From assembly GCF_038025025.1 (NCBI RefSeq), contig NW_027117340.1:1798001-1862000 (forward strand): DNA of 64,000 bases, written 5' to 3'. Under the pieces are notes generated by a model. The model did not search any database and was not told the origin of the DNA. It was given only the letters and a program-made list of their open reading frames with translations. Shown here in pieces: positions 1-64,000 of the stretch. Every line of letters starts with the position of its first letter. The stretch's first letter is position 1. A program made the translations under genes and the position numbers. This stretch comes from Phyllosticta citribraziliensis. Its lineage: Eukaryota.

Positions 1-1075
1 GCGTAGGCAACGCGCGCCGCGTCGACCAGGATGCGCGCCGTCATGCCGAAGACGCGGAAGCGCGAGAGGCTGCGGAGGTCGGGGCCGGCTTGCGCATGGG
101 GTGGAGGCTCATTTGGGGCTGAAGTTTGGGCTTTGGACGAAGCTTGTGACGGAGCTTGTTGGGTGAATCCGTTCTCGTGTTCAACCTTTCCTCTCAAGCC
201 TCCTCCTCCCGCTTGCTCGTCCTTGTTGGTGGTTGACTTCTTGCTCTTCTTGCTGCGCGGCCACGCCACGACCTGCGCGCCAGGCCCCTTGACGGGAACG
301 TAGAAGTTGTGCATCCGCCAGCGACTCTCGTGCCAGTTGGTCCATTCGCCCTCGTACCACTTTGCCGGAAAGCCTGCGGCCTCGATGCCTGGTCCTGGTT
401 CCCGCTCCGTCCTGGGACCTGGGTTCGTTACAGGAGTAGAATTCGGATCGCCCGCGCTCGCCGCGCTCGACGGAACCTCGTCGTCAGCGCTAAGGAAGTT
501 GTGGAAGCCAGCCGTGAACACGGCCGCAACCTCGTTTGCCTGAAGCCGCGGAATCAACGCCTCGCCCGCCGTCCCCGTTGTGATGCCCGCGGGGCCTAGC
601 TGGCCTGTCGGCCTTGTCAGGTCTTTGGCTAGATATGCGACGCAGGGCCGCACGCCCAGCTCAGTGCGCGCCAGGTTGGTTGGTAGTTGGCACAGCTCCT
701 CGACGCGCCACGGCCACGGCAGCTTCGCGTCGCTCATCGGCAGGCCGATCTCCTCGAATGCCTCGCGCCGCGCCGTTTCCCAGGGCGTTTCTGCGGCCGA
801 GTCGGCTTTGCCGCCCGGTAGCGCGGCGTGGCCGGCGTAGTTCTTCATGGCGGCGCTGCGCATCGTCAAGACGACGCGGAGGTCGCCTTGCCGGTCAGCG
901 AAAAGCAGGATCAGGACGGCGGCGCGGCGCGATGCTGGTACGTTGAAGTAGTTGGTCGGCTGTGGGCGGTAGGCGCGGAGGCGTGATAGAGCGGCCTGTT
1001 TATGATTGTCAGCTTTGTCCTCATGATACCGGGTGGGGGAGTGCGTGCCGCAGAGGCCGGCGTCAGAGTGGCCAT
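1..1075 (-). CDS. PCD1: Peroxisomal CoA diphosphatase-like Nudix hydrolase (3' end runs off window)
   Basis: Minus-strand translation MATLTPASA|AALSRLRAYRPQP...RRAAVLILLFADRQGDLRVVLTMRS...ALPGGKADSAAETPWETARREAFEEIGLP contains the Nudix box. It ends ...FRVFGMTARILVDAARVAYA at position 1. Intron 996-1048 (GC-AG). Not in the supplied ORF track. Confidence 0.88.
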
Positions 1076-3951
1076 GGTTATAACGGGAATGGGTCCATTG
1101 CACGGTTCAACGAAGTCGAAAGGTGACTAAAATGACGTTTGAGCGGCTCTTCCCCAGCGCTGATGGTCGGAGAGGTCAAACGGCCGCGCGAAGTGCTTGT
1201 GATGAGAGGTGTTGCGATTGGTGTTGAGTGGTGGTCGAAGTTGATGTCATCGGTCCCCATCCCGCGGGGAATCTCCCTTTTTGCTCATGGCGGGGCGATC
1301 TGCCTCGGTTCGGCCCAACTGCCTGTCTGACCTCTCCAAACAACAACCTCAGACTGCTACATTCACCCATCCTCAGTCTACGTACATAATTGGCACCATC
1401 AAGCCACGTCGAACCTCCGCTTGATTCCTGTTCGTTCTTCGTCCCCGGTCCATTACCTTGCTATCAGCGGCTGCGTTCGCCCCCGCGGGAAGGTTGGAAC
1501 AGCGGGGGAAGCATAAATATCGATTGGATATTGATACATCGAGCAGACACGACTTTCGCCGCAACACAAGCCTCAGCTTACACCCAATTTGAAAGACTTT
1601 ATATTTCTTCGGAAATCCCGAGACTGCGAATGTTTTCCGCCTCATCGAACCTTTTGACCTGAATGCGCAACAAACATTACCTTCGATACACCTGCAGTAT
1701 ATTATTCACTTGCGCCCAGGATGCAATCTTCAAGCTCAATGTTTGAGATGAGTACGTAGCTACTCCTTTAGAACAATAACATTGCGCCACATTTTCTCTA
1801 CAACATATCTCAAACTCTACGCGGCGCTAAGCTTCAACAAGCCAAAAACGTGCCTCGGCTCTGCTTGTAGCCTTGAGTTGGGAAGCACGGCCTCAGAATT
1901 GCATGCAAACGTGGAATTGAGGCTGATGGCAAAAGTCGTGGCACCCAAAATCCAGCTGGGGCTTATGGATACTCCTCAGTACTCTGGCGTACTGTAGCTT
2001 GAATGCTCCCTGTCTTCGCTCCACCTGGTGACCTGCCTTTTATCTCGTGTGCACTATCAATAAGACTTGAATAGTGCACGGCTGGTGCTTTCTCGACGAC
2101 AAATCCCAGCGACCCGGAACCTTGTTACGCCAGGAACACCAATCGAAATGCCCGCGCGATTTATCGCATATGCTCAGTCGGGATTTCTCCAGTTCACTTC
2201 TACAGCAATGGCTTCGTTCACTAATCGCCAAGCTGGCCGTTGGCCAAGTCAGATGGATTAGCTTTGAACGTCTATCTTGTCTACGGTGGCTATAGGTCTT
2301 ATTATTGAGGGTCCGTGCTCTTCTGCATTGGGAGTGGACTGCGAGTGGCACCTTCGTGGCGCCTGTAGAACAACACTTCCGCGGTACGTGCTCTTTTTAC
2401 GTACCTATCTTTCTCTACACATGCACTTTAGATATTAGCCCCAATCCCTCTCCACCAACTCTCTTTCCCTTGCTCCTCAATCGTCCGTCTCCGTTGTAGC
2501 TCCAAACTTTAGCTGACCTCCAAAAATACCATTACCACAGTCTTTTGACTACTCGCCAGTCGCAGTTTCCACGGTTCATGGGTTGTTGACTGTCCGTACT
2601 AAAATGCTGATGCCCATACTGCTTAGGTCAATCCCCATGCGACTTGGGCCGGTAAGTTGCGCCCTCCAACGCTCCAATTGATCGATTGACAGCACCTACA
2701 CCAGCCAACCGCAGGACAGTTTTTTTAGTCCCGCTCCGAAGATGAGTGTCACTTGCAGCGACTCTGAATAACGCAAGGAGAAGCAGGGATTGCAAACCAA
2801 AAAACACACTCGGATCCTGCTGGACAGTGTCAGTGTAATGCTATGGTTGGTTGGGGCGCGGCAAAATAACCACCAAACTACGCGCTGCAGTTGGCCATTG
2901 GGACATGCCTTCGAAGGTCGTGCTGCATGGGTGCGATGTCGACGAACCGTCGAGTCCGAGTTGATTCCCCTGCAAGCACTGACACATGAAGGAAAAAGTC
3001 ATGGCACAAACCAAGGTGCCTTTGCCCCCTACTGTTGTCCTTCGGAGATGCCCGAAGTCTCACGAGCACTGTGCTGATCTGGCGAAGATTGAATGCTTTT
3101 TGCCTATCGTCTGATGAAGCATACGAACACCTCTTGCCCTCTTCGCTATTTGCTGGACGTACCGCAGCTTTTGCTACCAATCTCTGCTCCTTGTTCTTCG
3201 ATCGACACCAAAGCTTGGACATCTATCAGCCACAAGATGCAGCTTGCTTCCTCCTTCTCGAAGACATGCTGCGATCCTTCATCGAAATACTTTCTTTCGA
3301 TCAACCAGTCACACATTCTCTCCCAGCGTTCAGAACCTTGTTCACCCCCTCGATAGGCTGACTGTCGTACTCGGCAGCCTCAGCCATAATCGTACAAATT
3401 TGGCCATTGTCGTAAACATCGGGCAGATATGTTCAAAACCCAATTTCGAGGCCACGCAGTCAGTGCAATTCCTCGCGGCTTGACCATCCGGGCCTCACCG
3501 ACGCACATAGTCCTGTGGTGTTCCACTGCAACGCTCATCTTCTTCGCGTCCCAAATTTGAGCTAGCGTCCCGACTCTGCAGCTTTGTGGCGAACGACCGC
3601 AGAGAGTTGTGCAAAGCAATTGGACATGATTTTGTGCGTTGAGCGAAATGAACGCTCCCCGGACGCAATCCTGAACGCAATCGTACTGCGGAGAGACGGC
3701 CTACGGAAGTATCTGTCCGCGCCATTTCCCCCAGGTCTCTGCTTCCTCTCAACCTTTTTTCTCTCTCTACAGACTCGGACTTTGTGATTCAATGGCTAAA
3801 GCTCTAATTGTTACTACCTGACCGCAGGCGTGCATGGATGGCAGACCTTGACCTGTCACCGAGTATTCACTCAACGAAGTACAAATAAGGGCCTCTCTGT
3901 TCCCCACTCTGACTTTTCTTCACCAACGGTACTGGCAGATTCGGCAACAAC

Positions 3952-4637
3952 ATGGGGAACCGATTGTATATTGGGCTCGCGTCTTTTTTCCTCCTCTTTT
4001 GCCTCATCCAAGGTACGCTCTTGGCGATCTCCCCTACTTAGCACTGCTGACGGACTACATAGGAATGCCCCTAGATCCAAGATCTCCCCTTGAACGAGCT
4101 GTTCTAGAAAAAAGGCAACAAAACTTGTGCCCTGACGACGCACACCCCGCCGCCAAGCATTACCACACATCGTACTGCGCGAAGGATGCCGGCAGCATAT
4201 ACAAAACGAAAAGAGCAGAATGCATCGAGAACAACAGAAAAGTGCGCCTTTACTGCGGGGTGCCCAATAGCAGGGCCGAAGTGTTCCAAGACATTCCTTG
4301 CGACGAAAATGAGTTCTGCAAGGACGACGATGGACGCAATTGCTTGGAGGAGGACCACCAACATATGGCGGCGTGCGTGGTCGACTTCATCCCGAACAAC
4401 ATCGATCCCTTACACCGCTGCTATATTACGCAGCACATTGAGATTGCGACGGGAGCCGTGCTGCTACACGCCCACACTTCTGGCACGCATGCCAACTGGA
4501 AGGACCAACACAGCGGAGTTGCTCACCCAGATGTCAGCTACTTTGATGAGCAGTTGTATGGTCCAACTTACGTTGATCTGCGTGTTGTGTCACCTTGTTT
4601 GACCACGGTATACTACTCGCTCTTCAAGGGAATATGA
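3952..4637 (+). CDS. Secreted cysteine-rich effector-like protein with Kex2 pro-domain (FOLD/SIX6-like Cys spacing), 211 aa
   Basis: Exon 3952-4012 encodes signal peptide MGNRLYIGLASFFLLFCLIQG. Intron 4013-4062 (GTACGC..GCTGAC..TAG). Exon 4063-4637 encodes the pro-region ending LEKR, then a mature part with 10 Cys. Confidence 0.85.
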
Positions 4638-6381
4638 GCTTGTTTGCTGCGTTGTTCATCAATGATTAGGCAGTTACTGCGAATTTGAATTTAGATTTTG
4701 CTACTGTTTCCTGGGGAATGCGTGACGATGCACTGTGGTCGTTCTGTCTGGTCAACTGGTCTACAAAAGTCTTTGCGCAGGTGACTCGCGTAGCAACTTT
4801 GGGGCCCGGACTTGGGGACCCGAAAAGGAAGCCGGAAGGAGCTTTCTTCCGCTACCTCAATTTCTCTAGGAAAGATAGGGACATGATGAAAGCTAGGCGC
4901 GAAAAACTGCATGAGCTGCGTACTCGACAGTAGTTTCGCTCGGACCACAACATCGCGCTAAGCTGGTCCTAAATGCAATCCACAAATCGGGATTTAGCAG
5001 TCAGACCAAGCCTATAACTAAGCTTTCGTGTTTTCATTAATGTAATACGAGCAGTTGTGGTGCCGTCTATGTAGTAGAGCATCTTAGCGGAAGTAAAGTG
5101 CCGACATCACAGGCTCGGTTTCGCTTTCGCGCATCTACTCGTCGGCTAAGAAGAATCAGCCGCAGAACCAAGCGTGATACCACTGTGAGTGTATTTGGAA
5201 GACGAATGGACAAGCTATTAGATTTATGCCACGGTCCGGCCCAAGCTTTGCAACCTGCTCTTATTTGATTGTCGTTCTGGATGCAGGGGTTTTCCTTGGG
5301 ACAAAACGGATATACCCATCGCATGACGCTACCCGCAGAGCGCCTTTTTGGTCGATAACGACTAAACCTTTCTTCACTTTACCCGATTGTTTAACCACCC
5401 AAACACCATAACTATGTGCCCGGTAAATCTGCAGCACACAAAGTCCGACCATGATGGCACGCCATCGACGACAGTCGTCGCTCAAATCTCGCGCCAGGGA
5501 TAACGGTCAAATGCATCGTTACCATATCTTTCAGCAGCATTTTCAACGTCAAAAAATACTCCTCTTGAATCTACAAGGGGCAATGAGACAAAACCCCCCA
5601 CTTTGTGCAATACTAACACACGCTCGCGGGAAATTCTGGCTCTTCACTCCAGATCGTCGTGAATTATAAGGGTGGAGAGGAGGGGAAAGCTGGTTTGCGA
5701 GGAGTGGACGGTAGATAAACGGATCAGAGGAGGTGAGTGCTGCCGGCTTTCAAAAATTCGTCTTATAGTCATGCAAATTTCCAATGGTCACAGGGGCCTT
5801 GAAGAACGCGCCACGATATTCGCGGAAACACCGCCTTCTATCCTTTCCGTATCTGCTTACCCGGTCTGCTCGCTGTCTCTTCGTTTCGCTTTGTTGGTCT
5901 GAATTTGTTTGCCGCAAGAGCTTGATCGCATCACTGGCGAGGGGACTTGTGGACAGATTGGTAGCAAGCCAACCATGTCGATGGAGTGGTATAAATCCAC
6001 CTGGCTGCTCTCCCCGGACAGCCCTCGCATGCTGGCGCTGACTGCCTGAGCAAAAAGTAGGCGATTCAACTGCCACTCGTTCCTCCAAGATTCTGCTCGT
6101 TTCCAAGCCAGGCTCGGATTTGATTCATCTGCCGTGGTCTACTAGCTCTTTTTCGTATCTGTGTGCATGTAACGGAAATGCACAAGTGTAGATTTGCGTC
6201 TCTGCGAGGTTGCGTCCTTAGGCTTGCATGTTTCGATCCGCCGCCGACTGTGCACTGAAGCCAGGCAGTCTGGCGGACTTTCCAGTCCTGTCTCGTCAAT
6301 TCTCTTTGTCGCTTTCCGCTCGCACACAAACAACTTCGTCTTCCATTTCGTTCCGCGTAAGCACTGGAGCCTTCGCCAACT

Positions 6382-6992
6382 ATGGCGTCCAACAGCGCTC
6401 AGCTCAATGGCGACAGCGCGGCCAATGGACCTGACCAGGAATATCCTCATGGATTGCAGCAGAGGTAGCTCCGCCATTGCCTTTGAAATCTTCTTACGCT
6501 GACAACAAAAGTGATGCCGAAACCACGGATGGAGGTTTCCAACAGACCAACCTCGACGCGTCGCAGAACACACAGCAGGGGTACCTAGGCCTTGACCCAC
6601 AGCACATTCACAAGCTGACAATCCTCGGAAGCAATAACGTCGAGCCTGGCGCCGGCACCTCCCATGCTTCTTCCATGCCGCACGACATGTTCCAGCACCA
6701 CCTCAGGAGCCTTATCGATCTGCAGACGGAGCTCAACTCCCAGCTCTTCGATCTGCGGCTTGTCTTCGACGCCCACAGCTTCCCTCTTTCGGACGCTGAT
6801 CTCGACGGCCACGCCGGTTTCTTTTCCTATCGAATGCCGTACAACGACCCCTGGCGCATCCGTCGCGGCCGTCGCCTTTGGTTTCGCCGCGTACACACCG
6901 GTCAAGAGATCGTGGTGCTTGGCCCATACTCGAGATTGCAAGTGGAGATAGAGGTTCGCATGCAGCTGACCACGAGGTTCGGTGACTCCTGA
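6382..6992 (+). CDS. Uncharacterised protein, tandem family member A (~187 aa)
   Basis: Exon 6382-6464, phase-2 intron 6465-6511 (GTAGCT..GCTGAC..AAG), exon 6512-6992. Motifs LRSLIDL, LSDADL..AGFFSY, VVLGPYSRLQV. Confidence 0.75.
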
Positions 6993-7929
6993 GTGGGCTG
7001 TCGCCGCGGACTTCGGGCCCAGTAGGAGTGGTTCCATGTCCAATTCGCAGGACGCAGCGCCTCAACCAACGAAAGTGCGCCTGCTTCGAACGCATCGCGG
7101 ACTGGATCATCAACCGATAAACTTGTAGGACGGTCGTGGTAGGCACACCAAAATCTGGCTCGTTCAAGAGGTCGCTAACGAATCCTCCTTCTTTAGGCCA
7201 TGAATGCTCTTAATCCTCGCTCCTACTTCAAACTCAACACCAGATCGCTCATAGTCCTTTGATGGCCTCTTGGACATGTGTAATACTCGTAACGACATTG
7301 GAATCCGGCAAAATCGTGCCACTTTTCCTTCAAGTCAGTTTTCTTTCGAGCAATAGTGGCATTAAGGAAACTCCTCTGCCTTCGTAGCTTCAAAAGGCTA
7401 CCAGAAAAACATGGAAGGTACTATGGAAGCTTTGCGGCCAACAATCAAAATTCAGGGGCAAATTTGAGTCCCATGGACGATGGTCGAAATCGACAGCGAA
7501 CGTGTTCAAAATGCAGCAGGGGCAGCTAAAACTCGTAAAGACTTTGTTTCATAGCCTTCGTGTCTGTTGCGTTACCTTTGGCACTGCGGACGCGAAGTGA
7601 GTGTCCTTTTCGCTCCCGGTGCACGACCACTCTCTGCTGTCTTCTCCCCACACACACCCATTTCGAGCACTGCACTTTTTCCTGCTAGCACTGTCCCGAT
7701 CGAGAGACTGCTAGAATCCTTTTGCCTTGATACTCCCTCAATTCCGGCCCCGTCTTTATGAAACCGTTTGATCATTCTTGAAGCGTAGTAGCCACGGCGT
7801 TTCAATTGACTTAAAGCATCACTTTCGAGAAGAGCAGAGGTTGTTACAGGAAAACGAGATCTATCCATCTGCTAATGGAGTCGGCGTGTCGTCGCCAATG
7901 CTGACCGCAACGTCGACCGAGAGCGAGGA

Positions 7930-8207
7930 TTGCCTGAGCGCTCTACCGATGACAACAATACGCAGAGCCAGGCCGATATACTCATCGCCTGCGATTCCAC
8001 GAACATTTGGACCTGGGAACAGCATCTCATGCGCACACCCTTCTTCCAAGTGGGAATCATTTCATGGCTGCAGAATCTGCGACGCATATTCAGCGCTGGC
8101 TCCCCTTCCTCAGCTCTGATGGAGCGAACAAAGTCTATACCCCGTACACGAGATAGGACGCTGCCAATGAGGTCTGCCTTCTGTTTTACTTGTTTCCAAA
8201 ATTATGA
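7930..8207 (+). pseudogene. Probable decayed fifth member of the tandem family
   Basis: EQHLMRTPFF (to 8046) in one frame, then VYTPYTR*DAANEV (8133-8174, TAG at 8154) in another frame. The spacing is similar to GF..GPY in member B. Confidence 0.35.
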
Positions 8208-8664
8208 AGATTGTTTTGTGATAGGTCATTCTATGTCCGGACTACTTCCATTCTGGTGGATTTTCCTTCTTTGCTGTAAAATAATGTCACTCGAACAAAA
8301 TGTCGAAACTTTCTGATTGCTTTTTGAGCCTTGCCCAGGTAAAATTAGGTCGCCGTTGCGGATGACCATGGGTGCTATAATCGGAGGTGCTGCACAAGAC
8401 ATATATGGGCAGATTGTTGATGACGAGAAACCTATGGCTGTTGCGAGTGTCACATTTCGCCGACGCTTTCCTTTGTTGCGCCTGCAGGAGCAGATGAGTC
8501 CGCGAGGGACGCACGCCTTCCTGTTTGCTCCAGCGCACACTGCGCCAACACCCAGAAAATATTTGCCAGTAAATATTTGCTCTACCAACAGAACTCCCCA
8601 AACAACTCTTTGGTTTGATACCCGCGCTCTCATTGCAATTGATCACCTTGTCGGCACCAGAAAA

Positions 8665-9226
8665 ATGTCAGACCACGCGCCAAGTTCCGAACAGCAGCGG
8701 CCCAAGTAAGTGCTTTGCGCTTCAACTTTTCCACTGGCTAACCGCCTTCGAATTCAGTGAGCCTACGGTCAACGACCACCAGGAACCTCAATATTCAACC
8801 TCCTCCTCCTCCATGATCGGCTCCTCTGTTGGTCATCTTCCACCACAAAACGAGTCGACCTCGGAGGCTAGCGACAATACCGGTGTTGGCGAAACCCTGG
8901 AGCAGCCTCGCGCGGAGAACAATCAACGGGGTCTGAGAGCTCGTGTCAGGACCTTGATCGATCTCTCAAGAGACGTGATGTTGGAGTTGGTGGGCATGCT
9001 CATAATGCTCAATATCGGCCCTCAGCTTGCCATTTCGGACGAGCAGTTGGTGAGAGCAGGATTCACACCAATGACGACTTCACCAAACGCTGAAGACGTT
9101 CTCTACATGCGCCACCAAGGACACCAGGGTCGTGGATCGGCAGCAGACGCCAGCGTGAGCGGCCCTTATACGAGAGAGGAGGCGGTCTCAGAAACGAGGG
9201 CTTCGCTGCTTTGGCACTTCAGGTAA
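8665..9226 (+). CDS. Uncharacterised protein, tandem family member B (~169 aa)
   Basis: Exon 8665-8705, phase-2 intron 8706-8757 (GTAAGT..GCTAAC..CAG), exon 8758-9226. Motifs VRTLIDL, ISDEQLVRAGF, VSGPYTREEA. Possible last intron 9223-9274. Confidence 0.78.
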
Positions 9227-10060
9227 GACCCAGTACTCTGCTCGTCAATCTGTGCATGGCTGACTCGCAATCAGATGATCTCTTCGATGGGGACTGAAAC
9301 GCTCCTCCGCAAGCGAGGCAAATGGAGCTGCTCATCCTCACCTCCGGGATTTTTGATTCCTCCATGAGACTCCCAGGGAAACTCAATAGCCAATATCATG
9401 TCCTTGGTCAATCACATTCGGAAGCATGGCTGCCAAGGAGGATACTGCCTGCGAAAGCACAAGAGAGATCAAGGGAGATGTGGCCCGGCTGCACCATGCG
9501 GCGCCAACGAGACCGCAAGCCGAGAGAATGATTGAACATAACAACGAGAAATGCTCGCATCCGATCGCCAAGAAAACGGGCCAGTATCAACCAAAATGGA
9601 ACAGACAACTTGCATCATCCCGAACTCCATCGCACAGAAGAATCAATCAGTGGAAGGGGGGGTCGGGCAGAGCTTTTGGAATGAGGACTGGGAACAAATA
9701 GTCTTTCATGAATGCGAGAATGACTTCTTCTGCGAAATTTAACACTGTCTTGTGTCATTGTCTCGCGGGTGATTCTGTGCGTTTTCAGGACCTTTCATTT
9801 CGCGCTTTGCATGAGCCGCCCATGAGCAGATTCACTAGTACCTCGCTCTACAAGTATTTCTTCCTTCTCAACCTACTTCCCAAATGCAACCCCAACAGCC
9901 TCCAGTCGCGCCCTTCAAGCCTTTCTCTTTCTCAGGTCCACGCGACCCCCTCTTCACGGCGAGGAAAGCCTCATCGTAGCTTACGCTGACCCTTCGTCAA
10001 AGGCCGATGTGAGTGGCGGTCTGTCTGGCAACACTGGCTTTGTTCAGAAGGGCGTCTGCG

Positions 10061-10762
10061 ATGATCTCTTCCTTCAATATGGGCTCTGGCGAGTTTGAAA
10101 GCTCACAGTAAGTCACAAAAGTCTTCATGCACATAGAATATTTGATAACAGCCATTTCCTGAACTTTAAGTGATGACCACTCTGCCACGCAACTGACGGT
10201 CAACAACATTGCAATCAACATTGTCGCCTACGGCTCTTTGCCGAGCCAGCAGGTCGTCACGCTCGACCTCAAGCTCAGCACTGCGACATGCGCTGACGAT
10301 TTTCCCGCCATCCTCCGCGAAATCTTGCGCTCTGGACTCCCTCTCACGGCGACGATCCATTTCTTCAGGGAAAGCGCCGAGGGGCACATCGCCAGACAGG
10401 CCATTGCGTCGGGCGGAACCGCCCCAACGGTTCGACTATTGACGCACGATGAGCTTATACGCTGCTATCCGTCCCTCGGTTTATCGAGATCGGGCTTCCA
10501 TCTTCTGGAAGCGGCTGAAGGCATTCGCACGTCGTTCTTGAGGGTTGAAGAAGCTCGCCAGCCAGACAGTGGGAGCAGGTGGATTGTTAGCGGCCCGTGG
10601 ACCTTCAGAGAAGCCTGCACTGTGGTTGAGCGAGAGGGCCGCAGTCTGCCTGACCCGCGTGTGCCAGAGGAGGATGGGCGGGAGGAGGAACAGTTCGAGG
10701 GAGTTGGGTCGCCGCCTCCAGAAGAGGCCCCAGCGTCGATGCAGCAGCCGGCGCGGTATTGA
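10061..10762 (+). CDS. Uncharacterised protein, tandem family member C (~212 aa)
   Basis: Exon 10061-10107, phase-2 intron 10108-10170 (GTAAGT..AAG), exon 10171-10762. Motifs LTHDEL..RSGF, IVSGPWTFREA. The start could extend to ATG 9884 via a putative intron 9976-10047. Confidence 0.7.
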
Positions 10763-11334
10763 CTGCCAACTCGAAGCTCTGCCTGTCTTCAAGATTCCGA
10801 TAATGTGAGCAGGACTGCGCAAGTACCAGGGGAGAGTGTGAAGGAGACGAGGGTTCTGGGTGAAATGCGGGCATGGCTGGTTTCTTTCTGCGAACAATCT
10901 AGCTCTGTACGCTGCGTCAATCGACTGCATCTTTCAGCCAATAGGGCAAGATCGTCCAGATTTTGAATTCGTTTGTCTTGGATCTGGCGAGGTTTGACGG
11001 TCCTTGTGGAAGTCAGGAGCTTCTTCGTATATTCGTGGGTTGGTAAATGTACTGCGTCGCCATTGCTCGAGAATCGACTTTTCCATTCGATGGCCCAATT
11101 TGGCGACTGCCGGATTTGTTGTGTTTGTTTGCCTGCGAGGTGTTAATCCGAAGTGTGCCTGCGCGCCTTCCTCCTCGACCACCGCCCACGCGCACACGCA
11201 GGCCCAAAACATTCGCGTCTTGCACCTCCGCAACCTCCACAACCTCTACAACCTCCACGGTCCACAATCTTCGCGACTTGACCACCTCCGTCTCGTTTTC
11301 GTCACCCCGAACAACAGACCTTCTCCTGTCAATC

Positions 11335-12125
11335 ATGTGCGCCGCAAAGAACAGAAAGCGCAATAACAAAGGCAAGAAAGCGTAAGTTTCTCCGGTCCCG
11401 GGACGAAAAGAACCACTTGCTGACTGCAAATTAACTCAGTTCGAACGCTCCGGTGGCCGTCGCCTCTGAGCCTGGCAACGCATCCAGCCAACCACTCTCA
11501 GCTGAAGCCGACAACGCCAGCCCAGCCGCGGAGGCCGAAGACCGGCAAGCCCTCGCCGACGAAGTTCACCGCTCACAGCAGGAGCTCCTCGGCCGACTCC
11601 GTGCCGAGAATGAAAAGGCGGACGAGATCCTCCGCGGGGCTCAAGCGATGCAGGCAGAGATGGGTGCCCTCAGAGATAAATTGAGAATGTCGAAGTCCTC
11701 AGAGGCGCACGGCGACGCCAGCAGCCAGCCAGAGCGCTGCTCCTGCGCCATCCAGTGGCCGAACGCAGAACGCCAGCAGTTGGCGTGGCTCCATATCGTG
11801 GATCGGGAATTGGGCCATAGATTCAATCCCGGGGAGCACGGCTTCTTTCGCTACCTGCCCGCTCCAGAAGGCCAGAACGACGACGAGAACGAAGTGTTCT
11901 ACCGCCACGAGAACACCGCCTGCGAGATTTGCGGAGGCGCCAGGTGCAAGGTCAGCGGACCCTGGAGCAGAGTGGAAGCGTTCTCCTTGGTGTCCAGGAA
12001 GATCTTAGGGGAGTTGATGACGGGCGAAATGTAAGCGAATTACGCCTGTGAAGGCCTGCTTCCTTCATTCTTTTGGAATGGAAACTGACGAAGCTCTTAC
12101 CAGGATCCCGATAATGCCGACGTGA
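11335..12125 (+). CDS. Uncharacterised protein, tandem family member D (213-219 aa), with basic N-terminus and coiled-coil-like segment
   Basis: Exon 11335-11381, phase-2 intron 11382-11439 (GTAAGT..GCTGAC..CAG), exon 11440-12030, putative intron 12031-12103, exon 12104-12125 (stop at 12034 if unspliced). Motifs IVDREL..EHGFFRY, KVSGPWSRVEA. Confidence 0.8.
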
Positions 12126-12544
12126 GGCCCGGAGGAGGCTCAGCCGTCTTTTCTGCTCTAGGAACGAATTACAAGTCCGGCGACAAACTATCTGGCACAG
12201 GCATGCAGTGGGAGTAAGTCGGATTAGACGACAACGCAGGACTTTGGCGGGATTTTGCGCTTGGGATGAACAACGCCGGCGGGCTTTGGCAAGACTAGAC
12301 GTAGAGCTTCGGACGTATGTGCCAGGCTAGCATGTAGCAATCAGTCCAAAACACCTCAACGAGTCCTCTCTTTCGCGGTGACCTGGGTGCTCACCATAAT
12401 CAAGTTTTGTCAGTGATGTTCCTTCTGTTTGGGCGCCCTCGGACCACATTCGTGGCTTTTGACACCCCACCATCCGCAGGCAAGAACCTCTACGTTGCTG
12501 ACCCATCACACGCGGAGCACGGATCGCCTCGGTCTGTAAAGTTG

Positions 12545-12918
12545 GAACTGGCGCGCCAATCAGCCAACGAGCGCAAATGGGACTGTGCGCCTAGGGACAT
12601 GAGCGTAGTCCCATTCTGTCCAACTTCCAACATGGCAGGTCGAAAATCTCGAATTGCCGGCCAATCAATGGGCGAGCGCGAAGGGGACTGTGCACCAAGG
12701 GACATGAGCGTAGTCCCAATTTGTCAACTTCCAACATGGCGTTCAAAAAATCTCGAATTGCCGGCCAATCAACAAACGAGCGCAAAGGGGACTGTGCGTC
12801 GAGGGCGAGCTAAAGGCGAGCGCCTGTTCCCAATCGGTCAACTTCCAACATGGCGTTCAAAAATCTCGAATTGCGGGCCAATAGGCAGACGAGCGCAAAG
12901 AGGACTGTGCGCCAAGGG
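12545..12918. repeat. Imperfect tandem repeat, ~3.5 copies of a 104-113 bp unit
   Basis: Units start at 12545, 12651, 12755 and 12868. Shared blocks: GAATTGCCGGCCAATC, CGAGCGCAAAGGGGACTGTGC, CAACTTCCAACATGGC, AAAATCTC. Confidence 0.95.
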
Positions 12919-15900
12919 TCCAGGAGAGGGTGGTGTCGGTGGAGCAGCTGTACCGCCGGCTCGGAAACGACGGAGGCTCGTGGATCAGCTACTTCCGCCT
13001 GTTGCAGAGCGAAGCAGGAAGATAGCGAGACTTGGGTCGTCTTTGCCCTTGGTGATTTTCTTTCCTTGCACTGGCCTGAAAGTGCGCTGACTTTCTCAAT
13101 CGGATTCATGACGACGGATTGACGGCGGTGACAGCCTGAGGCAAAGTGCCCTTCAACACTTCATGTTTACTTCGGCAACGCAAGACCGTCCAGCTGCGAT
13201 GCATTCCCCCAAGGTCGGCGTGCACTCCGGCTGATAACGAACCAAAGAAAGCAAGGTTGACGTGACGGAAAAGATTCTTCAAGACCTATCGCCTGTGATC
13301 TTGAGAGCCCGAATGATTTGGGTTTTCGTGCTGGATGGAGGCGAACATCCTGAATTGTAGGTCTGAGACCCTGTGGGAAATGCTTCGTGCCTTGAAAGAC
13401 TGAAGGAAAGATCGAAAAAGGAAAGCGGGAGCATCCAAACAACGCCGATGCACCAAGGAACTACAGCGATTTCACGATGACTTGTTGATAAATGCCCCCG
13501 AGAAGGAGCGAATGTCTGCCGCGATCTTTGTGTCAACTTTCATGGAAGCAAAGGCAAGAGCATCAAGCTTACCATGTCAACCACTACGCCAAACACCCCT
13601 TCGGCCATCGAGCATCTCCGTCTTACATCCGATGGCCAACACGGGAGAACGGCAAACCGTCAAAAAGTCGACGAAGGCGACGTCAAAAGAAGCCGCGATA
13701 GTCCGACACGGTTCCAGGCGGGCGCAGAGACCTACGGACCCACACCTGTGCAGAATAGCCCTGCCCTACGCGATGTCTCATCCCACGCTCTCTCGGTGCA
13801 ATTCTTCGCGAGCGAATGGGGTGTTTGGTTTCGACTCCACTTGTTCCCCACCCCCACTCCCCCACGGATTACTTACATGCTGGCTCATACATCTTCGTAC
13901 GGGTGCAGATGTAGGCGTACATCCTGCTGGAGCCATGTGACCGCTAGCGTGGCACGGCGGTACCAAAGAGCCAGAACGGGGCAATCTGATCACCCGGTCT
14001 GCCGGGCTGATGAGCCGGAACAATGGTTGGCTGGCTGGAGGCGTGTGGGGATGATAGTGGAGAGCTTGTGAGTGGAGTCGCAAAAAGAGCGAGGAGAGCC
14101 AGACGCGCCATTCGCGCCAGGAGATACGCAAAGACGAGCGAAGGATGGGAAGTGGGTGCCGAAGCTGTCAGGTGGAGACGATGCCAAAGTTAAACGGAGG
14201 GGTGTGCTGCAAGTGGTTTGTGTGCTACAGTCAGAACTGGGTTGCTTTGCAGGTAGCTTTGAGCAACAATAGACTCTGAGAGGCCCCAAACTATGCGCGC
14301 GGAGTGTGTTGATGTCTGGAGCATTCCAGACAAGCAAGCCCATGCCTGAACCGAAGGGCCCAAGCATTCGTTCAGTAGGGATCTGTTGGGTCCTGTCCCG
14401 TTGCTTTAATTCGTTAATAAGCGTCCGTAAAAGGCAACTGGTCCAGTGACAGAAGCTAGGAATAGAAAATGTTTGGGTTCCAGGTTCCCTCCTTGACTGG
14501 CCGAGTGTCGACGCAATTTTGACCATTAGAGCCACGCTTGGAAACACGTTCATATTACGTGAAGGGATGGATCCATGGTCGTTGATCGAGCAGAGGATTC
14601 GCGGGCATCGACAACTGCCAACCACGACGGTCGGTGCCGCGTGTTGGACGACATGGACGGCTGCCGAGAAGAGAAAGCGCAACAGACCGAACTTGGCTAG
14701 GTCGACTGATGGCGAACTGGTGTCGTGGCTACAAGTGACAATCAGTCAGCCAGCAAGGCAGGGTATCACCTGCATCAGGCTAGCCGTGTTCGCGGCATCG
14801 GGAGGGATTGTGGGGTAAGCGGGCGGTAAGTCGATTGGGTTGGGTTGTGCACTGAAACGGTGTCATCAAGAAACCCCCAGAGTTCCTCGCACCCGGCCAC
14901 TGGTCAGGCTAGCTTGGGTTCCCCGGAGGATTTTTTCCCTGATGCCAAAGTGCAGGACGTCAACATTGACGCGTCCTGGCTGGCCAGTTCAAAGGCTCGT
15001 TTTGGAACAGAGCTGCTGGAGCCCGATGGCCGATGAGCGGGACAAGAGGTAGGTAATGGTTGCATCAAGCAGATTCCAGAAACGGCGACGGCCAAAGCAT
15101 GGTGGGTTTGGCGCCAGTTTGCGGCTGAGATGAGTGTCCAGCGTCGTGGTGCACGGCATGAATCAAGAAGCAGGCTCGCGTGAGGGGTCGCGAGCGCTGA
15201 AGGATGTAGCAGAGCGAATCGGCAGCGGAGGCCGTGTGGAGAAGCAGAAAGCGACGGCGAGGGTGGTGAGTGGTGAGGGGGTGGAGTACATGGCCGTACA
15301 GCGCAGAAGTAGGGTGTAGAGGAGGTTGTGGTCGCGTCGTGGTTGAACGGGAGTCGGCTACGGATCCCTGTAGCCGAGCAGCCGTGCGTCACCGGCGTGG
15401 GGGTCTTCCTCAGGTCTCTCTCTCCCCCGCGTCGCCACAGACGACAAACCATCTGGCAAACTGAACCTCCATGCACACCGCGCACCGCCTCATCCTCTGC
15501 TCCCGCTCCTCCCGCTCCCGCCGTCTTCTGATGCCTCGTCCCATCGTTGATGGATGAGCTGCATCGAGGTCTCATGACAGTCTCTGCCGTCACTTCTCGC
15601 ATCACACTCGCCCGGGCCATTCATCGGTTGAGAATCTCCGCCATGACAAAGAGAAGGCAGGGAGGAAATCAGATGATGGCTACCATCTTCGGTCCCAGCC
15701 AAGAGCTGCTCCACCACGTCTCTACTGGCCCCCCACGCTCCAGTCTCCATCCGCGAGAACCCCAGCTGCCGGGATTCCGCAACTTGTCAACCATCTCCTC
15801 GAGCCTGTTCCAAAGCCATCCCTCCCGTCTCAATACCTACTGCTACACCGCCAAGAACTAGCAGTGGCTCATCTATTCTTGTGCCTCGCCGCTCGAAACG

Positions 15901-16262
15901 CTTCAAAACACTTGGTCTCTTGTCAGGTAGCGGCTCCGCTTTGGTGATACCACGGTGACCTTAGCTCCCGAGAAGACGGCCTATCTTCTCCGGCTGTACC
16001 TTGATTCCAGACTGAGCTCCACTCCCAGACTGTCTGTTGTTCACGCTGACCCCCACGCTGCCTCCGCTCTAGGCAATCATTTAAGAAGGGCTTAGTGCTG
16101 TCTTCCCTGTCCCTGGTACCTTTGTTACAGCCTTCGAGTTCCTTTAAAGCACAACATCTATCCTCGTTTTGTGCCCATAGTTTTCTTTTTTCATTAACCA
16201 CCCTTCGGCACATGTGGCAGCTGCTTGAAGGATAGCTTTCGAACATCTTCAATACAAACTAC

Positions 16263-17300
16263 ATGTCACCTCACAAGAACAATCCCTCGCCTGTCAACTT
16301 GGCCAACATGACTGGAAGCAACACTCCTGCCACTTCTCGGATCGTCAACAACCGCGGGCGCCGTCCTCTCCCACCAGGTGTTTACGTCCCTACCGTCGCT
16401 TTCTTCGACCCCGTCACTGAAGACCTTGACCTTGACACTACCGCCTCCCATGCCATCCGCTTGGCTCAAGCTGGTGTAGCAGGCATTACCACACAGGGCT
16501 CAAATGGAGAAGCCGTTCACCTGTCACATCACGAACGGAAGCAAATCACCGCCACTACTCGAGAGGCGCTTGACGCCGCTGGATTCCCAACCGTCCCGGT
16601 CATGGTTGGTTGCGGTGCGCAATCAACTCGGGAAGCCATCCAGCTTTGCCAGGACGCTTACGATGCCGGTGGCGACTACGCGCTTGTCCTCCCTCCAGCC
16701 TACTACCAAGGGCTCTTCAACCAGGACTCGGTCAAATCCTTCTTCATCGACGTTGCAACCGCTTCGCCAATCCCCATTCTCATCTACAACTACCCTGGCG
16801 CAGTGTCCGGCCTGGATCTCTCTTCAGACGTCATCATTGCACTGGCCGAGCACCCCAACATCGTCGGTTGCAAATTGACATGTGGAAATACGGGCAAGCT
16901 GCAGCGCGTCACGGCTGCCACGCGCTCGTCGACCCTCTCCAAGCCTGGCACGGGATTCCTCTGCATGGGAGGTAGCGCCGACTTCATGCTACAAACCCTC
17001 ATCGCCGGCGGCAGCGGGGTCATCGGTGGGCTGGGCAACGTCGCTCCCAAAGCCATGGTGCGCATCATGCAGCTGTACGCATCGGGGTTGATTGAGGAAG
17101 CGCAGACATTACAGGAAGTGGTCGCGCGCGGCGACTGGGCAGCCATCCGCGGCGGCATCGTCGGCACCAAGAGTGCGCTCATGTCGTTCTTTGGATATGG
17201 CGGCTACGCACGCAAACCTCTGCCCAAGCCCAGTAAGGATGAGAGCAAGTTGTGGCGCGAGGCCTTTGACGAAATGGTCCAGGTGGAGAAGAGTCTGTAA
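16263..17300 (+). CDS. DHDPS/NAL-family class I aldolase (related to L-threo-3-deoxy-hexulosonate aldolase / HOGA-like)
   Basis: Intronless 345 aa ORF with PPGVYVPTVAFF, GSNGEAVHL, YNYPG and HPNIVGCKLTCGNTGK (Schiff-base Lys region). Confidence 0.92.
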   Translation: MSPHKNNPSPVNLANMTGSNTPATSRIVNNRGRRPLPPGVYVPTVAFFDPVTEDLDLDTTASHAIRLAQAGVAGITTQGSNGEAVHLSHHERKQITATTREALDAAGFPTVPVMVGCGAQSTREAIQLCQDAYDAGGDYALVLPPAYYQGLFNQDSVKSFFIDVATASPIPILIYNYPGAVSGLDLSSDVIIALAEHPNIVGCKLTCGNTGKLQRVTAATRSSTLSKPGTGFLCMGGSADFMLQTLIAGGSGVIGGLGNVAPKAMVRIMQLYASGLIEEAQTLQEVVARGDWAAIRGGIVGTKSALMSFFGYGGYARKPLPKPSKDESKLWREAFDEMVQVEKSL

Positions 17301-20012
17301 GAGTCAGGTTGGTGGTGTGGAAGGGCCGGCAGTGCGCTGACATCACTGGCCACGCGCGATGCCGAGGCGGCGCAGATGTCCGTGAGGGCCGGAGATCGAG
17401 TGCGCGGTACAACGGCGTTTGGTTTAATAGGTGGGTGGGTGGAAGTATCCCGCGTGGGTAGGTTCGCCTTGCCCGGGCTGGCTGAACAACATGTCCAGTG
17501 GATGGACAACGAGTGGGCTTGGAATCTTCTTGGACAGCCCGTCGGCAAAGCCAAATCGCCGCGTCTAGTCACTTTTCTACCTGCCTACCAACCCACATGA
17601 GCATTTTCCTCGGCTTGTCTTCGTTATCCGTTATCAATGCTTTTGCAATGTTTGCTGCTCGTCCGCTTTTGGTTTTGGCCGAAGCTTAAAAAGTTCCCTG
17701 CATTGATTTGCGCTGCCATGTCACCCCCTTGCGCCTATCACCATTGCTTCTGCCGCCGCCGCCTTATTTAAGCATAGCACGGATTTGCGCTGCGTTGCTG
17801 TGTCATTCGACCTGAGCCCAACCAGTCGCCCGATCATTTCCTCTTTCAGTCGCGCCCGTGTTTCCACGGCATGCGTGTGCTTTGACACACCCAACGTGGT
17901 GTACTCCTCGCTCAAATCCGCCGCATGAAGAGCTTTTCGACCGCAGGGCGAGCATCAGAAACAGAAAAAACAACGGTCTGAAAGAAAGGGACAGTCAACG
18001 GCAAAAGCGGGACTGCCCCCTTCATCATTCATTTAAAGAATTATTGCATACATGGACGGTACCAAAAAGGGCAAAGAAGAGCAAAAACTGAATTTGGAAG
18101 CGGAATGAGAGACTGGATCTGGCGTTTGTCCTTTCAAAGCCTTTTCTTACATGCCCCTCACTGACGTACTTTGACACCTACACATCACTACTCCAAAAGT
18201 TGTTTGAAGAACTAGAATGAGATCGGTTACTACTCAACATTCACACAGACAAAGCGTGAAACCGACGCCAGATTGGAACCATGCATCCGTTGACCGGTAG
18301 GAATTGACACACGCCGATACAGATTCTGCGGTGTGATGACCGTCTCTAAACTGTCTGAGCTCTTGTCACTGCACAGCTGACTTTTCTGAAGTAGCTGCTT
18401 TGCTTGGCTCCAGTTTGCAGGTGGCGGGCCTTGCATCACTGCCCAGTACTTCTAGCGTAAGCACGCTCTTCTCCGCCATACTACACTATGCCATGGCTCT
18501 TGGCCACCTTTCCACGCCGCAATCCAGCTGACCGACCGGCAATCATCGAGAGGTGGTCACAACCTCCGCTCAATCCCCTCAACACGACTGGCTGCCTGTT
18601 GACTTCGTTTCGAGGCCGCAAAGCGGCGAGGCAGCGGAATCGGAAAGGGCTTACGGCGGGACAAGCAAGTTACCGCGGGACGGGCCTCGATTGGAGCGGC
18701 GGGCCATCCCGCCGCTCAACTGGTCCGCTCGTCATCAAGAATCTCTGTTGCTGCATTGGGCAAGAGGCGGGGTTGGAAATATGCCCTGCGTGGGGGTCCA
18801 AACGGATCACCGAGCGGTGGACTTGGAGCACCTGCTTGCTCCAAAAACTGCAAGCGCGTCCGCCAATTGCGTCGAGTAAGCTCGTTGGATACCGGCGTAT
18901 CAGGAGGTCGCGGAGAAGGCACGAGGCACAGAGCTGCGACTCGTTACTGGAAAGCATTGACAAGTGTCGGTCCAGTTGAATCATGTCTGCCTACTAACGT
19001 ATGCAGGTGCGCGTAAAGGTACCGTACTTTCGCGCGGGGAGTAGGCGCGCGCCTCATGTATCTTCCTGTTCTCTTGCTGGCTTGGGCCAAGGAATTGGGT
19101 AGGCACGCCTGAGTGCATGCGTGGGATGATCACGTCGCTGTCGCAGCTTGCGTCAAGGTCGATGTCGAGTCTAGATTCCTGCGCTGCTGCTTTTGACTTT
19201 GAAGTACCGCCAGATCGTTGATGGAGATTCGGGAGAGCCACGTACAGTAGTTTGTTCCTCTTGCAGGGCGGAGTCCCAGCCGGTAAGCACTGAGTGGTCG
19301 GGTGTCGATCCAGTTCGAAGGGGAGACATCGGATGTGCGTTGAGCTTCTTGCGTGACTAAGAGACGGAGGTAGCGCATATGGACCCTCATGATGGTTTAG
19401 CAACTTCTCTTTGCCTGGGGCTCAAAAGGCAATTCTCCTGCCCCGAATTCTTGTGTTGCTTTCTGCGTGCCCTTGGACACCTTTCTTGGGCATCTTCCGG
19501 GACTCCCCTTTAAAATTGCGGTTAAGAATACCCCAATGGTCGATACTGCGGCAAGAATATACGTTTTGAGAGGATCATTAGCGGCTTGTGGATGTTCTGT
19601 CTCTGTTCCGATTGTACATATGGCAGGAAATTACGCGTGTAATTGAGAAGGCTCCATGGTCCGGTATCTAATTTGATCAATGTTCGCAAGCGTATTACAT
19701 CGAAGACGTAGCCATGATGCTTCAGACGTTCAATATCAGAGTCAACAAATACTCACGACCTCTAGATACAATGTCCAAGGCACGAATCTGCAAAACAATT
19801 GCGAGCTTCTCGTCCGGATGTTCCAGTACAAGCTCTTTGTTGAACGGAGATTAGCGGTCTCTGTCAGCTGGCCAATAAAATATTGTGTTAGGTTAGTTTC
19901 AGCTATAGACCGATTCCTCATTGTCATTTTATGTCTACATCGTGAGCGTTGCAAGTCAATTTTATTCCTCAACAGGAATGTCTTGAAAGCGGTCTACTAG
20001 GGGTAAATTGCT

Positions 20013-20234
20013 GACCCGTATAACAGACTTCGTCTTGCGACTGAGAACTTCTTGTTACTGCCATCCAGACGACGAAGGGCATGTAAACCATCAAAAGAAT
20101 CCGAATACGCTCGGGATCGCTCCGACCTGTATAACAAACTTCAACATCCGGTCCAAAACTTCTCATCTCTTCAATTCAGACCAAGAAGGGCATGTTTAAG
20201 CCATGGAGAATCCAGAAACATTCGAGAGCACTCG
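20013..20234. repeat. Degenerate 111-bp tandem duplication
   Basis: GACCCGTATAACAGACTTC..GAAGGGCATGT..GAATCC at 20013 matches GACCTGTATAACAAACTTC..GAAGGGCATGT..GAATCC at 20124. Confidence 0.7.
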
Positions 20235-20387
20235 GCTACTCCAGGCAAACGACGCGAACTGAAGGAGCGACTGCACGTGCACGGTGACAATGTCGCGATG
20301 TGACGTTGCCGCCAAGGATCACGACATGTTGTTTCGACCACGAATAAATACCCCGCGGTCCCACAATCAAACCCCACCACAGACGCA

Positions 20388-21424
20388 ATGGGGGACTCCC
20401 AGGTTGCAGATGACTTTTGGCTGTTTGGATATGGGTAAGTTGGCTCTCTTGCGATTTCCCTCGACCATACAAATCGCTGATACGTTTGCACAGAAGCCTC
20501 ATTTGGAAGCCTCCGCCGCACTTTGGTAATCCAGCTAGACCGCTAGCATTCTTCGGGCTGCCCGTATATCCCAAACGACTGACACACCACAGACGAGCGC
20601 GTCCCGGGATACATAGGGGGCTACGTGCGCCGGTTCTGGCAGGTACGTCGAGGATGAAGGCGCCTAGAAGCGGCTGGATGGCAGAAAGCCGAGCAGAGCA
20701 CAAGAGCTAAGGAAAGGGAACCCACCTACATGTAGGCAAGGTACACCGCCAGCATCGACGCGAACACGTCTGCGTATCCCGCGGTGAGCGCTGACACGTC
20801 CGCACAGCCAAGACCACCGAGGAACGCCTGAGGCCCCAGGGCGCGTTGCGACGCTCATCGACCGCGCGCACTGGGAGACGTTGACCGACCACGTTCGTGT
20901 CTTCCCCTTCCCCAGGTTCATGACCTAGCAGCAACGGCCCTGACAGCGCAAAGCACAACGCCCCCGCCGAGAGGGTCTGGGGCGCCGCTTACCACATCCC
21001 GTCGAGCCACGCCGCCGAGGTTCGCGATTATTTGGATATTCGCGAGATAAACGGATACAGCATCCAGTACACGCCATTCCACCCCGCTCCCACGGCGGAG
21101 AATCCGAAGCCGAGCCCCATACACTGCATGGTCTACATTGGGCTTCCTGAGAACCCGCAGTTTATGGGGCCACAAGATCCGCAGGCGTTGGCAGAACACA
21201 TTTTGGAAAGCAAGGGTCCCAGCGGGGAAAATAAGGAGTACCTTTACATGTTGGAGACTGCTTTGCTTGGACTGAGCCCGGAGAGCGGCGACGATCATGT
21301 CACTGACTTGGTCAGGAGGTGTCAGGAAATTGAGGCCAGAGCCATAGAAAGTGTGGCGGCCGAGAAAGGCAAGCATTTTGGCAGCAAGCTGTCTGGAGTC
21401 GGCACAGAAGAGGTCGAAAAATAG
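20388..21424 (+). CDS. GCG1: ChaC-family glutathione-specific gamma-glutamylcyclotransferase
   Basis: Spliced product MGDSQVADDFWLFGYG|SLIWKPPPHFD|ERVPGYIGGYVRRFWQ|AS|QDHRGTPEAPGRVATL...YLDIREINGY...GPSGENKEYL. Five introns, including a 5-nt micro-exon at 20736-20740. Confidence 0.93.
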
Positions 21425-21727
21425 ACGGCGCATTGGAGGGCAGAAGCATCTTCTTTGGCGTCCATGTTGGTCTCCAATCGCGTGAGTGTTTCGTGCAACC
21501 GTCCAATTGCCAGTTTGATTCGAAAGCAGCGTTATTTCAGCGCTCGCGTTGAGATCTAGTTTTGTCTTGCACGCTTCCCCAGATCTGAATGTTCCTCTTC
21601 AACAAGAGGAAACCGAAGGAAAATCATAAACGCTCAAAAGAAACTTTGCCCCCAGGCTCTCGGACTACAACAATATACAGATGGTTTGCCCGTTGCATTG
21701 TCTAGGCCCACCTTGATGATCCGTCGC

Positions 21728-23208
21728 TTACCTGTCGACCTCACCAAACACCAAATCCATGGTACCGATAATGGCGACAGCGTCGGCAAGCAAGTGTCCT
21801 CTTGAGACTTGGTCGAAGCAGCCCAAATGAGCGAAGCCCGGTGCCCTGATCTTGCATCGGTATGGCCTCTCGCTGCCGTCGCTGACGAGGAAGACACCCA
21901 TCTCTCCCTTTGGCGCCTCAATTGCGCTGTACGTCTCTCCTGGCGGGACAGTGTAGCCCTTGCTGTAGAGCAAAAAGTGGTGAATGAGAGCCTCCATGTT
22001 CTCCTTCATCGCGGCCCTGGGTGGTGGGGCAATCTTGTAGTCCTCGACCTTGACCGGACCAGCGGGCATTTTGTTGAGACATTGGTGGATGATGCGGAGC
22101 GATTGGCGGAATTCCTCCATGCGGCAGAGATAACGGTCGTAGCAGTCGCCGTTCTGGCCAACGGGGACGTCAAATTCAACTTGATCGTAGGCGTCATAGG
22201 GCTGGCTCTTGCGCACGTCCCAAGGAACACCCGACCCACGAAGCATGACACCAGTGAAGCTGTAGTTCAGAGCATCAGCCGCGCTGACGACGCCAACTCC
22301 TTGTGTTCTTCCGACCCAAATACGGTTGTCCGTTAGGAGTTCTTCTGTCTCGTCGATGCGGTCGCCGAACTGGGTCGCCCATTGATAAATGTCGTCGAGG
22401 AGACCGAGGGGCAAGTCCTGGCTGACGCCACCGGGGCGGACGTAGGCAGCGTGAAGACGGGCACCAGAAACGCGCTCGTAAAATTCCTGAAAAGCATCAA
22501 TCTCACGTAAATCAAAGCATTGGCGCACCGGAAAAGGCCGGAGCTTACCATGAGCTTTTCGCGCTCCTCGAAGCCCCACAAGAAGGGCGTTAGCGCACCA
22601 ACGTCCATTGCGTGCGATAAGACCGACATCAAGTGGTTCAAGATGCGGGTGATTTCTCCAAACAGCGTCCGAATCCATTTGGCGCGCTCAGGAACCTCAA
22701 TGTTGAGCAGCTTCTCGACAGCAAGAGAGTAACATTGTTCATTCGTCATCATGGAGACATAGTCCAGGCGATCGAAGTAGGGCAACGCTTGCAGATATGT
22801 CCGGTATTCGATAAGCTTCTCGGTGCCTCTGTGAAGCAGGCCAACGTGTGGATCCGCCCGGACAATCTGTTCACCATTGAGTTCGAGAATCAAACGCAAC
22901 ACGCCGTGCGCAGCAGGGTGCTGAGGTCCAAAGTTGACAGTGTAGTGGCGCACTTTGCGCTTGCCCGCCTCGCCGACGTCGATTTCACTCTCCATTGGTT
23001 TGAAGTCGGCATCTGCGCTGACCAGGCGCGTTCCGGGCGGTCCACCTTCGAGACTCTCGGTCGCATACTGCGCATAGTGGCGGGGAAGGGAGGTCGAGAG
23101 GCAGCGGGCCGAACGGAGCTGGTGTGGGAGGGCAGTGCGTGGCGTCTGGGAGTGGAGGCACATACGCCGGGCCGTCTGGCCAGCAAAACGAGCAAAGGAA
23201 ACAGGCAT
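21728..23208 (-). CDS. NDUFS2: NADH:ubiquinone oxidoreductase 49 kDa subunit (complex I), mitochondrial precursor
   Basis: Motifs [29 protein letters not shown] and C-terminal [12 protein letters not shown]. Arg-rich presequence. Intron 22487-22548. Confidence 0.98.
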
Positions 23209-23461
23209 TGTTGCTTCTGAGCAACGCCAGACCCTATGCAACAAGAGAGTCGGTTGAAGATGGAAAGGGTGAGTGGAGAGGTGATGATGGAGGTGCAACT
23301 TAGTAAAGCGAATGATGAGGTCGACGATTGGATTGCCCGAGGGCGGTGAAACCTGGGGCGGCAGAATCGCGGCTTCCGCCCGCGCCATCACAACTCGGAA
23401 CTTTTTTCGACACTGCTGCTTCTGGCTGTCCTACCACTTTTGCACTCTTGCCGCCACCAAC

Positions 23462-24746
23462 ATGGGACAATTCCGAGAGCCGACCAAGGAGGAGCTTGAG
23501 AGGCGCAGGGTACGTCCGCTCCTCATTGCAGCTGAATCTTCTAATCCGTGCAAAGCTTGTCGGCGTTCACGCTGAGCACGTCTCAGACATCACCTCGACC
23601 GATTTCCCGGGCCACTACCCCGGTGAGGACCACAAGTGGGACCTCGAGAAGTTCAAGAAAGTAGGCGCATCACCTCTCAGCTCCACAGCGCTCGGCTGAC
23701 TCGGCGCAGAGCTTCAATGTCGAATTCCACAAGCACGAGCAGTACGACACTCAGTTTTCCCTCGTCGGCATCGACACCGCCGTCGCGAACGCCTTCCGTC
23801 GTATCATGATTGCCGAGATCCCTACCATAGCCATCGAGGATGTATACGTCATGAGAAACACCTCCATCATCCAGGACGAGGTGTTGGCCCACCGTATGGG
23901 TCTTATCCCGCTCAAGGGTAACCCCGAGGCAATCAAGCAAATGAAGTGGTACAAGAAGAAGACTCCGGGAACAGACGAGGAGGACGACCAGCGTACGGAT
24001 TACAACACTGTCGTCCTCGAACTGGAAGCTGCCTGCGAATGGCACCCGGAGGGAAAAAACATGGCGCGAAAGGGAGAGACGGATCCCAAGAAGATCTTCA
24101 TCAACTCGAGTGGTGCGGAAAGCATTGCCCCATCACTAGCACTTCTGCTGACTTTGCTCCAGTCTATGCTCACCAGATCAAATTCCTTCCTCATGGCAAA
24201 CAGGTGCAGCTTTTCGCCGGCGAAAACGCCATCCAGCCAGCGTACCCAGACATTTTGATCGCGAAACTGCGGCCTGGTCAGTCAATCAACCTCTCGATGC
24301 ACTGTGTCAAGGGAATAGGCGCCGACCACACCAAATTCTCTCCCGTTGCGACCGCCACGTACCGCTTGCTGCCGCATATCCAAATCACCAAGCCCATCAT
24401 TGGCGCTGATGCGCACAAGTTCGCGCGATGCTTCCCTCCCGGCGTCATTGAAGAAGTTCCAGTTACCAAGGAAGAGGCCAGGCAAACAGGCAGCGGATAC
24501 GAGGGACACGAGGGCGAACCCAAGGCAGTTGTGAAGAACCCGTTCAAGGACACGGTAACAAGGGAATGCTTGCGCCACGACGAGTTCAAGGACAAAGTCA
24601 ATCTGGGGCGTGTGCGGGACCACTTCATCTTCAGCGTCGAAAGCACAGGCCAGTTTGATTCGGACGACATCTTCATCCAGAGTGTCAAGGCTCTCAAGAC
24701 CAAGTGTCAAATCATGAAGAAGAACATGGAAAACTTGATGAGGTAG
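23462..24746 (+). CDS. RPC40: RNA polymerase I/III shared subunit AC40
   Basis: Motifs GIDTAVANAFRRIMIAEIPTIAIE, NTSIIQDEVLAHRMGLIP, ILIAKLRPGQ, KFSPVATATYRLLP, DHFIFSVESTG. Three introns. Confidence 0.97.
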
Positions 24747-25466
24747 TTTGGAAAGTCTCCAATCTCATCATGTTTCATTGAGCCTTGCATAGCTACGGTG
24801 TTTTGGAGTTGGACAGGAGTTTTTGCGTGGATTCTAGGCCAGGTTAGGTAGGATTCTGGTTGTTTCAAAAATCTGATATCCACGGTCAGATAGAGTGTGG
24901 AGCTCATGGTTAAAGCCATGGGTGACCCCTCGTATCACTCGAGGTCATTGAGGCCTGTCTCATTTGATAGCAAGCAAAAGGTCTGAAGGCATCCACTTTA
25001 TACATTACCGATACCTGAGTGTCTGTACAAGAAGCAAACAAGGCTGAAGATTGCAACCAAAAAAGCCAGCTCCAAACATGCGTGCGCCTAATTCCAAGGT
25101 GGGTGAATGCTTGCCATTGACAGTCATTGCTATAAGCCACGCATGAAACCTTGCTAGCCACGACCAGGCCCGACACCATACACCCAATTTATCCCAACCA
25201 TCACTGCCCGATGTCCCCAGTGCAGTCAATCAGTCAGTCAACTATGATGCGGCCAGCCGCTCCTCCCGGGCCCAAAGAAAAATTGTACAGCGAAGAAAGT
25301 CTAAAGAAAACCTCCCGGGAAAAGCAGGCCGGTAGTTTTTCGAGGTAAAGGTGGTGATGAGCCAAGACACGTCTGCTCAAACACGAAGGCGAGACGAGAT
25401 GTTTGCAGAGCGCGACCGATAGTCGGAAAGGTCCTAAACACGCACCACAATGCAGGTGGCCCATCA

Positions 25467-26923
25467 TCAAAGGTCACCCAAAGCCTTGGCTCGCAGCTCC
25501 TCATACTTGGTTCCATCCCACCTCTGGCGCTGCCAGCCCCTCTCCCTGCCCCTAAGGATGCGGGCAGCGCGCTCTTCATCGCTCATGTTGCGGCTGACCG
25601 GCTCGGGCACAGTAACAGGGTGGGAGGAGCCGTGTGCGGCGGCAGCAGCAGCAGGGCTAGAGGATGCGACCAGGTGCTTGCGCGAGAGCTGCACCGAGTC
25701 GACGTGGCCCAGCAGCATGGCATGGAAGGCGGCCAGCTCGGCGTTGTAGCGCTGCACGCGGGCACGGTGCTGCTCGGAGCGCTGGGCATGGGGCGAGTCG
25801 TCGTCTTGGGCCAGGCGCGCGCGCAGGGCGCTGTCCATGAAGCCGGGGTGCTGGTGATCGGGGGTCGTGGGGATGGCGGCCATCGTCGTCGTGCTGTTGT
25901 ACGTGGGACGCGGGCCGACGGGGGGAGACGTGGCTGTCTGCGTGCGCTGGTGCGTCGGCGTCTTCAGGATGGGCGCGAGAGGTGTCTTGTCAAAGGGTGG
26001 TGTCATGGGCGGCGGCTCGATTGATTGCGGACGCGACCTAAATGCAGTGGGCGAGCCGGGGAGCTTCTCTTGGTCCAGTTGCTGAGAGGAGCGGTTCTTG
26101 CGGATGCGGAGAGGCGAGGGCTTCTTGACGCTGGGGTGAGCTGCATAGTCGCTGTCGGAGAAGGCGTCGACGTGACTCTTGAGGCCACTGATCCAGGAGA
26201 AGACCGAGAGAACAGAGTCGCGGCGAGCGTCACGGGCAGTAGGCGTGCGCTCTTCCGATTTGCTCTCATGCTGATTCTCCTTCATCGCCGTACCGTCGGA
26301 ATGCTTCAACTGGGCACCAACAAGACTGGTGCTCGTGAAGTGCACCTTAGTTGTCTTCGTGGGCTCATAGTCCTTTTCAATTGAGGTGGGCGCGGGTAGA
26401 GTCGTCAAGGCCTTTTGGTAGAGCTCTCCGGCTTGCTCGAGCATTGGGTCCTTGGCTCTCGACCGATTGTGCATGCTCCGGGCAAGTGTGTCGTAGGACA
26501 CTGCAGCGTAGAAGAAGAGGTAAGATCTGACGAGAGGATGAGCCTGAATTGATGAATGTCAGATCATGATCAATGCGGTCAAGTTTCAAGGGAACAAACA
26601 TCGCGACACTTCTCGTCCAAAAGCTTGGTGCAATTGATGGCACACTGCCTGTAGCGGCGCTCGAAGTAGAGGTGCTTGACGGAGTTCAGCGACTTGCGCA
26701 GGTCCTGCTCGTTCTTGTTGCCAGTCGCATTGGGGAGCTTGAACTTGGGAGCGCCCAGAGGACTGCAGGCGCTGAACGAAAAGCTCTCCATTGCCGCCAC
26801 AGCAGCAGCTGACAGGTTTGGCGAACGGTCGACAGAGGCGACTGGGGTCGACATGTTCCTGTTCATGTTGAGGCGTGTCTTTGTTGTTGTTCCGTTGCTA
26901 GGAGCAATTGTCAAGGTAGACAT
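25467..26923 (-). CDS. Fungal hypothetical protein with helical N- and C-terminal segments and a Ser/Pro-rich middle
   Basis: ORFs 26579-27013 and 25467-26501 join in frame through intron 26544-26599 (GTTTGT..CTGAC..CAG). Strong coding-type codon usage. C-terminus RILRGRERGWQRQRWDGTKYEELRAKALGDL. Start Met uncertain. Confidence 0.8.
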
Positions 26924-28296
26924 GGTGGTCCAGATGAAGCACTGAGCGCGGTGCGGGACCGTCTTGGGGGGACCAACGACTATCCACGAAATTCTCCTCG
27001 AGCCAAGGCACAAAGGCAGCTTTGCATGAAATACTAGCCAAACAGAGGAGCGTGACTGCCAGCTGGTTCAGCTCAATGATGGGCGCTACGCGGCTGTCTC
27101 GGGTCCCGAAACTACAGTGTTGTCACTAGTTGCTGTTCTTACGGTTTTGGAGTTGTGCCCCAAGGCAGCCTTGTTTTGTTACAGGTGAATCCGTGTGAAG
27201 GCGGTTCTGAAGGCTCCAATTAGCAGTTGAAACACTGTTGGATGTCATGGTAGCTAACCGGACGTGGATTTGCATTGAAGTCTTGGGAAACGGTTTGGTG
27301 ATGGCTCAGATGTCAGCGTACAGCTATATCCCTGCCTGATTCGACGGATGAAGCATGAGCTTACGCCGCGGCGGCATGGAAGCTCCGAATTTTTCTAGCC
27401 AATGGATTTAGCTCCGCAAGACTGGCAAGCGACTCGTATCGCATATGGGCTGGACTGCAAACAAGCTTCTCCATGATTCGCTTTGGCCCGAAAATACATG
27501 CACGAAAAAAGACTATATGGAAATGGTGGAGCCCAGGCGAACCATGCGAATGTGGATAGGACGGACAAAAGGCCTTTGACGCTTGAGTCGTAGTCGTCCG
27601 AAACGCATTCTAGGTATTGTCCCGTTTCGAATGCTTACTTACCTACGTGGCATGGGCGAAGGTCCTTGTGCTGTGCCAACGTCTCTCGCAAGAGAAGTTT
27701 CCCTGTCTACCCGGTCACGATGACGTTGCGTTGGGACGCGGCCTTCTTTCCCGTGAGCCAGGCCATGCCACCAGCAGCCGACAAGGCTAAAATAAAACTT
27801 GAGTTCAAGACAAACTGGGGGACAATGGCTTGGCCCTCTGTGATGATCGAATGCTTGGGAATAGAACAGCCCAGATGTTTCAAGGACAGTCTTATGTCAT
27901 CCGGCATTCCTCCTGCCCGAGTGGAATTCTTGTTGGATTTTTACGGCTCGAAATTCCCCAGGCGATGGTGGATAATGATACAGCAGGGTGTTATTATTCC
28001 CGGAAGCCAATGAACGGTGATAGCGAGGCCTCTTGGGAATGCCAGATCCGATTGTCTGGTCTATGGGTCTTGGTCGATTTGCCCGGACTTGGGCTTCTAT
28101 CAGTGAATCGCTTCCGTGGCAGCACAGCATGAACCTGGAAATTATCGGGTACAACAGCCACAGAATCATGAGATCGAACAGGCGAATACTTTACCAACAT
28201 GAGATATCAGAAGCGCTGGTTGTATTCTACGTACACATCAAGTGCCTTGATCGAGCTCCAGCTAATGCAGCATTGAGATTACCAAGTGCCAACCAT

Positions 28297-29448
28297 CTAT
28301 TCCTCAGAAGCAGCGGCACCAGTGATAATTTCAACCAGCTCACCAGTGATGACGGCCTGACGAGTGCGGTTGAAGAGAATCTGGAACTTGGTGATCATGT
28401 CACCGGCGTTCTTGGAGGCATTCTGAAGATGAAAACGTCAGCTCAGGCCCCCGCTGGTAGTTACGAATTCTACTTACGTCCATGGCATTGCGGCGAGCGG
28501 ACTGCTCGCAAGCGTGGCCCTCGGCCAGAGCCTAAAAATTATTAGCCTCATCTGTCCGACCCAGGATCATCTGTCAACTTTACCCAGAATAACGAGTTAG
28601 CCAGGGCATATTCACGAAGGTTACCAACGACCTCCTCGTCAAGCTCAAAGGCAGAGATGTTGCCTGCGGAATATCAGTGATGGCCCTTTCCAGACGGAAT
28701 TCCACTACTAACTCGACTGCAGGATGGCGTCCTCGGAGTGAGCATCAATGATGGTGGGCTCGTAGCTCTGAGCGTTGACAAACTTGTTGTAAAGAATCTG
28801 GACCGAGTCGTATTTGCCGGGCAAAAGAGAGACCTGGTCCGCAATGGCCTGGGCGTCCGCGAAGGTAGGAACGTCCTTTCCGACACCGGCGAAGCTGAGC
28901 TGAATGTTCTTGGCGCTACCTCTGGAAAGTTGCGCCTTGCACTTCTCGCCGAGGATGACGAGCTCGGTGTTGGGCTGCTGGGAAAGCAGCTTGCGGGTAA
29001 ACCTGGACAGACCAGAGTGGATACCACCGCAGAGACCCTTGTCAGAGCTGCAGACAATCAAGAGGGACTTCTTGTTCTCCGACTCGGTCGGCTTGGTCTC
29101 AGCCTTCTCGAAGACTTCGTTTGAGGTGTTTCCGTAGACGCGCGAAGACTCCATGGCCCTGGTAGCACGGGTGAGCTTGGTCGAGGCGACGATTTTCATG
29201 GTCTTGGTGATCTTTTCGATGTTGCGGATCGACTTGAGACGGCCCTCGATTTCGCGGAGCGTGGCATAGCCAGCGCTGGGGGCGACATTGAAGGTCGCAG
29301 GCCTGCCAATTGCGAGGTAACGTTAGCATCGGGATGGCAATTGATGTCGAGAGCCGGGCAGAGGGAGGGGTGTTGAGGGTCGAGAGGCATACTGGGCGGC
29401 GATGGCGGCGGCGCGCAGGGCCGGACGGGCAGCCCTCGAGAGCATCAT
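28297..29448 (-). CDS. ATP3: Mitochondrial F1 ATP synthase gamma subunit
   Basis: Motifs [59 protein letters not shown]. Several introns. Confidence 0.98.
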
Positions 29449-29940
29449 GGCGGCCGTAGACGTGGCGGAGGGGAGATGGATGGAGGCGATGGCTGCAAGG
29501 TTGAGGTGCTCCGGCTAAGAGGACGGACGAAGAAGCTGTGATGCTCGCGTCGTGCCTCACCCAAGCGTGATTTCCAAGGTTCCGTTCCGTTAGCGTCCTT
29601 GTCACGTGTCCGGCCTCCGGCATGCCCTGCACTGGCTTGCCCTGTTAAGCCAGTACCTCTTCTCTCTCTTCTTCCTCCCTCTTTTCTTCCCCCCAATCCT
29701 CTTCGCTCACGTCCACTCCGCCCTCTACTGCTCGCCACCATCCACCGCCTGTCGACCTTGTTCCTGGTGCGCGTAGGCTTCCGCAGCCGCCTGCCCACCA
29801 ACCTTCCTCATCCGACACCATCAACCTCGCGCATCTTTGCTCGACTCGGCGCCACCCACCGCGCCGTTGCAGCTGAGCGAAGACTTCGACTCGAGCTCCC
29901 ACCCGCCCCCAACGTCCAGCGACGTCGACAGCCTCGCACC

Positions 29941-32925
29941 ATGTCTGCCTCCGACAGCGATACGCCGCTCGTCAAGGGCAAGACCAATGGAGGTACGTCT
30001 CGTCTCACTGCGCTCGGCTGAGGCGCACCCTCACTTCGCTGTCCACCCTCCCAAGACAGGCGCGTGCCTCGACTTCACTCACACTCCCTCGCGCAATCCA
30101 TCTCATCATTGCAATTCAACTGACATGACCCCAGCCGTTTCTACGAGCACCATTCCCAAGAGCGGCGACCGACACATGGACAAGGAAACAACCGTCTCCA
30201 ACGGCCAACTCGAGCCCGGCCTCTCCATTCGCAACGGACCTGTCGAGCAAATGGACGTAGACGGTTCAGCTACGAATGGAGCAATGAACGGCAAGCGCAA
30301 ATCCCGCGCCAGCATCAATGGTGCATGCTACAAGGAAGCCTCGAGCTCTTCGGACGATGACGACGATAAGCCTCTGGTGCGTCCTCTCACCCCCGTTTGA
30401 TTTCCTCCGCTGACTCTTCCTCCAGAGCAAGCGGCGCAAGACGACCGTTCCAAAGGACACCTCCGCGGGCGCGTCGGATTCCAACAGTGATGCCCCTCTG
30501 GCCCGCAATGCTGTCAAGAAGCCGCCGAAGGTGAAGCCCGAAGATGTCGGAGAGTCTGACTCGGACCAGCCGCTCGGAAAGAAGCTCGTCGCTGCAAAAA
30601 AGAAGATCGAGAACCAAGCGGAGAAGGAGGCCAAAGCCATCCGGGCCCAAGAGCGCAAAACTAGCGTCAGCAAAAGGAAGCCGAAGAAGGTCGAGAGCGA
30701 GAGCGACGATGACCTTCCTCTTGCAAAGAAGAAGAAGCCCGCGGCCAGGAAGGCTTCCAACGGCGTCAAAAAGGAAGAGTCGGACGACGATGTTCCTCTG
30801 AGCAAAAAGGCCCCGGCTGCCAAAAAGGGTGCTGCAGCCAAGACTCAAGCACCGGCCAAGAAGGCTGCCAAGGGCAAGGCTGTCAAGAAGGAAGAAACTG
30901 AGCAGGATGAGGAGGCAGAACTGGAGGAGGATGAGTACAGGTGGTGGGAAGCGCCCAATAAAGACGACGGAAGCGTCAAATGGACAACACTTGAGCACAA
31001 CGGCGTCGTCTTCCCTCCTGAATACGAACCGCTTCCCGGCCACATCAAGATGAAATACAACGGCGTTCCGGTTTCCCTCCACAAGGATGCGGAAGAGGTT
31101 GCCACATTCTTCGGCTCAATGCTCAACTCGACACACAACGTGGAGAACCCTACCTTCCAGAAAAACTTTTTTCACGACTTCAAAGAGGTCCTGGACAAGA
31201 CTGGCCATGCCAAGGGTCCCAAGGGCGAAAAGATCAAAATTGAAAAGTTCGACAAGTGCGACTTTCATGACATCTTCGCATACTACGATGCCCAACGTGA
31301 GGCCAAGAAGGCGTTGCCTGCGGCTGAGAAGAAGGCTCTGAAGGCCGCCAAAGACGAAGCCGAAGCTCCCTACATGTTCTGCATGTGGGACGGCCGCAAG
31401 CAAAAGGTCGGAAACTTCCGCGTTGAGCCTCCTGGACTGTTTCGTGGGCGTGGCGACCACCCCAAAACGGGCAAGGTCAAGAAGAGGGTCCTGCCAGAGC
31501 AAATCACTATCAACATTGGCAAAGAAGCCCGAGTCCCGCCGGCGCCTGCCGGTCACAAGTGGAAGGAAGTGAAGCACGATCAGACTGGAACTTGGCTCGC
31601 CATGTGGCAGGAAAACATCAACTTGGCCTACAAGTACGTCATGTTGGCCGCCAACTCGGACATCAAGGGTCAGAGCGACTACAAGAAGTTCGAAAAGGCC
31701 AGGGAGTTGAAGAAGCACATCGACAAGATCCGCAAGGACTACACGCGCGACCTCAAGTCCGAAGTCATGGCTGACCGACAGCGCGCCACTGCTGTCTACC
31801 TCATCGACAAGTTTGCACTGCGTGCGGGTAACGAGAAGGGCGAGGACGAAGCCGACACGGTCGGATGCTGCTCACTCAAGTTCGAGAACGTCACGCTCAA
31901 GCCGCCGAACAAGGTTGTCTTCGACTTCCTTGGAAAGGACAGCATCAGGTTCTACGACGAAGTCGAGGTCGACGCTCAGGTGTTCAAAAACCTCAAGATC
32001 TTCAAGAAAGCACCCAAGAAAGACGGCGACGAGATCTTTGATAGATTGACGACTTCTGGCCTCAACAAGTACCTCAGCACGTACATGCCCGGTCTGACTG
32101 CCAAGGTGTTCCGTACCTACAACGCGTCTTACACCATGTCGAATCTGCTCAAGGAGATGAAGTCGACGGGAACGATTGCGGAGAAGGTCAAGGACTACAA
32201 CGAGGCCAACCGCAAGGTGGCAATTCTCTGCAACCACAAGCGCACTGTCGCGGCCAGCCATGCAGCGTCGATTGAGAAGATGCAGGAGAAGATTAACGGT
32301 CTTCGGTACCAGCAGTGGCGGATCAAGCAGATGATGATCGACCTCGATCCCAAGCTCAAGAAGAAGAAGGGCGCCGAGTACTTTGCGCTACCCGATGACT
32401 TGACGCAGGAGTGGGTCGAGACGCACCAGAAGGCGCTGGTTGAGGAGCAGCGGGAGAAGATTCGGAAGAAGTTTGAAAAAGACAACGAAAAAAGGATTGC
32501 CGACGGAGAGAAGGAGATGAAGCCCAAGGAGCTCGACGAGCGTCTCGAAGTGGCGGACGAGATGGAGAAGAAGTTCAAAAAAGAAAACAAGACCGGCAAG
32601 GTCGAAGCCGAGGGCAAGGGCGCGACTGTGGAGAAGCTGGAGGGCCAGGTGGAGAAGCTCCACACTCGCATCGAGACGATGAAGGTCCAGATGGAAGACA
32701 AGGACAACAACAAGGAAGTCGCGCTGGGCACCTCCAAGATTGTGAGTTTTTGGCGTGCGGCAGGCGTGGACGATTGCTAACGTTGGGCAGAACTACATTG
32801 ACCCCCGCCTCACGGTCGTCTTCAACAAGAAGTTCAACGTGCCGATTGAGCGCTTCTTCTCCAAGACGCTGCGTGAGAAGTTCGACTGGGCCATCAAGTC
32901 GGTCGACGAAAACTGGGAATTTTGA
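29941..32925 (+). CDS. TOP1: DNA topoisomerase I (type IB)
   Basis: Motifs [52 protein letters not shown]. The catalytic GTSKI|NYIDPR is split by intron 32742-32790. Two 5' introns. Confidence 0.99.
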
Positions 32926-34357
32926 TTTGGACACATTATTAGACAAAGACAGTTGCTTTGACGGAGTTTGCGGAGTCGGTAAGAACGAGCATAGCGGTGA
33001 AGGCAGCGGGCGGGACGAGTGCCTCGTCGGAAAATACCAGGAGCGGTAGCCAAAAGCGAGCGGCCGTGGGGACTGGGTTGCATTGGGGAAGGGTTGATTT
33101 TCGATGCATAGCGAGCAGTGGCACTGAGCCACAGGAGGCGTTTGCTCGAGAGAGGCCAATTGCTGAATATCTGGAGGAACTTTGGTTTAGCGACTCGGCT
33201 GGCGGAAGGACGCGCCCAGTGCCCTCCACACTCTGGGGCAGCAGCCGAGCAGTACATGGACATCTTTATCTGCAGGCACGGGACGATCGTGACGGAAGTC
33301 TCCAAGGCGAGATAGTTGGTGGGATAGTTGAGTGGATATGACTTGCAGGCAAACAACCCGACATAGAGAGAAAAGCAAATGTTCGCCAAGGTCAGTCAGT
33401 CTCCATGTATACATATGTACGCCTTGCAGGATGCATGAGGAATAATAGGTGGATAAGAGCAGAAGGCAGGGGTCCTCGGGGGGGTGCACGTGCTCCCGCC
33501 CTTGAGTAGCATGTGGCACAGCACAACAAGCAATGGATGGAAGAAGGAAAGGAAGACAAATGGTAGGTAGACTGAGCGTGACTAGATGATTTTGACTGGT
33601 GTCAAAAGTCGTCTCTGGAACCTCCCGTAGTCTACACACGCGTACAGATTGTGGATGACGATGATGATTATTGTCCACCGGGGCAGGGGCCGCGTGCTGC
33701 GCTCTCTCATGCTCCCTGCACTGCGCAAACGACGGACGAGAAGCTCAGACGTGATTTTTTACCATGCCCACATGAAACAGCGTGATGCTTCGCCCGTGGA
33801 GAGCAAGGGAGTGAGGCGGCGGTGAGGGCGAGGCTTGTCGAGCTCCAGCACCAGCATCGGGTGGTGGTGTACAGTCGACGGCGGATGCGTGACGCGCACA
33901 AGGAAGCGCGTCGGTTGTGGACTGAACAAATCTTCGCTGCACCTGAGCGACGGCCGCAATGGGCGACGGGGAAATTTGGTGATCTGCTGTCTGTCCTCAG
34001 CGTCAATTAAAGCAATACGCGACCCCCTCCGCTGCCTTCGTCTCGTACCTGAATCATCCCTCCCCTTTGCTGCAACCCGCCTCATCCCAGCGACCCCGAC
34101 ACACTACACCACGGCCGACTGACACTCGCCAATTGTTTCGCTGTTTCAACCTCTCCAAATCCCTTTGCTGCTCTTTAGATTTCTACATTTTCCTCTTGCT
34201 CGACAGCGCCCTCGTTCTCGTCGACAGCTTTCCTTTCCCTGACTTCTGCCCCTCCTCCTCGCCAGCGCCCTCGCCGCCGCCGCTTCGACTCCCGCGACTG
34301 CTCCGGTTCCATCTTTGCCGCAGACTCGAGGCTCTCCTCCTCACGACACTCTCCACC

Positions 34358-35818
34358 ATGGGCGAGCCCGCGGATAAGCCTTCGGTGCTGATTATCGGCG
34401 GCCTCGGTACGTTGCCATCTCCACGCACCTGCCCCTCCTCCACAACCACCACCACCACCACCACCAAGGCCACATGCTAACCCCCCCTCGATCCTGCAGG
34501 CTACATTGGCCGCTTTCTGGCCAAGCACGTCCACGACAACGACCTTGCCTCCGAGGTGCGCATCGTCGACAAGCACCTGCCCGAGCTTGCATGGCTTGCG
34601 CCAGAATTCTCCGAGGCCTGCTCCAAGCAAAAGTTCATGCAGGCAGATGCGTCCCGGGAACGTGAGTGACACGAGGCATCCAAGCGCAAGAGGGTCCGTC
34701 GCTAATGCTCGCCGCCTGGCCCACGCAGAATCTCTCGGCCGCATCTTTGACCGCGAAAACGGACAACCGTGGGACTATGTCTTCAACTGCGGCGGCGAGA
34801 CGCGCTACTCACAGGAAGACGAGGTCTACAAGGTCCGCTCGTACGCGCTCTCCATGGCTGTCGGTCGCGAGGCGGCCAAGCGCAAAGTCAAGTGCTTTGT
34901 CGAGCTGAGCACGGGCATGGTCTACAAGCCAGAAGGCTCGCCGAGAAAGGAGACGGACAAGCTGAAGCCCTGGTTGAAGGTGGCCAAATGGAAACTGCAA
35001 GCTGAGGAGGATCTTTCCAAAGTCGAGGGTCTCAACCTCGTCATAATACGTCTGCCACACGTCTACGGACCCTACACGAGCAAGTTCTTGGCCACGGCGC
35101 TCTGCATGGCAAGAGTCTACCAAGCGTTGGAGAAGGAGATGAAGTGGTTGTGGAAGGACGAGCTGCGGTCCAACACCGTGCACGTCGAGGACGTCAGCAG
35201 AGCGCTGTGGACTGCTGCCAACTGGTACGCGCAAAACAAGAAGACGCAACCCGTCGTCTTCAACATCGTGGACCACACCGACACCTGTAAGTTTGAGCTG
35301 CGCCACAGCCCCAGCCTCCAGCCTCCCTTTTTGCATTTTCTGAGACGCGTTTTGGAAGATGGAATTTGGCAATTTGTCTCGCAATTGTCGCTAATCCTGG
35401 GGTTATAGCGCAAGGCATCCTGGCCAACTTAATACACGAAACCTTCAACATCCCGACCGGTTTCCACGGCACTCTCATCTCGGCATTTGCCCGGCTGAAC
35501 CTGGAACACGTTGTTGACGACGTTAATGACGAGACGCTGGATCCCTGGGCGGACCTGCAAGAAAAGGCGGGCATCTCAAAGTCCGGCCCGCTGAGTCCAT
35601 TCATGGAGAAGGAGCTGCTGAAGGACACGGACCTGAGTCTGGACGGCAGCTTTTTCGAGAAGGAGACTGGATTTGAGTGAGTGCCCATCTTTTTCCCGCG
35701 CGTGGTTGGGCATCAGTAACTAATGGTTGTTTTTAACAGGTACAAACACCCCAAACTGACCAAGGAGGAGCTGGAGAAGGTGATAGAATCGTACAAGCGG
35801 ATGAACTGGTGGCCGTAA
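34358..35818 (+). CDS. NAD-dependent epimerase/dehydratase (extended SDR-like)
   Basis: Rossmann motif VLIIGGLG|YIGRFL, then DYVFNCGGETRY, RLPHVYGP, NTVHVEDVSRA, and end YKRMNWWP. Four introns. Confidence 0.92.
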
Positions 35819-37284
35819 ACATTATACCCGATTTGATCAAATGTTGCTTGTCCTCTCGCATGTCATTTCTTCACGCATGAACCCAGCACTTGTTCCCCTT
35901 CTTGCCATCTCCTTTTTCACACTGTAACATTTTTTCTTTCTTTTTTCTTTTTTTTTTTTGGGGGGTACAAGATCCTTTGCTCCAGTTCTTCTTTCTCTCG
36001 GGTACGCGCTGGTTTTCTCCCGTAGAGGAGACGGTTGTTGCTGTCATCATCGCCGAGCACAAGTCATTCAAATCATGTTGGTACGGCCGTCACATCATTT
36101 TGTCGTTTGCGTCTAGTCTATTTTCGGTTCGTGGATTCGACTTCAGTCAGCACCTCTCATTGCTATCCATGAGCCAGCTTTGACGGCCACCTCAAGTCTT
36201 GGGGACGCTTTTGGGTACGTCCGTCCAGAATCAGAGAGACGGAAAGAAAGACGGGAGGCGGGGAAGGGAGGAAGAAGGAGAGGGAGGCAATGGGCGAGGA
36301 CTGTTTGTGAGCACAAAGTGATAGAGAGGGTGAGCGTTTTTGGCTTGTATTGATATTTGTGGATACTCCATCGTCGTTGTGCTGTCTACCAGTCTGTCAC
36401 TTCCTGTCAGTCGGCCGACCGGCCGGCCTGTCGTCCGACAACACAAGCAGGAGAGGTGACGGCGTATATGTACATTGACTGTTGGCACGAGTCGTAAGTA
36501 AGTGGGCAGGTAGATAGGTACGAATGCCTTGTGAGCAGCCAGCCAGCTACCAGGTAGCCAGCTGCAATATCGTGTACACGACGCGAGTCTAACTAGTCAA
36601 GACGCTCGGCCACGGAGCGTGAATCGAACGCAGGGGAGGAACGAGGCGGGAGGTCCAAAAAAGAAGTGACACTGTTGCAGAGGAGGAGTAAGAGAGGCAG
36701 TGCTCTCTCCTGACCTTCTGCGGCACCCACTTACTTCTCCACGCTTCCACTGCCGTCGCGGACGTTGAGTCGTTCCAGAGACTTTTGATTTCGATTTTGC
36801 TTTTTCTGTCACAACCCTCAGTCAAGCGACCCAACCCAAGCATCAGACGAGCTCGCTGAGAGGCGAGTTCCCCCCCACATCCACCATTGCTGTCGGACGC
36901 GCGTTTAATTTTCCGTTGACCTCTGGCTCGTCCATTCAACGCCAGACATGGCGTGTACCTCAACCGCATGCATCAACGACAGCGCATCTTCGATAGAGAC
37001 GGAGAAGAAGGAGAAGACGAAGACGAATACAAGCAAAAGAAGGGTGCTCTGCTTGCCATGCCCTCCTTTATCTTATCATGTGACATGACAATCACAAATC
37101 AGCATAGGATGTATGTATCTCGCCCTCTCTCGGCTCTTTCGGACTGTTCGTCTCGCTCTCGCTTTCGCACCCTCTCTTTTGCGTACTCGCTCCGGCTCCG
37201 CGCTCCCTCCCCAGTCCGAGCGCGCTCGTCTCGGCATGGCTGGCTGGCTCTGCTTCTACGTTGATGAATGCCGATTGCAGCTAA

Positions 37285-38804
37285 TTTTTTTTTTTTTTTT
37301 TTTTGTGCTGCGCCGCAGCCACCTCGCCGGCACTCGGCGGGCGGACGACGGACGGTCGTTGACTGACCGTCCGTGTGCGCGCTCGGCAGACGGCGATAAA
37401 TGGCGGAGATGGCGTGCGTCGCACAGTCTGCATGCGTACTGGGTGCGTGATGGGCGTCTGGGATGGGCTCTCGGGTCCGGGCTCGGGATTCGGGAAATGG
37501 CGTGAGAGGAGGACGAGACTGGACGAGGCTGGAACTGGAAGGGTATTTTTAGGGGTAGGAGTGGGGACGCGTTGGGGTGAGCGGTGAGAGATGGGGGGTG
37601 GTAGCAGCGGAGTGGAATGGGGTGATGGAGGGGTGAGGGGATGAGATTGGGGAGTTTGGAGGAGGAGGAGGAGGAGGAGGATGTGTGGGTATGAAGTGAG
37701 GACTTGGGTGCTTCTCGAGTCGGAGCGACGGTGATGGACGGTAGTAGTACATGTAGTGGCGGTGGTGGGAAAAGAGGCGGCTGCCACACTCGGGGCCAGC
37801 CGAGGCAGCCGAGGCCAAATATATGTACCTAGTCCTCGTATGGACAGCAGCAGCCATGCGTACCGCAGCTAGCTAGCTGGGTAGGTTTCCATAGTTAGGT
37901 ACAGCCCGCGGACGGCGGACGAGGGGGGCGAGGGGGAGAGCCGGCCAGGTCCTGGACTGCGGGCGGTGCGGTGCGTGCGTGCGTGCGTGCGTGCGTGCGT
38001 ACGTCTGCTTTGGATGAAACGGGTGGACGGCAGGGGGAGGCGAAGGCCGAATGGAAAATAAAACGGCCTGGCTGCTTGGCTTGGTCTGCATCGAGAGAGG
38101 AGCGAGGTTGGCGATGTCTGGCAAGAAGGTACATAGTTGCCTGAAGAGGATGAGCATGACGGCATGGGGATCGGCGGCAGCACATGACGACTGGAGCGAC
38201 TGATGATGAGTGATGGGCGAGATGGACAGCGACCATGTCCGCATGTATGTACAGAGTCGTCGAGCAGTGGACCCCTTGCCCCACGGATACGCATGTGGAG
38301 AGAGAGAGAGTGTGTGTGGGTGGAAGGAAGAGGACGGAAAAGGGGGGCACGGCGTGAGGTGAGCGAGCGAGCGACGTGGACTGAGCGGCGACCCTGCAGG
38401 CGATCTGCACGTCATGGGCTCGGGCGACGGGAGCGTGTAGCTAGTGTAGCTAAACAAGAGCTAGCAGCGTCTTGTCCAAAGTATCGTCGTCTTGATGTTT
38501 TGGCGGCGACGAGGGGAGGCCCTGGTCGCGTTGGTTGGACCGGGAGATCTACAGACGGGTATCGTGTCTTGGCCCGAAGCAGAGAACAAAGAACAAGAAG
38601 GACGAGCAGACGCGTCGTGGTTATTGTGAGAGGCGCGTCGCTTGGCCGAGCGCAGGGCAGGGCAGGGCAAGCCAAGGCGAGTGTGGCAGTGCCGGTCTTC
38701 GTACCAGAGCCCGGCGGCCGCGGTTGGTTGGCTGGTTGGGTTGCGGGACTTGAGGCCGGCTTGGTGGTGTTGCGATGCGATGCGATGCGCTGCGATGCGA
38801 TGCG
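37285..38804. repeat. Microsatellite-rich intergenic tract: T-run, (GGA)n, (GTGC)n, (GA)n, (TGCGA)n
   Basis: T-run 37285-37304, (GTGC)n 37971-38000, (TGCGA)n 38771-38804. Confidence 0.85.
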
Positions 38805-39574
38805 GCTGGAAGTGCGGAGATGCGACCAGGACCCCAGCAACCCGGTCGACTCAGAGTGCAGAGGCTGTGTACAGTAGGAGCAATTCGTGACGGCGTCGAA
38901 TGATGTAATTCGTCGCGGGAGCCAGGCGGGAGGATGCGCGTCCGCGTCCAGCAGAGTCTGAGTCTGTCTGTCTGGATGGAAGAGGTCGGGCGCCAGCCAC
39001 CAGTGCAGCCAACACAGCACGCCGCGCACAACACAATGGGTACCCTACCTTACTACCAGAGAGCCCAGGCCTCCCACTGACTGGATACGGCATCCGCATC
39101 GAATGCGTCACGTCAGCGCTCCAACACAATTCTCAGTTCACTTCAGGCCAGGTCAGGTCGACAAAAGGCCGCACTCGCACTCGCACTCCCCCAGCTTCAG
39201 CTCCGCGCCTCTCTCTCTCTCTCTCCCCGCCCTCCCGTGTGTGTGCGACGGCCGCGCGCCCGCAAGGTGCTCCCTGGACTACGCCCGCGCTTCGCTTCGC
39301 CTCACACCCGAACTGCCATAGCCCGCCTGCTTCCGCCATACCCATCTCCCCGTCCCAATCCTCCATTCCTCACCTAGCCTGCCCATAACCTCAACCCAAC
39401 CTGCGACTGTCTTTTTTTCCTTCTTCTCCTCCGTCCTCCTCCTCTCCCTTCCTTCTTCCCTCACCGGCCGCCCGTCTCCGCCGTCGCTCGTTTCCTCTCC
39501 TCCTCTCCTCCTTCCCTCCCTCTCTCTCTCTCCTCCTCGCCGGTCCAGGCTGCCTTTCCTGGCAAGCCGCAAGA

Positions 39575-42500
39575 ATGCCTCGTCCACGCGGTACCCTCCT
39601 CCTCGCTGCTACCTGCGTCTCACCACGCTAACCCCTTGCTTTGCCAGTCCTGTCGTTCATGTCGCAATGGGGTGGCTCCCCAAGGTCCAAAACCCCCGCC
39701 ATCGACCCTCCTTCCTCCCCAAAGCACTCGTCGACCCCCGACAAGTCGTCGCCCATTACGCCGCCCTCGGCCTCGTCCCACAACCTCGACAACTTCCACT
39801 CGTCGTCGCCCACGGCCGCCCAGCGCTCTCGCTCCGACTCGCGCCCTTCTTCGCGCCCCGTTTCCATGGTCCAATCCCACCAGCCCCCCGTCATGGACGT
39901 CCAGCAGGACACCCTGCCCGAGCTGCAGCGCATCTTCACCTACCTCAACTCTCACTCCAATAAACTCTATCAGGAGGGCTATTTTCTCAAGTTGCATGAC
40001 TTGGATGGACGTGAGTACAAGTTCGGTCCGAATCGGGAAGGTGATCTGACTGCTCCAGGCGGTCGGCCCAGTCCGGATCGGAATTGGACCGAGGTGTTTG
40101 CCCAGCTCGTAGGTACGGTGCTCTCGGTTTGGGACGCCCAGAAGCTCGACGAGGCGGGGACGGACGGTGAGGTTGTGCCCAGCTTCATAAACTTGGCCGA
40201 TGCCTCGATCAAAATGGTATACACTCCCGCGCCAGCTCTCGTCCTTGTCGCTAACTGTCCAGATTGAATCCCTGCCCATGAGTGGCCAGGGCGGCCAGAA
40301 CTTGACCAACGTCTTGAGCGTATCCACGGCCGGAAACAACCGCTACTTGTTTCACTTCAATTCGCTCAACTCTCTGACCCAGTGGACCGCTGGCATCAGG
40401 CTCGCCATGTTTGAACACGCTTCCTTGCAGGAGGCCTACACGGGCTCTCTGATTGCCGCCAAAGGCAAGTTCTTGAACAACATCCGCGCCATCATGGAAA
40501 AGACCAGGTTCAGGCAAGAAGACTGGGCGAGAGTGCGTTTTGGGGCCGGGACTCCGTGGCGGCGGTGTTGGTGCGTCATTACACCACCGGACGAAAAGGA
40601 CATCCAAAAGGCCAACAAGTCGGCCAAAAAATCCGTCTATGACCGCTCCCAGCCCATTCTCAAAGGCGACGTCAAGTTCTACGACACGAGAAAGGTAACA
40701 AAAAAGACGCGGCCCATTGCCACTCTCAAGGATGCCTATTCCGCATACGCCATATACCCGCAATCAAAACCCCTCATAGATCAGTCAACCTTGGTCAAGC
40801 TCGAGGGTCGCATCACGATACACTCCAAGCCCGAGTCCACCACCGAAGGCTTCGTTTTTGTCATGCCCGAAGTGCACCCAGCCGTGTCTGGATTTGAAAT
40901 GATGCTCCGTTTTCTGTTCCCCGTGTACGATGTGTTTGCCATTTACGGCAGGCCCTCACGCCTAATTGCCGACCCGCTCGACACCCGCTCCTTGATGTTT
41001 GCGATGCCCACGTCGCGGCGCTACGGCTATTTGGATATTTTGGACGTGGCCAGCCTGCTTCACACTCAGGGCAGCGGCAATTGGACAGAGCGCGAGTGGA
41101 GAAAACAGTTGAAAGACCTCACGGTCAAACGGATGACGTCCGGTCCTCCTGATCGCCTGAGGCAGCGCAGCCATACTACCAGCCGCGTGAGCCTGCCGCC
41201 TTCGCGGACGCAATCGATCAAGTTCAATGACCAGCAGTCGGCACGCTCCTCTCCTGGGTCTCGCAACTCTTCACCTCCACGGCCCGGTGACATTGGCTTC
41301 CCGGCTCCAAGACGCGCCGAAACTGCTTCGCCAACCGCCATGTTGGGCCACAATCGCTCAGTGTCGGAAGCAGGGCCCATGCGTCGGCAGGCCAACGGTG
41401 ACGACTCACCACCCCGTCCGCCAGCTCATCGCCACCTCCTCAATGGCCTGAATCAAGACAGTGACGGCTACTCGACTCCCTCTGACGAGCAACTTCAAAA
41501 TTCCTCCGGCAGCTCGCCAACCAGTCTGCCTCACGTCGGGGCAACCGGCACGTCTGGGCCGCCCCCAACCGCTGTGCAGCCCCCGCATTTCACTCATGCG
41601 CCTGGTCATCGTCCTCGTAATCGCCCGCAAGACTCCCAAGACTTGCGGCGTGCCCAGTCTTACATTGATGAGGCGACGCTGCAAGAGATGCAGCAAGCTC
41701 ACTCCCACCCACTGCCGGCTGAGGCCGCTACCATGGGGGCTGCAGCAGCCCTGGCCCAGCGCGATGGAATTGGCAGGCCAGGTGGCGAGGGCGACCGCGC
41801 CCAAGCCATGCATTCTTACCGCAGATCGGTTGATGAGAGTCGCCAGCAATGGGCTGAGCAGCCGCAGGATCGCCTGCCGACCATTCCTGCGTCGCCGTAT
41901 GTTCCACAAGGCACACCTCAGACGGCAACGAGTGCAACGTTTTCGCCGACTGGACCTCCCGTGCCCGAGCACAGAGAGTTTCCCAGCTACTTTCCCCCTG
42001 ATGCCTTAGCTGCGCAAACTGACCACGGGCACATTGTTGAGAACCCTCCTGCCCAGGGGGTTGTTGCTCGCAAGCCACTTCCAGGTCGGTCACCCCCTCA
42101 TTCGGCGGACGACTCCGCCGCCCCTCGTCCTCCCTCACGCTCAAGTGTTGGCAGTTTCCAAAACGACCTAATCAACCCCGACCTGATTCTTGGTCATCTG
42201 GATGCTCAGGAAGAATTTGAGCGCGAGAAGGAGCAGATTGAGGCCGAGGAGGCCGCTCTTGACAACGAGTCGACGGGCACCCCCGACTATGCGAGCATCA
42301 AGAGTGTGAGCACGGAAAAGTCGGTCCGCGTCACTGAGCGCGTCGAACGGCCTCGGACTGGCAGGCTCAAACTGGTGGGCAATGTTCCGAAGCCCGAAGC
42401 CCCAGAAGCAATCACGGTTGGCGACGCTCAGTACTCTGGCGAGGCCAAGACGGAAGAGCAGCTTAATCTCCCCAGGATTGACTTTGGCCCTACGTACGAT

Positions 42501-43874
42501 CTGACCAAGGGTGACGCAAGGGCTGTCCACGCGAATGTCGAAGCCGAGGACACGGTTGAAGGGGAGGAGAGATCAGCGTCTCGCATGAGTCTTGGGTTTG
42601 ATGCGCTCTCGATTCGACCTGGAAGCTCTGGCAACCCGATAGAAAACGGGAACATTGGGAGGGCCAGTCCTGGCGTCGAGTCTCACCGTCGGGCTAATTC
42701 GAGATCCCCGCAAGAAATCAACGGCAATCGACGGAGCCTATGGCAGCCCCAACCGGCCGGACCTATCCGCACTCCGAGCCCGAGCCACCGCATGAGCTTC
42801 ACCCCAGAGGAATGGGTCAATCACCGCGCTTCCCTTGCCGCCGCGCCGCAGCCAGTGTCTGGTCCTGCTGGGGTGGCCCATGGACGACACAAGTCAGCCA
42901 ACAACCTCACTCCACCAATCAGTCGCAATGCCTCTGGCGACTGGTCGCAGATTCTCCCGCACTACCAGCGCACACCCTCGGGAGAGCGGGATCCCCGTCG
43001 GGATTCTTTTGCAACGCGCCGCGATTCCCGCGCTGCGTCCATGTTTCTGAGCGCCGCCGAAGCCGATAGGATTCCGCGACCCAACTCTCGCAACGCGGCT
43101 TCGATGCTTCTCAGCGCCGGATCGGCTGGTCTCATCAATGCTGATGCCTCGCAGCTCACAGCGCGCGAACAGGAGCATGTCGCTCGGTTGACCGGCACGC
43201 CTCTCATTAGCATGAGGAAGAACTCGGCAGCGAAAAAGGAGCCCGAGTCGTTTGGACTTGTCAGCGCCATCGCTGCCCGCCAAAAAGAAAAGGAGAATAT
43301 CAAGCAGGGTTCGCGCTCCGCCCTCGTCCACCAGGCCATTCAAGCTCGCCAGTTGCACGCGCACGCGCAGGCCGAAGCCGAGAATCGCCGGAAAATGGAT
43401 GAGGTGCAACGACGCGCTGAGATGCAGATGCAAAAGGAGCAAGCGGCGCTTTTCCAACAGCAGATGCAAATGCAGCAGCAGATGCAACAGGCGGCGAACC
43501 GCAACTCGGTCATGAGCTTGGGGAACATGTCGCAAATGTCCATGCCCATGCAGCCGCAAGGGATGCAGAGCATGCCGAACTTGTCGATGATGGGGACGCC
43601 GCAGCCTCAGCAACACTCGCCCATGAACGGCTACTCGCCGGGCACTCCATTCGGCATGGGCCAGCCGCAAAACGGAGGTGGCGGCTACTTTGCGCCACAG
43701 CACATGGCGCCGCCGCCGACAGGGCCCTACATGAATGGCTTGGGCAGCATGACGAGCCTCAACAGCGGTGGACCCGTCGGCCAGCACGGCGGCATGGGCG
43801 GCGGTGGCTTTACGCCACTGCCGTATGGCGCCAGTTGGGACAGGGACCAGGCACAGCGGATGGGGAGACGCTAG
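39575..43874 (+). CDS. Skg3/Caf120-like PH-domain protein
   Basis: MPRPR|VLSFMSQW... then NKLYQEGYFLKLHDLD, FAQLVGTVLSVWDA, QWTAGIRLAMFEHASLQEAYTGSLIA, DWARVRFGAGTPWRRCWCVI, YAIYPQSKPLIDQSTLVKLEG. Long disordered, Gln-rich tail. Introns 39591-39647, 40011-40058, 40217-40263. Confidence 0.9.
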
Positions 43875-44186
43875 AGAGTGGTAATTTTTTGTGACGGCGA
43901 GCGAAGGATGGACGACGAATGGTTTGCGACGCGTGTGGCGTATGGTGACGTGTGACAGACAGACACATTCCGTGCGGCTGTTCTCTCCTCTTTTTTGAGC
44001 GTACGGCGGTTATAGCAGCAGCAGCAGCATTTTTTGCGTCTACTCCTTCATACCTTCTAGTTGTTCGCTCCCTTTACCTTTTCTTTCCCTTCTTGTTTCA
44101 TCATGGATATTCTAGGTTAGGTTGGGTAGGATAGGTTCAGTCAGGTTCCAGGCTGGGTGGGTGGGTGGCAATCATCATACTTTTCA

Positions 44187-45422
44187 CAACAACAACAACA
44201 ACAACACTTTGTCGCCTCCTCTTCCCTCTCTTCTTCTTGTTTGGGCTTTAATAGCTGCCGTTGAAGAGTTGTTGCGTTGGCGGTAGATGAACATATCGTG
44301 TTACTGAGTGAAGAGGTTGGTGGAGGCGACGGGCAAGAGGAAGAATAGGGTCAATCTTCCTTGTTTCTATATTTTTCTCAACGTAATTACTTTTCTCATT
44401 GCTATGACGGTGGTGGTAGTCTGGCACCGTTCGTGGGTAATACGTGGATAAATAAGAATATAGATAGCTGCATGCATAAATAGGTATCCATGCCCTGTTA
44501 TATTCTTCTCCATTTTATATTTTCTTCCTATTACTACTTCTTTTTTTGCTTCGATTTAGCCCTGTCATCAAGAGTACATACTCGTCTCTCTTCTTCTAGA
44601 CACGATCTTGCCCCAAGAAGAGTAAATGGACGGCGAGAGATGACAAATACGCAGCGAGCAAAAGCCAAAGTCTCTCACGTCACGTAAGGAAGTACCGACG
44701 GAAAGTGAACCCAATGACTGGATTTATACCTGCCAGACTATCCTGTCCACGTCACCGCCTACCTGGTCCATCTCGGCATTCACAGTGTCGTCCAGCCAGT
44801 CCCGACCGGACAGGGGCTGTATATGTATGTATGTACTTGCACGACACGCACAGCCCGAGACCCGACGCTTTCGCAACACCACGACCCCCAAAACGCTTCC
44901 GTCCCTTCCTTCTCACCACCATCCAGCCCACCGCACCAACCCAGCCCAACCCAACCCAACCCAGTAACAGCATGTGCCTCTTCCGTCCCTCGCACGGACG
45001 GAACCGACTTCGGAAGGTCGGAACGACGGGTCAGGTCGACGGACGGACGGACGGGACGAACCCTAACTAAACCCAACCCACCCGACCGCAACCCGAACCC
45101 AACATGACCGGGAAGTCAGCAGTCAGCGGCCCAACCGCACTCCTCAAATAGTTAGTTAAGACTGCCCGACCTACCTAACCTGGGTAAGTGGCCTGGTGGT
45201 GTACTGTAGTAGGTACTGCAGGAGTAGCTGGTGGCCTACATAGTTGGCAAGCAAGCAAGCAAGCAAGCAAGCATAGCCAGGTTGGTTGCCAAGCTGGTGG
45301 CGAGCGGCCCACCCGTCGTCGGTCGGTCGGTTGGTCTGGCTGGCTGGCTGTTTCTATTTTTGACCGATGGACTGATTGTTGGCCGCCGCGCGTTTCTGGT
45401 TTTTTTTTTTTTTTTTTTTTTT
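44187..45422. repeat. Microsatellite-rich tract between convergent genes: (CAA)n, (CCCAA)n, (GCAA)n, T-run
   Basis: (CAA)n 44187-44205, (CCCAA)n ~44935-44962, (GCAA)n 45247-45272, T-run 45400-45422. Confidence 0.85.
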
Positions 45423-45866
45423 CGTTTGGGCGTCGTAGGTTGGAATGAGATTGGTTGGTAGCGGACGTCGGAGGGGGGAAGGGATGGATGGATGAATGGA
45501 TATAATTCGTGGTTGTCAAAAGGAGTGGCAGCACTTTGGCGTCGTTGGTAGCGTGGAGTGACAGCTCCCTGGGCAGCCGTAGTGCTGGATGATAGGCCCT
45601 TGGGGCGCGAACGTTGCGCTAGGAGGTGTCATCGCTTTTGACACATACTATGGTGGAAGGGTGTGGGAAAGAGGGGGACCGAGCGAGTAGTCAGATACCG
45701 GGTAGGCAAGTAGAACGAGCGAGGGGTGTGAGCTAGGTCGGCTTAGGTCGCCCATTGGTCATAAAGTTCTTGAGAAGGGACGGAGGAAAAATGACGGAAA
45801 GAAAAAACCATTGCCGCTATGTATTTTCGATACTGCCATTCACTTGAACCCGCACGCTCGCCTCAC

Positions 45867-46921
45867 CTATCGACTTCCCATATCACTCAGTATCTGCCTC
45901 TGCGTCTCACGATCGCGACTGGCCTGGCTGAGCGGAGCCAAGCTCCTCAAGTCGCCGACAATGTCCTTGGCCTTGCCAAAGTACACCTCCTGCAGCAGGT
46001 TGCGCATCTTGAGCTCGTTGTCCTCGACCATCTTGCCAACGTTGACAATGTGCGACGTGTCGTCGTCGACGGGGTGGTCCTGCTCAACCTGGCGCACCAG
46101 GTTGCCCGACAGGTCCATGCTGCCCAAGGCCTCGTCGGCGCTGCCCAGCGACAGGATGACGGTCGACGTGAGCTTGTAGTGCGACGTTCGTGCGCGGTCA
46201 AAGGCTTCGAACACGTGGATGCTGTCCCAGCTACCGTTGGACTTGTTGCCGGGGGTGACGGCTGGGGTATGTGAGGTCAGCTAGCTGTGGCCGGTAATTG
46301 AACCGCGGCGGGCGGGAGGAAAGAGAGGATTGGTGCTTAATCTCTGTGCTTGTTTCGACGACGTACCTTTCTTCAGCAGCACGCAGCCTGCGAACCCGTC
46401 GTCTTGGTCCCACAGGTACACGCTGGATATGCCGCCCTCAAAGTACCTGCATTGCCATCAACGTCCGCCCTGACATTATCCGGTAGTATGACGACACCCA
46501 CAGTTCTCTGTACACGTCAAACGCCTCGTTGGCCTTGACCTCCATCCTGCGAACGCGCTCGCTCGGCAAGATGCCCTCGCCATCCTCAATGGGCGGGTCG
46601 AACTCGTTGCTAAACGGGCTGCGGTAGCTGTCCCCGTCGCGGTTGTAGTCGCAGCACAGGTAGTCGCGCTTCTCCTTGGGGCATCGCCGTACCGCCAGTG
46701 GCACGTCCACCGACTCCAGCAGGTCCTCGGTCAGGTCCGGCTTGATGCTGCAGATGCGGTCCACGTGGGCCGAAGTATCCTTGGGATTGAGGCGGCGCAG
46801 GAGGTCCCTGTTGGCGCGGCGGGGAGCGTCAGTGAGATGCTGGTGGGTTGGTGGGGACGAAGAGGGGCGGGGTGGGCGGGAACACTGACAGGGCGCTGTC
46901 GAGGGGGTCTGCGGAGGCCAT
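45867..46921 (-). CDS. CAP2: F-actin capping protein beta subunit
   Basis: Motifs [70 protein letters not shown]. Three introns. Confidence 0.98.
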
Positions 46922-47443
46922 GGTGAGGCTGGTAGCGGGCTGGTTGAGGTGGTGATAGGTTTAGTGGAGTTGTAGTCTGGAGGGGAGCTTCCCACCTTCC
47001 CTTGACCTGGGGGGGTTGCCCGCCGCCGATCCGTTGCCGTTTCAGGGACTAGCGGGTCCGTAGCTTCGCTTCGCTTGGCCCGCTTCTCCGCAACGCGAAA
47101 CCCAACGTCAAGTCGTCAACCCACCCCTCTCCCTCTCCTCGCAAACGACTCCCATTAACGTGCTGGTGTTTCAACTCCTGCACGACGGCCGACTTGCTAT
47201 TTTCCGCCTGCTATTGTACTGACCATTACCTCCGCACGGCATGCACGCTACCGCTGGTGCAACACGAAGTCAATTAGAATACACAAAATAGAATAAAACC
47301 TTCACAGCCGGGTATGCCCAACCATCGCCAGGAATTGCCAAGGATAAACAACCTCGCCCAACCTTGTTATTACCGAAACCAACCTCTCCGCCGGAAACCT
47401 CAACCCTTTTTTGGCCCACACCCTTGTCCCGTCGGAAAAACCC

Positions 47444-48065
47444 CTAGATTGCCAAGAGGCCCATGAAGAGACTGCCCAGTCCGACCAGAGACGCACTGTA
47501 GCCGTAGTTGCTGTTGGCGGCGCCAGTCGACGAGGACCTCGCTCCCGAAGACGTGTCTGGAGATCATGTCAGTGTTTGTCTTGCCAATAGATCCCTGACT
47601 CGGGGCAAACGTACTGGTTGCACTCGCGGAAGCGCCTGTCTCCCTGGCCCCCGCGCCCGTTGCCGTGGCCGACGCAGACGCGGGATTCTTTGCTCCAGTG
47701 CCAGTGGCGCCGGCGATGTTGCTGCCAATTGGGAAGTACGAGTTGATACAGGCCTGCTGGCAGTCGGCGTACTCCTGCACAGCTTTGGGGGATCCGTCTC
47801 CCTGATTGCACTTGGCCGCGCACTCGGTCGTCTGGTTTGCTTGAGCGCTGTTGGGGTGCGCGACGCCCACACACTTGGCCTGGCAGTCGACGTCACCCAC
47901 GTCACAGGCGGCAATGCAGGAGGCGGTAGGGGAGAGCGGGGTCGAGGTCAAGGTCGAAGAGAGCTCAGTGCTGTTGGGCTTGAGCTCGGGGGCGGGCTCG
48001 TCGGCGGCCACAGCCAACTGAGCAAATGCGACGAGGCCGCTGAAGGCGATGGTGGAGAAGCGCAT
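47444..48065 (-). CDS. Secreted, probably GPI-anchored Cys/Ser/Thr-rich cell-surface protein
   Basis: Signal peptide MRFSTIAFSGLVAFAQLAVA. Eight-Cys domain (CIAAC..CQAKC..CAAKC..CQQAC) and an Ala/Thr/Ser linker. Intron 47557-47614 gives the C-terminus STGAANSNYGYSASLVGLGSLFMGLLAI*. Confidence 0.85.
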
Positions 48066-48742
48066 GTTGGTGTTGAGGTGGTATAGGAGAGGATTGTATA
48101 GTGGAGCGAGTGTATTTATTTTGAGCGAGAGATATATGGCAAGTGGAGAAGAATGGAGAGCGAGTGAATGGGGAAGCTTATAAACAAGTTGATCCGGCTA
48201 AGGGGTCCAGTGGAGGCAGGAGAGCAGAGGCAGGGACACTACAGATGAATCCGGGGCGAAATAAATAACATGGTCTTGAGGCAATGGCAACCCTGCCTCG
48301 GGTGCCCGGTTTGGCCTGCGGATCACAGCATGGGCTCGTGTTGACGCCAATGGGGAACACGATGGGATGCCGGTGGCTGCAAGCGGGAGGCAGAAATAAA
48401 CATGGGCTATACCAAAGTTGCAACCATTCCACCTTGGCGCCGCTGTCATTGGTCCGCCACTGCCCGCCCTTGAACGCCTTATTAAGCAGCGCTTGGCGCG
48501 TCGGGGCGCGTCTTCCCGCGTCCAGGTCCAGGTCCAGCTCATGTCTCCTGCTCGCTCCACCGGACTGCCCTACGGGACTCTGCTCGACTCTTCTGCGCCA
48601 TTCCAATGCCCCGTTGCAACGCTCGAGTCGTCTGACCCACTCCCCTGTCCAGTGCTTGGCTCTGCCGCCGCCATCCTGGCACTCACGCTGTGCACGGCTA
48701 TACGAGCCGACTGCAGCCCTCGCCACACCTCCTGCGCACAGC

Positions 48743-51700
48743 ATGCCACCGCGCAAAAAGCGCACCGTCACTATCCCCGACAGCAGTGACAACGAATCTG
48801 AATCTAGAGGTGGCATCGGTAAGCTCGTGATTGAGCCTCCAAAGAAGCCTGCGTCAAAGCCGCGGAAGCGAAAGGCCGACGATGACGCCGATGCGCCAAA
48901 AAAGCCCAGAGGAAGGCCGCGGAAGAGCGTGCAAAATGACGTTGACTCTTCTCCAAAACCTCGCCGTAGAGCGCGCAAGAGCACCGTCGAAGACGACGAA
49001 GGATCTCCACCAACAACTCGAAAGAGAAGGCCTCGCAAAGGCCTGGAAGACGACGAGGCCGCCGAGTCTGATAATGACAAGCCATCCAAAAAACAAAAGC
49101 TGAAAGTTCATGAGCCAGCCCACAATGTCGCCTTTCAGGATACCTACTTGACCCAGCTGCCCCGGGACCAGAGTCCTCCATGGGCGATACGACCAGCCGT
49201 TTGGCAAAAGCAGGATCTGCCACCACCGCCCCCACCGCCAAAGCCCATGTTCCAGAACTTTCAACCTCAGCAAAAAGCACATCTGCCGCCTCCCCCAAGA
49301 CAGACTCTTCCTACTCTCGTGAATCGTCCTGGTCCAGCTCAGACCAAGTCTGCAAAGTCTCCTGGCAGCATCTCAGACCGCTCCGGCGCGAGTTCTCCAA
49401 ACTCGCTCTACAGTCTGTCGCCAAACCTCAGACCTGCTGGGCCTAGCAAAAGCCCGCAGTCTTTGATACCAAATAGACCTGCGTCAAATGTCAATGTTGC
49501 TAGCAAGGTGTCTGAAAATCAGGCGGAGCGTGCCCCCGATCCGAAACCTGTCCAAGCAGAGGTGGACCTAGAGAATTGCCCAAGTTCTCCTCCAAATATC
49601 CCGAAAGAATCAGAATTTGACGATTTTCCCTCGGCAATCTTTGACGATGACTTCGAGGACGAATGTGATACTTCTCGAACCACGAATGCCGGTAACCAGA
49701 TGCCGCCTCCAGCTGTGCCGGCCAGAACTGCCAAAAGCCCCACGCAACGAGCCTCTGAAGGGTAAGTATTCACCAAACGCACGCAGACTGAATCACTGAC
49801 TAGTCTAGTCGATCCGAGGCTCAAGACATCGAGGCCGAACTAGCAGACTTACCTTCAGATGCATTTTCCGATTCAGAGTTCTCGTTTCCTGATGATCCCA
49901 CAGGAAAGGCTCCAGCACAAGCAATTGAAATTACTTCATCCCAAACAGCTCTTGGACCGACCCCGCGTCGTCTAGTAGCACCCCTGAACGGCTTGAGACA
50001 GATGACTCTGTTTGGAAATGATGCTCCCGTCCCACAGTCGCAGGCCAATAAACGCTACAGCTATGCCCGGGAGGAACCACCCACGCATCACGAACTCGAC
50101 CAAGAAGCCCTGGAAACATGGGTCTATCCTACGAATATCGGTACCATTCGAGACTACCAGTACAACATCGTCCACCGAGGACTATTCCACAACCTGCTTG
50201 TTGCACTTCCAACTGGTCTAGGAAAGACCTTTATCGCAGCAACTGTAATGCTGAACTGGTTGAGATGGACAAAAAAGGCCCAGGTCATTTTTGTCGCCCC
50301 AACGAAGCCACTCGTGTCGCAACAAGTTGAGGCATGTCTAAACATTGCTGGAATTTCTCGTTCTCAAACCACGCTCTTGACAGGCGACACGTCTCCAGCG
50401 CTGCGCCAACAAGAGTGGGAAACTAAGCGTGTTTTCTTCATGACTCCCCAAACCGTAGTCAACGATCTGGCAAAAGGAATCGCAGATCCAAAGAAAATCG
50501 TCTTGGTGGTGTTTGACGAGGCACATCGGGCGACTGGCGCGTATGCGTATGTCGAGATTGTCAAATTCATTCGACGCTTCAATACAAGCTTTCGAATTCT
50601 GGCACTGACAGCCACACCTGGTGCGACGGTCGAAGCGGTCCAGAAGGTCATTGACAGTTTGGAGATCTCCAAGGTCGAAATCAGAACTGAAAACTCGCTC
50701 GACATTCGACAATTTGTTCATTCCCGCCACGTCGAAAAGAGCGTGCTGCGTGAAAACCGAGACATCCTGGTTTGCAGCGATCTCTTTTCAAAAGCAGTGC
50801 AGCCAGTCCTAGACAGGCTCAACCAGCAAAACGCATACTGGTCGCGCGACCCCATGAGGCTGAGTCTCTACGGCCTCACTCAAGCAAGGTCGGAGTGGGC
50901 GAGGTCACAGGCTGGCAGAAACGCACCTGGGCCTGTAAAAGGTCTGGTCAACGCTTTGTTCATGGCCTTGACGAGCTTGGCGCGCTGCGTTGATCTTCTC
51001 AAGTACCACGGCATCCGCCCTTTTTACAGTCTGTTGAAAGAGTTCAAAAAAGAGGCCACTGGCAACACGAAGAAACAGATCGTTGACCATCCCTCTTTCA
51101 CAAAGCTCATGGATACTTTGAGTCACTGGACAGAGGACCCAGAGTACATGGGGCATCCAAAGCTGGAATTCCTTCGGGAGCGCGTCATGAACCACTTCCT
51201 CGACTCCGGAGAAGGTACAGACGCCTCAGGATCCAAGACCCGAATCATGGTCTTTGCGCACTGGCGAGACAGTGCAGAAGACATTGTACGAGTATTGAAG
51301 CTGAGTTCGCCCATGATCCGCCCGCACGTGTTTGTCGGGCAGGCGGCGACCAAGACGTCGGAGGCGATGGACCAGAAAAAGCAGCTCGAGGTTGTTCAAA
51401 AATTCAAGGCGGGAGAGTACAACACGTTGGTGGCTACATCGATTGGAGAAGAAGGTCTTGATATTGGAGAAGTTGATCTTATTGTCTGCTACGACTCCAA
51501 AGCATCTCCTATTCGCATGCTGCAACGCATGGGACGGACGGGACGCAAAAGGCAGGGAAACATTTTGTTACTCATGATGGCTGGCAAGGAAGAGGACGAT
51601 TCGGAAAAGGCCAAAGATGCGTACAACAAGATGCAGGAAAAGATTGCCAACGGAGACGAATTCAACTTCCACACAGACCTGACGAGGAGGATTGTGCCGC

Positions 51701-52785
51701 GAGGCGTGGATCCTAGGGTTGACAAGAGACAGGTTGAGATTCCCATTGAGAACTCGCAACCTGAATTGCCCGAGCCGAAGAAAGGAGGACGAGCTCCCAA
51801 ACGCCAGCCAAAAAAGTTTCACATGCCAGATGGTGTCATGGACGGCTTCATCAAGGCATCGACGATGAATGGCGGCGATGTGGATGAGCTCGGCAACATC
51901 CGCCTGCAGGCCAGAAAAAAGAAGCCCGCATATGTCGACCCTCCCGAGGACCGAGTCCCAGCGGAACAGGTCCTTCTCAGCCAGCGGGAAGAAAGGGACC
52001 TTGAACGACAGTACCAAAACGTGCACGACGTGGATGGTGATTTGGAAATTCCGCCATTGGCTCTGAATGCCCATCCTGCGTCTCAGCGTCTCTTGACGAC
52101 CACGAAATATGTCCCAAGCAGCCGGGCTAGTCGGGAATTTGTCAAGACGATGAATCTCGTGCACGAGGCGGACCGTTTGCGCATTGAAGCTCTTAGAAGG
52201 AATTATCACGCATCCAATCTTGACGGCTGGAAGTCGGCGGACGAAGACAATGACGTTGAGGTGGTCGCTACTGAAGACCACGAAGCCCCGATAAGGACCA
52301 TTACGCCGGCGCGGCCCCGAAACCGCATCTCAGACATGGTCATGGAGGCAGACGAGAGCAGTCCGCCGCCAACAGATCCGCGCATGCGCATCGGGACTCA
52401 AGGCATCAACCTCGGGTCCGACGACACGGATGGATTTGATGATCCAGAAGACGAGCAATTAGACTCGGAGCTACGAAGCTTTGTTGTAGACGACAACGAG
52501 GAGGTGCAGATGTTTAGCTCAAGCCTCCCCGGACGCTCGCGGCAGCCAGTCAAGCTTTTTTCAGATTCGCAAGATTACGACGACAACCCGAGGCACAACG
52601 ACAATGAAGAAGAGGACGACGATGATTTGCCAGACATTGGCACGTTGCTCAAGACGCCCAGGCAAAGGCTCGCCAAGGGTCCGACAACGGCGAAAATCGC
52701 TAGAAGCAGCTCGACTAGCGAGGATGACGTTGTGAGGCAGCGGCAGAGAAGGCGCCTGGTGGTGGAGGATAGCGAAACTGAATGA
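48743..52785 (+). CDS. MPH1: FANCM-family DEAH DNA helicase
   Basis: Motifs RDYQYNIV, ALPTGLGKTFIAA, VFDEAHRATG, LALTATPG, VATSIGEEGLDIGEVD, LQRMGRTGRKR. Exon 48743-49761 joins in frame via intron 49762-49808. Confidence 0.95.
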
Positions 52786-53113
52786 GGGGGAGAGCTTTGT
52801 TAGAGAATAGATACATAACAAGAAAGGCTGCTTTGTTTTTGTTCGCCTGTGAAATTCTCAGGCAGCAAGGAATCCATGGTGGGGCTTGGCGTCATTGCTG
52901 CGACGGCGCCCTGCCACCTGCACTCCTCCCGCCGCCGGGCGGTCTCGAGTCTGGTCCCAAGTCCCAACACCCGGGGTTGCCCGTGAACATTCAACACTGC
53001 CTGCCAGTACCCATCTTCAGCAACCTCTTCACCAATGATCATTCCCACGGGATCCTCCCTTTCGTGACCTCCACCTCTGCGCACCCACACATCCTGCGAC
53101 TCGCGACTGAGCC

Positions 53114-54704
53114 ATGACTGTGCATGCCCATCATGTAGCTGCCAGAGGTATGACGCGCCTCGAATCCCCCTAGCCCCCGCCGGCATTGACTGACGCGCCA
53201 GCGCGTAGATACATTGGCGTCATGGTCTGAACTTCCTCTCGACGTGCTCAGGCGAGAGCTGCAACGACGACAAGATGAAGGCGAGCGGCCAGAATGCGGG
53301 TCCGGCAACAAGGGGTCGTACAACACCCCGCTGCACGTCTTTGCGCTGATATTGATATTGGTGCTGAGCGTGTTCGGTACTTGGAATTCTAAGAGCAAAC
53401 GCGTTTAGTGCTGACCATCTCCAGCGTGCTCATTTCCCATCATCGTGCGGCGATTCCCCAAACTCCCGGTCCCGCATCACTTTTTATTTCTCTCCCGACA
53501 CTTTGGCACCGGCGTGCTCATCGCAACGGCATTTGTCCACCTTCTACCCACGGCATACACCTCGCTCACCGATCCATGCCTCCCGCCCTTTTGGAACAAG
53601 AACTATCCGCCTATGGCGGGGCTGATTGCCATGGTGTCGGTTTTTGTCGTGGTTGGGATCGAGATGTTTTTTGCGAGCAGAGGCGCTGGACACGTCCACA
53701 CGGCGGATTATGACACACTGCTGGACGGCGGTGAAGCGGGCGAGGTCGAACATGATCATCACGGCCAGAATGGAGGAGCAGAAAACGGCAGCGTGAGTCG
53801 GCGCCGGGGCAGTCTGAGCTTCAACCGGCTCAAGCAGCAGGGCAACTGGGACGGCAGCAATGGGACCAGCCAGCGGCCAGCGGCCATCATGCTCAACGAC
53901 CATACGCCAGGCGAGACGGACGGGCTCGTTGACGGCAGGTCACCGCGAACGCCGCAATCGGCTATGCCGCCGACACCGCGCTCACCCAGCTCGTACGACA
54001 AGGAAGACGACCATCGCGACAGCGCGTCACTGGACCTCGACCTTGAAGATCCCTTTACGACGACCGACTCAGCTGGTCTGCTCAATGGCGCCCCTACACG
54101 CCGTCGCTCGCACGACTCGCCGTCTCCCTCCGCCGGACCCAGTAGCCACAACGCAGCCGACATGGCTGGAAGCGGAGTGATAGCAACAGGACGCCTCTCG
54201 CCGTCGCAGCAGCAAAGTAAAGCGCTCCTGCAATGTCTGCTCCTCGAAGCCGGAATCCTCTTCCACAGTGTCTTCATCGGCATGGCGCTCTCCGTTTCGA
54301 CGGGCCCACCTTTCCTCATCCTCCTGCTCGCCATATCTTTCCACCAGACGTTCGAGGGCCTCGCTCTTGGCAGCCGTATTGCCAGCCTGTCGTTCCCCTC
54401 CGGCTCCCCCAAACCCTGGCTTATGGCTATTGCATACGGCACCACGACCCCGCTCGGCCAGGCCATTGGTCTCGCCGTCCACCGCCTCTACGACCCCGCT
54501 TCCCAGATGGGCCTGCTCATGGTGGGCATCATGAATGCTGTCAGTACCGGTCTGCTCCTTTTTGCAGGCTTGGTCGAGTTGCTTGCAGAGGACTTTTTAA
54601 GCGATCATAGTTACATTGCCCTCAGAGGCCGCAGGAGGGCTGAGGCGTGCGGCAGCGTTGTCGCGGGTGCAGCGTTGATGGCTTTGGTGGGCGCTTGGGC
54701 TTAG
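53114..54704 (+). CDS. ZIP-family zinc/iron permease (Zrt-like)
   Basis: Motifs RHFGTGVLIATAFVHLLP, LLEAGILFHSVFIG, FHQTFEGLALGSRI and end LMALVGAWA. Two 5' introns. Start inferred. Confidence 0.93.
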
Positions 54705-55131
54705 ATTTTGTCATGTCTGCGTTAAGACTGACGTACAGACGGACCCGAGTAGAATGATCTGATCTTCCATTTCAACCTTTATTTTAGACCCCCTTTTTTG
54801 AGAAAAGCGATACGGGTAATTGTGGATCTGGACTGTTGGTCACGTATCCAAAACTGACAAGGACGCCCGGTTTCATAGACCAGTTCGCAAACAGACATGG
54901 TGATAATGTACTGTTGGTTCCTTCTCTATTTCGTACTTGAGGACATAAATCTTCACCAAAGATTCGATGGAAAGTTCACTTGCTCCTGAATCACCCCAAA
55001 CTGACTTGCTATTTCTCCAAACCCAGGTACCTTCCCATCCAGCCAGGACAGAATCACAGCCATTTCCCTGTCCCACTCAAGTTTTGAGTCTCAACAACTC
55101 GACCTCGAGCCTCCCGCTCAACCCGTCCATC

Positions 55132-55764
55132 TCATCCATCCCTCTCCTGTCCCCTTTCCCACCCCACGCTCTCCGCATCGCCCCCGCCAGCCGCGACCCA
55201 CGCACTCGCCGCGTCGGCCCAAATGTCCCACCGCGCGAACCGCACTCTATCCTGGCCTCCGCCGGCGCCGGTAGAGCGTTCGAATCCACCAAAGACCCAC
55301 ACAACATGCTCGTCCCACGCGCGTCCCGTGGCGCGACACACGCAGCGACAGCGGCCCGTCGCGACGGCACGGCCAGGGCACTTCTTCCATCCATCTCCAC
55401 CACTACCTTCACTACCAACATTCCCCTGGCTCGCCCCTTTCTCGAAGTCGTCGCCGTCATCGACGAAATCGGGATCTACGGACACGCTCACGCTCCCTTT
55501 TTGGATTTGCAGCTCCAGCGCCGCGCCCATCAGTTCAAAGTACCGCACGCACTCGTCGCGCCCGATGAAGGGCCGGCCGAGGAACGGCAGCAGGCGCTGG
55601 GTGAAGGGAGGGCCGTGTTCGTAGATGGTCGGGTTTTGCGGGGTAAAGTAGTCGGAGATGAGGGTTGGTGGGGAGGGTGGGGGAGATGGGGGCGTTAGGG
55701 CGGCGAGGAAGGACGAGGTTTGGGCGTGGAGGAGGGCGGCGTGAGACTTGGTTTGTGGTGCCAT
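55132..55764 (-). CDS. Hypothetical protein, probably NTF2/SnoaL-like fold
   Basis: 210 aa ORF with YEHG..LPFLGRPFIGRDECVRYFELM, TGRAWDE and WDIWAD. The fold assignment is inferred from this pattern. Confidence 0.75.
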   Translation of the reverse strand: MAPQTKSHAALLHAQTSSFLAALTPPSPPPSPPTLISDYFTPQNPTIYEHGPPFTQRLLPFLGRPFIGRDECVRYFELMGAALELQIQKGSVSVSVDPDFVDDGDDFEKGASQGNVGSEGSGGDGWKKCPGRAVATGRCRCVCRATGRAWDEHVVWVFGGFERSTGAGGGQDRVRFARWDIWADAASAWVAAGGGDAESVGWERGQERDG

Positions 55765-56616
55765 GGTTGTGCCTTTGGCTGTGGCGTGTAAGCTGAATTT
55801 TTTGTATGCGTTGATTCCGACGGTGCCGCTGTGTCTTTGCTGCTGCTACTGCTTCCAGGGATCACGCAGAGAGTATCTGAACATCCATTGATCAGCACAA
55901 CATTAAGTGACTAAATTTTGACGCAGTGCCGTCTGCATGTGTGGTTTGAGGTTCTTGGTACTCTTCCCCATGGACTACTCACTCATTTTCCGAGCAACTT
56001 ACCCTTTTGAAATTTGATAGTCTGCCTTGCCTTCGCGCCGTGTTTAAGTTACTCTTTGCACGAGCAGACAGGCAGAGCAGAGGAGCGTGCTTGGCTAAGG
56101 AAGAGTCAAGTCTGCCAACTGTCAGCTTAAGGTCACAGATACGAAGCTACATAGAAAGTACGCCGGGAGAATTGTCCTTTGCATCAAGATGACGTACCTT
56201 TCCCGTTTCCCGCAGCTCTTCAATCGCTGCAGCTACAAGGCAGTGTATTGGATAGAGAAACTGTGGACCTTTTCTACAAGCCCCCAAACAATTTGGAAGA
56301 TATTGGAGAGAGCCGAAGCTAGTGTATGTAGTCGTGGCTGTCGGTCCGCTGGCGTCGGGAAGGAAGCAGACCGTCGGCTAACGTCATGGCCTTTTCACGG
56401 ATGCGGGGCCCCGCCACATGTTCATGCGCCACTGGGGTGAATCGTGTGGCTGTGACATCAACGTCTCAGAGCGCAGTTGCGGTGCAGAATGACAGTTCCT
56501 TGAACACTACCTGCAATGCCCATGGATGCTCTTCACGCGCAGCTGTGACGGTGGATGACCGCTCCCTAGACTCAGGAGTGGTGCTCAATGACAACTCCCT
56601 GTATGGAGCAGTGTGC

Positions 56617-57127
56617 CCCTCAATTCACCACCACCCCTGAGTGGGCGTCTAAATGAATGTTTTGGGCGTCTAAATCAAGTCATTTAATAGATACCTACTA
56701 GTAGTGAGATAATCTACTTAATTTAGGCGTCCACCTATGTACTTAGGGGCTAAACCTGAGTTATATATGTAGAACTTAGTAATACTCTATAAAGTACTTA
56801 TATACTTAATACTATAGAAGATACGCCTAATTTACTAGTACTAGTATAAAGAGTTATATATAAATTATTTAACTATACCTACTAAGCTTTTTATGTAATT
56901 AGTAGTAGTAATAGTAGTAGTAGTAGTAGTAGTGGTAGTAGTTAGGTATAAGTTAGTTATTACCTAAAAATGCCTAAAATCTAGAGAGTTTTAGCCCCTA
57001 AGTATGTAGGTAGATGCCTAAATTAAGTAGATTATCTTACTACTAGTAGGTATCTAATAAATAGCTTAATTTAGATGCCTAAAACGTTTATTTAGACGCC
57101 CACCCAGGGGTGGTTGTTAAATGAGGG
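56617..57127. mobile_element. Non-autonomous TIR element (MITE-like, ~511 bp), RIP-mutated
   Basis: ~138-bp inverted termini (56617-56754 vs 56990-57127). Extremely AT/TpA-rich against GC-rich flanks. No ORF. No clear target-site duplication. Confidence 0.9.
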
Positions 57128-57403
57128 TAACAAGCAGCAATGCTGAGAATGTCTTGTGCCACCCACCATGAAGTAAGGAAGTCACTTCAACAACAAGAGC
57201 CATGGATAGTGTTTGTCATTCAAGACTTGGTATTAACAGTAACGAGAAAATATTTACAGGCGTATTCCATTTTTGCCGAAACCAAAACATTATTCGGCAA
57301 TCCTAATCATTTCAATCATGATTCAACAAAGTGAATGTCAAAAGAAGAGACAATCCCCAGGCGCAGCTGCGGCAGCTAACGACTGCTCGCTAGACGCACC
57401 TGC

Positions 57404-60176
57404 TCAAATCGTAAAGCTCGACTTGGCCTTGATATCCCTGCTGGATAAACCAACGTGGACGCCAAAGGTGCCAGTGGGAACGCTCCACTCCTGCGAAACA
57501 ACGTCCCAGATGGACAGATCGCGGCGAGTGAGAGTGAAAGTGACAGTCTTCTCCTCGCCGGGGGTAAGCTCGACCTTGTCAAAGCTGCGCAGCTGCTTGA
57601 CGGGGGTGCCCTCGCCTGCCGAAGCGGGAAGTTGGATGTACAGTTGCGGGACGGCCTTGCCGGTCACGGCACCAGTGTTCTTGACCGTGGCAGTCACCTT
57701 GTACACCTCCTCCCAGATAGCGGGGTTGCCACCGGGAGCATTCGAGGGAGCGGGCACGCCGGCAAGCGAGCTCGAGTTGGAGACGGGCTTGATCGTGATG
57801 GAGTCAGACAGGGAGTAGTTGGTGTACGACAGACCGAAGCCAAACTCGTACGGCACCGACAGGTTGTAGTAGTCAAAGTGGCGGTAGTCGATAAGGAGGC
57901 GCTCAGTAAAGTCGGATTGCCAAGCGTTGGTGTCGTTGGGGTTGCTGACGGAGCTGGTGATGTTGGCGAAGTAGTAGTCGCTCTCCTTCTCAGCGAGGGT
58001 GTAGGGGAGGCGGCCGGAGGGGTTGACGTCACCGTAGAGGATGTCAACAACGCTGTTACCGAACTCCTCGCCGGGGAAGTGAGCCAGGAGGATGGCAGTA
58101 ACATTGGGGTGCGAGTGCCAGGGAATGACGTTTTGGCCACCCGAGTTAGTGATAACAATAGTGTTGCTACAGTTCTGGGCGACGTTCTCAACAACCTCGT
58201 TGCCGTTCTGGTCGAGCTCAAGGCTCTCACGGTCAGCACCCTCAGAGGCCCAGGCCTTGACAAAGACGAGACAAGCCTCGGGCTGAGGCGCAATCATTTG
58301 GCCGATGCCACCAGAGGTGATGAGACGGGTGTTGTTGAGAATGTACTGGACGTGGGTGCCGTCGGCCTTGGCGCGAGCCTTGATGGCCTCCAGGGGAGCA
58401 ACAACGTTTTCGAAGCGTCCAGTGCCGGAACCACCGCCCACCGGGAGAACACCAGGGGCGTAGTTGACATCGCGGTAGAAGAGACCGTTCTCGACGTCAC
58501 CAGCAGCGTTGCCGAGAACAGCAATGTCCTTGGGCTTGCTCAGGGGAAGAGCACCGTTGTTCTTGATCAAGACCATACCAGCAGCACCGAGCTCGCGAAT
58601 CAACTTGGAGTGGTTGGCACGGACATCGACGTTGGACTCGCTGTTTAGAGCGCCAGCTGAGCTCCAGAGGTCATACCAGTCGCTCTCGGGCTCAAAGTTG
58701 TTGTTTGCGGGGTAGATGCCGCTGGAAGGGTCGACGCCGGGGAAGCCCTCGTCCTGGCCGAGAAGGAAGTAAGGAGTCAACACGCGCTTGACCATGTCGT
58801 CGAGTCGCGACTCGGCAACGGTGCCGTTTTGGACAGCCGTGGTCAGGTTGCCACCGTACCAAGAGGGAACGTCGTCGAAATGGGGCTCCCAGTTCCAGGC
58901 ACCTGAAGCAATCAGCACTTGTTCTGAATGTTTGCAATATAGTAGCAAGCCGGTGCCGAAAGAAATGATGCTCCTTTGATCGGGCCGCAGCAGTGAACGA
59001 ATGCTGCTTAGATGCAACCGCAGTGCCAGGAGCTATCATTTCCTCCGAAACCAGCTATAGTGGAGCTTTAGCGGACTTACCGGGCATGGTTTGGTCAAGA
59101 CCGGCCTCGACCGAAGCAACACCACCGTGGGTACCCATCCACTGTAGAATGTGTTAGCGGATAATCGCCTAGTCGAAGAGAAACTACTGACATCGCTCAT
59201 GACGTAACCCTCAAATCCGAGCTCAGTCTTGAGAATACCGTTCAGAGTCTTGGAGTTCTGGCCAGCGTAAGAGCCGTTGATCCTCTGGTAGGCCGACATG
59301 ACCGAAGAGACGCCAGCGCGGACTGCGTTGGCGAAAGGCCAAACGTAGAGCTCGTGCATAGTACGGTCCTCAACGTTGGACGAAACAGACTGGACCTGGT
59401 CGACGCTGGGAATGGTGTCCGCGTCAAAGGTGCCCTCAGGGTTGCGCTGGGTCTCCTGCTCATAGGCAATCCAATGCTTGGCGACAGCCTGGACACCAGT
59501 AGATTGCACACCGATAATAGTCTCCTCCATAGCAACACCAGTCAGGTAGGGGTCGGGCGAGAAACCCTCCCAGTTCCTTCCGGCCAGGGCAGACCTTCCA
59601 AGAGGACCAGCAACAGGTCCCAAGTAAATCTGAGAGCCCTTGCCACGGAACTCCTCGCCAAGGTACTTGCCACGGAGGTGCATGAGCTCACGGTCCCAAG
59701 AGGCCGCAGTGCTCAGACCAGCGGGGAAGACAGACGCATAAGTCGCTTGTCTGATGGAAAGGGGACCGTCCTGAAGACAAAGACCCTTGAATCCAACGCG
59801 AGGAATAGGTGCGATGTTTCTGAGGCGATGTCAGATTGATTTGCGCAAGTGCGCAAGTGTGCAGGACAACCTACCCAACGCAAGGTCCAGGAGCACCAGT
59901 GGTGAAGACGACCTTCTCCTCAAGGGTGAGCTTGGCAAGGAAAGCCTCAGCCTTCTCAAGGGCGGCGCTCCATCCAGCGAGGCCGGCAGCGTCCACGCCA
60001 GTCATGTTGGCTGCCAGAATCGTCAGTATTTGCCAACATCGCTCTCAACAACCAGACTTACGGGAAGGGTAGACAGGCGGGCTAGTCGTGAAAAGGGAGT
60101 GATCCCAGTCCTGGGCTCCCTCGACGCTTGCTACAGCGCCGAGGAGCAGAGCGGCCACAGTCTTGAGAGGCGCCAT
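57404..60176 (-). CDS. Secreted GH3 beta-glucosidase with C-terminal FnIII-like domain
   Basis: Signal peptide MAPLKTVAALLLGAVASVEGA. Motifs LCLQDGP, GRNWEGFSPDPYLTG, AKHWIAYEQE, nucleophile motif GYVMSD|W, ASEGADR, NPSGRLPYT, YEFGFGLSYT, TRRDLSIWD. Four introns. Confidence 0.97.
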
Positions 60177-61745
60177 TGTCAATGTCGAGTTGTTCGAAGC
60201 CTGGCTTGAGTATCCTCAGGTGCCGGGTTCTCGAGCATACTTATTGACAACCACGGCAACTTGTCGGCACGCCCTAACCGCGCCCATTGTTGCGTGGGAA
60301 GGGGGAGCGTTCCAACCACGGGCCTCTGCTCCGTCCATGTCACGATAGAGACGTCATTTGGCGAGGACTTCCATGGCTGAAGGAGCTCCACAAAGTAAAT
60401 TTGCGGGGAGGAAAGTGTTGGCGGGCATGCAGAGGCCCACCCCCAAGTCTTTTGGCCGTTCAAGCGAGGGCACATGGTCAATCATCATGAACAATGTCCG
60501 GAGATGATCCGCAGTGATGGTAGTAAGAGGCGCCGCGAGGCAGGTTTGGCCCGGCATATGGCACGGGCCTGGGGACCAAATACGTGAAAACACAGTCACT
60601 CGACCAAAGAAAAGAGTTCCAGGGACGGCGTAGACGTGTGATCCTTGGTTCATCCTCAGGCCTTCAGTGACTATGTTGGATGTAGAGTGCTGGCCTCGCA
60701 GCCGTACGGATAACTCCACAGGTGAGGGGATAATGTGGAGGTCTTCGTACTTCGTGTTCCGGGCAGCATCGAGCTTTGGTGCAGCATTGAGCTGGGGCCT
60801 GGTAATGCGTACATTTTCCTACCTAGTAACGGGAATGTCCTCGTGGTCAGTTGGGGTCGGATGCGAAGCCCGTAGCAGAAGCAGAGCCGCTGCTGGCAAA
60901 AGGTCGGACCGAGAGCGCGGCCGAGAGAGAAATTCTGGAGGGCCGGCTTCCCCAACTCGTCCAACCTTTCTCCATCTTCTCCACCCCCGGAATATGTCCC
61001 GAACTTTCTCCAGCTCCCCACGAGGGCCCTGCCCTGCCCTGCCTGATCTGACCTGACCGGAAACTTTTGCGGCTCAAAACCTTACCCAAATACCTTCTCT
61101 TGACCTTTGTGTCTTGCAAACCGTCGCAAAATCGACCCTGTTCGCTGCCCGCGCGGCTCGTCCGCCACCCGATAACTCGTCACACTCGGCACAATCCAGA
61201 GTGGGAGGGTTCCATGGCCAGAGATAACTTGGTGGTGGCAGTTGTGCTCGAGACGAGGCTCCCACCCTAGGCGCGCAGGCGGCGCGGCCCTGGCCTGGGG
61301 TTGGGTTGCAACGGCGCGAATGGCAGCATCCCCGAGTCGCGAGAGCGCTATCGGTGACGGCGTGAGCGTGGTGAGAAGCCGTCCTCTTTCGGTTGCGACC
61401 GCGCTTAGGCCCCGTGAGATTGGCCTGACGGTGCGGAGGATGTCCAGGGCGACGGCAGTTTGTCGACGCACCTCTGCGGCGTCATACCATGTGGGCCTCC
61501 TTGGCCTTAGGGGCGGAGAATTCCATGGTTGATCGAATGATTAGGGGTGATGAAGAGCTGACGAGCCCAAACAGGCGGAATCGTGGGGTGTCGTGGGGAA
61601 GCTTACCCTTGGCAGCGGACCCTTCGTCATACCTCACAGCTCCTCCGGCACTCCGGTACCTTGTCAGCTCCGTTGTCCGACTCCACCGTGCTTTTTTATT
61701 CTTCCAATTAATCATGGAAATGGGTCAATGTCCTGCCCTGTTTTT

Positions 61746-61797
61746 CGGGCAATCCGTTCGGGACAAATGGTTCCGAAGATGGCGGAACTAAAATTCC
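61746..61797. promoter_or_regulatory. Cluster of three inverted CGG-Nx-CCG sites (x=5, 11, 9), candidate Zn2Cys6 factor sites
   Basis: CGG-gcaat-CCG at 61746, CGG-gacaaatggtt-CCG at 61759, CGG-aactaaatt-CCG at 61783. About 1.6 kb upstream of the GH3 start. Confidence 0.3.
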
Positions 61798-64000
61798 GGA
61801 AAAAATCAATCCAGCGACGCGCGCTCGAACGCTCCCCAGGCAGTGTTGACATGGAGAATGTTGCTGTCAATGAGAGAGGACCAAGAATTGACAATAAACT
61901 GGCTCTGGTGGTTCAATTGATTGAGGGCAAGGGAGAAAAGAAAAGAAGTGAAACTGTGCAACGCACAACTTACGACAAGTGCCACGATGCCAACACTGGC
62001 CGACGTGACTCGTGATCAGAGGTTGGTCCCATTCTCTGCTCGAGCCCACATGAGATCGAGACGCTTTTCGATGACTCGTAAGTATTGGGAAAGCGGTGGG
62101 CGATGGAATGGCCACATGAAAGGAAGCGTTTGTAGACCCTGGTTTGCCCGGGTTGCCTTTCTCCATTGAGGCGTACCCCTTTCTTGAGTGGCAATGGAAC
62201 CCAGTGTGAGAGAAGCTGTCAAGTGGAAGCAAGTGTTGTGCAATCGTTGACATTCAGAATATCGAAAGGACTAGATCGAGTGCTACATGGATCTGTCAAA
62301 TGTAAGCACCTCATTGCATTCGCAGGAAACGACGGGCAGGTGAAGGAGAACACCATTGAAACCTACAGCTGCAATGACTAACACCTCTCCAACTCCATCT
62401 CCAAAGTCTAAGCCGAGACCTCCTGCGCCACAAAAGTCAGTGATGAATAGCAAGTCTTGCTGGAAGCTCCCAAGTTACTTACTGCCAACACCATGAACCA
62501 TCAGCGACTGAAGTCACCGTCCCAAGTGAGCGCTTCTCTTCCACTCGAAATCTCGCGACAACAGGAACGAAACAGCCTGCCTGCAAAGCAGCAGGTGAGT
62601 GAGCGATACGTCCTCGGACGCCCCATATATACCCAACCTCCGTCTGACCTCCAGCAAACAAGTTACCGAGCAGCATCGACGTATGTGTGAGTGTATCAGC
62701 TGGCGCCTGACCCCAGTCTATGTATTCCGCCGTCCCACATTCTCCAAGTTAGTCCACCACTGCAACCCCCGCCCAAACTCCGTTGGCTGGCCTTCTTTCC
62801 CCCGCAAACTCCAAACTCCGTTTTGATCGCCATCTCTCCCCCACATGCCCGAATTTTCACCGCTCACCACATAGCACCCTAATAAAAGCCATCTATACAT
62901 TCGACGTGTGGGTTGCTGACGAGTCAATACCCAGGCTTTCAAGGCGTGAGCGCCCATCACTTTTCTCCGCAAAGCTCCCACGTCACTGCAAGAAACGATC
63001 AAGAACCCTCTTTACGAGTGGATTGAGCAATCTCTATTCAGGCTGAAGGAAGAAAAACATCCGGCTCATTTTCGCGTTATCGTCTACCTGGTTCGCGTGA
63101 CCGCAAAGAAAAACACTGTACTTCCCCCTACGTCCAGCCAGCCAGTCAGGTCCACCAGATACTCGCCAGCTACCCGCCAGTCGGGGCCAACGAACCGCCC
63201 AACCAACCACGTAGACGAGTCTCGTCCCAAATCGTCCGTCTTGCCAAGGCTCTCGCGTAGACGATTGCCTCATCCATCTATCCAGGAAGGTAGGAAGGCG
63301 GCTGGCGGCATCCATCTTGGTGAAAGGTCCGTCGATATTCTTTGCAAGGCAAGTATCCGACGTGACCGGGTAGCCAACCGAAACGTCTCTACTTGCCTCA
63401 GAACATGATGCGGCAGGTAGGGGCGCAAACGACGATCCAGATACGATAGGGCTCCCCAATTGCCTGCCCCATTGGGCAACCACGCCTGAAGCCACCCGCA
63501 CAGAGCCCAGCAGTCAGTGCTGAGATGACGGCTTGTTATCGTCGTTCGGTCACGCAATGTGCAGTCTTGAAGAAGCTTGTCTGCCAACCTTACTGTCTCT
63601 GGTTCGTCATTGGTCGGAAAAGGGTCTGCGATGTGCTTGTCGATCGTGATGTGTTGCATGGGAGTGCCAGATTGGACATGGAGGCACTTCTTGGATGATC
63701 ACAACTGCGTTTTTTTTCGTGCGCTCAATTCAGCTATTTCCCATCCAGTGAACGCGCGCAATCAGATTGGCAGTCTACCACTTAGCTCAAATGCAAACTC
63801 TTGATCGTATTTTGGTTATCAACCAAGTGAATCCTCCAATGCCACAGCTCGTGGAAATACGGCGATTCAATGTCTTGAGAATCATTCAAGCACGAGGCAT
63901 AGGGAGAAAAGAATGGAATAGGTCTCATTCTATCATTGGTTGCAACTCTATCTTGCAGCAGAACAAGTCTACCAGCGTCGATTCCAGTAAAGGAGACCAC

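Follow-up and report, generated by a model that had tools for sequence, protein, structure and literature searches.

Do four small, co-oriented open reading frames (ORFs) of Phyllosticta citribraziliensis form one gene family, and what kind of proteins would they encode? In the window, the whole stretch of 64,000 nucleotides that was analysed and to which all positions refer, ORFs A (6382), B (8665), C (10061) and D (11335) each contain one copy of the motif V-x-G-P-[YW]-[ST]-x-x-[EQ]-[AV]. An initial annotation had described them as co-oriented ORFs with a shared C-terminal motif, and all of the strings that it quoted are found in place on the + strand. It had also called the four unrelated at the DNA level, and a repeat comparison among A-D indeed revealed no linking repeat, only chance pairs of 20-22 nt. 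Our preferred reading, to which we assign a probability of about 0.55, is that A-D are genuine genes that descend from a single ancestor by old tandem duplication and are now very diverged; that, within the reach of the searches, they are confined to Phyllosticta; and that they evolve quickly and share a module whose motif is likely structural. The features of the locus are as follows.

6382..6992, + strand: gene A; CDS 6382-6464 and 6512-6992, phase-2 intron 6465-6511 (47 nt), 187 aa; its spliced product matches annotated protein P0008 letter for letter
6702..6989, + strand: C-terminal module of A, with LRSLIDL helix, AGFF, WFRR, VVLGPYSRLQV and terminal helix; missed by the leave-one-out profile
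8665..9226, + strand: gene B; CDS 8665-8705 and 8758-9226, phase-2 intron 8706-8757 (52 nt), 169 aa; the first splice is confirmed by P0009 and P0010 (QQRPNEPTVN)
8945..9223, + strand: C-terminal module of B, with VRTLIDL helix, AGFT, LYMR, SVSGPYTREEA and terminal helix; leave-one-out E = 6.1e-5
10061..10762, + strand: gene C, proposed start and intron read from the DNA; CDS 10061-10107 and 10171-10762, phase-2 intron of 63 nt, 212 aa
10430..10636, + strand: module core of C, with SGFH, SFLR and IVSGPWTFREA; leave-one-out E = 5.9e-3
11335..12034, + strand: gene D; CDS 11335-11381 and 11440-12034, phase-2 intron of 58 nt, 213 aa; length and architecture equal those of ortholog P0005
11732..12031, + strand: C-terminal module of D, with ERCSC, HGFF, VFYR, CEICGG, KVSGPWSRVEA and terminal helix; leave-one-out E = 5.6e-5
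12327..12394, - strand: intron of 68 nt (GT..AG) just downstream of D, spliced out in a contig of run X1

Gene models and RNA-run contigs

Public annotations are inconsistent at this locus: they splice out the B motif, fuse B with C, and leave C and D uncalled. The public B model P0010 excises 9157-9221, including the motif, and this stretch is kept in frame in two other species. Gene A has a GC content by codon position of 0.61/0.43/0.67, resembling the known genes of the window; the ORFs in general follow the profile of known genes and the spacers are flat. Reading frames are kept across species, with 0-6 gap columns at 44-86% identity. Exon 2 of C is 45% identical to the C part of P. citriasiana model P0012 over 173 aa with 3 gap positions, and P0005 joins the basic first exon (MCAAKNRKRN...) to the remainder just as the D model does. 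Judged from their sequences, all four ORFs are probably genuine coding genes.

We compared the locus (5500-13500) with contigs from two runs, X1 and X2, which contain 0.41 and 0.28 of the sampled words; the runs are presumed to be RNA, their kind being a guess, and the contigs carry no strand and drop rare forms. One X1 contig covers 9820-12327 with 0 gaps, reading straight across both introns modelled for C and D, and then joins 12326 to 12395 with ends CT..AC, at a depth of 1266 for the joined form versus 345 for the unjoined one. An X2 contig spanning 10121-11551 is unspliced as well. Since the contigs are unspliced over C-D and a minus-strand intron adjoins D, the dominant RNA by D may be antisense. 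One could go further and propose that some of the ORFs, here chiefly C and D, are no longer expressed as proteins and that the locus mainly produces a spliced, probably non-coding minus-strand RNA, a view with which the retained introns, the removal of 12327-12394 and the lack of any P. citribraziliensis protein for C or D in our protein searches agree. However, the C and D ORFs are intact with coding-like GC periodicity and keep their frame relative to P. citriasiana (44-53% identity), and the contigs have the limits just described, so we regard this loss of protein expression as unlikely. Minus-strand ORFs around C-D are short. The X1 and X2 contigs give no cover over A and B, where they are uninformative in either direction.

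The boundary between B and C raises a second alternative, in which the two form a single gene carrying the module twice in tandem and the array consists of three genes. In P0012 (324 aa), C is fused to the C-terminal part of B; a 28-residue stretch, RRASAMMAFFNANHGQPESSGESENSR, located after B and before C, is common to P. citrichinensis models P0009 and P0013; and the B stop codon overlaps a donor-like GTAAGA. In the window, however, B terminates at TAA, and the candidate acceptor, checked by eye, leads to an immediate stop. Moreover, the 835-nt B-C spacer is poorly conserved at the protein level and flat in GC by codon position, and P0012 is missing the first half of B, a hint that this model results from read-through. 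A fused gene is thus improbable, and we continue with B and C as separate members of a four-gene array.

Restriction to Phyllosticta and the predicted module

We examined the distribution of the family in order to see how far it extends. Searches returned Phyllosticta proteins only, as the proposed lineage restriction would have it: no relatives outside the genus were found, including in a profile search of 1.84 billion proteins, where the D profile gave 3 matches at E <= 0.001. The rapid divergence claimed for the four genes is also borne out, orthologs from the closest relative species being 79-86% identical and those from P. citriasiana or P. paracitricarpa 44-68%. In 3/4 families (B, C and D), the motif block ranks with the best-conserved parts. 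Residues 125-144 of the C ORF are its most conserved block (75% identical to P. citriasiana) and fall within the module core, while D residues 139-178 reach 70-80% identity with P. citriasiana versus 25-75% in other blocks, one coiled-coil block (75%) being comparable to the motif block. Gene A identity is flat across blocks (75-100%).

Members are annotated in four species. Every assembly with two annotated members has both on a single contig, and 3/4 such pairs have consecutive protein ids, which points to an array that is stable and not to a presence/absence island. P. citrichinensis C model P0013 leaves the shared frame past IHF and switches to frame +1 (73% over 22 aa, E = 7e-9), so this model lacks the module. 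Taken at the level of predicted proteins, the comparison shows a fast-evolving family with birth-and-death behaviour. The N-termini, described earlier as variable, mostly low-complexity and without signal peptide, have no hydrophobic signal-like stretch when read by eye, so the proteins are probably intracellular.

These features resemble those of tandem orphan families in filamentous fungi, which likewise have no relatives beyond the genus, small genes with few introns, disordered N-terminal parts, fast divergence between sister species and one member that looks disrupted in one species. Such families are a kind rather than a protein family and predict no mechanism, whereas the A-D copies still share a recognisable folded module. 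By these sequence comparisons A-D are a typical fast-evolving orphan gene family. If confirmed, the array would be a small example of how lineage-restricted genes persist and diversify: the four copies would retain one skeleton alone (G-F, aromatic-x-R, V-x-G-P-aromatic and a capping box), one copy would have gained a coiled coil and a putative metal site, and one would apparently be broken in a sister species. The finding touches no long-standing open question and implies no function.

An AlphaFold model of the B module, built on a 10-sequence alignment, is of moderate confidence (pLDDT 72, pTM 0.52). For window positions 8924-9223 it contains helices at 2-30, 39-44 and 84-99 and strands at 47-51, 59-65 and 77-82. 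The motif sits at the strand-to-helix turn between 77-82 and 84-99, and because of this placement in the model it is most likely structural rather than catalytic. The four genes would then have a common build: a brief first exon, a single short phase-2 intron, an N-terminal part that is variable and largely low-complexity, and a C-terminal module of ~55-100 residues, predicted from B to comprise a long helix, a short helix, three antiparallel strands and a terminal helix. In the proposed skeleton, G-F would open strand 1, aromatic-x-R would lie within strand 2, V-x-G-P-[YW] would close strand 3, and [ST]-x-x-E would be the N-capping box of the helix. We infer that such proteins could be small binding or oligomerising adaptors inside the cell.

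The initial annotation had left the family unassigned, and it stays so. No Pfam family reaches its gathering cut-off in A-D, the best being HMUD2 (12.3 bits, cut-off 25) and Snapin_Pallidin (12.5 bits, cut-off 29.6), and a Pfam scan of the 10 aligned members yields just Snapin_Pallidin (E = 0.021) and DUF7547 (E = 0.0025, 1 member). A sequence search of the PDB with the 10-sequence profile gives 0 matches at E <= 10, and fold searches with the model gave no clear match. The ESM Atlas contains D ortholog P0005 letter for letter, without a model and with no usable look-alike. SPOR and GYF domains, to which the motif had been compared, are likewise small alpha/beta binding modules with a strand-to-helix turn, but the comparison gained no support: neither gives a Pfam match at E <= 1 in any sequence scanned, and neither turns up in the top 50 rows of the two fold searches. 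A further candidate for comparison was the COMM domain, an obligate dimer module of three strands and a helix.

D had been credited with a basic stretch, a coiled-coil-like segment and CxC/CxxC, and these extras are supported. An AlphaFold model of whole D with 4 orthologs is confident in the coiled coil alone (pLDDT 52 overall, ~40 in the module), with a helix at 51-107 whose block-mean pLDDT is at least 91 over 51-90 and 77 over 91-100. Its four cysteines (C-x-C ... C-x-x-C) are invariant in 4/4 orthologs. D would thus probably be nuclear, given its basic N-terminus, and would combine a coiled coil with a family-specific putative four-Cys metal site.

A more ambitious version of the adaptor model treats the module as a novel small alpha/beta fold, born within Phyllosticta or shortly before the genus, and has the four copies build a hetero-oligomeric, partly nuclear complex to which D brings its coiled coil, a zinc site and a stretch for nuclear targeting. 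The output of this complex would be controlled by a strongly expressed spliced antisense RNA over C-D. We consider this distinctly improbable; if true, the locus would offer a compact natural example of tandem duplication diversifying a young fold under sense-antisense control.

Arrays of this type had also been called typical of conflict loci, and a rival reading is a genetic-conflict locus (allorecognition, a spore killer with its antidote, or toxin-immunity) in which an arms race drives divergence. Fungal HET/NLR incompatibility systems and Spok- or wtf-type drivers are defined by domains such as HET, NACHT/NB-ARC, the kinase/nuclease-like domains of Spok and the multi-pass membrane wtf proteins. 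The tandem, genus-restricted genes, their fast divergence between sister species and the one member that appears disrupted in one species would all suit this view. However, at E <= 1 neither A-D nor their orthologs have a Pfam match to HET, NACHT, NLR, toxin or nuclease families or to Spok- or wtf-type domains, and no long hydrophobic stretch was seen on reading these sequences. The recognisable genes of the window are housekeeping genes (NUDIX, DHDPS, complex I 49 kDa, Rpb3, ATP synthase gamma and topoisomerase I), and the 60 long ORFs scanned include no transposon family. In addition, annotation in four species argues against a presence/absence island, and the conserved residues look structural in the model. 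A conflict locus is therefore quite improbable, and an orphan family of old tandem duplicates remains our preferred reading. A mating-type locus, an idea raised by the PH-like gene at 40191-43871, was rejected, as the 33 further ORFs scanned gave no alpha-box or HMG family.

Proposed kinship among A, B, C and D

Across all six frames of the 64 kb, the strict motif V.GP[YW][ST]..[EQ][AV] is present 4 times, every time in ORFs A-D, versus a mean of 0.005 (maximum 1) in 200 order-2 Markov simulations, a count that is partly circular since the motif was derived from these ORFs. Looser forms are less so: V.GP[YW][ST] is observed 5 times versus 0.19 expected, and bare GP[YW][ST] 8 times versus 4.0, with 4/8 within ORFs A-D. 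All four synonymous proline codons are used in the motif across A-D, indicating that it is conserved at the protein level. The four motifs are co-oriented within 5.1 kb, near the C-terminus of each ORF. When 10 full or partial sequences of the four families are aligned by MAFFT without anchors, the invariant columns are G-F, V, G and P, with G-F located 30-35 residues upstream of the GP motif. Of the upstream pieces proposed earlier, G-F is thus present in all four families, while 'SD..L' can be aligned in A and B alone.

Using leave-one-family-out HMMs searched against the 1337 six-frame ORFs of the window, we recovered the proposed shared domain for three of the four families. B (E = 6.1e-5), D (5.6e-5) and C (5.9e-3) each rank first behind the training ORFs, their matches span 36-58 profile columns and extend beyond the motif alone, and 0/40 shuffled ORF sets match their scores. 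By these E values and shuffles, B, C and D are related over ~50 residues beyond chance. An off-frame chance ORF at 52295-52459 scores 10.6-15.6 bits with the same profiles, so the margins are just a few bits; it is the next-best ORF, and no fifth member was found within the window. Whole-length family HMMs give weak cross-matches to window ORFs (B to D, E = 0.02; C to D, 0.086; D to B, 0.18; A to B, 25). hhalign P values are 0.0015 for B-C, 0.0005 for B-D, 0.0008 for C-D, 0.025 for A-B, 0.2 for A-C and 0.013 for A-D, at low probabilities of 0.3-32%.

A is not recovered by the B/C/D profile (E = 1; eighth listed, fifth behind the three training ORFs), and 22/40 shuffled ORF sets equal its score. 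Its Smith-Waterman score with B is 48, reached by 18/2000 shuffles, over a collinear 94-residue match that keeps equal spacing of RxLIDL, SD..L, GF and GPY; the LRSLIDL/VRTLIDL pair noticed earlier lies within it. BLASTP aligns A and B at 26% over 100 columns (E = 0.04), and the motif of A is equally far from the C-terminus. Smith-Waterman scores for B-C and A-C are not above shuffles (243/2000 and 1180/2000). The membership of A would thus rest on the motif, its near-C-terminal position, RSLIDL/RTLIDL and the Smith-Waterman match to B. That the motif arose by chance or convergence in four unrelated orphans is highly implausible: although similarity outside the motif and hhalign probabilities are low, A fails the profile test and the motif was defined post hoc, this would leave to coincidence the excess of co-oriented, near-C-terminal copies, the recovery over 36-58 columns, the invariant upstream G-F, and an exon-intron build common to all four models, each with a first exon of 41-83 nt and one phase-2 intron of 47-63 nt.

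Gene models of the array

The initial annotation had described A, B, C and D as a tandem array of four small genes that align at their C-termini, and this observation is real and well read. Every string quoted for the four is present in plus-strand ORFs, and the splice proposed for A yields a product letter-identical to the annotated protein P0008. The window is fungal, with Phyllosticta citribraziliensis named by its best protein matches.

Genes of the array, with coding sequences (CDS) read from the DNA and stop-to-stop ORFs
6382-6464 and 6512-6992, plus strand: gene A, intron 6465-6511 (47 nt), 187 aa
6435-6992, plus strand: ORF of A
8665-8705 and 8758-9226, plus strand: gene B, intron 8706-8757 (52 nt), 169 aa
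8573-9226, plus strand: ORF of B
10061-10107 and 10171-10762, plus strand: gene C, putative start and intron, intron 10108-10170 (63 nt), 212 aa
10163-10762, plus strand: ORF of C
11335-11381 and 11440-12034, plus strand: gene D, intron 11382-11439 (58 nt), 213 aa
11435-12034, plus strand: ORF of D

The four models are built alike, with a first exon of 41-83 nt followed by a single short phase 2 intron, a likeness that modestly strengthens the argument for shared ancestry. For A, B and D, the first splice is borne out by annotated orthologs. GC content by codon position in the ORF frame (A 0.61/0.43/0.67, B 0.56/0.47/0.59, C 0.62/0.51/0.66, D 0.64/0.48/0.75) resembles that of seven recognised genes of the window, and the spacers are flat. 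Reading frames are preserved between species: A and B are 86% and 85% identical to their P. citrichinensis counterparts, both ungapped, D is 79% (ungapped), 53% and 53% identical to orthologs from three species, and C is 44-45% identical to that of P. citriasiana, with 3 gap positions.

Several public models disagree with this reading. The P. citribraziliensis model of B, P0010, is identical to our B over residues 1-147 and takes 9157-9221 as an intron, which removes exactly the motif and deletes SGPYTREEAVSETRASLLWHF. Since this stretch is kept in frame in both P. citrichinensis and P. citriasiana, the intron is, judging from the sequence, probably wrong and the model faulty at its 3' end. 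In P. citriasiana, a single 324-aa model, P0012, combines the end of B with C. For C in P. citrichinensis, the model P0013 tracks the shared frame up to IHF and then the +1 frame of the window (window 10370-10440; 16/22 identical in the +1-frame part, E = 7e-9), and it lacks the C-terminal module; the switch is either a frameshift in P. citrichinensis or an artefact of annotation or modelling. For C and D, no protein of P. citribraziliensis was among the matches of the word-seeded searches.

No run recorded as RNA contains this stretch. Contigs of two runs, X1 and X2, whose RNA nature is only guessed and which show neither strand nor rare forms, cover 9820-13500 (X1) and 10121-11551 as well as a small further stretch (X2). 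Across both modelled introns, in C and in D, the contigs are continuous and show no joint, and the downstream repeat region is likewise covered. The X1 contig joins 12326 to 12395, dropping the 68 nt of 12327-12394 (depth 1266 joined, 345 unjoined), and the ends of the dropped segment read CT..AC, that is, GT..AG on the minus strand. Something spliced on the minus strand therefore adjoins D; it may be an RNA that is antisense over C and D, or non-coding. Directly downstream of D, within an ORF at 12338-13090 that has no Pfam match, lies a tandem repeat of ~105 nt (12555-12942) in four copies, with 83-61% identity to the first copy.

A shared C-terminal module

We searched all six reading frames of the 64 kb for the terminal motif. 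The strict pattern V.GP[YW][ST]..[EQ][AV] has 4 matches, all within the ORFs of A-D, against a mean of 0.005 in 200 order-2 Markov simulations, a count that is partly circular because the pattern was derived from the same four ORFs. The shorter V.GP[YW][ST] has 5 matches where 0.19 would be expected, and the bare GP[YW][ST] has 8 where 4.0 would be, 4 of the 8 lying inside the A-D ORFs. Across the four genes, the motif proline uses all four of its codons and the valine three, and we found no DNA repeat linking the genes, indicating that the motif is conserved at the protein level. In an unanchored MAFFT alignment of ten full or partial sequences from the four families, the invariant columns are G-F, V, G and P. 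The block carrying the motif is among the best conserved parts of B (80-100% identical at residues 185-213), C (75% at residues 125-144, against 25-60% elsewhere) and D (70-80% at residues 139-178, other blocks being 25-75%, with one coiled-coil block at 75%); identity along A is flat, at 75-100%.

Comparisons of single sequences are weak, with BLASTP E values of 0.04 for A-B and 3e-4, over 22 residues, for C-D. In Smith-Waterman comparisons, the observed score was reached by 5 (C-D), 18 (A-B), 27 (B-D), 108 (A-D), 243 (B-C) and 1180 (A-C) of 2000 shuffles. Profile-profile alignment with hhalign places all pairs in one register, with P values between 5e-4 and 1.5e-3 when both partners are from B, C and D and between 0.013 and 0.2 when one partner is A. 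Using C-terminal-segment profiles built from three families at a time against all 1337 six-frame ORFs, we recovered B, D and C when each was left out: B at 19.6 bits (E = 6.1e-5) over 58 profile columns, D at 19.7 bits (E = 5.6e-5) over 51, and C at 13.2 bits (E = 5.9e-3), each top-ranked behind the training ORFs; the omitted A was missed among these ORFs (6.3 bits, E = 1). In 40 shuffled ORF sets no score was as high as that of B, C or D, nor was any among 54,817 ORFs after shuffling or reversal; 22 of the 40 sets reached that of A. An off-frame ORF within a helicase gene (52295-52459, plus strand), which contains ASTSGPTTR, scores 10.6-15.6 bits with the module profiles; this match is chance, so the margins of the omission test are only a few bits, short profiles leaving little room.

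Our conclusion from these comparisons is homology of B, C and D across ~50 residues. A is very probably a further member, short of proof, given its motif at an equal distance from the C-terminus, the RSLIDL/RTLIDL strings of A and B, and a B-like spacing to SD..L, GF and GPY. A-D are a new, very small protein family, familiar in kind.

Predicted fold of the module

An AlphaFold model of the last 100 residues of B, made with the 10-sequence alignment (pLDDT 72, pTM 0.52), contains helices at 2-30, 39-44 and 84-99 and strands at 47-51, 59-65 and 77-82. When mapped onto it, G-F opens strand 1, the aromatic-x-R lies within strand 2, V-x-G-P ends strand 3, and [ST]-x-x-E begins the last helix. An [ST]-x-x-E at the start of a helix matches the N-capping box pattern. 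These modelled positions suggest that the invariant residues belong to a scaffold and not to an active site. The module would then be a small intracellular binding or oligomerising unit, a proposal in which the scaffold part alone is based on data. The model of whole D is confident solely in a long helix (51-107). Its four cysteines are invariant in 4/4 orthologs, and their positions in the alignment, in the first helix and the loop preceding strand 3, suggest a metal clamp specific to the D family.

Distribution and genomic neighbourhood

When 1.84 billion representatives were searched with a profile of D, 3 proteins had E values of 0.001 or lower. Word-seeded searches found 3 for D, 6 for A, B and C together, and 5 for the 10-sequence module alignment, where scoring was limited to the 8000 candidates with the most words in common. 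All are from Phyllosticta. The proposal of a lineage-restricted, fast-evolving paralog family is supported. Where an assembly has two annotated members, they lie on the same contig each time, with consecutive protein ids in 3/4 pairs. Searched sequences of the A-D families matched no Pfam family at its cut-off, and none had a PDB sequence match at E <= 10.

The array had also been likened to conflict loci (allorecognition, drive, toxin-immunity), and this idea found no support: there was no match to transposon families among the 60 long ORFs scanned or to HET, NLR or toxin families in A-D and their orthologs, and the recognisable genes are housekeeping (NUDIX, DHDPS, complex I 49 kDa, Rpb3, ATP synthase gamma, topoisomerase I, helicase, ZIP transporter and GH3). 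A-D sit within ~15 kb (1.1-16.2 kb) between the NUDIX and DHDPS genes that hold no Pfam-recognisable gene; from 16.2 kb on, the Pfam-matching long ORFs scanned are all ordinary housekeeping or metabolic. At 3852-4634 on the plus strand, a Cys-rich open frame of 261 codons, protein-like in composition and without a Pfam match, may be another orphan gene.
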